From positions 1 to 57,691 of IMG/VR virus record IMGVR_UViG_3300037634_002466: a stretch of 57,691 nt of DNA; one strand, 5' to 3'. This stretch comes from a virus (lineage: Duplodnaviria; Caudoviricetes). Each line of letters begins with the position of its first letter. The first letter of the stretch is position 1. Shown here piece after piece: positions 1 to 57,691 of this stretch. Under the pieces are notes generated by a model. The model did not search any database and had not been told where the DNA came from. It worked only from the letters and a program-made list of their open reading frames with translations. The position numbers and the translations under genes were made by a program.

Positions 1-204
1 AAGCGAAGTCCCCTCGGGGATCTTTGCTTTCACCGAATCAGGAAGTTGATCGAAGGGAATAATAGCTCCCTCCTGTCCTTCCTCAAGCTGATCTGCGGTA
101 GTGAACACCGTGCCTTCCCCGAAGAAATTTTCAAGAACAGCACATGAGGAAAACCCCACCGCAATAACAGCAGTAATTAAAAACGTAATAATAATATCTC
201 TCAT
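1..204 (-). CDS. Putative lipoprotein, 3' end truncated by the window edge; not in the ORF track
   Basis: Manual translation from ATG at 204: MRDIIITFLITAVIAVGFSSCAVLENFFGEG..., a charged N-terminus, hydrophobic core and lipobox-like FSSC. Open to base 1; starts 3 nt after the gp32 stop. Confidence 0.65.
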   Translation of the reverse strand, partial: MRDIIITFLITAVIAVGFSSCAVLENFFGEGTVFTTADQLEEGQEGAIIPFDQLPDSVKAKIPEGTSL

Positions 205-207
205 ATA

Positions 208-951
208 TTAACCTTTCAATCTGTTAAGATAGTCGTCATCGGAAACCTCCGTGCTAGGACTATCGACAGGATCTCTCTCAGGAGTTCCTTTTCCAATTAG
301 AAGAGTCTCAGCAACTTGCTTGAATGTATCATACTCCTCCAATTTTACAAGAGAGTGGATATCATGAAGTTCATCCATCCACTCCGCAATCTGCTTCTTA
401 GTTCCCGCAGCAGTAGCCTTGGGACGGAAAGCAGACTGATCGTACTTGGGCCATTGACCATCCATTACCTTACTCAACTTGAAGTCATGACCTTCATCGA
501 GGTCAGTAACATCACCATAGTCCTCATCGAGGATGGTAGAAATAATCTTCTTGAAGAGGATAACCCCAACAGAGAAGATCTTAACCTCGTCAGTCTCCCT
601 ATTAACTACATTCATATAGTAACGGGCACGGGGTTTAATCTGACGAGCAAGGTTCTCGTCGTTATACGGCTCTTTCCACAGAGCATAGTAAGCATCACAG
701 ATAGGACAAGCCTCTCCATGAACCTTACGGCAGTGGAAGTTACGGGTTTGGCCCCCCCCAGTGGGTACACGATGGATAGCAGTCTCCGCATAAAACAGTT
801 TGTCCTCATCACTAGAAGGGAGAACACGAATCACACTATTCCCTTCGGGGATAGCATAAAATTTGTTGATGAAGTCTCCTGAGCTAGAAGATTTTTTACC
901 GCCTTCCATCTTGGCGTATTGTTCCCGAATCTTATCAAAGTCTAATGTCAT
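208..951 (-). CDS. gp32: Single-stranded DNA-binding protein, T4 gp32-like
   Basis: IRVLP, Zn-binding H..C..CPIC, RYYMNV, GHDFKL, WPKYDQSAF, acidic tail DDDYLNRL; GGAG RBS; next to uvsY and helicase. Confidence 0.9.
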   Translation of the reverse strand: MTLDFDKIREQYAKMEGGKKSSSSGDFINKFYAIPEGNSVIRVLPSSDEDKLFYAETAIHRVPTGGGQTRNFHCRKVHGEACPICDAYYALWKEPYNDENLARQIKPRARYYMNVVNRETDEVKIFSVGVILFKKIISTILDEDYGDVTDLDEGHDFKLSKVMDGQWPKYDQSAFRPKATAAGTKKQIAEWMDELHDIHSLVKLEEYDTFKQVAETLLIGKGTPERDPVDSPSTEVSDDDYLNRLKG

Positions 952-971
952 TAGTTTTCTCCGTTAGTTAG

Positions 972-1421
972 TTAGGAATAAATCCCTTTTTCAGTTCTTT
1001 GGTTTGCACTTAGTTGAACAAGCATATCCTTTTTGTGCGAAAGGGCTTGCATTAGACTCTTAAGGAGTCCTAGTTTATATTTATTATCAGCCAGTTTTAA
1101 AGTTATGTTAATACACGACTCATCAGAATTAATAAAGCTATCCAATATAGCTCCAGTAGGTCTAGTGTTAGAAGACTTGCATTCTTCTTGTCCCCTTATC
1201 CTAGCACTAGCTTGGCATTGGGTCAACTCTATCTCAAGAATTTCACAATCTTTTTTTGCATTTTCACATAACCCTGAGTAGTATGAGAATCTATGTGCTT
1301 GCTTCAAAAGTTCCCCCTCAATATTCAAGGGGTTAATAACAGTTAAATCATCTGAGAGATCAATATATAGATCCCAGGTCAGATTTTCGTAGGCTAAGAG
1401 AAGATCAGTTGCTTTCGTCAT
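972..1421 (-). CDS. uvsY: Recombination mediator, UvsY-like
   Basis: 149 aa helical/coiled-coil protein ending in ALSHKKDMLVQLSANQR; lies between SSB and helicase. Confidence 0.65.
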   Translation of the reverse strand: MTKATDLLLAYENLTWDLYIDLSDDLTVINPLNIEGELLKQAHRFSYYSGLCENAKKDCEILEIELTQCQASARIRGQEECKSSNTRPTGAILDSFINSDESCINITLKLADNKYKLGLLKSLMQALSHKKDMLVQLSANQRTEKGIYS

Positions 1422-2712
1422 TGCTATAGTCGTTGGTTGTGAGTTCGGACATACTTAAAGTATTATAGTCGATTGAAACACCAGTTACAAATCTAGTTTT
1501 ACCATTTCTGGATTTCATTACATAGCACCGCATTCGTTCCTCATCAAACTCTTCCTCAGACTGATTAAGGGATACTGCGTAGTCTACAGTTCTAAACTTT
1601 CCATAGGAATCACCCAGTTCAGCATCAGTAATAACATTAACTCTAGCTCCCTGTCGATTGGTTTGGGTCGCAGTCCACACAAGCATCTTATGCTCCACAG
1701 CAAGCCCTCTAAGCTCACGCGCAAGAATCTCTTGGACTTGGTACTCTGGACCTTCTCGGTTGCAGCCTAGAAGCTCTAGGTAGTCTACAATAAGAAGGTC
1801 AGGAATAAATCCTTCAAAGTTCTGTAGCTGGGACAGGAGGGATCTAATCGTGGAGACAGTAGCAACCCCAGTAGGAAACTCTTTGATAATTAAGTTACCT
1901 CCAGGGAATTTATCCTTAAAAACATCTAGCCTTTCCATAAGAACCTGCTGCTTAGTAGGAAGGTTCCTCTGATTAATCAAGGTCATAACTGAGTCGAACC
2001 TTTGAGCAATCTTATCCTCACTCATTTCAAGAGATACATATAAAACTTTACGCCCCTCCATCAAAGAGTGTACGCCCTGATTGACCAAGAACACAGACTT
2101 ACCAACTCCAGGAGGAGCAACAACCATAGCAAGTTCTTTAGCAGACAGACCACCTTCTAGTTCCCTATTAAGAGTAGGAAGAATGGTGCGGTAACGATCT
2201 TCATTATTCCTGTCTAGGGTCCTGACCCAACGGGCAGTAATAGAATCAAAGTAGTTCTGACCTAGATCAACATTTCTATTAACTGTAAGAGCAGCCCTCA
2301 CTGCTTCTTCTACCTGCTCATAGCTATCGTTCTGGATGAACCCAATAGACTGGGTAATAGCATCCTTCATCGCCTCCTTACGAGCAAAGTTTTCAATCTC
2401 ATCAAGGAAGAACTCTTCGTTACCAATAGAAGAGGTATCAAGCCTGTTAATAAGGGTAAGTTCATCTGTATAGTCCGAAGTGTTCTCTCTAGTACTTTTC
2501 TTCTTCTTACAGACTTCTAAGATGAAATCATCACATGGAATGTTCTGATACTTAGCATGAAATTCTACAATAGAGTTGTAGATATTTGCGTGAATAGGGA
2601 ACTCAAAATACTCAGGCTTAACCAGAGGAGTAATTTGAGAGAAAAAGTCTTTATTATACTTGGCGAGGTAGAGGATACCTCGTTGTACATTTTCACTGAA
2701 GTTGTAAGCCAT
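1405..2712 (-). CDS. gp41: Replicative DnaB-family helicase, T4 gp41-like
   Basis: Walker A APPGVGKS, YVSLEM, IKEFPTG, Walker B LIVDYL, WTATQTNR, KSRNG. Confidence 0.95.
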   Translation of the reverse strand: MAYNFSENVQRGILYLAKYNKDFFSQITPLVKPEYFEFPIHANIYNSIVEFHAKYQNIPCDDFILEVCKKKKSTRENTSDYTDELTLINRLDTSSIGNEEFFLDEIENFARKEAMKDAITQSIGFIQNDSYEQVEEAVRAALTVNRNVDLGQNYFDSITARWVRTLDRNNEDRYRTILPTLNRELEGGLSAKELAMVVAPPGVGKSVFLVNQGVHSLMEGRKVLYVSLEMSEDKIAQRFDSVMTLINQRNLPTKQQVLMERLDVFKDKFPGGNLIIKEFPTGVATVSTIRSLLSQLQNFEGFIPDLLIVDYLELLGCNREGPEYQVQEILARELRGLAVEHKMLVWTATQTNRQGARVNVITDAELGDSYGKFRTVDYAVSLNQSEEEFDEERMRCYVMKSRNGKTRFVTGVSIDYNTLSMSELTTNDYSNDESN

Positions 2713-3170
2713 TATTTCTTTGATCGTGGTACGTTGCGTCTTGGTTGGTGCTTGTGATATGAGCCTGCCTTATCTACCGTCCTACCTATACTAGCAGCAG
2801 TCTGCGTTCTTTCATCTAATTCTCGTCCTTCTATTTTCCTACCTCCGTAAGTCTCATGAAAGTTTTCATTGGGAACATATCTAGTATAGAACTCATCAGT
2901 ACTAGATTCATCCAAGGATCCCTTAGTTCTATCTACTAAAGCTTGTCCATATTTTTTTAGATCAGATTCATTAGTTTTACTCTTCTCTGCTAATCTCTTG
3001 TTAGTATGGAATTCCCCTATAAAATGAACAGCAGTCTGTTTGTTACTCCAGTTTTGATGAGAAAGTTTATTACATTCAGGACATCTACTCCTCTCAGGAG
3101 CCTTCTTCATTGAGTATTCTTTATCCCATATCAGTTTACAGGGATGACATATAAATTCGTATTGTGGCAT
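2712..3170 (-). CDS. FmdB-type zinc-ribbon protein
   Basis: MPQYEFICHPC...CPEC pattern; stop overlaps the helicase start (TAATG). Confidence 0.75.
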   Translation of the reverse strand: MPQYEFICHPCKLIWDKEYSMKKAPERSRCPECNKLSHQNWSNKQTAVHFIGEFHTNKRLAEKSKTNESDLKKYGQALVDRTKGSLDESSTDEFYTRYVPNENFHETYGGRKIEGRELDERTQTAASIGRTVDKAGSYHKHQPRRNVPRSKK

Positions 3171-3206
3171 ACCATATTATAGCTTCTGTACTAGCAGGAA
3201 CATTTC

Positions 3207-4403
3207 TTAGCTACACTCTTCACACCCAGCACCAGTACAGGGTCCAGGAGAGGAGCAAGGCCAATCTACACCAGGGCATTCATTATCTATCCCAGGCCAC
3301 AAGTCTGCAAAGAAACAGTTATATCTATTATAATATCTATCAGGTCTGTTTTCTATACCATCAGCTATAGGCATACCATCCTCAAATATATTATCTGTGA
3401 ATGTTCTAGAGCCTGTGACATTTCCAGGATCAGACCCATTAGAATCTCCTGCCCATAAGCCAAAGTTATAATCTCTGCCAATTTTATTTCCAGTCAGAGT
3501 ATAGTCGGAGTAGTAATTACCGCAATCAATTGATGATCCAGTACCCGTACTGCTATCACCGCACCCACCATCACAACATTTTTGTTCCATGGAATGATAA
3601 AGCGTATAGTTGCCACCATTAATCCAATTATCTTTAATTGTAACATCTCCAGAACAATCTTGACCATCATTGTAAGAACACTTCCATATCACAGCAGCAT
3701 TAGCTTTTTTATTAGGAACTTTATAGCAATTACATATACTATCTCCATCAGGAGGATTACCAATTTTATCAGTCTGAAACTGAACAGATTTCATATCCAA
3801 ATTACATTGATCAACTACTAAAGCTCCTTGTGGAAATCTACCCTGTATTAGGTCGGAATGAGAGTCAGGTTTTACAGCAGAATTACCAGCATCATGTAGC
3901 CAGCATTTATAAAAAGTTGTACCTTTCTCAATTTTTGCACAGTCCTGGCAGTTATAACCTATATCACAATACTCAATACGATTATTTGCCCCCAAGGAAC
4001 TAGTAGCAGGGTCTCCTACATCAGCAGGAGTCGGTCCCTTATCTATATAAAGATTAGTTCCTGCTGCCTCCTTTAAAGTGCAATAACTTACCGTCATAGC
4101 AGAACAGGCATTATCGTAAGTTTGTAAATTATAATTTGCGCCCAAACAACTTACAGATGTATTAGGAGTAGATGAGAAAATACAATCAGTAAAGGTAACT
4201 CTCGGAGCATACACCAGCATTTGACCCGTAAATAAAGCCCCCACTATTGAGGTATCAGCATATTTTAGTTTATTATTACCATCATAGTTCTTTTCATGAT
4301 CTGCCCAAAGAACTAAATCATCTACAGGTATTCTACACCCAGTATTCCCAGGTCCTGGTTTTTCTGACGCTGGGGAAGCACTTACTATTAAACTTGAAAA
4401 CAT
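3207..4403 (-). CDS. Right-handed beta-helix (pectate-lyase-like) protein with Cys-rich C-terminus; candidate depolymerase
   Basis: KPGPGNTG, IEYCDI, CWLHD, HSDLIQ, TIKDNWINGGNY and TLTGNKI repeats typical of beta-helices; AAGGAG RBS. Confidence 0.55.
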   Translation of the reverse strand: MFSSLIVSASPASEKPGPGNTGCRIPVDDLVLWADHEKNYDGNNKLKYADTSIVGALFTGQMLVYAPRVTFTDCIFSSTPNTSVSCLGANYNLQTYDNACSAMTVSYCTLKEAAGTNLYIDKGPTPADVGDPATSSLGANNRIEYCDIGYNCQDCAKIEKGTTFYKCWLHDAGNSAVKPDSHSDLIQGRFPQGALVVDQCNLDMKSVQFQTDKIGNPPDGDSICNCYKVPNKKANAAVIWKCSYNDGQDCSGDVTIKDNWINGGNYTLYHSMEQKCCDGGCGDSSTGTGSSIDCGNYYSDYTLTGNKIGRDYNFGLWAGDSNGSDPGNVTGSRTFTDNIFEDGMPIADGIENRPDRYYNRYNCFFADLWPGIDNECPGVDWPCSSPGPCTGAGCEECS

Positions 4404-4416
4404 AATTCTAACTCCT

Positions 4417-5937
4417 TTATAGGGCTACAGAAGATACAGAGGACACAATCATGTCATCCTCAGGGTAGAAGGCAGGTCCTGCCATTGCTGATATAGTAAA
4501 ATCGACAGTTAGAGAAGACGCAGGTAAAGTTACTGGGTCAGCAGATAAGGCATAAGATCCAGTATTACCAGCATTCGCACTTAGGTTTAAGTCTACACCA
4601 ATATCTTTGAAATACTTCCGTGAGGAACTTACAGCTAATGTTAATGTAGATGCTTGATAAGATGGTGGGAGAATATAAGAAGATATACTGAATCCTATGT
4701 CTGAGGGGTAAGTAGAACCATCTAAAACTGTCTCTGTATGGGTACTAGTAGCTCCTGGTATAGTTCCAGTTGATATAGAACTTAAGGTCAGCAATATATC
4801 ACTCTCAACGCTAGAACCATTTAGATAAGTCAGAGTTATATTTTTCTGATAATCATCTTTAGTAAATACCAATGTTTTATTATTTACCAGATCTGTTGTA
4901 AAATCTACCCCTTCTGTAAGGTTATTAGAGGATACTCCAACACCTACATCTATACCAACTGCTCTTAAACCACTCATATGTACTGCTACTCCAGCAGTTC
5001 CATCTAGTACATTAGAACTAGTAGTAGAGGATACAAATCCAACTTTAGGTAATGGAGTAGCTGATTTTGAATCTGAACCCACACTATAGTTACCATAAAT
5101 CTCATCAGAGTTCAATGCTCTCTTGTAAGTTCTTATTTGATAAAGTTTACCAGCCCAGGGTCTAGCACTAAATGGAGCATTAGCTACAGATATAGGGGAG
5201 GAGGTATCCCATACAGTATCAAAAAAGTTTGAACCCGTATCTATATCATATCTTGTTTCAATATTACCACTCTGAAGACCATTATAATACATAGTGAGAA
5301 TCATCTCACTTCCTGTAGCAGAGGCAGTTATAGCAACATACTGTACAGTGTCAGCAGTTACCGTTGCGTCTGGTGTTTTTACTGGTGGGGAACCACTCTT
5401 ATTCTGAGTATCAGTTCTAACTCTTCCTCTAAATACAGCGTCATCGAGGCTGCCCCATGACCCTTGACCAATCATAAAGTTCTGCTCCGCAGTATCAGAA
5501 GAATCATTATCCGCAATGGCAAAAATTCTAGCTGGACCCTCTTGAGTAATGTTTGCTGGGGATACCCAAGCTTCTACTGTAATCTCTCCTGTACTCTGAC
5601 ATTGTGCTACTAGGTCTGTATTAGAACGACTTAATAACCTAGCCCCACTAGAAACATCTAGATAGTTTGAGGTCCAAGTAACCTTACTCATATCTTGAAT
5701 AACTAAATTATCTTGTTTACCTGGAGCTAGATCATAAACAATTGTGTCCCCACCTGGATTAGTATCTTTATCAAAAACCCATTGATTTACCATACTGGTG
5801 GTAGCATTATTGCAGGTGGTACAGTCCCATGAGGGAGGGGTAAGTTGATTCTTAGCATATGAATGGGCCATAGCTCTTGCCCATAAATTTCTTCTTCCTG
5901 CAAATACATCCCTACTTCTTGGTCCTGTCCATGCCAT
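4417..5937 (-). CDS. LamG/concanavalin A-like lectin domain plus Calx-beta/Ig-like domains; virion adhesin candidate
   Basis: ITVEAWVSP...PARIF...MYYNG...WAGKLYQIRTYKRALNSDEIYGNY is a LamG signature; the C-terminal part is Ser/Thr-rich beta-sandwich (PKVGF..., TEGVDFT). Confidence 0.75.
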   Translation of the reverse strand: MAWTGPRSRDVFAGRRNLWARAMAHSYAKNQLTPPSWDCTTCNNATTSMVNQWVFDKDTNPGGDTIVYDLAPGKQDNLVIQDMSKVTWTSNYLDVSSGARLLSRSNTDLVAQCQSTGEITVEAWVSPANITQEGPARIFAIADNDSSDTAEQNFMIGQGSWGSLDDAVFRGRVRTDTQNKSGSPPVKTPDATVTADTVQYVAITASATGSEMILTMYYNGLQSGNIETRYDIDTGSNFFDTVWDTSSPISVANAPFSARPWAGKLYQIRTYKRALNSDEIYGNYSVGSDSKSATPLPKVGFVSSTTSSNVLDGTAGVAVHMSGLRAVGIDVGVGVSSNNLTEGVDFTTDLVNNKTLVFTKDDYQKNITLTYLNGSSVESDILLTLSSISTGTIPGATSTHTETVLDGSTYPSDIGFSISSYILPPSYQASTLTLAVSSSRKYFKDIGVDLNLSANAGNTGSYALSADPVTLPASSLTVDFTISAMAGPAFYPEDDMIVSSVSSVAL

Positions 5938-5981
5938 AATAAAAAACCTCTTACTTTATTTAGTTCTAAAGTAAAAGGTTT
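5938..5981 (-). terminator. Intrinsic terminator-like hairpin after nrdJ that overlaps a late-promoter motif and the RBS of the next gene
   Basis: Minus strand AAACCTTTTACTTTA-GAACTAAA-TAAAGTAAGAGGTTT-TTTATTATG: 15-bp stem with one G-U pair, followed by a U-run. Confidence 0.7.
5957..5963 (-). promoter_or_regulatory. Putative gp55-dependent late promoter (CTAAATA)
   Basis: Resembles the T4 late -10 element TATAAATA; CTAAATAAAGTAAGA matches CTATATAAAGTAGGA upstream of 23059. Confidence 0.55.
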
Positions 5982-6001
5982 CAGTATTATATATTTATTA
6001 A

Positions 6002-7912
6002 TTAAGCTCCGCAAGCACCCCCAACCAAGCTACAAGCATCTCCAACACCTACCCCTACCTCGTCCTGAGAGCCCATGTAACGAGAGATATTATCAGGGGT
6101 ATTCGGTATCGCTACAAGGGGCTCATTCTCCTTAGACGCTGCCCTGTAGACTGTCATGCCCTTCAAATACGGCATGTAAACAAACGCTGTATCCATCACC
6201 TCTTTAGCTTCCATTGTACTGGGCAGATTGATAGTCTTGCTGATGCAGGAATCAATATATCTTTGGATAGTAGCCTGAACTGCTAGATGCTCATCTCCAT
6301 TAATATCATAAGCTCCAATGAATTTAGAAGTATCCTTACCTTCTTTATGATACTGCTCAAAAAGAGGGTCAACCACTAGCTTTTCTTTCCAGACACTACC
6401 TTGTCTATACCTACGGAGATACATAGCTGAAAAAATAGGCTCGATACCACTACTAACCCCCATAAGCATAGATATAGTACCACAAGGAGGGATAGTAAGC
6501 ATGACAGCATTACGAATTCCATACCGTTTAATAAGCATTCTAATCCTTGCTGGAAGTGTCTTCGCAAATTCTTCATTTAAGTATTGTTCTCTATCGAAGG
6601 CAGCAAAAGGAGCTTTGTCTCTCGACAGATACACCGACTGCTTATACGCCTCATCTCTAATGGTAGCAAACAATCTTTCTAAGAACTCCAAGCACTTCTC
6701 ACTTCCATACCTAAGACCTAACTTAATAAGCATGTAATGTAATCCAGTTACGCCCAGACCAACCCTTCTAGATCTCTCTGCCACTTCTTTACAATCATCA
6801 ACAGGAAACTTGTTAATAGACAGTACATTATCTAGGAACCTAATGCCACCCCTAACAGATTTTGCTAACCGTTTCCAGTCTACATCAGATCCATCATCGA
6901 GGACCATATTAGATAAGTTAACATTGCCAAGGCAGCAATTACCGTAGCTTGGTAGAGATATCTCTCCGCATGGATTTGTGGAGTCCAGGGATTCAAAATA
7001 AGAGACATTAGTGAAGCTATTGGCAAGATCAATATTGTAAACACCAGGGTCCCCAGACTCGACAGCATTTTCCCAAATAGTCTTCCAAAGATCCCTTGCT
7101 TTAATTTGTCCTTCTCCCACATATTCAAACTCATCCTTCCAATGTTTCTGATAGAAGTTATTAGCCCTAGTAATAGCATCTTCTTTATTAAGACCAGTAA
7201 CTACGATCTCTTCATAAGTTTCTGGTTCCTCTGAATTAACTCTAGCTAACACATAAGAATAATACTTCTTGTTATTAAATGTAAAGTACCAGTCCTCATC
7301 CAACTCAACCGCTTCCATAAACCTATTAGTAATAGCAACTGAAATGTTAAAGTTATTTAGCTCACCTTTGTCCAGTTTCACATGAAGAAAATCCATTAAA
7401 TCTGGATGTGTTACATTAAGTATACCCATGAGTGCAGTTCGACGGTTCTTACCTGCTCTAACATGAACCCCAATCTCATTGATCATTTTAAGTACAGACA
7501 CAGACCCTGGAGCAGAGTTAGCAACATTACCAATGTCATCCCCCTTAGGTCTAATCTTAGAGACATTAAATCCAATGCCTCCTCCAGCACAAGAGATCTG
7601 GTACATATCATCTACGGTCTTACCAATACTTTGTACAGTATCTTCAGGTACAATGACATAGCAGTTGAGCATATTGTAACTACCACTATTCCTACCTGCC
7701 CCATAGATAATTCTACCCCCAGGAATGAAGTCACCACTACCTACGATATCATAAAATAATTTCTCTATCTTCTCCTTATCCGCATCCTTCTCAGCAGTAG
7801 CTACAGACCTAGCAATAACTTTAGCTCTCTCAGCCCACTTGGTTTCTCCTGGGTATGCGTATCTCGTATCAAAGATCTCTTGCCCCAGTTCGGATAATTT
7901 TACTTGTGCCAT
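6002..7912 (-). CDS. nrdJ: Ribonucleotide reductase, class II (adenosylcobalamin-dependent)
   Basis: FIPGGRI, NCYV, GGGIG, RRTALM, TNPCGEISL, CCLG, PPCGT, SSGIEP, ISKTINLP, C-terminal CSLVGGAC; no nrdB-type subunit adjacent. Confidence 0.9.
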   Translation of the reverse strand: MAQVKLSELGQEIFDTRYAYPGETKWAERAKVIARSVATAEKDADKEKIEKLFYDIVGSGDFIPGGRIIYGAGRNSGSYNMLNCYVIVPEDTVQSIGKTVDDMYQISCAGGGIGFNVSKIRPKGDDIGNVANSAPGSVSVLKMINEIGVHVRAGKNRRTALMGILNVTHPDLMDFLHVKLDKGELNNFNISVAITNRFMEAVELDEDWYFTFNNKKYYSYVLARVNSEEPETYEEIVVTGLNKEDAITRANNFYQKHWKDEFEYVGEGQIKARDLWKTIWENAVESGDPGVYNIDLANSFTNVSYFESLDSTNPCGEISLPSYGNCCLGNVNLSNMVLDDGSDVDWKRLAKSVRGGIRFLDNVLSINKFPVDDCKEVAERSRRVGLGVTGLHYMLIKLGLRYGSEKCLEFLERLFATIRDEAYKQSVYLSRDKAPFAAFDREQYLNEEFAKTLPARIRMLIKRYGIRNAVMLTIPPCGTISMLMGVSSGIEPIFSAMYLRRYRQGSVWKEKLVVDPLFEQYHKEGKDTSKFIGAYDINGDEHLAVQATIQRYIDSCISKTINLPSTMEAKEVMDTAFVYMPYLKGMTVYRAASKENEPLVAIPNTPDNISRYMGSQDEVGVGVGDACSLVGGACGA

Positions 7913-9432
7913 ATTTTAGATATACCTTTCTTTTTCTCTACGGTTAACCTCTTGGACGAGTCTAATAATGTCTTAAGGTGTTTGTTGTGTGTGATAACGA
8001 ATATTTGTCTTGTCTTCTTCAACTCCAGCAATAGATTATAGAGTCCCTGTATACCATCCTCATCTATATTCTCAGCTACTTCATCGAAAAATAGTAGATT
8101 AGAGTGGTTTGTGTCTGTGAGTAGTAAAAGGTCTTTAAGAGCCATCATGATGGCAAGGTTTAGTTTTCTCTTTTCGCCTCCAGACAATGATATATAGTGT
8201 ATTTCTTGGTCACCAATTTTTATGTACTCAGATAATTCCTCATCAAATTCTAAAGAAAAGTTAGGATCTGTTAAATATGATAAGTAATAGTTAGTACGGT
8301 CATTAAAATACTCCAAAACATTACGAATAATATACTTAATAATTCCTTTCTCTGATAATGCTCTCTCCCAGAACCTCATCACCTGAGATCCTGTGTGGGA
8401 AATAGCTTTCTTATCCTCCAACTCCTTAATCTTCTCTTCCTTCTCCTTCCTTAGACCATCTAACACTTCAGCATTACCCTGAGCCAGTCTAGCATACTCT
8501 ACTGTGTATAGTGGGGCAGCATGACACACAGGATATTCCATGCTCTCCATTCTATCACGCACTCCATCCAATTCAAACTGTTTTTCTGCCATTTTCTCAA
8601 CAAAATCATCTTTGGGGACAGTCTGCCCGCAAGTAAGGCATTTAGGGTGCTTATCTGCCATCTTATTTTTATAATGTGATATAGCATACTCTAAAGACTC
8701 CTCTTCCCTCTCAAGCTTCTCCCATAGGCGAGTATTCTTATTGTAAATATCCCACTTCTTCTCTAGCTCATTCAGATCTATATTAATATCTGTCTGAATA
8801 TTTGATATCTTTCTATCCAAGTCTTCCACATCTAACTTAATGGTATGTATAACTGCGTCTGCTACCTTAATCCTTTGTGAGTACTCAGACTTATACTCTC
8901 TAATATGCTCACGCATATCAAAGATCTCATCAAGGTTAAGAAAGTTTCTGATAATGTCTCTCTTAACAACAGGGGTACAGTCTAAAAAGTTTACATCATT
9001 AGCCTGACCGAAGAACATAGATGCTAATAGAACCTTATGGTTTGTACCAAGCAACTCATCAATGATAGCTTGAGAATCATTAGCATGTTTAGCTGTAATA
9101 TCCTCCCCATCTAAGGTAAGCTTCATCTTAGTTGGCTTCTTACACCTTTCAATGCCAAGCATCTTAGCATTATCAAGTAAGATGTTACAGCTAACCACAA
9201 GTCCTTTACCTGCCTGGGAATTAACAAGAGAAGCTTCAGTACTCTTGCGTAGAGTCTTACCAGTTAGAACAAAGTAGATAGCTTCTACGATAGAGCTTTT
9301 ACCTGACCCATTGCTTCCACCTGTATCTAAGTTCTTACCCTTAATAATGGTTAGCCCATCAAACTTCTTCAAGTCTATACGGGCTTTCTTAATGGATAGG
9401 AAGTTTTGTATTGTTATATCTCTAATCTTCAT
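7900..9432 (-). CDS. gp46: SbcC/Rad50-like recombination ATPase
   Basis: Walker A GSNGSGKSS, zinc hook CLTCGQ, signature LSGGE, Walker B LFFDE, ITH. Confidence 0.93.
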   Translation of the reverse strand: MKIRDITIQNFLSIKKARIDLKKFDGLTIIKGKNLDTGGSNGSGKSSIVEAIYFVLTGKTLRKSTEASLVNSQAGKGLVVSCNILLDNAKMLGIERCKKPTKMKLTLDGEDITAKHANDSQAIIDELLGTNHKVLLASMFFGQANDVNFLDCTPVVKRDIIRNFLNLDEIFDMREHIREYKSEYSQRIKVADAVIHTIKLDVEDLDRKISNIQTDINIDLNELEKKWDIYNKNTRLWEKLEREEESLEYAISHYKNKMADKHPKCLTCGQTVPKDDFVEKMAEKQFELDGVRDRMESMEYPVCHAAPLYTVEYARLAQGNAEVLDGLRKEKEEKIKELEDKKAISHTGSQVMRFWERALSEKGIIKYIIRNVLEYFNDRTNYYLSYLTDPNFSLEFDEELSEYIKIGDQEIHYISLSGGEKRKLNLAIMMALKDLLLLTDTNHSNLLFFDEVAENIDEDGIQGLYNLLLELKKTRQIFVITHNKHLKTLLDSSKRLTVEKKKGISKIWHK

Positions 9433-10432
9433 CAGGTAGTGGTTCTCCTTTCTTGAGCAGAGAGTATCCTTCCATTAAATTTTCTTTAGTTAAGGTAGGA
9501 GATACATCGCAGTTCTCGACATAATCTGTAATGATCTGCTCGTTAATCGTAAACAAATCTCTATTAGGTTTATACTTAGATATTTCATCGTCATCTCCGA
9601 ACGCAGGGGCTACTTTAATATCTAACTCCTCTACACGCAAGTTCTCACATAACTCAGAGGCAGACTCATCTGATCGTAATGCTACTCGTAACATAGTATA
9701 CCAACTAGCGTCACTTAATTCCTTAGCACGATCATTGGCATCCTCTAAAGAAGTTACCACATGTCTGGGTCCGAATCGTATTTCTTTGAATTCTTCCCTG
9801 ACAGGTCCGAGGGCTTCTTCATGAAGGACAAGATAATATCCTTGGGTTCCTGCTTCACCATAGTTTGTGCTGTACGGAGTGCCAAGAATTGTAACCAATC
9901 CATTTTGTTTAAAGTTATGAATATGTCCAAGGTAAGTTTTACACTTAAAGTCAGAGATGCTAAGAGTAGAATCGGCATCACCAACAGAATTGAGACTACC
10001 GAGATAACCAAAGTGCCCAAAAGCTTGAGCGTTTTGAGGGCACCGTGACAGATACGCTCTAATAGTGTCCTCATTTTCGTAATGTGGGATGAAATATTTA
10101 TCATTATAAACTCCAAATCGGTTCCAAACATGGACATACTGAGATCTATACACTTCTAATGCTGTCAGACCATTATCTGATTTATCAGCAGAATCGTGAT
10201 TGCCTCTCAAAAGGTGTACAGTTATACTAGCATCTGTCCAAATGTCTAGCAACTCTTTAAACCCAACCAATACTTTTGGAGTGGGATTTCTATGCATGAA
10301 TATGTCCCCTAGAAAAATAATCTCTCCAGGATTCTCTTCAGCAATAATAGATTCTATAGTAGCTAGTTGAGCATTAAGATGCCCCCTACTTTTACTATCT
10401 AAATGAATGTCTCCTATAACTACAGTTCTCAT
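9422..10432 (-). CDS. gp47: SbcD/Mre11-like metallophosphoesterase nuclease
   Basis: GDIH, LGDIF, GNHD, GHIH motifs; adjacent to gp46. Confidence 0.93.
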   Translation of the reverse strand: MRTVVIGDIHLDSKSRGHLNAQLATIESIIAEENPGEIIFLGDIFMHRNPTPKVLVGFKELLDIWTDASITVHLLRGNHDSADKSDNGLTALEVYRSQYVHVWNRFGVYNDKYFIPHYENEDTIRAYLSRCPQNAQAFGHFGYLGSLNSVGDADSTLSISDFKCKTYLGHIHNFKQNGLVTILGTPYSTNYGEAGTQGYYLVLHEEALGPVREEFKEIRFGPRHVVTSLEDANDRAKELSDASWYTMLRVALRSDESASELCENLRVEELDIKVAPAFGDDDEISKYKPNRDLFTINEQIITDYVENCDVSPTLTKENLMEGYSLLKKGEPLPDED

Positions 10433-11505
10433 AGAACAGGTCTCCCATCTTTAAACTCTACCTCTTTACCATCTCCAAAGGAAGTACCAACTTCAGCATC
10501 AATCTTCAATGGGAGGTTAAACTGAATACCGAAGTCCTTTTTAACTGTCTTATATTTTACCATCTCATCGTACACAATCTCTAACACCTCCTCCACCTCA
10601 TCGTGAGGAGCGATAATCTCTACAGAGTCATGTACGGTTGCTACGATACGGGCATTGAGTCCCTTAAACGATTGCGTGATACCTTTGATCGCACAGAGCA
10701 GTATGTCAGACGCTGCGCTTTGGATTGTAAAGTTAAGTCCTTGTCGAAGCGCACCACTAGAAACTTGATTATCGCGTGAGAGTACATCAGGAAGATTCCT
10801 CCTCCTACCAAATATAGTATATGCATATTGGTTTTGTCTAATAAAATCATGGACGAAATCCATGTAGCGGAAAATGCCAGGATAAACTTCTGCGTACTTT
10901 TCAATTATCTTCTCTGCTCTTCTTTGTGAGATGCCTGTAGTTTCCGAAAGACGGTATGCTCCACCTCCATAAGCAATAAGGAACGATACCGCTTTAGCAA
11001 TCTGTCGTTCCTTCTTCTTGATCTTCTCTTCTTTCTTCTGGAACAACAAACTTGCCGTATAAGTATGTAGGTCTACCCCAGCACTAAATGCCTCCTGCAT
11101 CTTAGTTTCTTTAGCAATGTGCGCTAGAACCCTCAACTCCATCGCAGCATAGTCTACTGTAATAAAGGAGTATCCTTCAGGAGCAGTAAACATACTCCTA
11201 ATATTGTGCTTGTCCTCTCTGGGTAGAGTGTGGAACGATACACCCATATTACTATAAGAAGCACAACTAAGACGACCAGTTAAAGTCCCGTCCATTCGGT
11301 AATCTACATACACCTTATTAACATCATTAATATCTACTGCTCTCTTAATACCGTTCACATAAGTATTATACAGCTTTTGTACTTTGCGTAGCTCTAGTAA
11401 GGAATCTAACCAACCCTTAGCCTCACGCAAATCTTCCGTAGACTTCTTGCTAATGTAGTCTGCGCTGATCTGCTTGTCTAGGTTCTTATTATTTCTTCTT
11501 GCCAC
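10429..11505 (-). CDS. polA: Family A DNA polymerase, C-terminal piece (distal thumb, palm, fingers)
   Basis: ELRKVQKLYNTY, TGRLS, motif A DYAAMELRVLAH, DLH, motif B RQIAKAVSFLIAYG, NFTIQSAASD, motif C TVHDS; GTG start with GGAG upstream. Confidence 0.92.
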   Translation of the reverse strand: MARRNNKNLDKQISADYISKKSTEDLREAKGWLDSLLELRKVQKLYNTYVNGIKRAVDINDVNKVYVDYRMDGTLTGRLSCASYSNMGVSFHTLPREDKHNIRSMFTAPEGYSFITVDYAAMELRVLAHIAKETKMQEAFSAGVDLHTYTASLLFQKKEEKIKKKERQIAKAVSFLIAYGGGAYRLSETTGISQRRAEKIIEKYAEVYPGIFRYMDFVHDFIRQNQYAYTIFGRRRNLPDVLSRDNQVSSGALRQGLNFTIQSAASDILLCAIKGITQSFKGLNARIVATVHDSVEIIAPHDEVEEVLEIVYDEMVKYKTVKKDFGIQFNLPLKIDAEVGTSFGDGKEVEFKDGRPVL

Positions 11506-11974
11506 GCTTTTCTAACTCCGCTTCAATTTGGGTTAAAAGTGTATCTAGGGATTGTTTGTTAGTAGAAGGATTTCCTTTACTTGTCATTACAGGGGGGTAA
11601 AAACCAAACCCCGAATCAGAGTAGAGAATATCAATAAGATCTTTTGTGGACATCAAGTTTGCAGTCTTCGCTACCTTGTCTGACACATACAATCCATCTT
11701 CGATATCCATCAACAACTGATTCAGGGTTCGGCCCACCACACCCAACTCATCTAAGCTAACATCCAATCCTTTATATTCAATGTCTGCGAATACAGGGAA
11801 AAGAGGAGAAAGAAGTTTGTCTAGCACAGGTAATGTACCGTTCGCCACCAGTTTATCCCTTAGTTCATCATATATCCTCAAAGTATATGACGCATCTAAA
11901 GCATTACCTGTTGCACACTCCTCCAAAGTAAGTGCGGCCCAATCAAACTTCTTTCCCTCTTTTACTGTAAGCAT
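11489..11974 (-). CDS. polA: Family A DNA polymerase, middle piece (ExoIII helix and proximal thumb)
   Basis: ECATGNALDASYT (ExoIII-like YxxxD position), LFPVFADIEYKGL, ANLMSTKDLIDILY, TSKGNPSTNKQSL match the PolA thumb. Confidence 0.85.
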   Translation of the reverse strand: MLTVKEGKKFDWAALTLEECATGNALDASYTLRIYDELRDKLVANGTLPVLDKLLSPLFPVFADIEYKGLDVSLDELGVVGRTLNQLLMDIEDGLYVSDKVAKTANLMSTKDLIDILYSDSGFGFYPPVMTSKGNPSTNKQSLDTLLTQIEAELEKRGKKK

Positions 11975-12249
11975 TAGTTAACCACATCCCTTAACAGTAG
12001 TAACATACTTGTTGATCCAATTACCATTGCGCAAGCGCAACAGAATGTAATTTTTAATCGTGTTTTTGTGTCTTTGCTGTCTATGAAATACTTAATACTT
12101 AAGAAGTTAATGAAGGGGAGAGAGAACCCTAAAAACATCTGAGCTATGATCTGTTCATGTGCTATCAGGTAACCATAGCAAGAGGCAACAAAGTCTCCCA
12201 AAACAGTTAGGAGAAAAACAGCAAGGTATTTCTTCGGTGTCATTATCAT
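11974..12249 (-). CDS. Small integral membrane protein, about 3 TM helices
   Basis: Three hydrophobic stretches; TAATG stop/start overlaps at both ends; GGAG RBS. Confidence 0.7.
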   Translation of the reverse strand: MIMTPKKYLAVFLLTVLGDFVASCYGYLIAHEQIIAQMFLGFSLPFINFLSIKYFIDSKDTKTRLKITFCCACAMVIGSTSMLLLLRDVVN

Positions 12250-13259
12250 TAGAAGTTCTCCAATTCTTCGGGGAAGAAGAGTTTCACTAGATCCATGAGA
12301 CTCTTCGGGAGGACTTCGTTATACAGGTGTGCCATGATTTTTGTATCGTACACATTCACAGGAGAAATGCCATACTTGAGGAGGAACTTAATATCAAACT
12401 TACAGTTCTGGAGGATCTTCTTATTGGCTTGATTCTCCAGTACCCACTTCACATGAGTTACCAGTATACTAGCACCCTCATCCTCAGTAAAAGGACTTTC
12501 TCTATGAAATATCGGAATAACCCAATTTCCTTTAGACGTACTAAAGGCTATGGTCATAATGGTGTCTGTTAAAAAGTTAAGCCCTGTTGTCTCAATGTCA
12601 CACGCTAGGTCATTGCTAGTTTGGGCTAAATCATCACAGACTTTCTCCACATCTTCCATAGTAGAGAGCAGAGTGTAATCAAAGTCTGCCTTGGTTGTAT
12701 TTCCAAACACATACTTATCAACAGAGTTCTTAATGTCCCTCTCAAAGAGAAACTTATTCTTGGGTTCAACCACTACTTGATACGGGTGATACAAAGGAAC
12801 CACATTATAATCTTCGTACTTGTATAGAGACCCTCTCTTGTTAGTAATCCCAGACTTTTTAATAAGCATCTTCATGGCTAGGTTACCACAAACAAACACT
12901 AGCTTGGGTTTGTAGCTATCTATAGTGTGGGACAAGTGGGCTCTACAAATCTCCCTGTCTGAAGGGGTCATATCATCATCTCTAACACTAGGGCACTTTA
13001 CAGATGGAGAGAACGCATAAGAAACTTTAAGTGGGACTATAATATCTTCGATGAGGTCTTTTGCTTGCTTAGGTAAGGGGATACACTTCCCATTATTTTT
13101 ACAGGCATAGGACTCAGTAACGAACAAGACATCTACAGGCTTAACACTCTCATAATCAACAATACAATGTTCAGACTTGTTGATCTTAAGAATGGAGCAA
13201 CCCTCACATAGAGGATTGATACCCACTCCGCTCTCAGCATATAAATTATTAAGGTTCAT
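12249..13259 (-). CDS. Family A DNA polymerase, N-terminal piece: family-4 UDG-like Fe-S domain fused to 3'-5' exonuclease (ExoI, ExoII)
   Basis: CEGC...VKCP...EIC cluster cysteines, KPKLVFVCG, RG, PLYHP (UDG4); ACDIETTGL (ExoI), QNCKFD (ExoII), YDTKIMAHL. Confidence 0.88.
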   Translation of the reverse strand: MNLNNLYAESGVGINPLCEGCSILKINKSEHCIVDYESVKPVDVLFVTESYACKNNGKCIPLPKQAKDLIEDIIVPLKVSYAFSPSVKCPSVRDDDMTPSDREICRAHLSHTIDSYKPKLVFVCGNLAMKMLIKKSGITNKRGSLYKYEDYNVVPLYHPYQVVVEPKNKFLFERDIKNSVDKYVFGNTTKADFDYTLLSTMEDVEKVCDDLAQTSNDLACDIETTGLNFLTDTIMTIAFSTSKGNWVIPIFHRESPFTEDEGASILVTHVKWVLENQANKKILQNCKFDIKFLLKYGISPVNVYDTKIMAHLYNEVLPKSLMDLVKLFFPEELENF

Positions 13260-13599
13260 GGCGAAACACTACATAGACAACGACAGGTTTGAGGAACTGA
13301 TCTTATTATACCAGGAAGATCCAAGAAAACATGAGGAAGAGCTATTTTCTATGTTTGATCTTTTAATACAGAACATACTAGTATCTTACGGGTTTTCTGT
13401 AGACCTGGATGATGCCAAGCAAGACTGCTTCGTGCTTATTCTTAAAACCATAGAAAAATTTAAACCAGAGAACGGAAAGGCTTTTAATTACTTCACTACA
13501 ATTATAATGAATAATCTCAGACTTATCTACACAAAGAATAAGAAATATAAAGAGAAGCTGGATGCTTACGAAGAACTGATGAAAAATAAGTCTAGCTAA
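13258..13599 (+). CDS. gp55: Late-transcription sigma factor, T4 gp55-like
   Basis: MAKHYIDN..., DDAKQD, KFKPENGKAFNYFTTII resembles the gp55 region 2 (NF.PEK..AFAYFTQI). ATG 13258 is preferred over the TTG at 13177 because homologues begin near the HY(V/I)xN motif and AAGG precedes it. Confidence 0.75.
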   Translation: MAKHYIDNDRFEELILLYQEDPRKHEEELFSMFDLLIQNILVSYGFSVDLDDAKQDCFVLILKTIEKFKPENGKAFNYFTTIIMNNLRLIYTKNKKYKEKLDAYEELMKNKSS

Positions 13600-13895
13600 C
13601 CGTATCTTCGCATAGCTAACAACGAATACCCAACTATGTCCTGATAAGGATTCTCATCGAATGCGTCTGGGTCATTAGCTATACGAAAAAGTTTATCTAA
13701 TATCCTAGCAATCGTAAGGAGGTCACCATACTGATCTACTTGGATGCCGTTAGGAAACATTTCCTCCAAGCATCTCCCACTCCTACCAAAGGAATCACCA
13801 TAAGCTTTCTGCTTATCCTCAACAAGCTTCCCCACCATAGACCCTATATCTGAGTAGGTTCTTTCAGAAGCCTTCTTCGTATACTCTCCTTCCAT
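13596..13895 (-). CDS. Nucleotide-modification-associated domain 1 (Nmad1/DUF1599-like, all-alpha NTP-PPase fold)
   Basis: KQKAYGDSF...RILDKLFRI...ENPYQDIVGYSLL pattern. Confidence 0.7.
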   Translation of the reverse strand: MEGEYTKKASERTYSDIGSMVGKLVEDKQKAYGDSFGRSGRCLEEMFPNGIQVDQYGDLLTIARILDKLFRIANDPDAFDENPYQDIVGYSLLAMRRYG

Positions 13896-14218
13896 TACTT
13901 CTCCAAGCGTAGTCGTCTATAGATGTCAGTTACATGATCAGTGACGGTAAGTTTCTTATCCCTGCCTCTGCCCTCTAATACTACCAAGCACGGTGTCTTT
14001 TTCACACCCCAAATCACAAAACTATGTGGGGTGTCAAAAGAATTTACTATGCTTAAAGATATTTTAGGGGAGTTACCCTTTAATAGATTTGTAATCCTAG
14101 TAGATACGGGATCCCACAAAGAAGTATATAAAATATACTCCCTTTTACCACTAAACCTTTGATCTTTAATGAGTTTATTAATCTCATTCTCTTTAGAAAT
14201 AGTTCTAATATTATTCAT
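13895..14218 (-). CDS. Thioredoxin-fold protein lacking CxxC
   Basis: YTSLWDPVS at the WCxxC position; WGVKKTPCLVV cis-Pro motif. Confidence 0.55.
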   Translation of the reverse strand: MNNIRTISKENEINKLIKDQRFSGKREYILYTSLWDPVSTRITNLLKGNSPKISLSIVNSFDTPHSFVIWGVKKTPCLVVLEGRGRDKKLTVTDHVTDIYRRLRLEK

Positions 14219-14540
14219 CGTCGTCTAAATCTTCCAAAGCAGAGGTATCAAATGATACCTCCCCATCCTTAAGGTCCATGCTTTCAGATAATTTACTAAC
14301 TATATTCTGCTCCAAGGTTCCTAACCCCAAGAAGAATATAGATTTAAGAAAATCATCTTCCGAAATTTCGTCTGGTTTAGTGCCCCTCATAAAAGTGAGG
14401 TAAGCATCTGACTGCTCCTGGTCTAACTTTAAGGTAATCTTCATTCTATTCTTGCTCCTGTGTGTATAATTAAAAATCCATGAATCAATATCTAGAACAG
14501 TATCCTCTGTTACTATAGGTGTAATATCAACTTCGAACAT
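14211..14540 (-). CDS. Hypothetical protein with acidic tail
   Basis: 109 aa ORF; overlaps the next start; no recognised motif. Confidence 0.6.
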   Translation of the reverse strand: MFEVDITPIVTEDTVLDIDSWIFNYTHRSKNRMKITLKLDQEQSDAYLTFMRGTKPDEISEDDFLKSIFFLGLGTLEQNIVSKLSESMDLKDGEVSFDTSALEDLDDDE

Positions 14541-14542
14541 AA

Positions 14543-14553
14543 ACTATAATAGT
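14543..14553. promoter_or_regulatory. Symmetric -10-like element in a 29-bp divergent gap
   Basis: ACTAT-A-ATAGT dyad reads TATAAT on the plus strand and TATTAT on the minus strand. Confidence 0.45.
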
Positions 14554-14569
14554 ACAGTAGGAGATAAAC

Positions 14570-15094
14570 ATGGAAGATTTATACAATTTAGATAATATGC
14601 GTAAGAAACCTAAGCGTAAGAATAGTAAGGCTAAGGGGTCAGCGTTTGAAAGAAAGGTAGCAAAGCTTCTTAATGAACACTTTGAGACCACCGACTTCCA
14701 AAGGACTCCTGGCTCGGGTGCCTATGCTACCACACATACCCTTCCAGATCATCTAAAAATCCATGGAGATTTGATAACTCCTAAGAATTTCATCTATACC
14801 ATTGAATGTAAGAAGGGTTACAACGATCTGGACCTATACTCACTACTCAATCCAAAATCTAAGATCTATGATTTCATCAAACAGACAGAAAAAGATGCTG
14901 AAGAAGCAAATAAATCAGGATTAGTGTTGATGGCTCAGGATCGTCGTGATATTATAGTTTTAATTAAGCAAGATAGCCATATATGTAATCAACTAAAGCT
15001 TAACAATAAAAGAGTGATATACATACTGAAGGACTATGCCTTAACAGCATTTAAAGATCTACTAAGTATAGATAGGTCTTTATTCTTTAATTAA
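14570..15094 (+). CDS. Hjc-type Holliday junction resolvase (PD-(D/E)xK)
   Basis: SKAKGSAFERKVA, RTPGSG, GDL, IECK; AGGAG RBS. Confidence 0.85.
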   Translation: MEDLYNLDNMRKKPKRKNSKAKGSAFERKVAKLLNEHFETTDFQRTPGSGAYATTHTLPDHLKIHGDLITPKNFIYTIECKKGYNDLDLYSLLNPKSKIYDFIKQTEKDAEEANKSGLVLMAQDRRDIIVLIKQDSHICNQLKLNNKRVIYILKDYALTAFKDLLSIDRSLFFN

Positions 15095-17701
15095 GTGACT
15101 AAACATTAACTCTTGAACTTCTAACAACTTATGCATGAGTTCTGTAGATGAATATTCTGTACTAGAATCTTCCCTTCTTTCCCCAGGGTAATAACCTTCA
15201 GGAACATTAAAATCTACTGCTGTAATATCCTTTTTAAGACTAAACCCTATAGAACCTACACGCATTACTGTATCATACCAAGATACTTCACTTGAAGGGG
15301 AGTCAGATCCCATAAAAGAGCTTAAAGTATCTTTTATAAGTTTATTTCTTTTATGTCTAGCTGTTTTATTCTTTTTGGGGTTTACTACAGTATCATTAGC
15401 ATCATTCCTATCATAAGCTCCCCTAGCTATTAATAAAGCCATGGTATGCTTCCAGGATTCTCTAGTGTCAGCGTCTCCACTCTCTAATCCTTCCCTAATA
15501 CTGTTACTAAATAACATATTTTGTAATTCCTTCTTAACTTTTTCAGCCATTAGAATATCTTTAGGGTCATCTGATTGAGTTGTTAATTTCTTTACCTGTT
15601 CATCAGATATGTTTAAAGGGTTGTCTGCACCCCCTAAAGCACCCCATAACTCATTTCGTACTTCTTGTGTAGTAAGGGTAGTTGATTCTGCGTTTTGTAG
15701 TTTATCTATATTTGCATACTTTTCAGAAATAGAATCTAGATTCTCCATAACCTTAGGTATGTGGTCCTTAGATTTAAATAAACTAGTCATCCCTTTTAAC
15801 CATGCAGCCTCTTCGGGATCTTTAGAACTACCTAACCTACTTAATTCACTAGATAAAGTACCAGTAATAGTTCTAACTGGAGGTTGTTTACCCATACGGT
15901 ATCTACCAGTCGTCTCGTATTTTAAACTGTCATACCCTACATAAACCTCTTGGTCATCAGATACATCTCCCCACCTATTTTTAAAATCTTTCCACGCTTG
16001 CGCTGCCTTTTCTGGGGGTACACTTCCAGTAACTAATTGCTTTATATTTTGTGAAGTTTTATCAAACCCAGTTCCCTGAAATTTCTTAGCCTTATCTTTA
16101 TCGGTAAATAGGTAGAATTGATCAGACTTAAAACCTTTCTTCCCTCCCCCAGTACCAACCCTTAGTATATAATCAGCACCACAACCCCTAACCTGATCTG
16201 CACGAAGTCTTATTAGCTTCTCTGCAAACTTCTCAAACTGTAAGTCTCCATAGTCTGATTTTAAATTCTTTACTGCATCTTGTACCAGAGTCCACTCTTC
16301 TGTTAGCGCAAAACCCTCACTAGGTAAATCAGACTGGATAACCCGTAATGCTTTATTAAGATTATCCCCCCACTTATCTCTCAGGTCAGTATATAATTCA
16401 GCAGCCCGTTGGTGATTAGTTTTAGATCCCTTCTTGCGATCCTCACTATCTGGCTTATACAATAAGAGCATTATTTGATCTGCTTGTTCCGACAATTCTG
16501 TAACTACTTGATTAGAGTCTAACGCAGCGTCACTATTCCTATAATTGGATTCTCTATCCTGAATAGGTATGGAGTATAAGGAAGAGTCAAAATCAGGGTC
16601 ATCATCTTTCTTCTTTTTTAAAAAGTTATTGTAATTATCAAAATCCTTTAAGAATCTATCAGCCATACCAGGAGCAGCGGTAAAATTAATACCTGTGTCA
16701 TCCCCAGCGTTAAAGTATAGTTCTCTAGTACCATCCTCACTTATTACAAAGTTTAAATTATCCCTAATAAAAGATAGCTCGTTGTCAGCAGCCCTATTTT
16801 TGTTCCTAACTATATCTACAGACTTTATCATAGTAGATACTGCACCCAAAACTTGCTCCTCAGTGGCTATAACTTTCCCTAAATCCATATCCCCAAGAGT
16901 ACCTAACTTCACTCCCCTTTCTTTACCTTCCCTAATAGTTTTATTTAAGACTGCAAATATAGATCTTTTCTTTTCTGGATCATAGAACTCACTTTCAGGT
17001 TTACCTTCAGTGGCATCCCACCCCCTATCCATAAGCTTTATAAGCTGAGTTCTAACCTCTGGGCTATCCTTATATAAATCTAGTAATGCCGCACCTTCAT
17101 TACTGTTTTCTAAATAATAAGCTTGGGGAGTTTTAGCTACCCCAGCTTCTTCCGCTCCCTCTCCACCCCCCCAATAATATCTACCCACAGCAGTTCTATA
17201 CCATCCAAGCACAGTAGAATCAACAGAGCAATTCTTCTTAACTATTGGAGATTTTGGGTGCTGAGGCCAAACAACCCCATCTCCACACGCACCGTCTGCG
17301 CCACCAGCCAAAGAACCAGAGTCACCATTAGCGGTAGGCTTCTCCTTCTTCTCCTCTTCTTCTTCAGTAACAGTTTTCTTAGGTGTAGATCCAGGGATAA
17401 GTTGTAATTCATCACTTAAACCTTTCGCCAACGCTAAATTAGGTTGGCTAGTTACTGATTGTTTGCCTGGAATAGTGGGGGATTCTACATCAACCCCTGG
17501 AAACATAGAGGTTAGTAACTTTACTGTAGCCTGTACAGTTGAATCAGCTTTAGTATTACTATCCCGCATCTTAAGAAGAGCGGCAAATGAAGGAGGTTTA
17601 CCTAATTCATCAGGCTTCTTACCTGCCTCATCTAAGGTGATACGAAACTTCCTCTTCTTAAGAAGTGCGTAGCTAGTTAATAAATCTGTAAAGAAATCCA
17701 T
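15080..17701 (-). CDS. Large hypothetical protein, candidate internal head or ejected protein
   Basis: 873 aa and hydrophilic; LDE/A near the N-terminus; weak KSD...SLK nuclease-like pattern. Confidence 0.6.
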   Translation of the reverse strand: MDFFTDLLTSYALLKKRKFRITLDEAGKKPDELGKPPSFAALLKMRDSNTKADSTVQATVKLLTSMFPGVDVESPTIPGKQSVTSQPNLALAKGLSDELQLIPGSTPKKTVTEEEEEKKEKPTANGDSGSLAGGADGACGDGVVWPQHPKSPIVKKNCSVDSTVLGWYRTAVGRYYWGGGEGAEEAGVAKTPQAYYLENSNEGAALLDLYKDSPEVRTQLIKLMDRGWDATEGKPESEFYDPEKKRSIFAVLNKTIREGKERGVKLGTLGDMDLGKVIATEEQVLGAVSTMIKSVDIVRNKNRAADNELSFIRDNLNFVISEDGTRELYFNAGDDTGINFTAAPGMADRFLKDFDNYNNFLKKKKDDDPDFDSSLYSIPIQDRESNYRNSDAALDSNQVVTELSEQADQIMLLLYKPDSEDRKKGSKTNHQRAAELYTDLRDKWGDNLNKALRVIQSDLPSEGFALTEEWTLVQDAVKNLKSDYGDLQFEKFAEKLIRLRADQVRGCGADYILRVGTGGGKKGFKSDQFYLFTDKDKAKKFQGTGFDKTSQNIKQLVTGSVPPEKAAQAWKDFKNRWGDVSDDQEVYVGYDSLKYETTGRYRMGKQPPVRTITGTLSSELSRLGSSKDPEEAAWLKGMTSLFKSKDHIPKVMENLDSISEKYANIDKLQNAESTTLTTQEVRNELWGALGGADNPLNISDEQVKKLTTQSDDPKDILMAEKVKKELQNMLFSNSIREGLESGDADTRESWKHTMALLIARGAYDRNDANDTVVNPKKNKTARHKRNKLIKDTLSSFMGSDSPSSEVSWYDTVMRVGSIGFSLKKDITAVDFNVPEGYYPGERREDSSTEYSSTELMHKLLEVQELMFSHLIKE

Positions 17702-17710
17702 ATTATATTA

Positions 17711-17748
17711 GAAAACCCAACCCAACCAAAGACACAGGCTGAGTTGGG
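17711..17748 (-). terminator. Intrinsic terminator after the tail tube gene
   Basis: Minus strand CCCAACTCAGCC-TGTGTCTTT-GGTTGGGTTGGG-TTTTCT: 12-bp stem that pairs fully (with G-U) only on the minus strand. Confidence 0.8.
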
Positions 17749-17776
17749 CTTTTACTCTAGTTATTATAGTTAGTTT

Positions 17777-18364
17777 TTATGCAGTGTCACCTGTATGAAG
17801 AATATAATCGTATCTAAAAGTTACTATAGCCGTATCAAATTCGTTAGTGGCGTAGTTTTTCTCAGCCTTAGCGAATCTTTTGGGGTAAAGACCAACAAGC
17901 TTAACCAATGAAACTGGAGACATTTTACCGTCAAGCTCAAGAACTTCGGCAGTAGTCTTAAATCTTCCTGGGGTATCCAAGAAAGTAGAAGTCATTTCCC
18001 CTGTAGCAGGATCATAAACTGTAGTAAAGTACTTGTACAACTGAACACCAGCCTTAGTCTTTAATAAATTATCAAAGGTCACTTCAAGCTCACCCATAGA
18101 AGGTCTACCAGGGTAGTAAGTAACATCATTAACTCTATTAACAAGAATATCTTCAACCTGAGCCATCATTCCTGTAACTTTTTTAGCAGCTATTGTAAGA
18201 GGCTTAGAAAAACCCAGAGGAATTTCGATGTCTGATGGTGGGAAGAAGGTTATCTCCCACTGATAAGCTCTCACAGAGTCTAAATCTTGAGAGATAACAG
18301 GTAACCCCTCAGTTTCGTTAAGGTCTCTGTTTAAGTTGTTAGCATAATAAGAAGACTTAGCCAT
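17777..18364 (-). CDS. gp19: Tail tube protein
   Basis: YYPGRP, LEVTF, LVGLYP, VTFRYD; directly downstream of the sheath gene. Confidence 0.85.
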   Translation of the reverse strand: MAKSSYYANNLNRDLNETEGLPVISQDLDSVRAYQWEITFFPPSDIEIPLGFSKPLTIAAKKVTGMMAQVEDILVNRVNDVTYYPGRPSMGELEVTFDNLLKTKAGVQLYKYFTTVYDPATGEMTSTFLDTPGRFKTTAEVLELDGKMSPVSLVKLVGLYPKRFAKAEKNYATNEFDTAIVTFRYDYILHTGDTA

Positions 18365-18375
18365 AATTTAATCCT

Positions 18376-20418
18376 TTAAAAAGTTGCCGATTGGCTCGTA
18401 AGGTTCAGTTCGAAGATAACAATTTCCGCTGCCTTGGTAGGCTTAATAAGAACTTTGCACCATAATTCGTTCCTATCAACCCGAACAGGAGTGTTCACAG
18501 TTTCATCACAGACAACCTTATAGTCCGTAATACCTCTTCTTCTACGAATATCATCGAGAAGGGGGTTAACAACATTCACAACTTTTTCCCAAGTCGTAGC
18601 GTCATTAGGCTCAAATACAAATCTTCTAGTAGAAGACAGTAAACTCTTACGAATAACAATAAGCATTCGTCTAACATTGATTCTATCAAGAGCAGTAGGA
18701 TTGCGTTGAGCAGTTCTTTGTCCAAAGATCATAATGCCCTGTTGGGGGAATTTAACAATTGGATTAACAACATTACCACCACTATACATGGAGTCTCTAT
18801 CGCCCTGGTTGACACTTACCTCCACATCCGTAGGTTTGGTCAATCTACCTCGTACAACGCCAGCAGGAGCAAACCAGGGGTCTCCTACATCGTCTGTGTA
18901 AGCCATCTGCCTAATAGCGAAGATAGCTGGATCATACCAACGATCTCTGGATGCCATCCCGTCAAAAGTCTTAACCCAAGGCCAGTACACAGCAGCATAA
19001 TTACTTACTATAGCAGCAGTCCTCTCATCAGATTGCCCATTAGTCCAATCAATAGCTTGTTGGACGGTAGTTAATCCCTGAGGAGGGGATACAGCAGCTA
19101 AGAAGTTTTGGCTAGTTTCCCCTAAATTAACTAGAGTATTTTGAACATTTTGATCAGTGATTCCTGGGATTATTGCCATTGAGATGTTAAGAGTATCATT
19201 ATCCAAAGCGTAAATACCAGTCTTGTTTATAGAATTACCTACTATATCATCAGGGACAGTCTCCGAACCATTATACCCACCAGCCAAAGCTTTACTTCCC
19301 GTAATAAGCTTGCAGAATCTTGGTGCAGCAACACCCACACCGTCACCAGCATCACCCTTAAGAGGACTACCTACCAAAGCACTCAATTGAGTTTGGAATG
19401 TTGGTAGAGAAGTAACACTAGCATCTGCTCCTTCATAGACAAAGTACCCTTTTATATAATCCGACTTTAAGTTGTCCACAGAACCTGTATTAATTACATC
19501 TTCCGCAAATGCTCCAGAAGCAACTAAGGCCAACCTAAATGATTCTGCTGCGGCACCGTCTTTATTTATATTTAAATTATTATTATAACCCCCAGTCTGA
19601 ATAACTTCAGCAGAATATCCACTAGTAGTTCCATCAGATTTTGCGCCTTCGTTGTAACCAATTCCTGGGTATAAACTTTGTACAGAATACCACAAGGAAT
19701 CGTCAACCCCCGTGTGAGCTATAGTACAACCAGTTACAGAAATAGTACTACTTACATTAACATCATAAGAACCAGCCTTATCGAATTTCTGTAAGGCAGA
19801 CAAGGGGGTACTATAACCAGCATTACTATAAGAAGACACAGTTAAGACCACTGAAGATCCAGCATAACCAGCAGCAACATAACCACCGCTTAAACCCGTA
19901 GCGGTATCATCGTAATACGCAGCGACAGAGGCACCGTCTAAAGCACCACCAACTATCTTCTGAATAGCTCTAGCTTGATCAGTGGAAGTTCCAGCAGGAA
20001 TGGCAAAAGATTTAGGCGCGACAAATTTATCAACACCACCAACAGCAACTTGAACCTTCAAATATAGGTCAGCAGTAACACCATATTGATTAGAACTTAC
20101 TTGAAACGCAGGACAACCCCCAATAGGAATAACAGCAGAAGCATCAAGAGATCCAGTTCCAGCGGCTCTAACATAGTAAAGAGCATTGGTGGTTTCTAGA
20201 ATCTCTACACACCCTTCCAATCCCTGACCAGTAATAGCCTCAGTAGGATTACCAAATTGTTGAAATAGTCTTTCCTGTGAAGTTATTAAAGTAGCTGTAT
20301 TAACTGGGCCTTGATTAGCAAAACCTACTACACCTACAACAGAGGGGTTGATAGAGACGGGATAATCACTATTATCCTTCTCAATAACATATACGCCAGG
20401 ACTTACAAAATTAGCCAT
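18376..20418 (-). CDS. gp18: Contractile tail sheath protein
   Basis: MANFVSPGVYVIEKD, YWPW, PWFAPAG..RG, FGQRT, DRINVRR, FEPND, IKPTKAAE. Confidence 0.97.
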   Translation of the reverse strand: MANFVSPGVYVIEKDNSDYPVSINPSVVGVVGFANQGPVNTATLITSQERLFQQFGNPTEAITGQGLEGCVEILETTNALYYVRAAGTGSLDASAVIPIGGCPAFQVSSNQYGVTADLYLKVQVAVGGVDKFVAPKSFAIPAGTSTDQARAIQKIVGGALDGASVAAYYDDTATGLSGGYVAAGYAGSSVVLTVSSYSNAGYSTPLSALQKFDKAGSYDVNVSSTISVTGCTIAHTGVDDSLWYSVQSLYPGIGYNEGAKSDGTTSGYSAEVIQTGGYNNNLNINKDGAAAESFRLALVASGAFAEDVINTGSVDNLKSDYIKGYFVYEGADASVTSLPTFQTQLSALVGSPLKGDAGDGVGVAAPRFCKLITGSKALAGGYNGSETVPDDIVGNSINKTGIYALDNDTLNISMAIIPGITDQNVQNTLVNLGETSQNFLAAVSPPQGLTTVQQAIDWTNGQSDERTAAIVSNYAAVYWPWVKTFDGMASRDRWYDPAIFAIRQMAYTDDVGDPWFAPAGVVRGRLTKPTDVEVSVNQGDRDSMYSGGNVVNPIVKFPQQGIMIFGQRTAQRNPTALDRINVRRMLIVIRKSLLSSTRRFVFEPNDATTWEKVVNVVNPLLDDIRRRRGITDYKVVCDETVNTPVRVDRNELWCKVLIKPTKAAEIVIFELNLTSQSATF

Positions 20419-20429
20419 TGTTTATTTCC

Positions 20430-20606
20430 TTATGCATTAGTAATTTTTAATATTCTTTTAGACGCAAGATTTCTAACAGTATTAGTTATGGCCGAAGGAG
20501 GTACAACCACCTGTTCTCTGGGAGTTAACCACATCGTCTTTGGTCCTTTAGGGGTGGCAATGGTTATCTCCATGCCAGTAAAGGAATCATTTTTAATTAC
20601 TTTCAT
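20430..20606 (-). CDS. Small 58-aa protein, not in the ORF track
   Basis: MKVIKNDSFTGMEITIATPKGPKTMWLTPREQVVVPPSAITNTVRNLASKRILKITNA; AGGAG RBS with ATAAATA upstream; fills the gp15-gp18 gap. Confidence 0.75.
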   Translation of the reverse strand: MKVIKNDSFTGMEITIATPKGPKTMWLTPREQVVVPPSAITNTVRNLASKRILKITNA

Positions 20607-20622
20607 AATATTCTCCTATATC

Positions 20623-20629
20623 TATTTAT
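20623..20629 (-). promoter_or_regulatory. Putative late promoter (ATAAATA) for the small ORF, sheath and tube genes
   Basis: Matches the T4 late consensus; lies in an intergenic gap just upstream of an RBS. Confidence 0.55.
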
Positions 20630-20661
20630 CCGTACACCAGACCACAACACCAATTATTTTT

Positions 20662-21417
20662 TTAAGAAACCCATAGCTCAGATACCACCTTCTCAATCCT
20701 ACCAGTGGAGGTAACCTTGAACTGTGGACTAGGTATATAGGTCTCTATCTCCACCAGGAAGCTTTTACGAAGAAGTCTATCCTCTCTATCAGGAGCAGAG
20801 GCTCCTTCCTTATTAGACTCTGATAGTAAAAAAGCCTTGATTGAATTGCTAATAGAAGTCTTCAACAATACACCAGGGTTGAACCTGCCTCTTATGGATT
20901 GTGATATTTGATCTATATCTTCCATATATTTACACCACAAATTCATACTATACTGTATAGTAACTGGAACATCAGCCACACTTATAACTCTTTCTGCTCT
21001 CTGTATATCGTCATTCCACACAGATCTTTGGATTAGGATATTATCGTACCTTCTTTTGGTAGTATCATCTTTGACGCTATCTTGCTGTATAGTTATCACA
21101 GGTAAGATAATATTGTTTTCCTGGAAGTATTTAGCTATCGTCCTTTCAGGGGCAGCATGGATAGATTTAACTCTCTGTAACTTATTTTCCCCATCAACGT
21201 AGGATATATTACCAAAAGACACTAGCATAGCTCTTAATAACTCTTTATATACTATGGGGGATAGCGTAGAATTACTGGTAGCCTCTAAAGCGAAACTTTT
21301 AAATTTCTCATAGGCAGATCTACCCACTATAGATGGTGTAGTTCCAGCGTATTCCGTAGTCTCTGCTAGAACTTCCGCTATAGTCTTACCTGTGTATACA
21401 TCTTCTCTATCCGTCAA
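20662..21417 (-). CDS. gp15: Tail terminator / sheath stabiliser, gp15-like
   Basis: LPVITI, VPVTIQYSMNLW, DQISQSI..RFNP; follows the neck genes. Confidence 0.7.
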   Translation of the reverse strand: MTDREDVYTGKTIAEVLAETTEYAGTTPSIVGRSAYEKFKSFALEATSNSTLSPIVYKELLRAMLVSFGNISYVDGENKLQRVKSIHAAPERTIAKYFQENNIILPVITIQQDSVKDDTTKRRYDNILIQRSVWNDDIQRAERVISVADVPVTIQYSMNLWCKYMEDIDQISQSIRGRFNPGVLLKTSISNSIKAFLLSESNKEGASAPDREDRLLRKSFLVEIETYIPSPQFKVTSTGRIEKVVSELWVS

Positions 21418-21979
21418 GGTTCAGATACCCCCCAAGATCATTACTACGCTCTGGTACATCCTCGTTATGGATTTCTTCAGTATCACGAAGGAGTCTAGCA
21501 GAGCAAGCCATGTGGTAAACCCCATATAGTTCAAAACTATCTTCTTGAACTTCAAACACTTCATACTTTTGGTTCTGAAATTTAGGCTCAATTATGTCCC
21601 CAGCAATAGGGATTCTATGTAAAGACTGTGTAATATAAGACTTATTAAAGATAAAGATTTGATCATTAGTTAATTCCAGACCAAACTCACTTAAGGATTC
21701 TTCTAGGACAGTCGGATCGTAATGTCCATGAACCAATAAGGGTTCTGAATCTATAACCTTACTACGACTCTCTAAATATACATCATCGAAATCTTCTGAG
21801 CGTCTAAATTTATAATAAAGTAGTTCAGAGCCCCCCAGTCTTATGATTTCATCGTCAACCAAGTTAAATAAATTAATATCATTGTTGGTTTGATCAAATA
21901 AACTAAGCTTCGTCCCCCCCAGAAGCTCTGGAAGGGGTGGCATAGGAGTACTTACTGTATATTTTTTATTTTTAGCCAT
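21407..21979 (-). CDS. gp14: Neck protein, gp14-like
   Basis: EIIRLGG, DDVYLE, FGLE..DQ, PIAGDII, YEVFEV. Confidence 0.75.
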   Translation of the reverse strand: MAKNKKYTVSTPMPPLPELLGGTKLSLFDQTNNDINLFNLVDDEIIRLGGSELLYYKFRRSEDFDDVYLESRSKVIDSEPLLVHGHYDPTVLEESLSEFGLELTNDQIFIFNKSYITQSLHRIPIAGDIIEPKFQNQKYEVFEVQEDSFELYGVYHMACSARLLRDTEEIHNEDVPERSNDLGGYLNLDG

Positions 21980-22851
21980 TAGTATGTACTAAATCTCGGG
22001 GGTTCTTCAATCTCCTTAATAAGCTCCATTTTAAGAGCCTCTTTCTCCTTCTCCCCCTCTCCTATAAGGGCAGCACCATTCATCTGAGTACCACCAGCAG
22101 GACTGGGAATTAAAGAGTATTTACTTCGTATCTCACCTAGTAATATTTTAGCACAAGCTAAAGTATATTTTTGTACCCAGTTTAGGTACGCTGGTGGCAT
22201 AGTATTTGTATCTAGATGCCTATACTGTAAGATAATAGGCTCTGGAGTTGTCGTAGGGGGAGGAGTAAGTTGTATATACTGATTATTAATTATATCCCAT
22301 GATCCATCTTGCCCTAATATCTTTCTAGTCATCTCCATATTAGCTTGGAGAAGATAGTAATCTCCAATACTAAAGTTATTAAAAAGATAATTGTCCTGGA
22401 AATATTTAATAAAGAAGTCAAATTCCAGAGTCCCTGCTTGTGCTTGGATGCTTAACAAAGACTTTTTGTATACAACATTAACTAAATTATTCAGAACCCA
22501 TGGGGGCATAGTGTATAAATTCACACCAGCGGAACCATCAAAGACAGCAAACTGTGTAGCCCAATAAGGAGTATGATAATCTAAAAGAGTTACGGACTCA
22601 TCAATACAAGTTTTAACTTGGTATGGGGTAAGCTCTACCCTGACAATAGGATGACCCATTCTAGCTAGAACAAAACTATTTATTTGCTCCTCAAAAGGAT
22701 TTAATTCTATAGCATCTGATTCAGTAGTTTTATTTAATGTATCTGGATCAATATAACCTAAAGGTTTATTATCTAGTATATTATTAGCTATTGGGTCAGT
22801 AACCCCTGTCTGCCCCCAGGTGGTGATTATTGGATTACCTATTGTTGCCAT
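21979..22851 (-). CDS. gp13: Neck protein / head-tail adaptor, gp13-like
   Basis: RMGHPIVRVEL, WVQKYTLA.AKILLGEIRSKY, PAGGTQMNG. Confidence 0.85.
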   Translation of the reverse strand: MATIGNPIITTWGQTGVTDPIANNILDNKPLGYIDPDTLNKTTESDAIELNPFEEQINSFVLARMGHPIVRVELTPYQVKTCIDESVTLLDYHTPYWATQFAVFDGSAGVNLYTMPPWVLNNLVNVVYKKSLLSIQAQAGTLEFDFFIKYFQDNYLFNNFSIGDYYLLQANMEMTRKILGQDGSWDIINNQYIQLTPPPTTTPEPIILQYRHLDTNTMPPAYLNWVQKYTLACAKILLGEIRSKYSLIPSPAGGTQMNGAALIGEGEKEKEALKMELIKEIEEPPRFSTY

Positions 22852-23059
22852 TATTTAATTTTCCTTTAGATGATTTTTTAGTACGCTTTTGCTTAGTACG
22901 CTTTTGCTTAGTAGGTTTAGGTTTTTCATTAATTAGTTTAATATTTGGATAATCTAACTCTACACTGGATTCAAATACCTGCTGTGGTCTCACCTCTAGT
23001 ATATCTGATCCTATGTAAAGAAGCATTTTAAACCTACATGTGCTTTTATATGTATACAT
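22835..23059 (-). CDS. Small basic protein
   Basis: 74 aa with a Lys-rich tail; preceded by CTATATA and AGGA. Confidence 0.6.
   Translation of the reverse strand: MYTYKSTCRFKMLLYIGSDILEVRPQQVFESSVELDYPNIKLINEKPKPTKQKRTKQKRTKKSSKGKLNNGNNR
22878..22913. repeat. 15-bp tandem repeat, about 2.4 copies, encoding TKQKR
   Basis: TTAGTACGCTTTTGC twice, then TTAGTA. Confidence 0.85.
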
Positions 23060-23068
23060 TTCCTACTT

Positions 23069-23075
23069 TATATAG
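23069..23075 (-). promoter_or_regulatory. Putative late promoter (CTATATA) for the neck operon
   Basis: Immediately downstream of the capsid terminator; context CTATATAAAGTAGGA is nearly identical to the 5957 site. Confidence 0.5.
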
Positions 23076-23079
23076 CCTT

Positions 23080-23120
23080 AAAAGAAAAATAGAGTGAGGA
23101 CTTTTTTTAGCCCTCACTCT
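23080..23120 (-). terminator. Intrinsic terminator after the major capsid gene
   Basis: Minus strand AGAGTGAGGGCT-AAAAAA-AGTCCTCACTCT followed by ATTTTTCTTTT. Confidence 0.85.
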
Positions 23121-23152
23121 ATGTTATCTTAAACTGTAGTGTCTAGTTAGAC

Positions 23153-24664
23153 TTAGACATTACCGCTGCCAAAGTTAGTGGCACTTTCGGTCCATCCACC
23201 AAGCAGACCACCAGGACCAGCAAAGCGAATAATACGATAGAATCTAGCTTCTGGCGTAATAGCAGCTTTGCCATACCGAGTAATCAGACCCTTACGAGGT
23301 TGGAATGTGTTAGGATCAATGACCTTCGGCAGACCTTGAAGAGGAATGTATGGAGCGTATATATAGCCAGCATCCATAGGACTGCTACCTTTATATCCCA
23401 TCATGATTTCATCTTCTGGGTACAGAGGATCAACATACAGATCATAACGACCCATGAACTTGCCGACATAAGCGATACCATTCTTGCTCATGTTAGTAGG
23501 TCCGTCAGCACGATCAATACCACCTTGCAGTTTAGCGGAAGACTCAAGAAGAGATGCAACCACAGGAGCGCAAAGAAGCCAGTTACCCGCACCACGCTGA
23601 GTAGACTTATAAATATCTTGTGAGGCAATGTTAATCAGAGCCAGCAAGTTAGCATAAGTATCTCCAACATGACGAGGAGCAAAGTTCAGAGCCGAAGAGG
23701 TCCAATCCATAAGATAAATATTATTCCTAGTACCTCTAGGGTTAGTAGGAAGACTAGCAGGGTTATTTTGGAAATCGCCAAAATTACTATCAACATTAGT
23801 ACCAGTGTTGGTAAAGTTGTTGGAGTTTCCCCAATCAAGGTTCTGTCTGTTGAAAGGACCAACAGTGCTAGTAACATCATATGCAATCATACGAATGTCT
23901 TCAATAAGTTCACGATCAATCTCAAGACGAAGTTCGGAACTAAGAAGATCCGTAAGTTCGCGCTCTAAATCAAGGTTGTGATAAGCCTTAAGGTCTTGAG
24001 AAGCCTCAAGAGTCCAAAGGGCTCTCATCTTACGGGTTCTAGCAACAACAGGCTGTTGCTCGATGTGGAAGGTCATATCAGGAATTCCAGTACCAGTAAG
24101 AAGTTCGCCAGCACTCATGGAGAATCCCCATGTAGATCTATCCGCAGCCCAGGCTGGGAAATCAGCAATCTCGCCACCATAGGTAGCAGAAGCGTTTCCA
24201 GCCTCACCAGCACCAAGATTCATATCAGAAAGGTCATAAGTAGTACCAGTATCAATAGAATTACCAAGTCCACCAATTTGAGAAGTCTCAAGACCGCCCC
24301 AAGTAAGGTTGTACTTGCTGTAAAGGGTGCGCTCTTGGGCACCATTAGCATTTCTGTCAGATCCAAGGTAGAACACCTGGGAAACAGGGCCGCTCATGGG
24401 CTGAACGCCACAAATCTTGTTGGCAATCAGTTCGGGGAACACCCGTCGAACGAGAGGGAAAGCGAATTTCTGAAAAGTACCCATAGACTGAGTAGTAGTT
24501 TGTTCCTCATCAAGTCTTTCGGTCATGATAGACTTAGCTTGGTTTTCCAGAAGTTGTGCCGTAACTCTCTGAACATAAGAATCTTCAATGTCCTCAAGAA
24601 CGGGAGCCCACTTCTCTAAAGTAGCATTGTCAGCCCCTGGTTCCATAATGTCATCATTAATCAT
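23153..24664 (-). CDS. gp23: Major capsid protein
   Basis: EKWAPVLE, LLENQ, PLVRRVFP.LIA, GVQPMSGP, TRKMRALWTLE..QDLKAYH, EIDRE, YAPYIPL, TFQPRKGLITRYG. Confidence 0.97.
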   Translation of the reverse strand: MINDDIMEPGADNATLEKWAPVLEDIEDSYVQRVTAQLLENQAKSIMTERLDEEQTTTQSMGTFQKFAFPLVRRVFPELIANKICGVQPMSGPVSQVFYLGSDRNANGAQERTLYSKYNLTWGGLETSQIGGLGNSIDTGTTYDLSDMNLGAGEAGNASATYGGEIADFPAWAADRSTWGFSMSAGELLTGTGIPDMTFHIEQQPVVARTRKMRALWTLEASQDLKAYHNLDLERELTDLLSSELRLEIDRELIEDIRMIAYDVTSTVGPFNRQNLDWGNSNNFTNTGTNVDSNFGDFQNNPASLPTNPRGTRNNIYLMDWTSSALNFAPRHVGDTYANLLALINIASQDIYKSTQRGAGNWLLCAPVVASLLESSAKLQGGIDRADGPTNMSKNGIAYVGKFMGRYDLYVDPLYPEDEIMMGYKGSSPMDAGYIYAPYIPLQGLPKVIDPNTFQPRKGLITRYGKAAITPEARFYRIIRFAGPGGLLGGWTESATNFGSGNV

Positions 24665-24683
24665 AATATAAAATCCGTATCAG

Positions 24684-25316
24684 TTAGTTTTTAGAGTCAG
24701 GCATGAAAGCCATAACCTCTTCGGTTAAGAACGGATTACCTAATGTATTTACAGGTCGTTTGTCCGTTATTGGATTGTCCACATTTTCAGTAATAATAAT
24801 AGCTTTCTCGGTGGACTCGAAATCGCTATTAACCTCTTCTTCAAGATTCACCACGGAATCCTGAAGTGTATTGTTTTGTTCAGTAAGAACTTCCATTTTA
24901 TCTTCGTAGTTAGTTAGAACCCTATCTAATCTATTATTCTCTTTAATAGCTTCAGATAATTCATAAGCAAGAACTTCGTTGTCCTTCTCTACCTTTTGTA
25001 TATCTTCGCTAACTTGAGACACCACGGGGTTCAAATCATCACGATCTATTTCAAATGCAAGCACAGTCTTAATATCCTTAAGGGCTTGAGCATCACGATA
25101 AATCTCATGAGACTCAGAAAGCTCTTCCAGAGCAGCCTCTTGGACAGTATCCATTTGATGACGAAGGAATGCGTGGACTTTATTCGTAAGCATATCCATC
25201 TCTTCATCAAGTCTTTCGGAAATAATATCTTGCATAACCTTTGCAATCTCCGAAATAAGCTCCTCACTCATTCCTTCGGGCAGTAAGTCTGCAATATCTT
25301 TTACTTTGTCTGACAT
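24684..25316 (-). CDS. gp22: Prohead core/scaffold protein
   Basis: Acidic coiled-coil between protease and capsid genes; ATG 25316 (MSDKVK) has an AGGAG RBS and is preferred to the GTG at 25349. Confidence 0.7.
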   Translation of the reverse strand: MSDKVKDIADLLPEGMSEELISEIAKVMQDIISERLDEEMDMLTNKVHAFLRHQMDTVQEAALEELSESHEIYRDAQALKDIKTVLAFEIDRDDLNPVVSQVSEDIQKVEKDNEVLAYELSEAIKENNRLDRVLTNYEDKMEVLTEQNNTLQDSVVNLEEEVNSDFESTEKAIIITENVDNPITDKRPVNTLGNPFLTEEVMAFMPDSKN

Positions 25317-25374
25317 AATTAAGTCTCCTATCTGTTTATATGTATGCACTCTACATTATTAGAGGTGTTTTTTA

Positions 25375-26358
25375 TTATTTTTTGTTTCCCTGTCCTGCTT
25401 GATTTGGGCCTAGTTTAAATTTTATTGGCTTTCCTGATTTTACTGCGGCTTGATGCTGTCTTATAAACTTCTTAGGCTGATTTTTGATACTTCTAACTTC
25501 AGTCTCCATTAACTTATCTCTCATAAAGTTAACGAATTGGGTGGAAGAGTTTTGTTGTTTAGCAGCAGCAGCTTTTTTCCTCTCACTAGCATCTGCCCTT
25601 TTAGCTGCTAAAGAAACTGTTGCTTGTAAATTTTGATGTCCTTGGCGAGATAAGGAGTTTCCTGTAACCTCAGGCTTTTGGACAGCCCTAGCGGCTATTT
25701 CTTGCGTTTTAGCCGCTACAGAAACTCTATTAGTCTGTCTGGGTCCTTGAGGGCTACCGCTTTCCATCATTAACTCTTCCTTAAGAAGAGTAGTAAAGTT
25801 CTTAACCTTTTGAGCTTCTGGGTATACTGTATCAATAATCTCTTGAATTTGGGTAGACTCAGTAAGACCAGGGAAAGCTCCCCTAGTTGAAGGGTCTGCC
25901 ACTATATCCCAAGTAATTAACTTAAAGTCTTCGTTGACATATCTCTTACCGTCCGTCTCTTCAGTTACCGTACCCATTCCACGGGAGGATATTCCAATTT
26001 TTACACCACCTTCAATAAGAGCCTTAGCCACTTTACCAGAAGGTGTGTCTAATATTTCAGCTTCACCAATAACCTCATTACCTTTCATATTAAGTCCAGT
26101 AATAAGGTGAGATACATTAGAAAGCCTAACTGAATCATGTTGTGGGTGATCAAGCTCTCCCATCAACCTTCTTTCATTCATAGCAGTAGCAAGTTTAGTA
26201 ACTTCCCTTTCCAAGAGGGGCTTTTTATAAATTCGTTTGTTATTATTTTCCTCGTCTGCTCTTTGAAAGCACCCACTAATCTTCATAGGTCCAGGTCCTC
26301 TACCTTCATTAATAACCTGTAGGTTCTCAATAATAAATACATCTTCTAATAATTGCAT
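25375..26358 (-). CDS. gp21: Prohead maturation protease with basic C-terminal extension
   Basis: NNNKRIY, GELDHP, VSH, ILDTPSG, GISSRGMG, DIVADPS. Confidence 0.95.
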   Translation of the reverse strand: MQLLEDVFIIENLQVINEGRGPGPMKISGCFQRADEENNNKRIYKKPLLEREVTKLATAMNERRLMGELDHPQHDSVRLSNVSHLITGLNMKGNEVIGEAEILDTPSGKVAKALIEGGVKIGISSRGMGTVTEETDGKRYVNEDFKLITWDIVADPSTRGAFPGLTESTQIQEIIDTVYPEAQKVKNFTTLLKEELMMESGSPQGPRQTNRVSVAAKTQEIAARAVQKPEVTGNSLSRQGHQNLQATVSLAAKRADASERKKAAAAKQQNSSTQFVNFMRDKLMETEVRSIKNQPKKFIRQHQAAVKSGKPIKFKLGPNQAGQGNKK

Positions 26359-26361
26359 ATC

Positions 26362-26799
26362 TTATCCTTTAGTTTTTTTCTTGTACTTCTTACCCTTACG
26401 AGCTTCTCTTCTAGATTTAGCAGAAAGCTTCTTAGCTTTCTTTCCTGTGTACTTATGACCAACTCTTGCAGCGTGGTCTTTAACTGATCCCCATTCAGCA
26501 CTAGGGGTAGCACTTCCTGGTGTAAATCCTTTTGCTATTCTTCCGCTCACTACAGACTCTGAATCTGTACCACCATGAGTTCTTTTGGAGATAACATAAA
26601 GTCTTCTAGCTCCTTTAGTAGAAAATATGTGTCCTGGTCCATGGGAACTTAAAGCTTTTTTAATAGTAGGGTATACTTTTACCCTACCCTTAATAGCTAA
26701 GTCGCCAGTCTTACTCTTGGTCTTATACTTACCTCTACCAGAGGGGTATCTGCTACTCTTCTTTTCGTTAAGCAGTTTAAGTATACTTAATATTTCCAC
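26362..26799 (-). CDS. Highly basic protein, candidate internal DNA-binding core protein
   Basis: Very Lys/Arg-rich after the N-terminal LLNE. Confidence 0.6.
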   Translation of the reverse strand: MEILSILKLLNEKKSSRYPSGRGKYKTKSKTGDLAIKGRVKVYPTIKKALSSHGPGHIFSTKGARRLYVISKRTHGGTDSESVVSGRIAKGFTPGSATPSAEWGSVKDHAARVGHKYTGKKAKKLSAKSRREARKGKKYKKKTKG

Positions 26800-27256
26800 T
26801 TCTTTTCCTTCTTCTTCTTTTTTTCTTATCAGGCTCTCTTAGGGGGGTATACTTGCTAGTCCTAGTGGTAGTTCCACCACCACCCATACGAGGAGCTATA
26901 CCCATAGTAGTAGATATCCCTGCCATCTCTGAAACTAAGGAACTTAACTTATTAATAGTTTCAACTAATTCCTCTCTGAGACTAATAATTTTCTCTTGAA
27001 GAATTTCTTGTTCAGCTAGTAAAGGCTCCTTAACGGTTTCCCGCTTAGGAGCCTCACCCATACCAAAGGATTCTTGGAGAACTTGATCAATCATAGAGTT
27101 GGATACGGGAACTTCAGATATATCAACATCTGTAACAGGTAATTCAGAAGGAGTAGATTCTACAGGTGTAGATTCTCCCTCATTTATTTTACCAGATTCC
27201 ATTAAAGACTTAGCAAAGTCTCCAATGCCTATTCCCGCCTCATCTAATCTGCCCAT
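26777..27256 (-). CDS. Hypothetical head-region protein
   Basis: Acidic, with several LxE/IxE sites and a KKKRRRRKR tail; coupled to both neighbours. Confidence 0.6.
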   Translation of the reverse strand: MGRLDEAGIGIGDFAKSLMESGKINEGESTPVESTPSELPVTDVDISEVPVSNSMIDQVLQESFGMGEAPKRETVKEPLLAEQEILQEKIISLREELVETINKLSSLVSEMAGISTTMGIAPRMGGGGTTTRTSKYTPLREPDKKKRRRRKRSGNIKYT

Positions 27257-27645
27257 TACTCGTCGTCTTCGTCAGCTTCTTCGTTGGTAGCTTCAACAAT
27301 AAGACCAGCTTCAGAAAGAACACCAAGAATTTCTTCTGCGTTCTCAATAATGAAAGACTCTTCAACTTGCTCAGAAATGAGACCAGCTTCCGAGAAAACT
27401 TCCATCATAGAGGCAGCATGCTCTTGAAGGGCTTCATCAGTAAGCTCATACTCACCAAGATCAGACTCACAAAGGGGGCAACAACTGTTCTCAGCAATAA
27501 CCTCTTCAGAATCTTGAACCTCTTCCTTAGCTTCAACCTCGCCACTCTTTACTTTTTCCTCAACACGAACACCAACCATGTCCCAACCACGGGACTCAAG
27601 TAGCTGGCCTACAAAATCATCACTTACTTTAGTACGAAAATCCAT
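27256..27645 (-). CDS. Acidic head-region protein with CCPLC motif
   Basis: GGAG RBS; repeated VFSEAGLI / VLSEAGLI. Confidence 0.6.
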   Translation of the reverse strand: MDFRTKVSDDFVGQLLESRGWDMVGVRVEEKVKSGEVEAKEEVQDSEEVIAENSCCPLCESDLGEYELTDEALQEHAASMMEVFSEAGLISEQVEESFIIENAEEILGVLSEAGLIVEATNEEADEDDE

Positions 27646-27744
27646 TTTTAATTCTCCAATTAATATGTTCGGGTGTATACCCGTCTGTTAATATGTATAA
27701 TAGAAGATCTATAATACATTGAATTTTTTAAAAATTGCCAAAAT

Positions 27745-28740
27745 CTAAGGGGCTCCAAAGGTTAAGAACTGCTTTGGGAAAGTAGGCATTATTAAAAGTT
27801 TAGTGTAGCTTAAACCATTTCCTGACTCATTAGCTATGTAAGTTGGATATCCTGTATATGACGTAGGGGTTATAGAAATTAAAAACCCAGACACATCGTA
27901 TCCTGGTCTATAAAAGTCCTGCCATGTATCCACAGTGCCTTTACCAGATATAGTACCTAAATCATCTAAATCTCTAACTTCTCCATAAGAAGGGAATCCT
28001 TTGGCTTGTAATCCCCCAGCAAAAGAAACTGATATAGTAGGGTCATCAATACCCAAATCTAATCCTAATGGTATAGAAGACTTTCTAACCGCTAAATCTA
28101 GATCGGGAACCTTGAACTTATCTTCATCAGTAATATCCTCAAACTCTAAGGTAGGTCGTATCTCAGTTCCCCATTGAACAAAATCGTTCTGATCTAAAAA
28201 TTGGAAAAGTTTACTATCAGAGTATGGACTTCTAACAAAAAATAGTCCAGGTAATAAATCAGAAAACATATAGAACTCACCAGGAGGATATGCCCATAAT
28301 GTTGGTGCTGCTGGAGATGCTTTAGGCTCATTCACCGTAGCTCCCTCTATTCTAATCTTCTCTACGAAATCAGCCCAAACATCTGGTGATGCTGTATTGG
28401 TTTCCGCTCCACATCCCCTACCATCATTAAATCTATGCACAGGAAGTCCACCAGCGAAAACTGTATTTGATCCAGTTGTAGGTCCAGGTACCCCAGGTGG
28501 GTTCGACCCAGGAGGGTATAAAGGGGACCTCCCCAAAGGGTGCGTATCGAATCCATCCCCCGCTGGGGTAAGGTTGTCTCGCCATAACCCACACGGACCC
28601 GTAGCACCGTCTCCAGTGCCGTCCGTTACGGCTATAGGTCTACTGTTGACAAGTACAGTGCTTTCAATTCCCTTGCCGTCTCGTCCAATAGGAGCGAAAT
28701 CGTGATCACATGTGTCATCCATTCTTGCTACTTGTGGCAT
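27745..28740 (-). CDS. PAAR-like spike-tip protein with C-terminal extension
   Basis: MPQVARMDD.CDH...TVLVNSRPIA...H...GSNTVFAGGLPVHRFND..GCG...SPDVW; the likely start 28740 lies just past the upstream gene's stop. Confidence 0.75.
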   Translation of the reverse strand: MPQVARMDDTCDHDFAPIGRDGKGIESTVLVNSRPIAVTDGTGDGATGPCGLWRDNLTPAGDGFDTHPLGRSPLYPPGSNPPGVPGPTTGSNTVFAGGLPVHRFNDGRGCGAETNTASPDVWADFVEKIRIEGATVNEPKASPAAPTLWAYPPGEFYMFSDLLPGLFFVRSPYSDSKLFQFLDQNDFVQWGTEIRPTLEFEDITDEDKFKVPDLDLAVRKSSIPLGLDLGIDDPTISVSFAGGLQAKGFPSYGEVRDLDDLGTISGKGTVDTWQDFYRPGYDVSGFLISITPTSYTGYPTYIANESGNGLSYTKLLIMPTFPKQFLTFGAP

Positions 28741-28741
28741 T

Positions 28742-31700
28742 TTAAGGTAACTCTCCTGGAGGGATAGGAACATGCCCCTCTTTAACACTTAATTTATAAT
28801 CTTCTTTATCAAATGGAATTACAAAATCAGTATTGCCTAACCAATTTACAGATCTAAACTCTTTAACTTTAGGGTACTTATCATTTACTATACTACTAAA
28901 TGCAGGTTTACCCATACTCAGAAGAGATTTAAACTTATCAAAATTCAAACATTCTCTATGTAAAAATTTCTTCTGAGGAGTATCCATCCTATCATATATT
29001 TCAAACCAATAAACAGTCTTATTAGCGGGTAATTGGTAATCTGCTTTTAGCATTCTAGCTAATTTATATACTTGCCTCTCCCCCCACTCTATTCTTTCTA
29101 CTGGCTGGCTGCCAGACCTGTACAAATTATGTTCAGATAATGATTTAGTAGCCATAGAGTATTGAACACCTTGATTATTAGCTACATATTGGTTTATTCC
29201 CCTATCAGGATAAGCTAAAGTTTCTTTTATAAAAGTGGGATGCCAAGTATCTGACCCAAAAGTATCTGGGCTCATAAATAATTTTATTTCTCTTACCCCA
29301 TACGAAGTAGATTTAGATATATTATGAGTAATAACATTAGCAGTTATATCCGTAGTGTAAATAGCTATAGTTTGTGGGGCTCTTCTGGCTATCACAGGAA
29401 GAGCTATATTTTGTTGGTCTTCCTCATCAAATAGATCTAATACAAAGTCTTTGAAGGTAACCTCTATAGTCCCATCATTTTCAATGTAACTAAGGATAGG
29501 ATCATTTATATCTAGATACACTTCCAAGGAAGGGAATGCAGCACCAGACCCATCAATACTAACATGAGAATTTCTATCCGCTGCACTATCTAGGTATTTG
29601 TAAGTAGCAGTACTCCTAGCTACAAAAGGATTAATCCTCTCTAGATCATTAACTGTTCCTGGTTGTAAAGCTAGAAGATATATATTCTTTCTATCCTTAG
29701 TTACTCCATACCTCTCATCAACTCTTAATATTTCATCAGTAGTAACTTTTAAATTAATATCATATCTATCTCCTAAAAGATAGAGTAGTTTCTGAAGCAC
29801 TTCTGTACTAAGAATACCTGCCCTTTTTATTGAACTATGCACTGGAATCTCTGCTATGCTTCCATCACTTTGAGTTATTCTTTGTATGTCCCCATTACTC
29901 ATGGTAATGCGTAGATTCCCCTCCCAAACAATGGTATCGTAATTGGAATAATAGAATATAGTAGTAGCTCCTGTAGATGTAGTAACAGGAAATCCCTTAC
30001 TTAAATCAGTAGCTAGGGTCTTCCAAGTTCTCATACGCTCTGCTACTCTAATCTGATCATATTGTGCAGGATCCAAAGGCCAAACTTTCTGTGTGGCTAG
30101 TTGTATAGCAGAAGCTTCATTATAGAGAGTATCTAATCTACTTATTGGGGCATAAGATCTAGTATCTATATACTCCTCTGTATCCTGATTCCTTATAATC
30201 CTATCTAGCAACTGAATTAACTCTACTACATTGAAAGAGTCTAGTCTATTAGAGATTATAAGATTTCTAATAGAACTTAAAAAGAACCTCTTTAAGGGTT
30301 TACCTGTAGCATCTCTAGCTAGGTTTAACTTTAGAATAATATCATCATTAATACTCTTCTCTAAATTAGAATCACTTAGATCAGTGAATGGGTTATCGCT
30401 ATATTGAATCCTCCCTCTAATTATATCTAATGATGCTCTGATTCCTACATGTACCCTAGACTTAAATAAATCCTGTCTTAAATCTCCTCTTTGAACCCCA
30501 ACAAACTGAGCATTATTTTTAATTACTAAGTTACTAGAAGATTTCTCATAGATAGGATTACCCGTACCCCCAGCCCCATAAATCCTATTGAATGCATTCA
30601 CAGACCCATAGGAAGATTGAGCCCCTTCTTCAGCGTCACAATTTCCATCACATGTATCATCATCATAATAACCTAAACTATAACAATCAGGTTTATCATT
30701 CACATCAACACAAGAAACTGTTATAGCTGTACATTTTTGACCCTCTGATCCTCCCCCTTTCGATTCATCTGTCCCACCCACACCTGTAGAGTCTGTCAAT
30801 TTTGTACTTCCCCCCCCAGTAAAGATGCCCCCTCCCCCATCTATACCTCCTGCTCCAGTATCATCTATTATATACGTAGCTCCTCCATCAAAGAAGCCCC
30901 CACCTCCATCATCATCCACTCCACCAGGATCACCAGAACCAATACAAGTATAGCACTCTACGGTACAGGGAGGGGGAGGATCATCTTTACATTCGATGTC
31001 ACATTTAGTTTGAGAATCGTAATAACCCTCCTCTATACAGTCTTGGTTACAGTTAATAGTAACTTTTTTGCACGGTTGACCATACTCCGCACAATTCCAA
31101 CATCTTTTAGGGCAGCCCTGATCACATTTTTTCTTCCTTTTAAAACTTCCTGGGGGACATTTCTCATTTACTTTCTTTACGCTCTTTTGACAACACCCCT
31201 TAGGTTCTACTTTATCTGGACACTTCCAACACATGTCTGCATAGGGATCAACGCATCCTGCTGCACAATCTTCTTGTGTCTGATCACATTCTTCAGTACA
31301 ATCAGTAACTAAGGTATCATAGCAAGTCTCATCTTCTATCTTACATTCAGGACATAAATACCTACACTGGTCATCACAATCCTTTTTCTTCTCATAGCAA
31401 TCATCTGGACATTCGCCGTCATCCTTTCTATCACAATCCTGTTTACAACAGCCCGTTCCCATAGTATCAGGACATTTCCAGCATTTCCCTGGCGGGGTTA
31501 ATGGTACCACTGGTGTATCTTCCCCACCAGGGGGTCCAGGTTTCCAACGACAGTCGCCGTTCCCAAAAGGCCCAGAATCGGCAGATTTACATTCCCACTT
31601 CTTTTTATAACAGTTATTACAAATCTCATAACCATTCATATCTTGAGATTCCCATGGGAAACAACCAAAATTAGAATCAGACTTACAATCAGTATTTATC

Positions 31701-32170
31701 CACAACTCTCTATCTGTACAATCACCACCAAACCCACCACCACCAGCATCGCAAGGGTTACAATCAGTACAAGGAATATCAGCAGTACCAGCACCTATGC
31801 ACATATACCCCTTGCAATCAACAGGATCATGCCCACAACAAGCTTTATCCTGCTCACACGGACTTCCAGGACCAGCCATCCCAGGCTTGCATACCATACA
31901 TCCAGTACCTGGATTAACCACACAATCCTTCTCAGTACCATCACAAATTTTAGGAATCTGTACTGTACAATCTGTACACCCATTAGTTTCGTTAAATATT
32001 ACATCTTGCCAATTTGCTGGAGGAGAGCATTGACAGTAGGTAGTAAATCCAGGGCATCCTCCATCGTCATCGTCATCAGGAGGAATAACTATACCATTAC
32101 CTCCAGGAGGACCATCACCAGGGGGCAAATCACCAGGGTCTTTGAGCCAGCAAGTTATAAAATTTGCCAT
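28742..32170 (-). CDS. Large protein with a Cys-rich repeat N-terminal half
   Basis: About 60 Cys (hand count) in the first ~510 aa; Gly/Asp-rich linker; Cys-poor globular C-terminal half. Confidence 0.7.
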   Translation of the reverse strand: MANFITCWLKDPGDLPPGDGPPGGNGIVIPPDDDDDGGCPGFTTYCQCSPPANWQDVIFNETNGCTDCTVQIPKICDGTEKDCVVNPGTGCMVCKPGMAGPGSPCEQDKACCGHDPVDCKGYMCIGAGTADIPCTDCNPCDAGGGGFGGDCTDRELWINTDCKSDSNFGCFPWESQDMNGYEICNNCYKKKWECKSADSGPFGNGDCRWKPGPPGGEDTPVVPLTPPGKCWKCPDTMGTGCCKQDCDRKDDGECPDDCYEKKKDCDDQCRYLCPECKIEDETCYDTLVTDCTEECDQTQEDCAAGCVDPYADMCWKCPDKVEPKGCCQKSVKKVNEKCPPGSFKRKKKCDQGCPKRCWNCAEYGQPCKKVTINCNQDCIEEGYYDSQTKCDIECKDDPPPPCTVECYTCIGSGDPGGVDDDGGGGFFDGGATYIIDDTGAGGIDGGGGIFTGGGSTKLTDSTGVGGTDESKGGGSEGQKCTAITVSCVDVNDKPDCYSLGYYDDDTCDGNCDAEEGAQSSYGSVNAFNRIYGAGGTGNPIYEKSSSNLVIKNNAQFVGVQRGDLRQDLFKSRVHVGIRASLDIIRGRIQYSDNPFTDLSDSNLEKSINDDIILKLNLARDATGKPLKRFFLSSIRNLIISNRLDSFNVVELIQLLDRIIRNQDTEEYIDTRSYAPISRLDTLYNEASAIQLATQKVWPLDPAQYDQIRVAERMRTWKTLATDLSKGFPVTTSTGATTIFYYSNYDTIVWEGNLRITMSNGDIQRITQSDGSIAEIPVHSSIKRAGILSTEVLQKLLYLLGDRYDINLKVTTDEILRVDERYGVTKDRKNIYLLALQPGTVNDLERINPFVARSTATYKYLDSAADRNSHVSIDGSGAAFPSLEVYLDINDPILSYIENDGTIEVTFKDFVLDLFDEEDQQNIALPVIARRAPQTIAIYTTDITANVITHNISKSTSYGVREIKLFMSPDTFGSDTWHPTFIKETLAYPDRGINQYVANNQGVQYSMATKSLSEHNLYRSGSQPVERIEWGERQVYKLARMLKADYQLPANKTVYWFEIYDRMDTPQKKFLHRECLNFDKFKSLLSMGKPAFSSIVNDKYPKVKEFRSVNWLGNTDFVIPFDKEDYKLSVKEGHVPIPPGELP

Positions 32171-32177
32171 AACGATT

Positions 32178-34601
32178 TTAGGATAAGGTTACTGTATTAT
32201 TAATCCCAGCATTTGTCAACATGTCACCAGTATAGTTCTCTGGATACCCCATAACTTCAAATTTAACAGTTGGATAGGTACACCAAGCACCTTTAAACAT
32301 ATTATGCACAGTTCCATAACCTCCCAACTTTCTAACAAAATCTCTAGTAGCAACACTATATTTCTGAGGTTCAAATCCAGTAGCATGAGTTACGAATACT
32401 TTACTAAAAATGTGTGAAGTTCTATATGCAGAAGGGGGAGATGCTGCCGCAACATAACTTAAATCACAATGTGAACCTCTAAAAGGTTCTGTATGTCTCC
32501 ACATACAAATAATATCAAAAAAGTCTGGATATTTATCAACATATAACCCCTGAGGCTGTGTCCACCAAGCCCCATCCTCCTCCCGATCTATTTGGTGGTC
32601 CGTGTCTGAATAGTTACCATACTTATCAGTAGACACAGATACCGCACAATTAGCAAAAGAAACATTCACATTGTAATCTGCCATCCATGGGACATTAACT
32701 TTGTCCAGGTATATCCTTTTCTTAACTAGCATACACATAGTTCCAGTCCTACCGTCATTATACTCTTTTTTATTATAAGTCACAGTCTGAGAAACTCTAC
32801 CACCATATAAAGAATCCCAAGAAGCATCGGCAGCTAATGGATAGTTATTATTTCTTTCATCTTGATAGAAATAAAAGAATCTATCATTTTGCTGTTGTCC
32901 ACCATCTGCGGTATTAGTAGCCCAATCAGCAATTTCCCAGTCAGGAAAGGAAGGTACATTACCAAACATACTTGGGGGAAGAGGACCTGAAGCTTTAAGA
33001 TAGTCTGTAATAGAAGTTTGATCATAAGCAGTTAGTTTAGATGTAGGATCATTACTATCACTGGCTAATCTAGCCATAACACCTTCAGGACCATACTTAA
33101 TACCCCCAAACACAAACCCAGACCCAACAGGGCGCGGGTTATTTGGTATGGAAGGTATACTAGCTATTACATGATTTCTTAATTTAGTAGCAGTGTCCCG
33201 TAACTCTTCTTTGCCTACCGCTGGGTTAGCTAAAGATAGGGGTGGACTAGCTCCAGCAACCCCAGCCCTTTCATTGTAGGTAAGTTCTGCTGTACGGAAG
33301 AAGGGTCTAATATCTAAAATATCATTTCTAGTTATAAGAGGCTCCCCTTTACGAACAAATATATACGCTATAGGCAGAACTGATTGTCCAACTAATTGTA
33401 AGCTACTTTTAGAAATCCCGTCCGTTATATAAGGAGCTAAGTTTAATAGATCATCAGGACTTGGGAAATTAGAAAAGTAATTAGATAATCCCATCTGAGT
33501 TTGGTTTTGGTCTCCTATTGGGGAGGAGATTTGCGGATTCATATTAAGATCAAAGGCACCAGAAGCATTGAAGAAACTAGTAGGATCATTCTCAGAAGAA
33601 GTCCATGTACTAGATTCAAAGAAAGAAGTATCTATATCTTGACCAGCAAACGCTCCCCTTCCACCAAGAGCAATAACTCCTGCACCCTTAACTATACCTA
33701 ACTGAGGAGAAGTTATAGTAGTTAAAACACTACCATTAGGTTTAAGAATTGCAGTAGTTGCATCATCAATTGGTTTAGTATATAGGAATAATAGATCTAC
33801 CCTTACTGATGGTACATAAATAGAATCATTTTGATAATCTGTGGAATCAAAACTTGGCACCTCAATGGATAAGGTATTAGGAACATTAACAAGAGCAGTA
33901 CGGAAAGGGGCACCATAAACTCTAGTAAACTCAACCGCTAATTGTTGTAGATCTACATGAGAATTATAATCATTACCTATATTAGTTACCGTGGTTCCTT
34001 GCTTCCACAAAGCAAGTTTAATTTTGGGGAGATCAAATACCCCTACTTTATTATTTTGGGCAAATTGGGTATGTACAGAATTCCAATCTATATTATTTAA
34101 TAGATTAGGGGCAGTTACATGATGTTGCAGAACATCATACAACCCATTATTAGCCAAGTAACTAGTTATAGTAACTCCCGCTAATTTCTTTATAACATCT
34201 TCAGGGGTAGTTATAGTTATCTCCGTCGTTAAGTTAGAATCAATAGATCCCACAGCCTTCTTAACTATTGAAGCTATACCTTTATTATAAGCATCATTTA
34301 CTCTCCCCATAAATCTACCTGGAAGAACCTGAACATTTCTAGTATCTCCAGTTGCGTCAGGTCTTAACTCATCAAGATCTGCTCTAGAAGTCCCACCACC
34401 AGAAAGAGCCCCTGTCAACCCAACTTGATCTTTTAACCAAAGAATATTAGATTGTAATTCCTGTAAAGGAATATTATCTACTTCCCAGTAGTAAGGATCA
34501 TTTGCTTTAAATAATCTAATTGGGTCTGTAAAAGGGTGGGAACTAGGCTTATAACTCTTTTGCCCTTGCCCCTGTCCATCTGCGAAAAAATCATGACTCA
34601 T
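32178..34601 (-). CDS. Putative tail fibre / baseplate-attached protein
   Basis: Tail module position; N-terminal YYWEVDNIPL motif shared with the upstream gene; DIRPFF motif. Confidence 0.55.
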   Translation of the reverse strand: MSHDFFADGQGQGQKSYKPSSHPFTDPIRLFKANDPYYWEVDNIPLQELQSNILWLKDQVGLTGALSGGGTSRADLDELRPDATGDTRNVQVLPGRFMGRVNDAYNKGIASIVKKAVGSIDSNLTTEITITTPEDVIKKLAGVTITSYLANNGLYDVLQHHVTAPNLLNNIDWNSVHTQFAQNNKVGVFDLPKIKLALWKQGTTVTNIGNDYNSHVDLQQLAVEFTRVYGAPFRTALVNVPNTLSIEVPSFDSTDYQNDSIYVPSVRVDLLFLYTKPIDDATTAILKPNGSVLTTITSPQLGIVKGAGVIALGGRGAFAGQDIDTSFFESSTWTSSENDPTSFFNASGAFDLNMNPQISSPIGDQNQTQMGLSNYFSNFPSPDDLLNLAPYITDGISKSSLQLVGQSVLPIAYIFVRKGEPLITRNDILDIRPFFRTAELTYNERAGVAGASPPLSLANPAVGKEELRDTATKLRNHVIASIPSIPNNPRPVGSGFVFGGIKYGPEGVMARLASDSNDPTSKLTAYDQTSITDYLKASGPLPPSMFGNVPSFPDWEIADWATNTADGGQQQNDRFFYFYQDERNNNYPLAADASWDSLYGGRVSQTVTYNKKEYNDGRTGTMCMLVKKRIYLDKVNVPWMADYNVNVSFANCAVSVSTDKYGNYSDTDHQIDREEDGAWWTQPQGLYVDKYPDFFDIICMWRHTEPFRGSHCDLSYVAAASPPSAYRTSHIFSKVFVTHATGFEPQKYSVATRDFVRKLGGYGTVHNMFKGAWCTYPTVKFEVMGYPENYTGDMLTNAGINNTVTLS

Positions 34602-37600
34602 TATAAATCTCTATCTAGATCAAATATATTAGTAGAACGGAATCCCATTCCATATCCACTTACGCTCGGGCTAGAAGGCATAAAGCCTTCTCCATTCGTG
34701 GTAACTTTTGCTTTGTATATATTAACCAATCTCTTTCTACCACTATAGTCTGTACTACAATGTCTAGCATTGTCGAAAGTATCGGCAAACGATTCATCCA
34801 ACCAAACATTTACTTCATTGGTAGGCTGCATTAATCCTTTAGTAGCGTACCCCCTCCCAGAAACCGTCATCCCGAATACAGGAAGATCAGAAGCATCTAA
34901 CACTACATCTGTCGGGTAGTAATACCCACTGGTAGCAAAAGTACTAGTATCATTAAGCACTGTTAGTAACTCTGGGTATATGCCACTTACTTCCATATCA
35001 GCAGAAACTGCCCCTGACAATGCATATCCTTGAGCTAAGTGTTGATAAGGTCTAGTATCTTCAGGCACAGCACCATTATCAGAGGTAGCATACGACAATG
35101 CTTTAGCCCCAGGATGGACTGAAAAGAATAATCTAAACGGTCCTCTATTCTTATATGAAGGCTCCCCGTAAGTACTAGCATTACCTGTTCTAGCCAATTG
35201 AATATTGGGCATTAAGTTAGTTAAAGTACTTGCAATATCCACACCACTACCAAAGTGGTCAAGAACAGAAAGAGTTCTGGTATCAGGTGTACCAGAGAAT
35301 GCAGTATAGCCCACAGCACTAGAATCATCCCCCAAACCTAACTCAGTTCCTGAAGCAGTATAGAACGATCTAGGACCTGTGTAACCATTCAACGATGGGT
35401 AGACACCACTTACTGTTGAGTAACTAGCATTTAGCTTAGAGGAATCTTGTATATTCCATATAAACAAATCATTACATCCAGCCACACTAGCAGACGGATC
35501 AAAGTATGATTGATCCGAATTTACATATGCTGTTGGGAAGTGAACATTTTTAACAAAAACTTCACTATTTCCAGTAGCCTTAACACACACCCCACCCCTA
35601 GAAAGATTATCGCGTATATACTGACCAGAGGAAGGTGCGTATTCATTCGCAGCATCAGATATTAAAATACGGTAACAACTAAGGTTAAGGTCTTCAGTAC
35701 TCTTCATATTACCAAAAGTGGTATTTAACTTCCAGTCTCTAATATTAACATTATCAACTAAATTACTGTGGGCCATACTATTTAATTGAGGATTTGGAAA
35801 AAACTGTAGTCCTCCCCTGGCGCATATAGCAGACACCCCTGTAGGGACCGTGTAATCCGCTGTATCACTTTCTGATGGGGGCCAATGAGTTTCAAATCTA
35901 CCGAGATCTTCAAATATTAATTTAGAGTTATTATTAGCTACAGCGCATGCTCTAGTAGAGTGAAGCTCTAATATAGTATCAACCGCTAGAGTACCCCAAC
36001 CAGAAATATCGTAATGAGAATTAGTAAAATCTAGAACAGGACAAGCTTTTATTGTAGACCCATTTTCCGCTAATAAGTCCACCCCATACTGAATTATTTC
36101 AGTAGGACCATGTATATAAACTTTAGATCCATTTAGTGCGGCTATACCAGCAGACCTTTGCTGTACACTAAAATCTGTAGGTCCAATAATAGCATTCATC
36201 ATACCATCTTGAGCATTTCCTATTAACTTACATACACCACCATCGTTAACTTGTATTGCGGCACCTTTAATAGATCCATCATTAACACCTATACCTGTAG
36301 TAAGTATAGAAGGACATGTGAGTTCTGCATGGGAATTATTAATTTGTATACTAGGTAAGTGATTTCCTATATGATCAGTACCAAAGGAATCATTAAATAC
36401 CTGCTTACTGTATATTCTATAAATAAAGTTAGAGCCACCACCACCCTGGATACCAGAGAAATCTGCTGGATAATCAGGACCGTAATAAGATCCGTCTGTT
36501 AATACTAAATGTCTTCCATTTTTATTATGGACAACAGGGTAAGAATTTCTAACGGTTTCATTCGTAGAATATAACGGAGCCCCTGTTGACAAAGTATTCT
36601 GATTATAATTTTTATTAATTATAAAATTAGATCTAGTTAAATCTATACCCTCTTTAGCACCATTCTCATTATTAAAATATTCGGTTCTTATATCACTACC
36701 AAAAGCTTTTATATTAACTTCATTATTGTATACATCAGTATACCCGTTCATTGAATATTTGGAGTTAACAGAATACAAACCATAGTTATTGTAACCTATC
36801 TCAACAAAAGATTTATATTTAAGTTTACCTAAACCCAATGCTCCAGTACCCGCCTCAACAGGATCCCCCCCTTTAAGGGTAGAGTTTGTTAGATGTATTC
36901 CATAGGTATGAAAATATGAAGCAAGACCACCACAAATACCCTTACAGGCAGACAGTGAAGCATCTCCCTTACTAGGACTATAGGTAATTTCACTATTAGA
37001 AGCTTTTATTCCATAAGTTTCGTATAAAGAAGGACCATCAGTACCCCAAATAAGTCTAGTAGCAGTATCATAATTTCTTATTGACAGATTTCTTCTGGCT
37101 AACTCAACTTTAGAATTAACTAGTTCATATCCTGCCAAGGTGCATCTCATAGCACCACAATCCTCTATAACCACACCATTACTGTTATACACACCAATTC
37201 CTATATCAGTATCAAATGTGTCCGAAGTATCATTATACCCATCAGCTATGAAGCCTCTAATGTATATCGGGCCATCACAATTTTGAAGCTTAATCTTAGA
37301 GAATTTATTAGCAGTTATTATACCGTTAAATAATTGCCCCTGTTCTGACGTAACCCCCCTAGGGAGAGATCTATCACCAACGCTGCTTGAAACATCCTTA
37401 AGTACAGTTTCATCATCGTATTCATGATTGGGGGTATATGAGGCTGGAACTATTGGAGAAACATATACAATGTTAGAACTTCTAAATATTTCTGCCGTAG
37501 CCCCCCCAACAATACCGTATCCAGTCTTATCAGGAACTAAGCTACCTGAAGTTAGTGTAGCCGCATAGGATAAGTTTCTATAGAATCCAGCCGTTCCATT

Positions 37601-38197
37601 AGCGGGGAATAGATCTGCTGTATTTGCGGATACAGATAATGCACTAGCATTTGTTAAAAAGTTTACTGGTCCCGCACCCGAAAGTTGGTTGGGTATACCG
37701 TGAATACTGTCTGAATCATTATCCATCCGTACTGTAGTATTAGTTTTGAAATCAGAGTGTACGTTAACCCACTCCAACATAGGGGCAAACCCTCTGTTAA
37801 TAATCTCTAAAGCCCCATCTTCCTCACACTTAATATTATTAAGATTTAGCTCGCCCATATCTCCACTAACAGCCACCTCTATAAGAGTAGGCATTCTAAT
37901 TATCTCTGGGAGAGCTTCCACAGCAGCAGAGACCGAGGTAAACACATTTGCACTAAGAGCTAAATGAGTAGGTACAGAAGAGGACACCACAAGTGCCATA
38001 GAAGGTACTGCGGATAAATGATAACCAAACCTTTCCCACAAGTAAAAAGTTCTCTCCTCTAAATCATAAGAAGGGAGATTGTCTTGTTCCCAATTATAGA
38101 AAGAAGAAGAATCGTGCTTGGTAACAAAAGGGTTCCAGTAGTTGAATATATCAATACCACCAGAAACGGTATATAAGTCGTTTGAGTTGAAGGCCAT
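34601..38197 (-). CDS. Tail spike with pectin-lyase-like beta-helix
   Basis: SVSAAVEALP, then repeats such as GIGVYNS, GYELVNS, GIKASNS, GIHLTNS, GLYSVNS, GIAALNGS. Confidence 0.7.
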   Translation of the reverse strand: MAFNSNDLYTVSGGIDIFNYWNPFVTKHDSSSFYNWEQDNLPSYDLEERTFYLWERFGYHLSAVPSMALVVSSSVPTHLALSANVFTSVSAAVEALPEIIRMPTLIEVAVSGDMGELNLNNIKCEEDGALEIINRGFAPMLEWVNVHSDFKTNTTVRMDNDSDSIHGIPNQLSGAGPVNFLTNASALSVSANTADLFPANGTAGFYRNLSYAATLTSGSLVPDKTGYGIVGGATAEIFRSSNIVYVSPIVPASYTPNHEYDDETVLKDVSSSVGDRSLPRGVTSEQGQLFNGIITANKFSKIKLQNCDGPIYIRGFIADGYNDTSDTFDTDIGIGVYNSNGVVIEDCGAMRCTLAGYELVNSKVELARRNLSIRNYDTATRLIWGTDGPSLYETYGIKASNSEITYSPSKGDASLSACKGICGGLASYFHTYGIHLTNSTLKGGDPVEAGTGALGLGKLKYKSFVEIGYNNYGLYSVNSKYSMNGYTDVYNNEVNIKAFGSDIRTEYFNNENGAKEGIDLTRSNFIINKNYNQNTLSTGAPLYSTNETVRNSYPVVHNKNGRHLVLTDGSYYGPDYPADFSGIQGGGGSNFIYRIYSKQVFNDSFGTDHIGNHLPSIQINNSHAELTCPSILTTGIGVNDGSIKGAAIQVNDGGVCKLIGNAQDGMMNAIIGPTDFSVQQRSAGIAALNGSKVYIHGPTEIIQYGVDLLAENGSTIKACPVLDFTNSHYDISGWGTLAVDTILELHSTRACAVANNNSKLIFEDLGRFETHWPPSESDTADYTVPTGVSAICARGGLQFFPNPQLNSMAHSNLVDNVNIRDWKLNTTFGNMKSTEDLNLSCYRILISDAANEYAPSSGQYIRDNLSRGGVCVKATGNSEVFVKNVHFPTAYVNSDQSYFDPSASVAGCNDLFIWNIQDSSKLNASYSTVSGVYPSLNGYTGPRSFYTASGTELGLGDDSSAVGYTAFSGTPDTRTLSVLDHFGSGVDIASTLTNLMPNIQLARTGNASTYGEPSYKNRGPFRLFFSVHPGAKALSYATSDNGAVPEDTRPYQHLAQGYALSGAVSADMEVSGIYPELLTVLNDTSTFATSGYYYPTDVVLDASDLPVFGMTVSGRGYATKGLMQPTNEVNVWLDESFADTFDNARHCSTDYSGRKRLVNIYKAKVTTNGEGFMPSSPSVSGYGMGFRSTNIFDLDRDL

Positions 38198-38781
38198 TAG
38201 AACTGTAGGGTCCAGCGGAAGATGAGACTAAAATCACTAGTCTTTGTTATTTCTGTAAAGGGTCTATAGGCTGCTAGAATTGGGTTAGGGGTTACACTCC
38301 CTCTAGGATTTCTCATAAATAGTCCAACCTCGTTTAAAGTCTTCCCATTTAAAGTATCCCTATCTAACACTAAAGTATACCTTACAGATGTGCTTGTTAC
38401 TTTATGTATATTACTAAAACGAATTCGTGCAAAAGCTCTAGTAGATCCTAAGATACTTCCATCCTCTATAGGATAATAATCTTCTAATACGAGTCCTGTG
38501 TCAGATCCCCAATCAGCCTCACCTAAAATAGGGGCTCTAAGCTGGAAGGTTGATGTTCCATAATCAGTAGGATCAGTAACCCCAGAACCAACTAAAAAGT
38601 TAACAATCTGATAATCCACTATACTAGTTCCACCAGAGGCAGCAAATAGATGAGAGAATCCTACTGCCATCCCAGAAGTAACGACATTATTTTCGTCAAA
38701 GTATAATTCTTCTGACCCATCTTCATATTTTTTGAAGATTGTCAGATGCCCAGTAGGGTTCATTGCTTGTTTATTATTCAT
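38197..38781 (-). CDS. Tail-collar/fibre-anchor domain protein (minimal paralog)
   Basis: GHLTI...NVVTSG...LNEVGLF...AYRPF..ITKT.DFSLIFRWTLQF pattern typical of tail-collar/baseplate domains. Confidence 0.6.
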   Translation of the reverse strand: MNNKQAMNPTGHLTIFKKYEDGSEELYFDENNVVTSGMAVGFSHLFAASGGTSIVDYQIVNFLVGSGVTDPTDYGTSTFQLRAPILGEADWGSDTGLVLEDYYPIEDGSILGSTRAFARIRFSNIHKVTSTSVRYTLVLDRDTLNGKTLNEVGLFMRNPRGSVTPNPILAAYRPFTEITKTSDFSLIFRWTLQF

Positions 38782-38787
38782 TATAAG

Positions 38788-38794
38788 TATTTAG
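38788..38794 (-). promoter_or_regulatory. Putative late promoter (CTAAATA), 6 nt upstream of the ATG
   Basis: Intergenic CTAAATACTTATAATG. Confidence 0.55.
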
Positions 38795-38821
38795 ACCTCT
38801 CATCAATCAGTACTATTCTTT

Positions 38822-41800
38822 TCATCCTGTCACCGATAAAGTAAATGTATTAGAGAATGTAGACCCAGCCTTAGGGGTAACGAATCCCCCTCTAGGTTCC
38901 CATTGGTTATCGTCTCTAGACCAAAATTCAGGTAATATATTAGAAGCTAGATTTATTATATCTGGATGAGCAGAAGAAGCGTAACTTTGTAGGAATGGGT
39001 CATACATACAAAGGGCACCACTTAACATAGCCCAATCACTTCCAAGCGCACTTTCTTTTAAAGAACCAGAAGGACAATATATAGGTCTTGCTAACATGTT
39101 AACTCCAGCATAGGTCCTCCTAGCTAAACTTGGCTCATCATCTCTAAGTACCCACAAAGTAAACTCAGCATTTCCTGCATGATCAGTACTCGAAACCACA
39201 CCACCACTAACATCAGGGGGATTATCTCCTGAACCTTTAGGGTAGTCATCATCTTGTGTTGTACAAACCACCCAGCCATTACCAGCAGACTGATCGAAGT
39301 TTACGGTAGCATTAGATTCACCATCTGGGTGGCTGGGCAACGGGTAGGAAGAAACTTGTACATTTGAGCTTTTATCCCTTAAAGAGATTCTAAAGTATTG
39401 AGAAGGGCCATAATCACTACCAGGACCACCAGATAAGACCATACCACCACTAGAGGGAGAGGGATCTTGTACCTTTACAGAGAATAAAGTGTATCTCTTG
39501 ATAGGGAAATAATCTAATGATCCGTCTGCGAAATACTCTCCCTCCAAATCCGTTCTCATATAAGGAATTTTAGTTTCTGGGCTCGCATGGCCGGGGTGTG
39601 GTTCTACATTTATATCAGAGGCATAACTAGAAGTTATGTAATGTACCCTAAGGGGACGACCCCTAGAGTCTGTTGCGCTTGAATCTGGTAAATTCAGTAT
39701 AGGTTGATGGAAAACATGTGAGTTTGATACCCATGTGCCACTACTAGGAGTATCAGGCCAAGTAAGATTCCTATTTACATTTTTTGATAACTGTTCCGGT
39801 GGATTATTTGGGTCGTTAGGCCACATGGGACTCCATTTATCGGTCCCGTTCCATAAGTTTTCGTCCATAGCACTAACTAACGAGAAGCTACTAACTCCTT
39901 GGGCACTTAAATCCACTCTTTCATAATTTCCTGATATACTTATTGTTCCTGTAGTAGCATTCAGAGATTTGATATATATTTTTGGATTATCCCCAGAGAT
40001 AACATACTCCCCTTGTGAAACCTCGTTCCCACCAGAGTCAGTCATAAGCCAATCATCGCCAGAAACAAGATTCCCTCCAGCCGAAGTCCAATACCAATAA
40101 CAGGGCTCATTCAGGCTGGGTAATCCAAATCCTGAGTCTCCATGTGTCATCACAGGAACAGCTATGGTGGACTCCTTCGGCCCCTCAGGTGCAGTACCGC
40201 TAAACCACAACACAGGAGGCATAGTGCATCCTTTAAAGGTTGCTCCGTCCATAACTGAGGACACTACAGCAGTCTTAGAATACAATCTAAACTCATCAGA
40301 AGGAGCCATTGAATAAGAGGATGGAAATTCTACCTTACTAGATCCCGCTGGAACTAATTTAAATATAAGACTATATTCATTCCAGGTGGAAAGTCCTGCT
40401 GACGCATCCAATCTTACTCTAATAAAAGTACTAGTGTCGTAAGTCCCTAGAGATAAAGGAGATTCATAACCCTCTACTATTGACCATGGTTGTTTTACAA
40501 GATAGTTATTAGTAGTTCCTGTTCCCGAAACAGTATATGCTATTTCAGTTCCAGCAGAAGCTGGGTAATTTAAATCTATATTTACATCATAGTATACATA
40601 ACCGCTGGAATCAGCGTCTCTAAAGTCTGGGTAGACTGTAAGCTGATTAAATTTTGGGTCACCAGCCGTAGGGAAAAGCCATCCCTCAAACCTAGTAGGC
40701 TGCGAATTTCTAAAGTAGGCAGTCCTTATACCAACATACTCATACTCCTCATCTATAAAACTAAACTCCCAATCTATTAGATAAGAGAATTGATCGCTTT
40801 TATTTAAAGGATATTCTAAGGCTTTATATGCGGCTAAATAAGGCACATCCTTACCCGCATTGCCTCCTGGATTTTTAAGTAATACACCAACCTCATTAAT
40901 TGTTTGATTATTTGCTAAATTTTCGTCCACTACTAACCTTACATTAGTTGTATTAGGATGTAATCTGGTAGAGTGTCCTTCAGGTATAGTCACTACATCC
41001 TGAGGTTTGGTAACAAAGAATGGTCTTTCCCCTATGTGAACTTGATTAGGAGAAACTTCTGGATTAAACTCCCATTGGAAATGGGATAAGTATACTTGTG
41101 ACCTAGGAACTGTACCAGGGAATTGATGTGCTGATACATTAAAAGGTAAACTTGTATTTATAGCAGCAAGACTAGAGCATATAGGGATAACGAAAGGAAC
41201 AGCTAAACCACCATTCAACTCAGCACCAGTAGAGGTCATTTTATAAAAATCAATAATACCATCAGGAACATTGTTCCAAGATGTTGAAACCCTATAAAAA
41301 TTACCACTAGGACCAAATCCTACATTAGATGTATCCATGTAAGCAGCCCCTGCGCCACCAGCGGAAACATACCCCTCTAAATGATTTTGATAAGTGTAGA
41401 TAGGCCCATATCTATTATAAATATTACCTGATACAACCCCATACTCTTCTTCGGAAGATAAACCGAACGCTGCTAAGAATTTCTCAGCAGAATCTCCATT
41501 TTTATCTTCGTTCCTTTGCCAACCACTAGAAACAAAATAAGCAGAGGGGGTATATGTAGCACTTACATTATCATAATCATACCTATATGCAAACTCCATT
41601 CTATTTTGTCCTGCTGTAGTATGAATTTGAGCCATAGCCATCCTATTAAACAACTGACAAGCTCCAGCGGTAGGAGTCCCAGATACCTGGGTAGTACTAG
41701 AAAGATAATGAACACCAGCCGTATAATAAGACATGGTTTGATCTTTCTTGATAGGATTCCATAGATAAGGTATCTCACCCATACTTTTACCAGCGTTAAC

Positions 41801-42514
41801 CCCACCTTTGAATACATATCCAAATCCAGGTTTAATACAGGACTCCGTAAACTCGGGAGAGACACCATCATCTTGTATAAGATCTCTACTTGAGGTATAA
41901 GATACTCTATAAGTTGGGGCAGTAAATCCAGGTCCAGACATATCGTAATCCGCATGTGCAGACAATGGTGATATATTTTTATTTTCTGGTAAAGGCTCCC
42001 ATGCATCTGCACAACCAGAATCCCAAACAGTAGGCATTCTAGATAATTGATTCCCTCTATTAAGATCAACCCCATCAGACGGCCACCCAAAATTATTAGA
42101 GTAATCATGTACCATATTAGTTGCGTCTGGGGGATCTACAAAATTATCAATAACAGTGGTATCGTCAACAGGAAGCACGGAACCCACAGCAAAAAGATTT
42201 AAATTAGTAACTCCCATTTTACTGTTAATACCGTAAGCTGCTTTCGTCAAAGGACTTTTAATGGTCCAGAATTTAGATTTTAAGGACGCATCAGTTATAT
42301 CTGCTGAAACATTATAATTACTTAAATCGTACTTCTGATCTCCTAACTGGAAGTATCTGAACTTATAGTCCTCTACTTTATCAGATCCTGTACCTGTAAG
42401 CACATTAACAAAAGCGTGTTTGATACCTTGAGTTATCTGGTTGTAAGCTTCATAAACCACTTCTCTTTCACCAGTAGTCCTATCCACCCTCTGTATATTT
42501 AATTTACCTCTCAT
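38822..42514 (-). CDS. Tail protein: split collar-like domain with insertion plus Calx-beta/Ig-like C-terminal part
   Basis: N-half MRGKLNI..NQITQG..DYKFRYFQLG; C-half INEVGVLLKNP..LAAYK..LIDWEFSF about 400 aa later. Confidence 0.6.
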   Translation of the reverse strand: MRGKLNIQRVDRTTGEREVVYEAYNQITQGIKHAFVNVLTGTGSDKVEDYKFRYFQLGDQKYDLSNYNVSADITDASLKSKFWTIKSPLTKAAYGINSKMGVTNLNLFAVGSVLPVDDTTVIDNFVDPPDATNMVHDYSNNFGWPSDGVDLNRGNQLSRMPTVWDSGCADAWEPLPENKNISPLSAHADYDMSGPGFTAPTYRVSYTSSRDLIQDDGVSPEFTESCIKPGFGYVFKGGVNAGKSMGEIPYLWNPIKKDQTMSYYTAGVHYLSSTTQVSGTPTAGACQLFNRMAMAQIHTTAGQNRMEFAYRYDYDNVSATYTPSAYFVSSGWQRNEDKNGDSAEKFLAAFGLSSEEEYGVVSGNIYNRYGPIYTYQNHLEGYVSAGGAGAAYMDTSNVGFGPSGNFYRVSTSWNNVPDGIIDFYKMTSTGAELNGGLAVPFVIPICSSLAAINTSLPFNVSAHQFPGTVPRSQVYLSHFQWEFNPEVSPNQVHIGERPFFVTKPQDVVTIPEGHSTRLHPNTTNVRLVVDENLANNQTINEVGVLLKNPGGNAGKDVPYLAAYKALEYPLNKSDQFSYLIDWEFSFIDEEYEYVGIRTAYFRNSQPTRFEGWLFPTAGDPKFNQLTVYPDFRDADSSGYVYYDVNIDLNYPASAGTEIAYTVSGTGTTNNYLVKQPWSIVEGYESPLSLGTYDTSTFIRVRLDASAGLSTWNEYSLIFKLVPAGSSKVEFPSSYSMAPSDEFRLYSKTAVVSSVMDGATFKGCTMPPVLWFSGTAPEGPKESTIAVPVMTHGDSGFGLPSLNEPCYWYWTSAGGNLVSGDDWLMTDSGGNEVSQGEYVISGDNPKIYIKSLNATTGTISISGNYERVDLSAQGVSSFSLVSAMDENLWNGTDKWSPMWPNDPNNPPEQLSKNVNRNLTWPDTPSSGTWVSNSHVFHQPILNLPDSSATDSRGRPLRVHYITSSYASDINVEPHPGHASPETKIPYMRTDLEGEYFADGSLDYFPIKRYTLFSVKVQDPSPSSGGMVLSGGPGSDYGPSQYFRISLRDKSSNVQVSSYPLPSHPDGESNATVNFDQSAGNGWVVCTTQDDDYPKGSGDNPPDVSGGVVSSTDHAGNAEFTLWVLRDDEPSLARRTYAGVNMLARPIYCPSGSLKESALGSDWAMLSGALCMYDPFLQSYASSAHPDIINLASNILPEFWSRDDNQWEPRGGFVTPKAGSTFSNTFTLSVTG

Positions 42515-44475
42515 ATGAATTTAACCTTCCAGTACAAGTCTAGGTTCAAATAATCACCGAATATACCAGCCGATGTACCCAAGCCTTCATTCTTCATTAT
42601 ATTATCTGTTAATACCTTTTTACTGTATAGTTTATATCTTCTAGTTGGGTAAGCTGTTCCATCTTGGTCCATCCTCTGATGCTGGAACTTAGCTAGGTAG
42701 GGAGGAAATGCTCCTATGTTATCTTCTTTAATTTTCTTTAAATCTAGTCCCCACAAACCTATAACATTTACTCCACCGAAAATATTTAGTAAGACAGAAT
42801 CAGAATTATGCCCTCCATATACCACCCAACTAGTTGCGTCATGACCCGACATATTTACCATTCTCATATGATACTGTATTTCTCCAGTAGAAGAAAAATC
42901 CAATTCCGCTTCCACTCTGCATTTGTTCTGTGGACCACCAAAAGAATAATCGGTAGGTAGATAACCTTCTCCATTTCTATGCATGATCCAATACCCATAC
43001 GCATCCATGCTGCAACGAACATTACTTCCCTGACATATTCCCTGATATAAAGGAGTACTTGATAACGGGTTAGCTAATCCATTTTCGTCATAAGCAGATA
43101 CGAAGTAAACTAAAGATGCAGCAGGAGCAGTTGCCGATACTCCAGAAGATAATACATCACCACTCACAACAAAAGTTCCAACATAACTTAAATGTCTACC
43201 AAATACAGGTGTGTACTTACTGCTGTAAGACCAAGAAGAATCAAAAGAACTTACATACAAGGAGTCTCCTAAGTTTTGAACTGCACTATTCTGACCTTTA
43301 GTTATTTGAACTCCAAAAGCCTCCTCAACTGGGGTAATTGCCCCTAGAGTTAGCTCAGTGTCCTCTGGGTGCGCTGCTGGGATTAAGGTGGTGGGATTGG
43401 GTATATACGCAGAAACGCCCAGGTCGGACACAGAGGAGCCGTACAGGCCACTTAGGGTCTGCCCACCCGAACCGCTAACCACATAGTACTTGAAAGCTAC
43501 CTTATCACCCTTAGCATCGGTAAAAGTTCCATAAGGAGCGGTGGAATTTAATCTAGAGTACGCTAAAGTATTATCTCTGGTGAGGAAAGAAGATGTTTTC
43601 ACATAATTAGTAGGGTGAGTACCTAATTCTAATTGTGGTCTATTTATGTAAATAGATCCCGCACCTCCTGTTACAGGATAAGTAGTAGTATCTACTAAAG
43701 CATCTGCGGATTCCCCCACAGATGGATAGATATATGCTGTAGTTGGATGTGTAGATCCCCCACTAGCATATAAACCATGAACAAATACTCTATACCATCC
43801 TCCTCCAATATCCTTAATACCTGCTAAGGAGGAAGTCCACCCAACAGTATCATCTAATACAGCTACACCCCTATTATCCCATTTAATACTAGTTTGGAAT
43901 AAATTATTACAAGAACTAAGAGCTATTTGAGAATACCCTGTGTACTCATTAGTAGTGCCAGAAACCTGAACAGGAGGATCACCTCTATTTAATTTTACAT
44001 CTACACCAAATACAAAATCTGTTCCACTAAAATAAGGTGCCCCAAAGGCTCCATCTGTACCATCATACAGTATCGCCTGGGACAAAGAACCAGAACTAGT
44101 ATCAGCGTTTAATAAATGCCCACTACTATTAAAAGTGTCTCCCTCTACAGAATTTTTAGTCAGTGTAACATTGGTTAAGGTCCACCCAGAGGTATCGTCT
44201 AAGTCTGAATTATGTAGCAGGTTGTCAGTGGAGTAAGCGTGTTGATTAGTTTTAAACTGATCCTTCCCTTTAGACATAGAAAATGCTTGTATAGTATAAT
44301 TAGAAGAATCTAAAGCTGCGCTGTTGCGTGCGGTAGGGTACTGTATAGAAGACGGAGTAGTTAACATATCAACTATATTCTCAGAGAACCCAACTGTTGT
44401 CATATTATCATCAGAATAAAGAAGATCCTTTCTTCCCTCTTCTGTAGTTCCGTAAATTTCTACTATGCCTTTCAT
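42511..44475 (-). CDS. Tail protein: collar-like domain with inserted carbohydrate-binding-like module
   Basis: MKGIVEI..NMTTVG; insert NLLHNS...GGGWYRV...PQLELG.HPTNYVKT is a common phage fibre CBM-like pattern; ends LYWKVKFI. Confidence 0.6.
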   Translation of the reverse strand: MKGIVEIYGTTEEGRKDLLYSDDNMTTVGFSENIVDMLTTPSSIQYPTARNSAALDSSNYTIQAFSMSKGKDQFKTNQHAYSTDNLLHNSDLDDTSGWTLTNVTLTKNSVEGDTFNSSGHLLNADTSSGSLSQAILYDGTDGAFGAPYFSGTDFVFGVDVKLNRGDPPVQVSGTTNEYTGYSQIALSSCNNLFQTSIKWDNRGVAVLDDTVGWTSSLAGIKDIGGGWYRVFVHGLYASGGSTHPTTAYIYPSVGESADALVDTTTYPVTGGAGSIYINRPQLELGTHPTNYVKTSSFLTRDNTLAYSRLNSTAPYGTFTDAKGDKVAFKYYVVSGSGGQTLSGLYGSSVSDLGVSAYIPNPTTLIPAAHPEDTELTLGAITPVEEAFGVQITKGQNSAVQNLGDSLYVSSFDSSWSYSSKYTPVFGRHLSYVGTFVVSGDVLSSGVSATAPAASLVYFVSAYDENGLANPLSSTPLYQGICQGSNVRCSMDAYGYWIMHRNGEGYLPTDYSFGGPQNKCRVEAELDFSSTGEIQYHMRMVNMSGHDATSWVVYGGHNSDSVLLNIFGGVNVIGLWGLDLKKIKEDNIGAFPPYLAKFQHQRMDQDGTAYPTRRYKLYSKKVLTDNIMKNEGLGTSAGIFGDYLNLDLYWKVKFI

Positions 44476-47400
44476 TAGTTTTCTACCGTTATATCAGAGT
44501 ATTGTCTGGAGTTACCTGATTCAAACTGTGTTACCCCACCATTTTGTGCCCAAATAGGAGCAACTCTATAATTTATTCTACTTCCACCTTCTGGTCCATA
44601 TAAAGGAGCATTTATAGTTTTATCTCTAGCTCCTAAGTTAGTTTGTAATCTATTGAACTCTCTTAATATAGCTAGTATCTCTTCTCCATCTAATGATATA
44701 CTAGCTACTTCACTAATAGTTACATTAGAACCTTTAGCCTTACCCTCTAGTATTATAGATGAAGGAATCACTGTACCTGAAGCTCCTACCGAAAATACCC
44801 CATCATATAGATATTCTTCAAACCTAACTACATTAGAAGAATCATCAATTACCCAGGAATAAGGATTTTGTATTGTCATCTGATCATATAAAATACCCAA
44901 AGATTGTATTTGCCCTGGGGATTGGGCAACTATAGTAGTAACTTTATCCCCAGAAGAGGTAGATATATTTCCATTAGAATCAGAATCTAGATTTGTCCCT
45001 TCTGGTAACACATTACCTTTACTATCCAAGAAAGTTAAATCGTCTAATACTGTATTAGGTAATGAATAGGTATTGTATGTAATTGGATGCTTAACAATAT
45101 CTCTTGAAGACTGACGAATATCTACTACAGAGACATAATCAAAGATAATAAACTTATCCAGTGCTGTGTTGTCATAACTAAATACTTCAACTATGTAATT
45201 TTGAGATGTTCTATGTACTTGATTCTTAGCTTTAAAGTAAGAGTACGGAACTTTAATTTTTATATTTCTAGTATTAAAGTCTACAGAACGAGTAATAAAA
45301 TCCTCTTCTTGCATACTTACAATAACATCTTTATCCGAAGTAAACGCTGGGCATGGGTCTGTAGCTATAGTATACTGATCTGAATAATCCAAAGAATGAG
45401 TTAAATATTGCTTAACATAATTAACTGCTCCTTTAGTTTGTAATATAGCTGCATCTAACTTTCGCCAGGACCCATCGGGCATAAAGTTCCAAAATACTTT
45501 ATTACCATGATAATCATCTTCTACATCTGTGTGTATCCAAGCTCCTATATTACCCCCACCTAAAATATCAGAGTTTTTAGTTCCTATGGCCGCGTTCACT
45601 GACAACTTAAAATCTCTTTCTGGGATTAGGAAATTTTCGTTAGCCCCATAATCCTTAAGATTAAATCTTAGTCTGGGAAATGAGTTCTTAGTATCTACGA
45701 CCACTAAAGGATTGTTAATAACATAGTTATCTCTATCTACCGAAGCATTAGTATCGTCCAGATTAATAAAAGAAAACTTAGAAGTGCTATCAGGGAAATC
45801 CGTAAACTCCATTCCTGATAGTATGTAAGGATTTCTAAACTCTGTCTTCTCTACTGGCATATCTTGTACACTTGAAGCTGTTATATTATTTAAAGAAGAT
45901 ACATCAGATATAGAAAAGGGATTCTCTGTAGCCATGGTAGTTGCCTCTAATGTAGAACTTACGGTTGCATCCAGAGCGGATCCGTCAAGAGTAAACCGAC
46001 CATTGAGGAATAATGGGCCGTATACATGAGATAGTATATTGGCACCACCATCAGTATAAGTGTCTAATAACCCATTACCTATACCAGTATTAGTAAAGTA
46101 ATCTATATAATCCTTAAACATTTTATGCATACCATCTATAGAGTCTCTACTAAATCTTCTATTACCCAAAATAAAATTATAAATTTCAGAAGTATCATCA
46201 CTACCATTACTCCAAAGGGTATTCTTTAACGAAGCTATAGGATCTAAATAAGCAGAGGTATCTAGTAAAGATTTGTTCTCTGCGTAGATAGCTCTAGCCT
46301 CCGCTTCATATTTTTTATCTAAAAGTTTATGGAGTACACGCTGGAACTCAGGTGTGCGCTCTCTTCTAACATAACTATCACAGGTTGAAGATACTAAAGC
46401 AGAAGACCCCCTTATATCAAAAGTAGAGGAAGCATAAATACCACTCATTTCCTTGTCAGAATTTAAAGTCCAGCAAGGACTCCAAACATTAAGCTCATGC
46501 GGATAACCACTTACTTCATCTAAATCATACGGATTGATAACAGGATTATATTTGTAAAGTATATTTACAAACCCTAGGGGAGCAAACTCTGTGTCTGCAC
46601 CTTGAGAACTAGTGTTGAAATAGGAAGGCATGTTTCGCCCAGTCCTAGTGTACCATCCACCTTTCTGAAGAGTTTTAGAAAAATCTCTCCTTCTAACATT
46701 AGTTCTATCTACTTGTGTTAAAGGAACAGCACTAACTGAAGAACCCGCTAACTGAGAGAAATCTCCAGGACTATCTACAAAATCTCTTTTGTATACGGGT
46801 AGATTAGTATGATCATTTCTAGCTCTACTAGAATTATCTGGGGTTGGAAAATCTCCACCCACAGCGTAAGGAATGTTTCGTATATCAACCCCAGAAGATT
46901 GCACAGACCCTGGGAATCCAGATAAAGATATATCATATAGTAAATATCTAACACTAGGACAGTTAAATGTAATAGCACTTAAAGTCTCTACTTGCTGTAA
47001 ATCTACATGGGTTCTAGGTATGGACTTAGCTGGCGAGAATTCATCAACTATAGATAAGGATTGGAAAAAATCTTGCTTAGTGTAAATTGTAGAGTTAAAG
47101 AAGCTGTCTGTAAAAGATCCTGATGATACACTTACATTGAAGTGTGAGGATTTAGCATTCCATAAAGGAAGATATTTATACTTCTCTACCTTATAATTAT
47201 CTAATATCGTAGACTCATTTGGAGGTAAGTTTATAGAACTCGTAAAAAACAGTAACCCGTTATTGTAAAATCTAGTATCTAAGTTTTTTTGTGATATATT
47301 ATTTGCTGCATAATTATAAAAATTAGTAGCATGCTCATAGGATACCCCTAAACAAATAAGTTCATTCTTTATGAATTGTAAAAATGAAGGAGTAGATTCA

Positions 47401-48893
47401 CAATCCATATAAAACTTTTCTTCTTCCCAGGGTGGTATACTAAAAGATCTTCCCCTATAAAAGAATACAAAATCTGGATTAGTTAAATCAAACTTAAAGT
47501 TCTTTACATAGAATAGCTCAGGGAATCTAGTCACTGCTTTAAGCATCATATGATCAATAACAATTCTTACATTATTATCCAAACTAGCAGGATCGTATTC
47601 CCCCCCTGTATACTTAAAGGCTTCTTCCTGGGTCCAAGTACTTAAAGATTCAAATAATGCACTATCTGTATTTAATAAATAATAAGCCAAATAAGGAATA
47701 TAAGATTCATAAAACTCTGATATACTAGACTCCTCAAGCTCTACCCCAGGAAGTACCGTAGTTATAGCATTATATAAACCTTTCTTGGTGCCTCTTTGTT
47801 TGTAAAGTGTAGTCGCAAATAGTAACTGTCTTCTCCAACCCTCTGGATTACTTCCTTTAAGATCCCACCCAATTAGATCAGCAACATACTTCAGAAGTCT
47901 AGGTGGACAATTTTCTATATCATATAAAGACTCTAACCTCTCTACCTCATCTCTAGTATCAAAAAAAGAATAAGATACCCCCTTTATAAATTTGCTGAAT
48001 GGTCCTGCCCTTTCCCTTCCAGTCAGTAATGTGGAATTAGCTACATAATCATCAAAAGCATCACGAACATAAGTATCATCTTTATTAGAATACTGATCAG
48101 AGTAGATAACATCTATAAGAGTGTGAAGCCTGTCTAGAGGTTGGGTTCCACTTACATAAGTAGTTGTACCTGAAGTATAATCACTAGGAAGAAGTCCAGG
48201 ATAAGTACTAGATAGAGAAGGCCAATTATTATATACATAATAAGATAGACCCTTAATACCATCCTTCACTGAAAAGTTAGTACCAGATACATACATATCC
48301 GCTAGAGAGCTTGCTATGTAGCTGGAAGCGTCCCCTGCTGAAGCAGTATTTAAGAAATATATCCACCCTAATCTATTAATTAGATATTCATGTGTTCCTC
48401 CAGGAGTAGTACTGAATGCACCAGATGTAGTAGTCTGTAAGGAATCAGAGTTAAGAATTATTTTAGGGAATAAAGTATCCTTAAACACATTAACAATATT
48501 AGTATAAGGTACTCCTGAGAAATTAGTATTACATTCATTACCAGGACAAGAGTAGTAGGTACATTGCATACCATTTAAGTCTCCCATGCATATCCCTAAA
48601 GGATGTAGTATCTGTATCTCAAACTCTTTAGCGGTCAGATTATTAATCTTATTTTGTGGGATAAACCATCTAGACAAAGAGGATACTTCATTTATACTAG
48701 AAAATGTTCCTGCCGCAGAAATGGAAAGTATAGTAGGTTGGTTTACACAAAAGTTTATATGGCTATTTATAATACTGTCGATAGCGTCAGGTTGGGTGCC
48801 ACTTAAAGTAAGATCTTGAGTAAAATATACTTCAGGTATAATATAATCTAAAGCATCCTTATAATTTCTTTTGTAAAATCTATTTGTTGTCAT
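44475..48893 (-). CDS. Large baseplate wedge protein with P2 gpI-like domain
   Basis: LYDIENCPPRLLKYVADLIGW...LYKQRGTKKG; directly follows the gp6-like gene. Confidence 0.7.
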   Translation of the reverse strand: MTTNRFYKRNYKDALDYIIPEVYFTQDLTLSGTQPDAIDSIINSHINFCVNQPTILSISAAGTFSSINEVSSLSRWFIPQNKINNLTAKEFEIQILHPLGICMGDLNGMQCTYYSCPGNECNTNFSGVPYTNIVNVFKDTLFPKIILNSDSLQTTTSGAFSTTPGGTHEYLINRLGWIYFLNTASAGDASSYIASSLADMYVSGTNFSVKDGIKGLSYYVYNNWPSLSSTYPGLLPSDYTSGTTTYVSGTQPLDRLHTLIDVIYSDQYSNKDDTYVRDAFDDYVANSTLLTGRERAGPFSKFIKGVSYSFFDTRDEVERLESLYDIENCPPRLLKYVADLIGWDLKGSNPEGWRRQLLFATTLYKQRGTKKGLYNAITTVLPGVELEESSISEFYESYIPYLAYYLLNTDSALFESLSTWTQEEAFKYTGGEYDPASLDNNVRIVIDHMMLKAVTRFPELFYVKNFKFDLTNPDFVFFYRGRSFSIPPWEEEKFYMDCESTPSFLQFIKNELICLGVSYEHATNFYNYAANNISQKNLDTRFYNNGLLFFTSSINLPPNESTILDNYKVEKYKYLPLWNAKSSHFNVSVSSGSFTDSFFNSTIYTKQDFFQSLSIVDEFSPAKSIPRTHVDLQQVETLSAITFNCPSVRYLLYDISLSGFPGSVQSSGVDIRNIPYAVGGDFPTPDNSSRARNDHTNLPVYKRDFVDSPGDFSQLAGSSVSAVPLTQVDRTNVRRRDFSKTLQKGGWYTRTGRNMPSYFNTSSQGADTEFAPLGFVNILYKYNPVINPYDLDEVSGYPHELNVWSPCWTLNSDKEMSGIYASSTFDIRGSSALVSSTCDSYVRRERTPEFQRVLHKLLDKKYEAEARAIYAENKSLLDTSAYLDPIASLKNTLWSNGSDDTSEIYNFILGNRRFSRDSIDGMHKMFKDYIDYFTNTGIGNGLLDTYTDGGANILSHVYGPLFLNGRFTLDGSALDATVSSTLEATTMATENPFSISDVSSLNNITASSVQDMPVEKTEFRNPYILSGMEFTDFPDSTSKFSFINLDDTNASVDRDNYVINNPLVVVDTKNSFPRLRFNLKDYGANENFLIPERDFKLSVNAAIGTKNSDILGGGNIGAWIHTDVEDDYHGNKVFWNFMPDGSWRKLDAAILQTKGAVNYVKQYLTHSLDYSDQYTIATDPCPAFTSDKDVIVSMQEEDFITRSVDFNTRNIKIKVPYSYFKAKNQVHRTSQNYIVEVFSYDNTALDKFIIFDYVSVVDIRQSSRDIVKHPITYNTYSLPNTVLDDLTFLDSKGNVLPEGTNLDSDSNGNISTSSGDKVTTIVAQSPGQIQSLGILYDQMTIQNPYSWVIDDSSNVVRFEEYLYDGVFSVGASGTVIPSSIILEGKAKGSNVTISEVASISLDGEEILAILREFNRLQTNLGARDKTINAPLYGPEGGSRINYRVAPIWAQNGGVTQFESGNSRQYSDITVEN

Positions 48894-50509
48894 TACACTA
48901 AATTAATATTTATAACTAAGTTATTTAACTGGATTATTTCATTAAACTCAATATGTATATCATCATTCAAATTATCAATACTTGAATACCTTACATCCGA
49001 CAACTCAAAAATTTCTCTATTCAAATCAGCCAATATTAAAGGCTCGCCAAAATCTCTATTAGTAGATAAGAAATAATTTTGAACTTTTCTAGCTATTTGT
49101 GGCGTTATAGTTCCTTCAATACCTTCAAATCTTTTATCTACATTAGCTGTAATAATTAAGTCTACTGTTCTTATTAAACCATCGTTAACTACTACATCAT
49201 CAGTAATCATCTTTTTAAGATCTATGGCAGCCAATAAATCATTTTTAAATGATATAGAAGCCTTTTGAAGTTGTATATCCGTTGCACTCTCTAAAATAAA
49301 TAAGTCTATAACATTAGCAGAGCTAAATGCCTTCCTCAAAGAGGCTGTACCTTTCCCTGCTGCCCCAGCAGAAGATATAAATCTATTAGCAAACGCTGTG
49401 TAGTCCTCCAAGGAAACTAGCCTATCCTGCCTTCTAAAGGTTAGTGGAGCATACCTTTTAGCCTTTTCCACCGTCTCTGCGTCTGTCCCACCAGTAGCCA
49501 TAGACATTTGAACGACTCGTATTCCTTGGTCTGCTACCTCATTATAAGTTCCAGTCCCCACAGCATTTATATAACTGTCAGGAGTATTACCTCTACTACC
49601 ACCACCAACTCTATAAGTTATGGTGTATACAGACCCAGGAGGAGGGGATACTCCATTATTTCCATCCCCAAAAATAATACGAGCCTTATAATCATCAGAG
49701 TAAACAACTTGGAATACTTTATCATCTGTAGAAGAGGCTTGATATAAGTTATCAACTGCTTTATACACACCATCTGCTTTAGGTAAAGAAGGAGAACTTA
49801 TATAAACTTGTGCGCTGTTCTGAATAACAGGAGCTTCCGTTAATGAAATAGATTTAAACACATCAACATCAGAGAATTGTCCACTCTCTACAGCAAATGC
49901 CCCCTCCAATAATACCACTTCTGAATAAACCCCCGTAGAAGAGGTTAATAAAGAAGAAGTATAAGTAACAGAAGCATTACTTTCTGGGTCTCCTATCTGA
50001 CCATTTGATATTTTGTACAAAGTATATGTAGAAGACTCCCCATCCTCGGGAGAAACTACCGTAAATACTCTTTCTGATGGGGATAGTGTTAAATCTGCTA
50101 CCAACTCATCAACACCATTTACAGATATATCCGCAGTAGCCTGAGCAGAAGTAGGCCCTTTCATGGAAACACCCACTAATTCAAATAACTTCCTCACACT
50201 ATCTCGATCTTTCGCAGTAGAAATAAAATTTTCATTAGCTAACATATCAGCTTTTAGGGATAATACTGCTCCCATATAAGCAACTACCTCTATAAGCATC
50301 ATGCCTAGATCCGATTCTGCGAAGTTATTGTAATCTAATGGATATACAGCTTGAATATAATTTATAATACCTTGACGCATACTAGCAAAATCAGTAGCTT
50401 CATAATCTATATAATTATCTTTGATAGAGTCTGGTATATTAACCAGCTTTAAAAAATCTGAACCTACATCAGTAAACGGTACAGGCTGGCTTGAAAATGG
50501 GTCGCTCAT
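48893..50509 (-). CDS. gp6: Baseplate wedge protein (gp6/J-like)
   Basis: DFASMR, NENFISTA, FGDGNNG..P, YRVGGGSRGN, GGTDAET, QDRLVSLEDY. Confidence 0.9.
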   Translation of the reverse strand: MSDPFSSQPVPFTDVGSDFLKLVNIPDSIKDNYIDYEATDFASMRQGIINYIQAVYPLDYNNFAESDLGMMLIEVVAYMGAVLSLKADMLANENFISTAKDRDSVRKLFELVGVSMKGPTSAQATADISVNGVDELVADLTLSPSERVFTVVSPEDGESSTYTLYKISNGQIGDPESNASVTYTSSLLTSSTGVYSEVVLLEGAFAVESGQFSDVDVFKSISLTEAPVIQNSAQVYISSPSLPKADGVYKAVDNLYQASSTDDKVFQVVYSDDYKARIIFGDGNNGVSPPPGSVYTITYRVGGGSRGNTPDSYINAVGTGTYNEVADQGIRVVQMSMATGGTDAETVEKAKRYAPLTFRRQDRLVSLEDYTAFANRFISSAGAAGKGTASLRKAFSSANVIDLFILESATDIQLQKASISFKNDLLAAIDLKKMITDDVVVNDGLIRTVDLIITANVDKRFEGIEGTITPQIARKVQNYFLSTNRDFGEPLILADLNREIFELSDVRYSSIDNLNDDIHIEFNEIIQLNNLVININLV

Positions 50510-50949
50510 ATGTTAACCTTTATATTTATAATTTCTGTATTGTTACGTGGAGATATATCCATCTCAACTTTAATCCCAGGAAGACCAAACCCTGTTAAAT
50601 TATCACTTTGAAAGAATCTTATTCGCCTAATAACTATATTTGGGGCATATAAAGCCATCCCATCAATGATATTAGTAGCCATTACACTAGCCATGTCCCT
50701 AGAAAGAGGCTCAAATATAAAATCTTTTAATGATGCACCAAAATTTGGAAGCATTACTCGTTCCCCTTTAGAAGTCCTAAGGAACTGAATAACTTGGCTA
50801 CGAATTAACGCTAAACTAGAGTTTTTAGTAAAGTAAGGTGCTTTAGGATTAAGTCCTGTGGGCCAAGTAAGCCCAACTAACTTCTCCTTAGGGGCTTCTA
50901 TAACCTCTTTTCTTGCTAAGTTACTTGCTATTTTTCCGTAAAGAACCAT
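50506..50949 (-). CDS. gp25: Baseplate wedge subunit / sheath initiator
   Basis: TSKGERVMLPNFGASLKDFIFEP. Confidence 0.92.
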   Translation of the reverse strand: MVLYGKIASNLARKEVIEAPKEKLVGLTWPTGLNPKAPYFTKNSSLALIRSQVIQFLRTSKGERVMLPNFGASLKDFIFEPLSRDMASVMATNIIDGMALYAPNIVIRRIRFFQSDNLTGFGLPGIKVEMDISPRNNTEIINIKVNI

Positions 50950-50951
50950 AA

Positions 50952-53900
50952 TTAAACATCTATATTCTCAAAAAATACTCTTTGAGCATTGTAATTAGTA
51001 ATCACCTCAGTTTTATTTAGAGGTTTACGATAGAATTTTAAACTTCCTACATACCCATTATAAGAACTAATCATACCTGCACCAGGGTCTAAGAATCCCC
51101 CTGAGGAAGTTGCTAAATTCACAGGTCTCCCATCTGTCCACCCACCCCCAACAATCCAAGGAGTAAAGAATCCATAATTATCAGGTCCATTATCAAACAG
51201 AGATGTGGAAGATGTCTGGTTTACAGTACTCTTGGAGTAATAAAAACTACTAGTACTATAAGTTTTTGGTATCATAAAGGAAGGTACTTGAGGAGCTTCC
51301 TTAGGATTGGTTCCGAAGGTAGAAGATATACTTTGAGTCTTAAACTTAACTCCATTCACATATAAAGTAATTAAATCGTTTTCTACATCAAATGTAATCT
51401 GTAAATTAACAAAATTAGTTGATATAGAACTTAAAGCTACCCCCTCCACTATCTCCTTAGTTGATACCATAAATCTCATTATGGGCTCATCATCTACAGG
51501 ACATAATGAGTTTCTAACAAACCCAACAGTACTTGAAATATCGTTACTACCTCTCGGACTTATATAAGACTGAGTTGGGGCTATAAAGAACACGCTGGAA
51601 CCTGCTCCTATCTCTAATTTTCTATTCTTCAGTACAGTATCAAAGTAAGATATTCCTAATGTTCCGCTATGGACAACAGGAGGCCACGCGATTGAACCAC
51701 CAAAAGGCGAACGCTCACCAGATGTCCACAATATGCAGCAAGCATCATGAGAACTAGCTGGATAACCATCTCCAGCTTCCGTAATAGTGTACTCAATAGT
51801 TTTATCGGAGTCATCGCTAATCTGAAATGTTCCACTAGCTTGACGAACAGCAGCAGGAATAGCATTAATACTATCACCAGAAACAACCCACACCCCCGCA
51901 CTACCCTTATCGTAGTTAAAAGTATTGGGTCCAACTACACCACTTAAAGACCATCCAAAGAACTCTCTTGGGTTAAGATCAGTTGAACCAGGAAGTACAG
52001 CACTTCCATCATAATACATTCTAGGCTCTCTACTAAAGCCCATAAGCATCCCTCGCACAGTTTCAGAAGATCTATCAACAAAGACTTGAGACTGGTTTAC
52101 TGGGGTCATCGTACCTCCAGTATTCTCACATCCTAAAAGAACTCTGTAATAATGTGCATCACACCACTTACCTTCGGTAGAGCTAAAATTAAAGTCCCAT
52201 GCACTTGTAGAAAAAGGATGTTCCCACCAACCACCCTCTTCCTGGAATAATCCTGGGATATAGGTCCACACATCTATGGAACATCCTAAGTTATTATAGA
52301 AAAGGTTTTGATAGTCTTGAGTATCAGGTAATTTCACATAATTACCCGCATCCCCCACTAAATAAGGATAAGTATCATAATCTTCCCCATCAAATTCGTA
52401 ATAAGCGTTTTCTTTAGTTAATCTAGTTACTCCCGTTAGGTATGGAATAGCTAATCCCTTCTGGAATAAGTAATTTGGGTTAGTAGATACAGTTTGCGCT
52501 CTATTCTCTGTTCCTTTCGCAGTACAATTTAAAGTATTGTAAGTAGTTGAGTCTGGAACTTGTATATTAACATCTGCAAAGTTATACACAGCTATTAAAT
52601 TATCTGTAGTAATATTACTTACTAAAGAAAGTACATATGGAGTCTCAGACACCTCTTCTCCGTCTAATAGACTTGCAACTCCCTGCTCTGCCACCTCCAA
52701 TGGAGTAAGTACGACTTTCTGCATAGATCCATCTGATCTAGCGAATAATGGCTTAATAGGAAGGACAACACCACTAACTTCACCATGATCAAACACCAAA
52801 TTTCTTTGCTTGTCCATCTCCACATCCAAGTTAATAGAACTTAGATATGAAAAATCATTAATAGGTACATTTCCTACGGAAAATACATCAGAGGAACCAA
52901 ATAGATCGGGAGCTTTAACTGCTACTTCAATCTGCTTCTTTCTTTTATTAATTTTATTAAGAAATAAACTGTTCTCTGATTTTAATTGCTGAACATAGTT
53001 TACATAGATAGCAGAATCTTTCTTGTAGCCAGAATTTAGTATTGTTACTATATTCTTATTAACAAAATCAACCGCTTGGTTCCTGTGAGTCTTAAGAACT
53101 TGTAAAAAGTGATCAGCGTCATAGTAATTCTGTAAAGATGTTGAATCATCAATAACATCTAGGTCAAAAAGGGTATCCACATAAGAATTCAGTTGTTTAA
53201 TTGTATAAGAAGTTCCCCTTCCACCTAAATTAGGGGTATGATCTAACATCCATCTATCTTGTGCGGGTACAAACTCTAAATCATCTGTTGTTGGTACTTC
53301 AGATCCCCCAGCGTAGTCTCTTTCCTGTGAATCATAGTAAAGACCATCAACAGATAAAAGGTATTGTCCCCTCTTGGCCTTAGGTGGACCGAAATCTAAC
53401 CTGAATATAGGCTGTTCAGGTGCAACAGGAGGATCTCCTTCTGTAAATACAGGAATGAGGTCAGGATTCTGTACTCTTTCCGCAAAAATTTCAGCGATTG
53501 CTCCCTGTGTAATTGCTGCTCTATCTAGGAAGTCTTTAGCTGCGGATGCTTGAGATTTATAAATGTTAAACTGGCCTATACTACCAGCAATTTGCTGTTG
53601 AGCGGTATTGGCATCTTGAAATTTTCCTTTATTTTCACTACGATCCATCCAGTCATGAAAATCCTGCAAACAGTTTTCTATAGCTTCTATCTGATCCATT
53701 ATATCCTGACCAGCCTGATAAATGGCACCAGCAGCACCCGCTACAAACCCAATAAGTTCTCCAAGCTCCCCTAAAGAATCCCCCAATGTACTGTCTGCAC
53801 CATGTCTAGATGAGTCGCCAAATAAACTAAGCTTGCCCGTCTGTGAGTCGTACTCTAATATGCCTATAGCATCATGAATATCCTCAAATATAGAAGCCAT

Positions 53901-54080
53901 AGCATTTCTAGCAGCATTCTCGCCCTCCGCTATCCCTCTTGATACACCACCTAAAACATCCCCAGGAAGTAGAGATAGAACATTTTTAGCTAGATCTACC
54001 ATACAACTAGGGACTCCATACTCCATAGCGATTCCCCCTAGGGGATCGTTCAACATGTTTGGATTATAATTTATTCCCAT
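50952..54080 (-). CDS. Baseplate-region protein with helical N-terminus and an interrupted LamG-like domain
   Basis: LIAVYNF, CSIDVW, TLYVNG, YVGSLKFYRKPLNKTEVITNYNA. Confidence 0.55.
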   Translation of the reverse strand: MGINYNPNMLNDPLGGIAMEYGVPSCMVDLAKNVLSLLPGDVLGGVSRGIAEGENAARNAMASIFEDIHDAIGILEYDSQTGKLSLFGDSSRHGADSTLGDSLGELGELIGFVAGAAGAIYQAGQDIMDQIEAIENCLQDFHDWMDRSENKGKFQDANTAQQQIAGSIGQFNIYKSQASAAKDFLDRAAITQGAIAEIFAERVQNPDLIPVFTEGDPPVAPEQPIFRLDFGPPKAKRGQYLLSVDGLYYDSQERDYAGGSEVPTTDDLEFVPAQDRWMLDHTPNLGGRGTSYTIKQLNSYVDTLFDLDVIDDSTSLQNYYDADHFLQVLKTHRNQAVDFVNKNIVTILNSGYKKDSAIYVNYVQQLKSENSLFLNKINKRKKQIEVAVKAPDLFGSSDVFSVGNVPINDFSYLSSINLDVEMDKQRNLVFDHGEVSGVVLPIKPLFARSDGSMQKVVLTPLEVAEQGVASLLDGEEVSETPYVLSLVSNITTDNLIAVYNFADVNIQVPDSTTYNTLNCTAKGTENRAQTVSTNPNYLFQKGLAIPYLTGVTRLTKENAYYEFDGEDYDTYPYLVGDAGNYVKLPDTQDYQNLFYNNLGCSIDVWTYIPGLFQEEGGWWEHPFSTSAWDFNFSSTEGKWCDAHYYRVLLGCENTGGTMTPVNQSQVFVDRSSETVRGMLMGFSREPRMYYDGSAVLPGSTDLNPREFFGWSLSGVVGPNTFNYDKGSAGVWVVSGDSINAIPAAVRQASGTFQISDDSDKTIEYTITEAGDGYPASSHDACCILWTSGERSPFGGSIAWPPVVHSGTLGISYFDTVLKNRKLEIGAGSSVFFIAPTQSYISPRGSNDISSTVGFVRNSLCPVDDEPIMRFMVSTKEIVEGVALSSISTNFVNLQITFDVENDLITLYVNGVKFKTQSISSTFGTNPKEAPQVPSFMIPKTYSTSSFYYSKSTVNQTSSTSLFDNGPDNYGFFTPWIVGGGWTDGRPVNLATSSGGFLDPGAGMISSYNGYVGSLKFYRKPLNKTEVITNYNAQRVFFENIDV

Positions 54081-55162
54081 TATATAGAATCCTTTGCTTC
54101 CTCTTGATTATCTTTGGTAGGTTGTGTCTTACCGAAATCGAAATTGGGGTTTAAATGAATATTATTACCCTTCATATTTATGTTCCCACCAGCATTTACG
54201 TTGAAATCTCCAGTGGTATTAATATCTATGGGTCCCGCACTGAAAATCTCCACTCCTCCACCCCCAGCCTTTATGGATATTAGGCCAGTAGATTCACTAG
54301 CGTCTATAAATATCCTCCTTCCCTCATCTACCCTTTTCTCAGTAACTTTTATGGTAACATCATTATGCTTACTAAGGATATTAACTGATCCAACATCATT
54401 ATCTGTGGACACATTACCTTTATTATAATCTTTTTCAGCCTCATTAACTATTTGGAGTCTCCTTCCCCCAGAGCATACTTTATGTAACATCTCCCCATTA
54501 TGGCTTTTGTTAACTAGATTACCATCGCATTCCATTCTGGTACTTCTAACCCCATGAACTCCCTTGTAATACTCTGAGGTTATTTGGATACCGTCTCCAT
54601 GCTCATTCTTCATTAGCATGGTTCCTTCAGAATCGTACCCACCTATCTTCTTTTGGGTCTTGCTGATTAATGCAGTAAATAAGTCTCGTTCTTTTCTATT
54701 ATGGGAATCACTTATGACTACTTGCCCACCCTCTGGACTTTGTAAGCCATACTTCTCTGGAAACATATTATGTGAATACACACCAAAGTTCTCTGGGGAG
54801 CTAATAAGTTTGTCTAACCTACTACTTAATAAAACCCTCTCAAAAAGATTTACTGCGATACTCCCACCCGCAGTTCCCCCAGGGACATTTAAAAAATTAT
54901 CGCCTTCTTTGTATGTCGGGGCACCTGCATAGTACCAGTAATTTCCTTCCTCAAACTTATTAACTAGTATTCTAGTTCCAAGAGTTGGTATGGCTGTAAA
55001 TCCAGTATACCTATAGTAATTAGAATTTATAGGGTGGGACGCAAAGGGAGTAACATAAATAACTTGAATACTCTCTTTGTTATAATCCAATTCGGCTTGG
55101 AAAATACCTTTTTTAGAGAGGTCAACTGTTCTTGTTACTGTTGCAAATTTGGTTTGAGTCAT
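54080..55162 (-). CDS. gp5: Baseplate central spike, gp5/VgrG-like, with no lysozyme domain seen
   Basis: OB-fold-like YVTPF...GFTAIPTLGTRILV...WYY; C-terminal beta repeats DINTTGDFNVNAGGNINMKGNNIHLN. Confidence 0.7.
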   Translation of the reverse strand: MTQTKFATVTRTVDLSKKGIFQAELDYNKESIQVIYVTPFASHPINSNYYRYTGFTAIPTLGTRILVNKFEEGNYWYYAGAPTYKEGDNFLNVPGGTAGGSIAVNLFERVLLSSRLDKLISSPENFGVYSHNMFPEKYGLQSPEGGQVVISDSHNRKERDLFTALISKTQKKIGGYDSEGTMLMKNEHGDGIQITSEYYKGVHGVRSTRMECDGNLVNKSHNGEMLHKVCSGGRRLQIVNEAEKDYNKGNVSTDNDVGSVNILSKHNDVTIKVTEKRVDEGRRIFIDASESTGLISIKAGGGGVEIFSAGPIDINTTGDFNVNAGGNINMKGNNIHLNPNFDFGKTQPTKDNQEEAKDSI

Positions 55163-57445
55163 TTAATCATTCCATCCTTTACCATACCAAGCCTCTTGAA
55201 CTTTTGGCATCGTAGGAAGATCTTTCATTCTGGCTGGAGGGGAAGTTACATCTTTTGGTTTAGCATCAAAAGTTACATCGTCCTCTAGAGAGGATTTAGT
55301 TACATCATCCCCAAAATAAATTTTTTGTATCTCAAAGGTACTCTGAGCAAAATCATTGGAGATCTTATGAGAAAATCCTAGTATCCTATAATAACCAGAC
55401 CAATAACTATTGTAATTAGATATTGATAATTTATCATACAAGGAAGGGTTTTTTCTAAGCTTAACTCCCACAGTTCTAGTTAGATCATATCCAGTAGAGT
55501 ATTCAAATTTAGGAGTAACTTGTATTTTAGCTGATAAGCCACCCTTAACCAATAATTGAGTATACATATGAGCAAAGCTTAATAATCCACCTAAATCAGA
55601 AGCCGCCCTAATATTAAGTTCTGAAGGGCTATCCTCTTTTGTAAAATAATCATCATATATTGTCTCTGCTAATTTAGCCATATTATGATACTCTAATCTA
55701 TCAGCCGTATTAGACTCAAAAGGATCTCTCTCTAAAATATCAGAAAGTTTATTCTTTAAATAATCTACAATTTCTTGTCGAGTTAATTTTGTATTATTTA
55801 GAAACTGTATATCTGGGGTCAAAAACGCTAGGGCTGGAATACTAGCTTCCCCTTTAAAGGATAATATGTCTTTTCCTGACTCAAAAATATGGCTTATGTT
55901 AAGCTCCTTATCTTCTTCCTCTAAAGCGTAATCATCTTCTACCGTACCATTCTTATTTACTACAGACTGTACTTTCTTTTTTGCCGAAGATGATAGTTTT
56001 TCGGCAGACCCAGAAGCTCTATCTGCCTCCTCACTTTTTGGTATGTCTCCATAAAAATCTTCGTTTATAGTAACTTTATCTCCTAGAATCATAGTTGGAG
56101 CTATAAATTTTATATGCCCTTGCTCTTTCCATACTCTTAATATATCAACATTGGTCTCAATACCTTTAACTAATTCTATTTGTGGCCCACCTCTCCGTCT
56201 GATAGCAGAAAATAATCTAGTTAATCCTCCCAATATAAAATTTCTTGTTCCTGTTTTATAAAGCTCATCGAAAGTTATAAAAATATCTTCAATGTAAAGA
56301 TCATTTAATAATCTATGTGGGGGGGCTATGTACTCTTCTACAGGGGCATCCCAGTCATCTGGAATATCTCCTCCTGGCCCCAAAACGGGACCACCCCGTT
56401 CCGAGAGGGCACTCCCCCTGCTAGGACGAGCGGATATGGGTAAGAGACTATAATCCTCATCTATCTCTTCTTGTTGTTTCTTTTCTAAAGCAAGTTTAGC
56501 TCTAGATTTTCCTTGCTTTTTGTATAAATATTCTATTCCCAATTCTTTTAGATGTTCTCTAATAGCCAGGGTACTTAGACCATCTTTGTAGTCTACAAGA
56601 ACTGTACCATCATCTGATTGATACATGTAAGTTGTTGCACCATCTGGTGATATTGCTTGGCCCAACATAGGTGAATAATTAGTCAGATACATAAACTTAG
56701 CGTCATCCTCAGATCTCACAATATGATCAGGTATCCAAGAATCAAGGTAATCCGTCATTTCCTTTTTAGGTAATGAAACTATAGTTTGTAAATTAGTGAA
56801 AGCCTGTGCGGTGCCTTTTACTAATTCGGATATTGCACCAACTAAATTTTCAGGAGTAAGTATTTTGTCCGTGAAATATTTACTATCGTGAGTTCCTATA
56901 TTAACTTCGACAAACTTTGCCATAGTAATACTTTCCGCTGCATCATTGGTCTCCTGTACTAAGGGACTTTTGGAATCCCCCAGTAACTTATTTTTTTTTC
57001 TTTTATAATCCTTTTTGGAAGCTAATAAGTAGGAAGGTGAAAATTCTAATGTGGTAATATCAAGCCCAGTAGGTTTAACATCATAAGTAGCACCCGATAT
57101 GAATAAAGTAATAGGACCACACCAATGCGTTCTATCTGCCCCCATTCCGTATGTTATATAAAACTGACCTTCAGGAGTATTCTCCTCCCTTTTCCTTAGT
57201 ATTGTAGGAAGACTTAAAGGAAATAATTTTTGTATAGCATCCCCACCAGAATCAACAAATTGTAATTTAAATAAGAAAGCTTTGCTGGCTGCAGAATGCT
57301 CTAAATTTATTAAACTAGAGTTATGTGTTCCTACAAATACAACATCCTCCTCCACCTCACCACCCGAAAGAAAAGTTTCTATGGAGTCTAAATTGCTAGA
57401 AATCAATACACTAGCTGCCTGAACTGCTCTGTTAGAAAATGTCAT
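55163..57445 (-). CDS. Putative baseplate hub protein (gp27-like position)
   Basis: Between gp53-like and gp5-like genes; C-terminal WSGYYRILGFSHKIS...STFEI is typical of hub proteins. Confidence 0.55.
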   Translation of the reverse strand: MTFSNRAVQAASVLISSNLDSIETFLSGGEVEEDVVFVGTHNSSLINLEHSAASKAFLFKLQFVDSGGDAIQKLFPLSLPTILRKREENTPEGQFYITYGMGADRTHWCGPITLFISGATYDVKPTGLDITTLEFSPSYLLASKKDYKRKKNKLLGDSKSPLVQETNDAAESITMAKFVEVNIGTHDSKYFTDKILTPENLVGAISELVKGTAQAFTNLQTIVSLPKKEMTDYLDSWIPDHIVRSEDDAKFMYLTNYSPMLGQAISPDGATTYMYQSDDGTVLVDYKDGLSTLAIREHLKELGIEYLYKKQGKSRAKLALEKKQQEEIDEDYSLLPISARPSRGSALSERGGPVLGPGGDIPDDWDAPVEEYIAPPHRLLNDLYIEDIFITFDELYKTGTRNFILGGLTRLFSAIRRRGGPQIELVKGIETNVDILRVWKEQGHIKFIAPTMILGDKVTINEDFYGDIPKSEEADRASGSAEKLSSSAKKKVQSVVNKNGTVEDDYALEEEDKELNISHIFESGKDILSFKGEASIPALAFLTPDIQFLNNTKLTRQEIVDYLKNKLSDILERDPFESNTADRLEYHNMAKLAETIYDDYFTKEDSPSELNIRAASDLGGLLSFAHMYTQLLVKGGLSAKIQVTPKFEYSTGYDLTRTVGVKLRKNPSLYDKLSISNYNSYWSGYYRILGFSHKISNDFAQSTFEIQKIYFGDDVTKSSLEDDVTFDAKPKDVTSPPARMKDLPTMPKVQEAWYGKGWND

Positions 57446-57691
57446 TTATGGTAGGTATTAGAATATTATCTGATGGGTTAAGTCTCTCGAAAGGATCATG
57501 TATATTATTATACATCATAACATACCACCAAAAAGAGGTAGTGCTATAAAATATATTAGATATAGTATCTGGCCTATGCTCAATAAATGATTTTACCTCA
57601 CCAACATTGTAATTACCTTCCTGGACTCTATCTCCAAAATTATCCATAAATGAAGTATTTATAGAAGTTCTTATGTTTTTATTCTTATGCC
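57432..57691 (-). CDS. gp53: Baseplate wedge protein, gp53/LysM-like; 5' end probably outside the window
   Basis: RPDTISNIFY...WWYVMMYNNIHDPF...ILIP; the frame stays open upstream of Met 57647 to the window edge. Confidence 0.8.
   Translation of the reverse strand, partial: HKNKNIRTSINTSFMDNFGDRVQEGNYNVGEVKSFIEHRPDTISNIFYSTTSFWWYVMMYNNIHDPFERLNPSDNILIPTINDIF

What the first reader, a model, noticed from the sequence alone, without database searches (positions are those of the whole stretch)
10429..13259. Family A DNA polymerase encoded as three separate genes in a T4-type replication module
Seen: PolA motifs are distributed in collinear order over three ORFs. ORF 12249-13259 has UDG-like + ExoI + ExoII, ORF 11489-11974 has the ExoIII helix + proximal thumb, and ORF 10429-11505 has the distal thumb + motifs A/B/C. 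The two downstream pieces have their own RBS-like sequences. One break falls inside the exonuclease active-site domain, the other at the thumb tip, where both ends carry extra charged helical residues (IEAELEKRGKKK / MARRNNKNLDKQISADY...). No intein or intron signature was seen. Known: PolA is normally one chain; split PolB occurs in some T4 relatives. Inference: a heterotrimeric PolA whose proofreading site is assembled from two polypeptides. This is the strongest candidate for an undescribed system in this window.
Basis: partly seen in the sequence, partly recalled or inferred. Interest (0 to 1): 0.88.

Follow-up and report, generated by a model that had tools for sequence, protein, structure and literature searches.

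The report
DNA polymerase split into three genes
An uncultured marine phage, like a large group of its relatives, encodes its only DNA polymerase as three neighbouring, separately started genes, cut inside the proofreading domain and at the tip of the thumb; split polymerases are known, but this layout was not found in the papers searched.

Summary
They are collinear with Klenow.

The layout is not an error or decay. None of 80 related IMG/VR loci fuses two pieces. Break points are fixed, start codons are conserved, and stops and starts overlap. dN/dS is 0.03-0.13 in every piece. Four relatives rated 99-100% complete carry no other polymerase.

A search of 1.84 billion representative proteins found 81 clusters of stand-alone P2-sized proteins. 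It also found 7 two-piece forms (P2+P3 fused, same first break) and fully fused UDG-PolAs. On a quick tree, split forms are one clade and three-piece forms nest inside it, suggesting two successive fissions.

All split forms replace the ExoIII tyrosine with glycine (GNxxD).

The first break is also an insertion site. The window's 91-aa cassette is 85-87% identical in phages whose flanks are 52-62% identical.

Physical assembly is inferred, not shown. Split PolAs are already known (T7-like cyanophages, LUZ24, OM43 phages), so this is a new variant of a known kind.

The parts
12249..13259 (-). P1, 336 aa: family-4-UDG-like domain plus the first two-thirds of the 3'-5' exonuclease domain (ExoI D221/E223; ExoII N285, F288, D289)
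   Evidence: ORF. Pfam UDG and exo1 (profile 3-127 of 173). Profile against PDB: UDG 4zbx E 9.9e-14, Klenow chain 7-136 E 6e-7. Invariant residues in a 46-sequence alignment.
11974..12249 (-). 91-aa hydrophobic ORF (cassette) inserted exactly at the P1/P2 junction. Its ATG overlaps the P1 stop by 1 nt and its stop overlaps the P2 ATG by 1 nt. It is not part of the polymerase.
   Evidence: ORF. No Pfam or PHROG family. Present in 8 of 72 records and absent from close relatives L002/L003/L006. Nucleotide identity 85-87% to L034/L064 where flanks are 52-62%.
11489..11974 (-). P2, 161 aa: ExoIII helix (C20, G23, N24, D27 = GNAxD) plus proximal thumb helices. A bridge piece shared by the exonuclease and polymerase domains.
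   Evidence: ORF. Klenow chain 162-295. Profile match to Klenow chain 159-294 at E 9.6e-11. Alignment A1. All-helical model with pTM 0.31.
10429..11505 (-). P3, 358 aa, GTG start: last thumb helix, palm and fingers with motif A (D118), motif B (K171, F175, Y179) and motif C (H292, D293, S294)
   Evidence: ORF. PF00476 positions 60-380 of 381. Bst and Klenow alignments. Invariant residues. Model pTM 0.72 with N-terminal 100 residues of low confidence.
11489..11519 (-). P2/P3 junction: P3 GTG (11503-11505) lies 17 nt inside the end of P2 (stop codon 11489-11491). A GGAG at 11516-11519 sits 10 nt upstream of the GTG.
   Evidence: Sequence printed. In 75 of 76 records P2 and P3 overlap by 4, 8, 17 or 23 nt; an SD-like word is present in 70 of 76.
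9422..10432 (-). Context: SbcD-like (Metallophos) gene whose start overlaps the P3 stop by 4 nt. With the SbcC-like gene (7900-9432) it continues the chain of overlapping genes.
13258..13599 (+). Context: divergent sigma-70 region-2 protein. Same synteny (sigma | P1 | P2...) in two-piece relatives L083, L090 and L091.

Best explanation
The phage's only DNA polymerase, a UDG-exonuclease-PolA enzyme, is made as three separate polypeptides from three translationally coupled genes.

P1 carries the UDG-like domain and exonuclease motifs I and II. P2 carries exonuclease motif III and the first thumb helices. P3 carries the last thumb helix, the palm and the fingers.

Inferred, not shown: the three chains co-fold into one Klenow-like enzyme. 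P2 would be the bridge that completes the proofreading site with P1 and the thumb with P3.

Inferred from the tree and from two-piece relatives: the layout arose by two successive gene fissions of a fused UDG-PolA. The first fell in a loop between ExoII and ExoIII. The second, later, fell at the thumb tip.

The first fission site has since served as a place where small extra genes are inserted. The window's 91-aa ORF is one of them.
For: Shown by tools:
1. Collinear mapping of P1, P2 and P3 on Klenow and Pfam models, without overlap or gap in catalytic motifs.
2. Of 81 records (the window plus the 80 best of 197 IMG/VR relatives), 76 hold both P2 and P3 and 72 hold both P1 and P2. None has two pieces in one open frame.
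3. The P1 stop and P2 start overlap by 1 nt in 37 of 72 records. The other 35 carry inserts of 184-1565 nt.
4. P2 and P3 overlap by 8 nt (49 records), 4 nt (11), 17 nt (9) or 23 nt (6).
5. P3 always has a start codon at the same place (GTG 63, ATG 13). An SD-like word lies upstream in 70 of 76 records.
6. dN/dS where dS is not saturated: P1 0.058-0.132 (3 of 10 pairs), P2 0.056-0.116 (7 of 10), P3 0.029-0.070 (7 of 10).
7. Catalytic residues are invariant: ExoI D/E, ExoII D, ExoIII D, and motifs A, B and C.
8. Motif C HDS is shared with fused UDG-PolA relatives, which have HDS or HDA.
9. No PolB and no Pol III alpha was found, and exactly one PolA, in 5 of 5 related records. Four of these are rated 99-100% complete.
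10. Among the best 150 of 165 hits in 1.84 billion representatives, 81 are 150-185 aa stand-alone P2-sized proteins. Seven are 480-563 aa P2+P3 fusions that start at the same Met-Leu-Thr.
11. Three of three two-piece loci examined have a P1-like gene directly upstream in the same synteny.
12. The nearest proteins of 628 aa or more are only 31-37% identical to P3.
13. Quick ML tree of 53 polymerase domains: all split forms form one clade (SH-aLRT 100), the three-piece forms form one clade inside it (97), and the two-piece forms are basal.
14. Contigs of 4 marine metagenome runs from 4 studies cover the stretch. They show only three indel places, and none joins two frames.
Against: - No protein, RNA or binding evidence was obtained, so assembly is inference from homology.
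- The ExoIII tyrosine (Klenow Tyr at D-4) is Gly in all split forms. Proofreading may therefore be altered or weakened.
- In 30 of the 35 records with an insert, no SD-like word precedes the P2 start. How P2 is translated there is open.
- One relative (L036) has a P2 broken by a deletion and frameshift.
- P2 alone gives a non-compact model (pTM 0.31). The N-terminal 100 residues of P3 are of low confidence. This fits dependence on partners but proves nothing.
- The tree is a quick search with LG+G4 and SH-aLRT only. It used 28 of the 51 relatives in alignment A3 as three-piece rows and contains several long branches.
Confidence: 0.8

Rival explanations
1. The pieces are rejoined during translation. 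A programmed ribosomal frameshift at the P2/P3 overlap (or at TAATG between P1 and P2) yields a fused chain.
For: P2 and P3 overlap, and P3 lies in the +1 frame in 64 of 75 overlapping records (overlaps of 8, 17 and 23 nt). A conserved GAGGAG lies upstream.
Against: - The required shift differs among relatives: +1 for the 8/17/23-nt overlaps and -1 for the 4-nt ATGA overlap (11 records), with no shared slippery sequence.
- A start codon is kept at the same position in 76 of 76 records.
- The P3 frame is closed by a stop a few codons (2 to 10 in the calls examined) upstream of that start.
- 35 of 72 records have whole genes, some on the opposite strand, between P1 and P2.
Confidence: 0.05
2. 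The pieces work apart. P3 is an exonuclease-free polymerase on its own, and P1 and P2 have other or no roles, so there is no heterotrimer.
For: P3 holds motifs A, B and C, and its palm and fingers fold with high confidence alone. T7-like cyanophages show that exo and pol can be separate genes (PMC10201439, passages read).
Against: - P3 lacks half of the thumb, and P2 has no fold of its own (pTM 0.31).
- P2 is kept with fixed ends in 81 representative clusters, always with the ExoIII Asp.
- All three pieces show dN/dS of 0.13 or less and tight stop/start coupling.
- PMC10201439 (discussion passage read) states that PolAs need the exonuclease domain for stability.
Confidence: 0.08
3. A decaying or broken gene (pseudogene) in a defective phage.
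For: One relative, L036, has a frameshifted P2.
Against: - dN/dS is 0.03-0.13 in all pieces.
- Break points are identical down to 40-50% identity.
- Catalytic residues are invariant.
- No other polymerase was found in complete relatives.
Confidence: 0.02
4. Assembly or sequencing artefact (indels) in this contig.
For: None found.
Against: - The same junctions occur in 80 independently assembled IMG/VR loci.
- They also occur in contigs of 4 runs from 4 studies, with no frame-joining indel.
Confidence: 0.01

Closest known systems
Split PolA of T7-like cyanophages (S-SBP1, S-TIP37; clade B). Czernecki et al. 2023, PMC10201439 (abstract and passages read); PMC12695635 (passages read)
   Same: A natural gene fission of a phage family A polymerase into adjacent genes with overlapping stop and start. 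The pieces are presumed to reassemble.
   Different: - Two pieces, not three.
- The break lies between the exonuclease and polymerase domains, not inside the exonuclease fold or in the thumb.
- No UDG domain.
- Described as recent, whereas the split here spans a clade down to about 30% identity.
LUZ24-like (Bruynoghevirus) PolA: 'exonuclease subunit / part I', 'part II', and in LUZ24 a further 93-aa piece (record NC_010325; PMC3890496, passages read)
   Same: PolA is annotated in two or three ORFs. Small genes, including membrane proteins, sit between the exonuclease piece and the polymerase piece.
   Different: - The third LUZ24 piece is the motif C end (Pfam positions 295-381). It follows an endonuclease VII gene, so that break is elsewhere and may be intron- or homing-related.
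- No detectable similarity of gp25 or gp34 to the P2 profile.
- Podovirus of 45 kb.
[quoted passage not shown]
   Same: [quoted passage not shown]
   Different: - Two pieces; the break point is not given in the passages read.
- P2 finds no tblastn match in the 50,697 phage records searched, although records near the window may be left out of that collection.
Fused UDG-PolA enzymes (N4-like cluster 17, SPO1, SP-15/YerA41). PMC10201439 (passages read); Missoury et al. preprint 10.1101/2025.03.26.645540 (abstract and one passage read)
   Same: Same domain order: family-4-type UDG, 3'-5' exonuclease, PolA. Motif C is HDS or HDA. They are the nearest fused relatives on the tree.
   Different: - One polypeptide.
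- ExoIII has the usual Tyr (YNxxD) where the split clade has Gly.
Split family B polymerases (PhiKZ DNAP-N + DNAP-C, preprint PMC13648687, abstract read; archaeal and T4-relative split PolB, recalled)
   Same: A replicative polymerase made of separately encoded parts that form a stable complex.
   Different: A different polymerase family and fold. Two catalytic pieces.

Membership tests
Family A DNA polymerase (PF00476) | Motifs A (DYSQIELR-type Asp), B (RxxAKxxNFxxxYG-type Lys/Tyr) and C (HD) in order, scoring over the Pfam cut-off | tested here: met
   P3 scores 265.6 bits against a cut-off of 34.3. D118, K171, F175, Y179, H292 and D293 are invariant in 52 sequences.
Family A DNA polymerase (PF00476) | Whole polymerase domain (thumb, palm, fingers) on one polypeptide | tested here: not met
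   P3 covers profile positions 60-380 only. The first part of the thumb is on P2. Two-piece relatives cover positions 2-380 in one chain.
DEDDy 3'-5' exonuclease of PolA (PF01612) | ExoI DxE and ExoII (N)xxx(F/Y)D | tested here: met
   D221, E223, F288 and D289 are invariant; N285 is kept in at least 90% of 46 sequences.
DEDDy 3'-5' exonuclease of PolA (PF01612) | ExoIII YxxxD: Tyr four residues before the last Asp | tested here: not met
   The Asp is kept (D27), but D-4 is Gly in 47 of 47 aligned P2, in 81 of 81 stand-alone representatives and in 7 of 7 two-piece forms. Twelve of 14 fused relatives have Tyr.
Family 4 uracil-DNA glycosylase (PF03167) | Four Cys of the Fe-S cluster and motif B His-Pro | tested here: inconclusive
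   C18, C21, C89, C105 and P159 are invariant, and H158 is kept in at least 90% of sequences. That these Cys are the cluster ligands is recalled, not tested.
Family 4 uracil-DNA glycosylase (PF03167) | Motif A GE(A/G)PG (recalled) | tested here: not met
   Aligned to TESYA in the window. Relatives read LSDS; an acidic residue is kept, but the Gly and Pro are lost.
Exo|pol split PolA of T7-like cyanophages | Break between the exonuclease and polymerase domains; two genes | tested here: not met
   Break 1 lies between ExoII and ExoIII and break 2 in the thumb. Three genes.
Intron- or intein-interrupted polymerase gene | Group I/II intron RNA or intein/homing endonuclease at the break | tested here: not met
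   No intron family in 9500-14000 at E up to 1. Junctions are 1-nt or 4-23-nt overlaps. Inserted ORFs have no endonuclease family. The pieces sum to 855 aa against 787 aa for a fused relative.

The most novel reading that the evidence does not exclude
Two successive fissions turned a fused UDG-PolA into an obligate three-subunit replicase.

A 160-aa bridge subunit supplies the last carboxylate of the proofreading site and half of the thumb. The first fission went with a rebuilt ExoIII site (YNxxD to GNxxD).

That break in an essential gene has since served as a landing pad for translationally coupled genes. These include a TAATG-bounded 91-aa membrane-protein cassette that moves between phages whose flanks are only 52-62% identical.

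Insertion of such a gene may have caused the fission in the first place.
Probability: 0.3. Interest if true: 0.7.

Novelty: new variant of a known kind. Interest (0 to 1): 0.55.

Why it matters
- It gives two natural, long-tested cut sites in the Klenow fold: one through the proofreading domain and one at the thumb tip. These could guide split-polymerase engineering. They also raise the question of how an active site divided between chains stays accurate.
- It documents stepwise fission (fused, two-piece, three-piece) within one polymerase lineage.
- It affects annotation. P2 has no Pfam or PHROG family, and P3 looks like a truncated PolA. Surveys of marine viral PolA may therefore miscount or discard this abundant clade, whose sequence is held by 24 marine metagenome runs of 19 studies.
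- The exact correlation between splitting and the Tyr-to-Gly change in ExoIII is a directly testable structure-function question.

Tried and rejected
**Complex prediction.** P1, P2 and P3 were sent as alignments with P2 as the partner. The verdict was 'no answer': score 0.89, but the control with chain 3 replaced scored 0.87. This is neither support nor evidence against binding.

**Fold search.** The P2 model was searched against PDB with Foldseek. No match reached E <= 0.001; the best was 3hpo_A at E 0.2. The stand-alone model (pTM 0.31) is too loose for this test.

**RNA evidence.** No RNA holder was listed, so expression could not be examined.

**Cultured relatives.**
- tblastn of P2 found nothing in 50,697 phage records.
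- The best match for P3 was 33% identity, to Herelleviridae PolA.

**Two-piece protein P0224.** Only an unrelated 21% match (L082) was found, so its context is unknown.

**LUZ24 break point.** I asked whether LUZ24 shares the break. hhalign of the P2 profile against gp34 and gp25 gave probabilities of 0.2 and 0.1. No similarity was detectable, so the question stays open.

**Lipoprotein-like inserts.** I tested whether the roughly 166-aa opposite-strand inserts are mobile like the 91-aa cassette. Mean identity was 0.77, against 0.74 and 0.61 for the flanks. Only 3 of 45 pairs exceeded both flanks by 0.1. The idea is not supported.

**Motif TATAATATATAG in the window.** 24 matches with up to 2 mismatches, against 24.5 expected. 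It is not a window-wide motif.

**Promoter and terminator scan of 10200-13700.** Promoter-like sites were at chance level (10 against 9.3 expected) and terminator-like sites only slightly above it (4 against 2.1, sd 1.7).

**ESM Atlas for the 91-aa ORF.** Only viral hypothetical proteins were returned.

**Rejected readings.** Frameshift fusion, pseudogene, artefact, and intron or intein; see the rival explanations.

**Literature.** Searches found no description of this three-piece layout. The supplements of PMC10201439, which list unclassified UDG-PolAs, might include members of this clade.

Full report
**What is there.** On the minus strand of the window lie four tightly packed ORFs.
- P1, 12249-13259, 336 aa.
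- A 91-aa hydrophobic ORF, 11974-12249.
- P2, 11489-11974, 161 aa.
- P3, 10429-11505, 358 aa, with a GTG start.

P1 matches Pfam UDG (E 7.5e-8). It also matches the PolA 3'-5' exonuclease model, but only over positions 3-127 of 173. P3 matches the PolA model over positions 60-380 of 381 (E 9.1e-79). P2 has no Pfam or PHROG family.

P2 nevertheless aligns to Klenow chain residues 162-295 at E 1.5e-5. As a 47-sequence profile it aligns to residues 159-294 at E 9.6e-11. The P1 profile aligns to Klenow chain 7-136 and to a family-4 UDG, 4zbx, at E 9.9e-14. P3 aligns to Klenow chain 303-579. The three pieces are therefore collinear with Klenow.

Adding 323 to chain numbers gives Pol I numbering; that offset is recalled, not tested. 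On that numbering:
- Break 1 falls near residue 472-475, between ExoII and ExoIII.
- Break 2 falls between about 617 and 626.

**Is it real and conserved?** A scan of IMG/VR found 197 relatives of P3, and the best 80 were kept. Local tblastn and ORF tracing were run over these 80 loci plus the window, 81 records in all.
- 76 records hold both P2 and P3.
- 72 records hold both P1 and P2.
- The missing cases are cut by contig ends.
- No record has two pieces in one open frame.

At the first junction, the P1 stop and P2 start overlap by one base (TAATG type) in 37 of 72 records. The other 35 carry inserts of 184-1565 nt.

At the second junction, P2 and P3 overlap by 8 nt (49 records), 4 nt (11), 17 nt (9) or 23 nt (6). 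The one exception is L036, whose P2 carries a deletion and frameshift.

P3 always starts at the same aligned position (GTG 63, ATG 13). A GAGGAG-like word lies about 10 nt upstream in 70 of 76 records. The frame relation of P2 to P3 differs among relatives (+1 in 64 records, -1 in 11) without any shared slippery site. This argues against programmed frameshifting and for reinitiation or independent initiation.

No intron family was found in 9500-14000.

Contigs of four marine metagenome runs from four studies cover the whole stretch. They show only three indel places:
- A compensated -1/+1 pair in one contig.
- An in-frame 3-nt loss in codon 7 of P3.

**Selection and indispensability.** Pairwise dN/dS, where dS is not saturated, is as follows.

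| Piece | dN/dS | Pairs usable |
|---|---|---|
| P1 | 0.058-0.132 | 3 of 10 |
| P2 | 0.056-0.116 | 7 of 10 |
| P3 | 0.029-0.070 | 7 of 10 |

The catalytic residues are invariant across 46-52 sequences. These are ExoI D221/E223, ExoII F288/D289, ExoIII D27, motif A D118, motif B K171/F175/Y179 and motif C H292/D293.

Motif C reads HDS rather than HDE. The fused UDG-PolA relatives read HDS or HDA too, so this is a lineage trait and not decay.

The window's record is only about 52% complete and has one PolA match. Five related records were also searched, four of them rated 99-100% complete. Each has one PolA match, no PolB and no Pol III alpha.

**How wide, and how did it arise?** phmmer with P2 against 1.84 billion representative proteins gave 165 hits. 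The best 150 break down as follows.

| Class | Count |
|---|---|
| 150-185 aa, stand-alone P2 size | 81 |
| Under 150 aa, probably fragments | 29 |
| 480-563 aa, starting Met-Leu-Thr/Ser | 7 |
| 186-330 aa | 9 |
| Longer | 24 |

The seven 480-563 aa proteins start with the same residues as P2. Of the five of these scanned against Pfam, four carry the whole PolA domain and P0221 matches only positions 58-380, as P3 does. They are two-piece forms, with P2 and P3 fused.

The three two-piece loci I could fetch are L083, L090 and L091. Each has a P1-like gene directly upstream in the same synteny with the divergent sigma gene. L090 also has a different 92-aa ORF inserted at the junction.

A fully fused UDG-exo-PolA of 787 aa (P0227) is among the distant hits. 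Proteins of 628 aa or more are at most 37% identical to P3.

A quick ML tree of 53 polymerase domains gave these groupings:
- All split forms are in one clade (SH-aLRT 100).
- The 29 three-piece rows form one clade inside it (97).
- The two-piece forms are basal.
- Fused UDG-PolAs lie outside.

The simplest history is one fission inside the exonuclease domain, followed by a second at the thumb tip. The tree is a short search, used only part of the sequences and has long branches. The order of events is therefore likely, not proven.

**A rebuilt ExoIII.** In Klenow and in 12 of 14 fused relatives aligned, ExoIII reads Y-x-x-x-D. Every split form has Gly at that position, giving G-N-x-x-D:
- 47 of 47 P2 in alignment A1.
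- 81 of 81 stand-alone representatives.
- 7 of 7 two-piece forms.

The four metal-binding carboxylates are kept. I therefore infer that the exonuclease is active but works without the usual tyrosine. This is untested.

**Mechanism proposed.**

Shown:
- Three separately started, selected genes together hold one complete set of UDG-PolA motifs.

Inferred:
- The chains are made in near-equal amounts by translational coupling. The chain of overlapping stops and starts runs P1, 91-aa ORF, P2, P3, SbcD-like, SbcC-like.
- They co-fold into a Klenow-like enzyme.

On its own, P2 gives an all-helical, non-compact model (pLDDT 73, pTM 0.31). P3 gives confident palm and fingers but a poorly defined N-terminal 100 residues. 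This is what one would expect of parts that need each other, but it proves nothing.

**The junction as an insertion site.** The inserts at the first break belong to several unrelated families.
- The 91-aa hydrophobic ORF on the same strand (8 records, including the window).
- A roughly 166-aa protein with a signal peptide and lipobox-like Cys, on the opposite strand.
- Others.

The window's cassette is bounded by TAATG at both ends. It is 85-87% identical at the nucleotide level to the copies in L034 and L064, where the adjoining 300 nt of P1 and P2 are only 52-62% identical. Close relatives L002, L003 and L006 lack it. One metagenome contig skips it exactly (weak, with 30 letters on the shorter side). 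That points to recent transfer of this cassette between diverged phages. The lipoprotein-like family shows no such excess.

**Comparison with what is known.** Natural splits of PolA are in print.
- Exo|pol in T7-like cyanophages, described as the first such case (PMC10201439, abstract and passages read; PMC12695635, passages read).
- OM43 phages with a small ORF inserted (PMC10580990, passages read).
- LUZ24-like phages (PMC3890496, passages read).

The LUZ24 record even lists three PolA ORFs. Its third piece is the motif C end and follows an endonuclease VII gene.

Fused UDG-PolAs are described structurally (PMC10201439; preprint 10.1101/2025.03.26.645540, abstract read). Split PolB is known in PhiKZ (PMC13648687, abstract read).

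Seven full-text searches found none of the following:
- A PolA cut inside the exonuclease fold and again in the thumb.
- A fused, two-piece, three-piece series.
- The Tyr-to-Gly ExoIII change.

Supplements could not be read.

**Verdict.** I rate it a new variant of a known kind, with interest 0.55.

Noticed in passing
window 11974-12249 (-); L034:5253-5528; L064:5253-5527: The 91-aa hydrophobic ORF is bounded by TAATG on both sides. It is 85-87% identical in nucleotides between phages whose flanking polymerase DNA is 52-62% identical. It is absent from the closest relatives (L002, L003, L006). It looks like a mobile, translationally coupled cassette. No family or function was found (Pfam, PHROGs, ESM Atlas).
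   Followed up: partly
L027:5012-5499, L053, L061, L072 and others (inserts of 450-542 nt between P1 and P2): Many relatives carry, on the opposite strand, a roughly 166-aa ORF with a signal peptide and a lipobox-like LSSC. The P2 ATG is then directly preceded by a conserved TATAATATATAG(C/T)C with no SD-like word. This may be a promoter giving a leaderless or near-leaderless P2 mRNA, or the promoter of the inserted gene.
   Followed up: partly
window 13257-13260: The start codons of P1 (minus strand) and the divergent sigma-like gene (plus strand, MAKHY...) share the palindrome CATG. There is therefore no intergenic spacer here; relatives have 16-26 nt.
   Followed up: no
window 12249-13259 (P1, residues 1-190): The UDG-like domain keeps four invariant Cys (C18, C21, C89, C105) and a His-Pro motif. 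It has TESYA (LSDS in relatives) where family 4 UDGs have GE(A/G)PG. Whether it still removes uracil is open.
   Followed up: partly
L036:5590-6010: One relative has a P2 with a roughly 25-residue deletion and a frameshift, next to the largest insert (1565 nt). It may be a defective genome or an assembly error.
   Followed up: partly
P0216 (323 aa) and P0219 (280 aa): Two proteins start like P2 but carry only part of the PolA domain (Pfam positions 3-204 and 23-127). They are either cut by contig ends or are further break points in the fingers.
   Followed up: no
L089 (LUZ24, NC_010325 15146-20305): The LUZ24 PolA is annotated as three ORFs: gp25 (exonuclease subunit, 169 aa), gp34 (393 aa) and gp36 (93 aa, motif C end). 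Ten genes lie between the first two and an endonuclease VII gene before the last.
   Followed up: partly
window 7900-13259 (-): Six consecutive genes (P1, 91-aa ORF, P2, P3, SbcD-like, SbcC-like) are linked by overlapping stops and starts (1, 1, 17, 4 and 11 nt). This suggests one translationally coupled unit.
   Followed up: no
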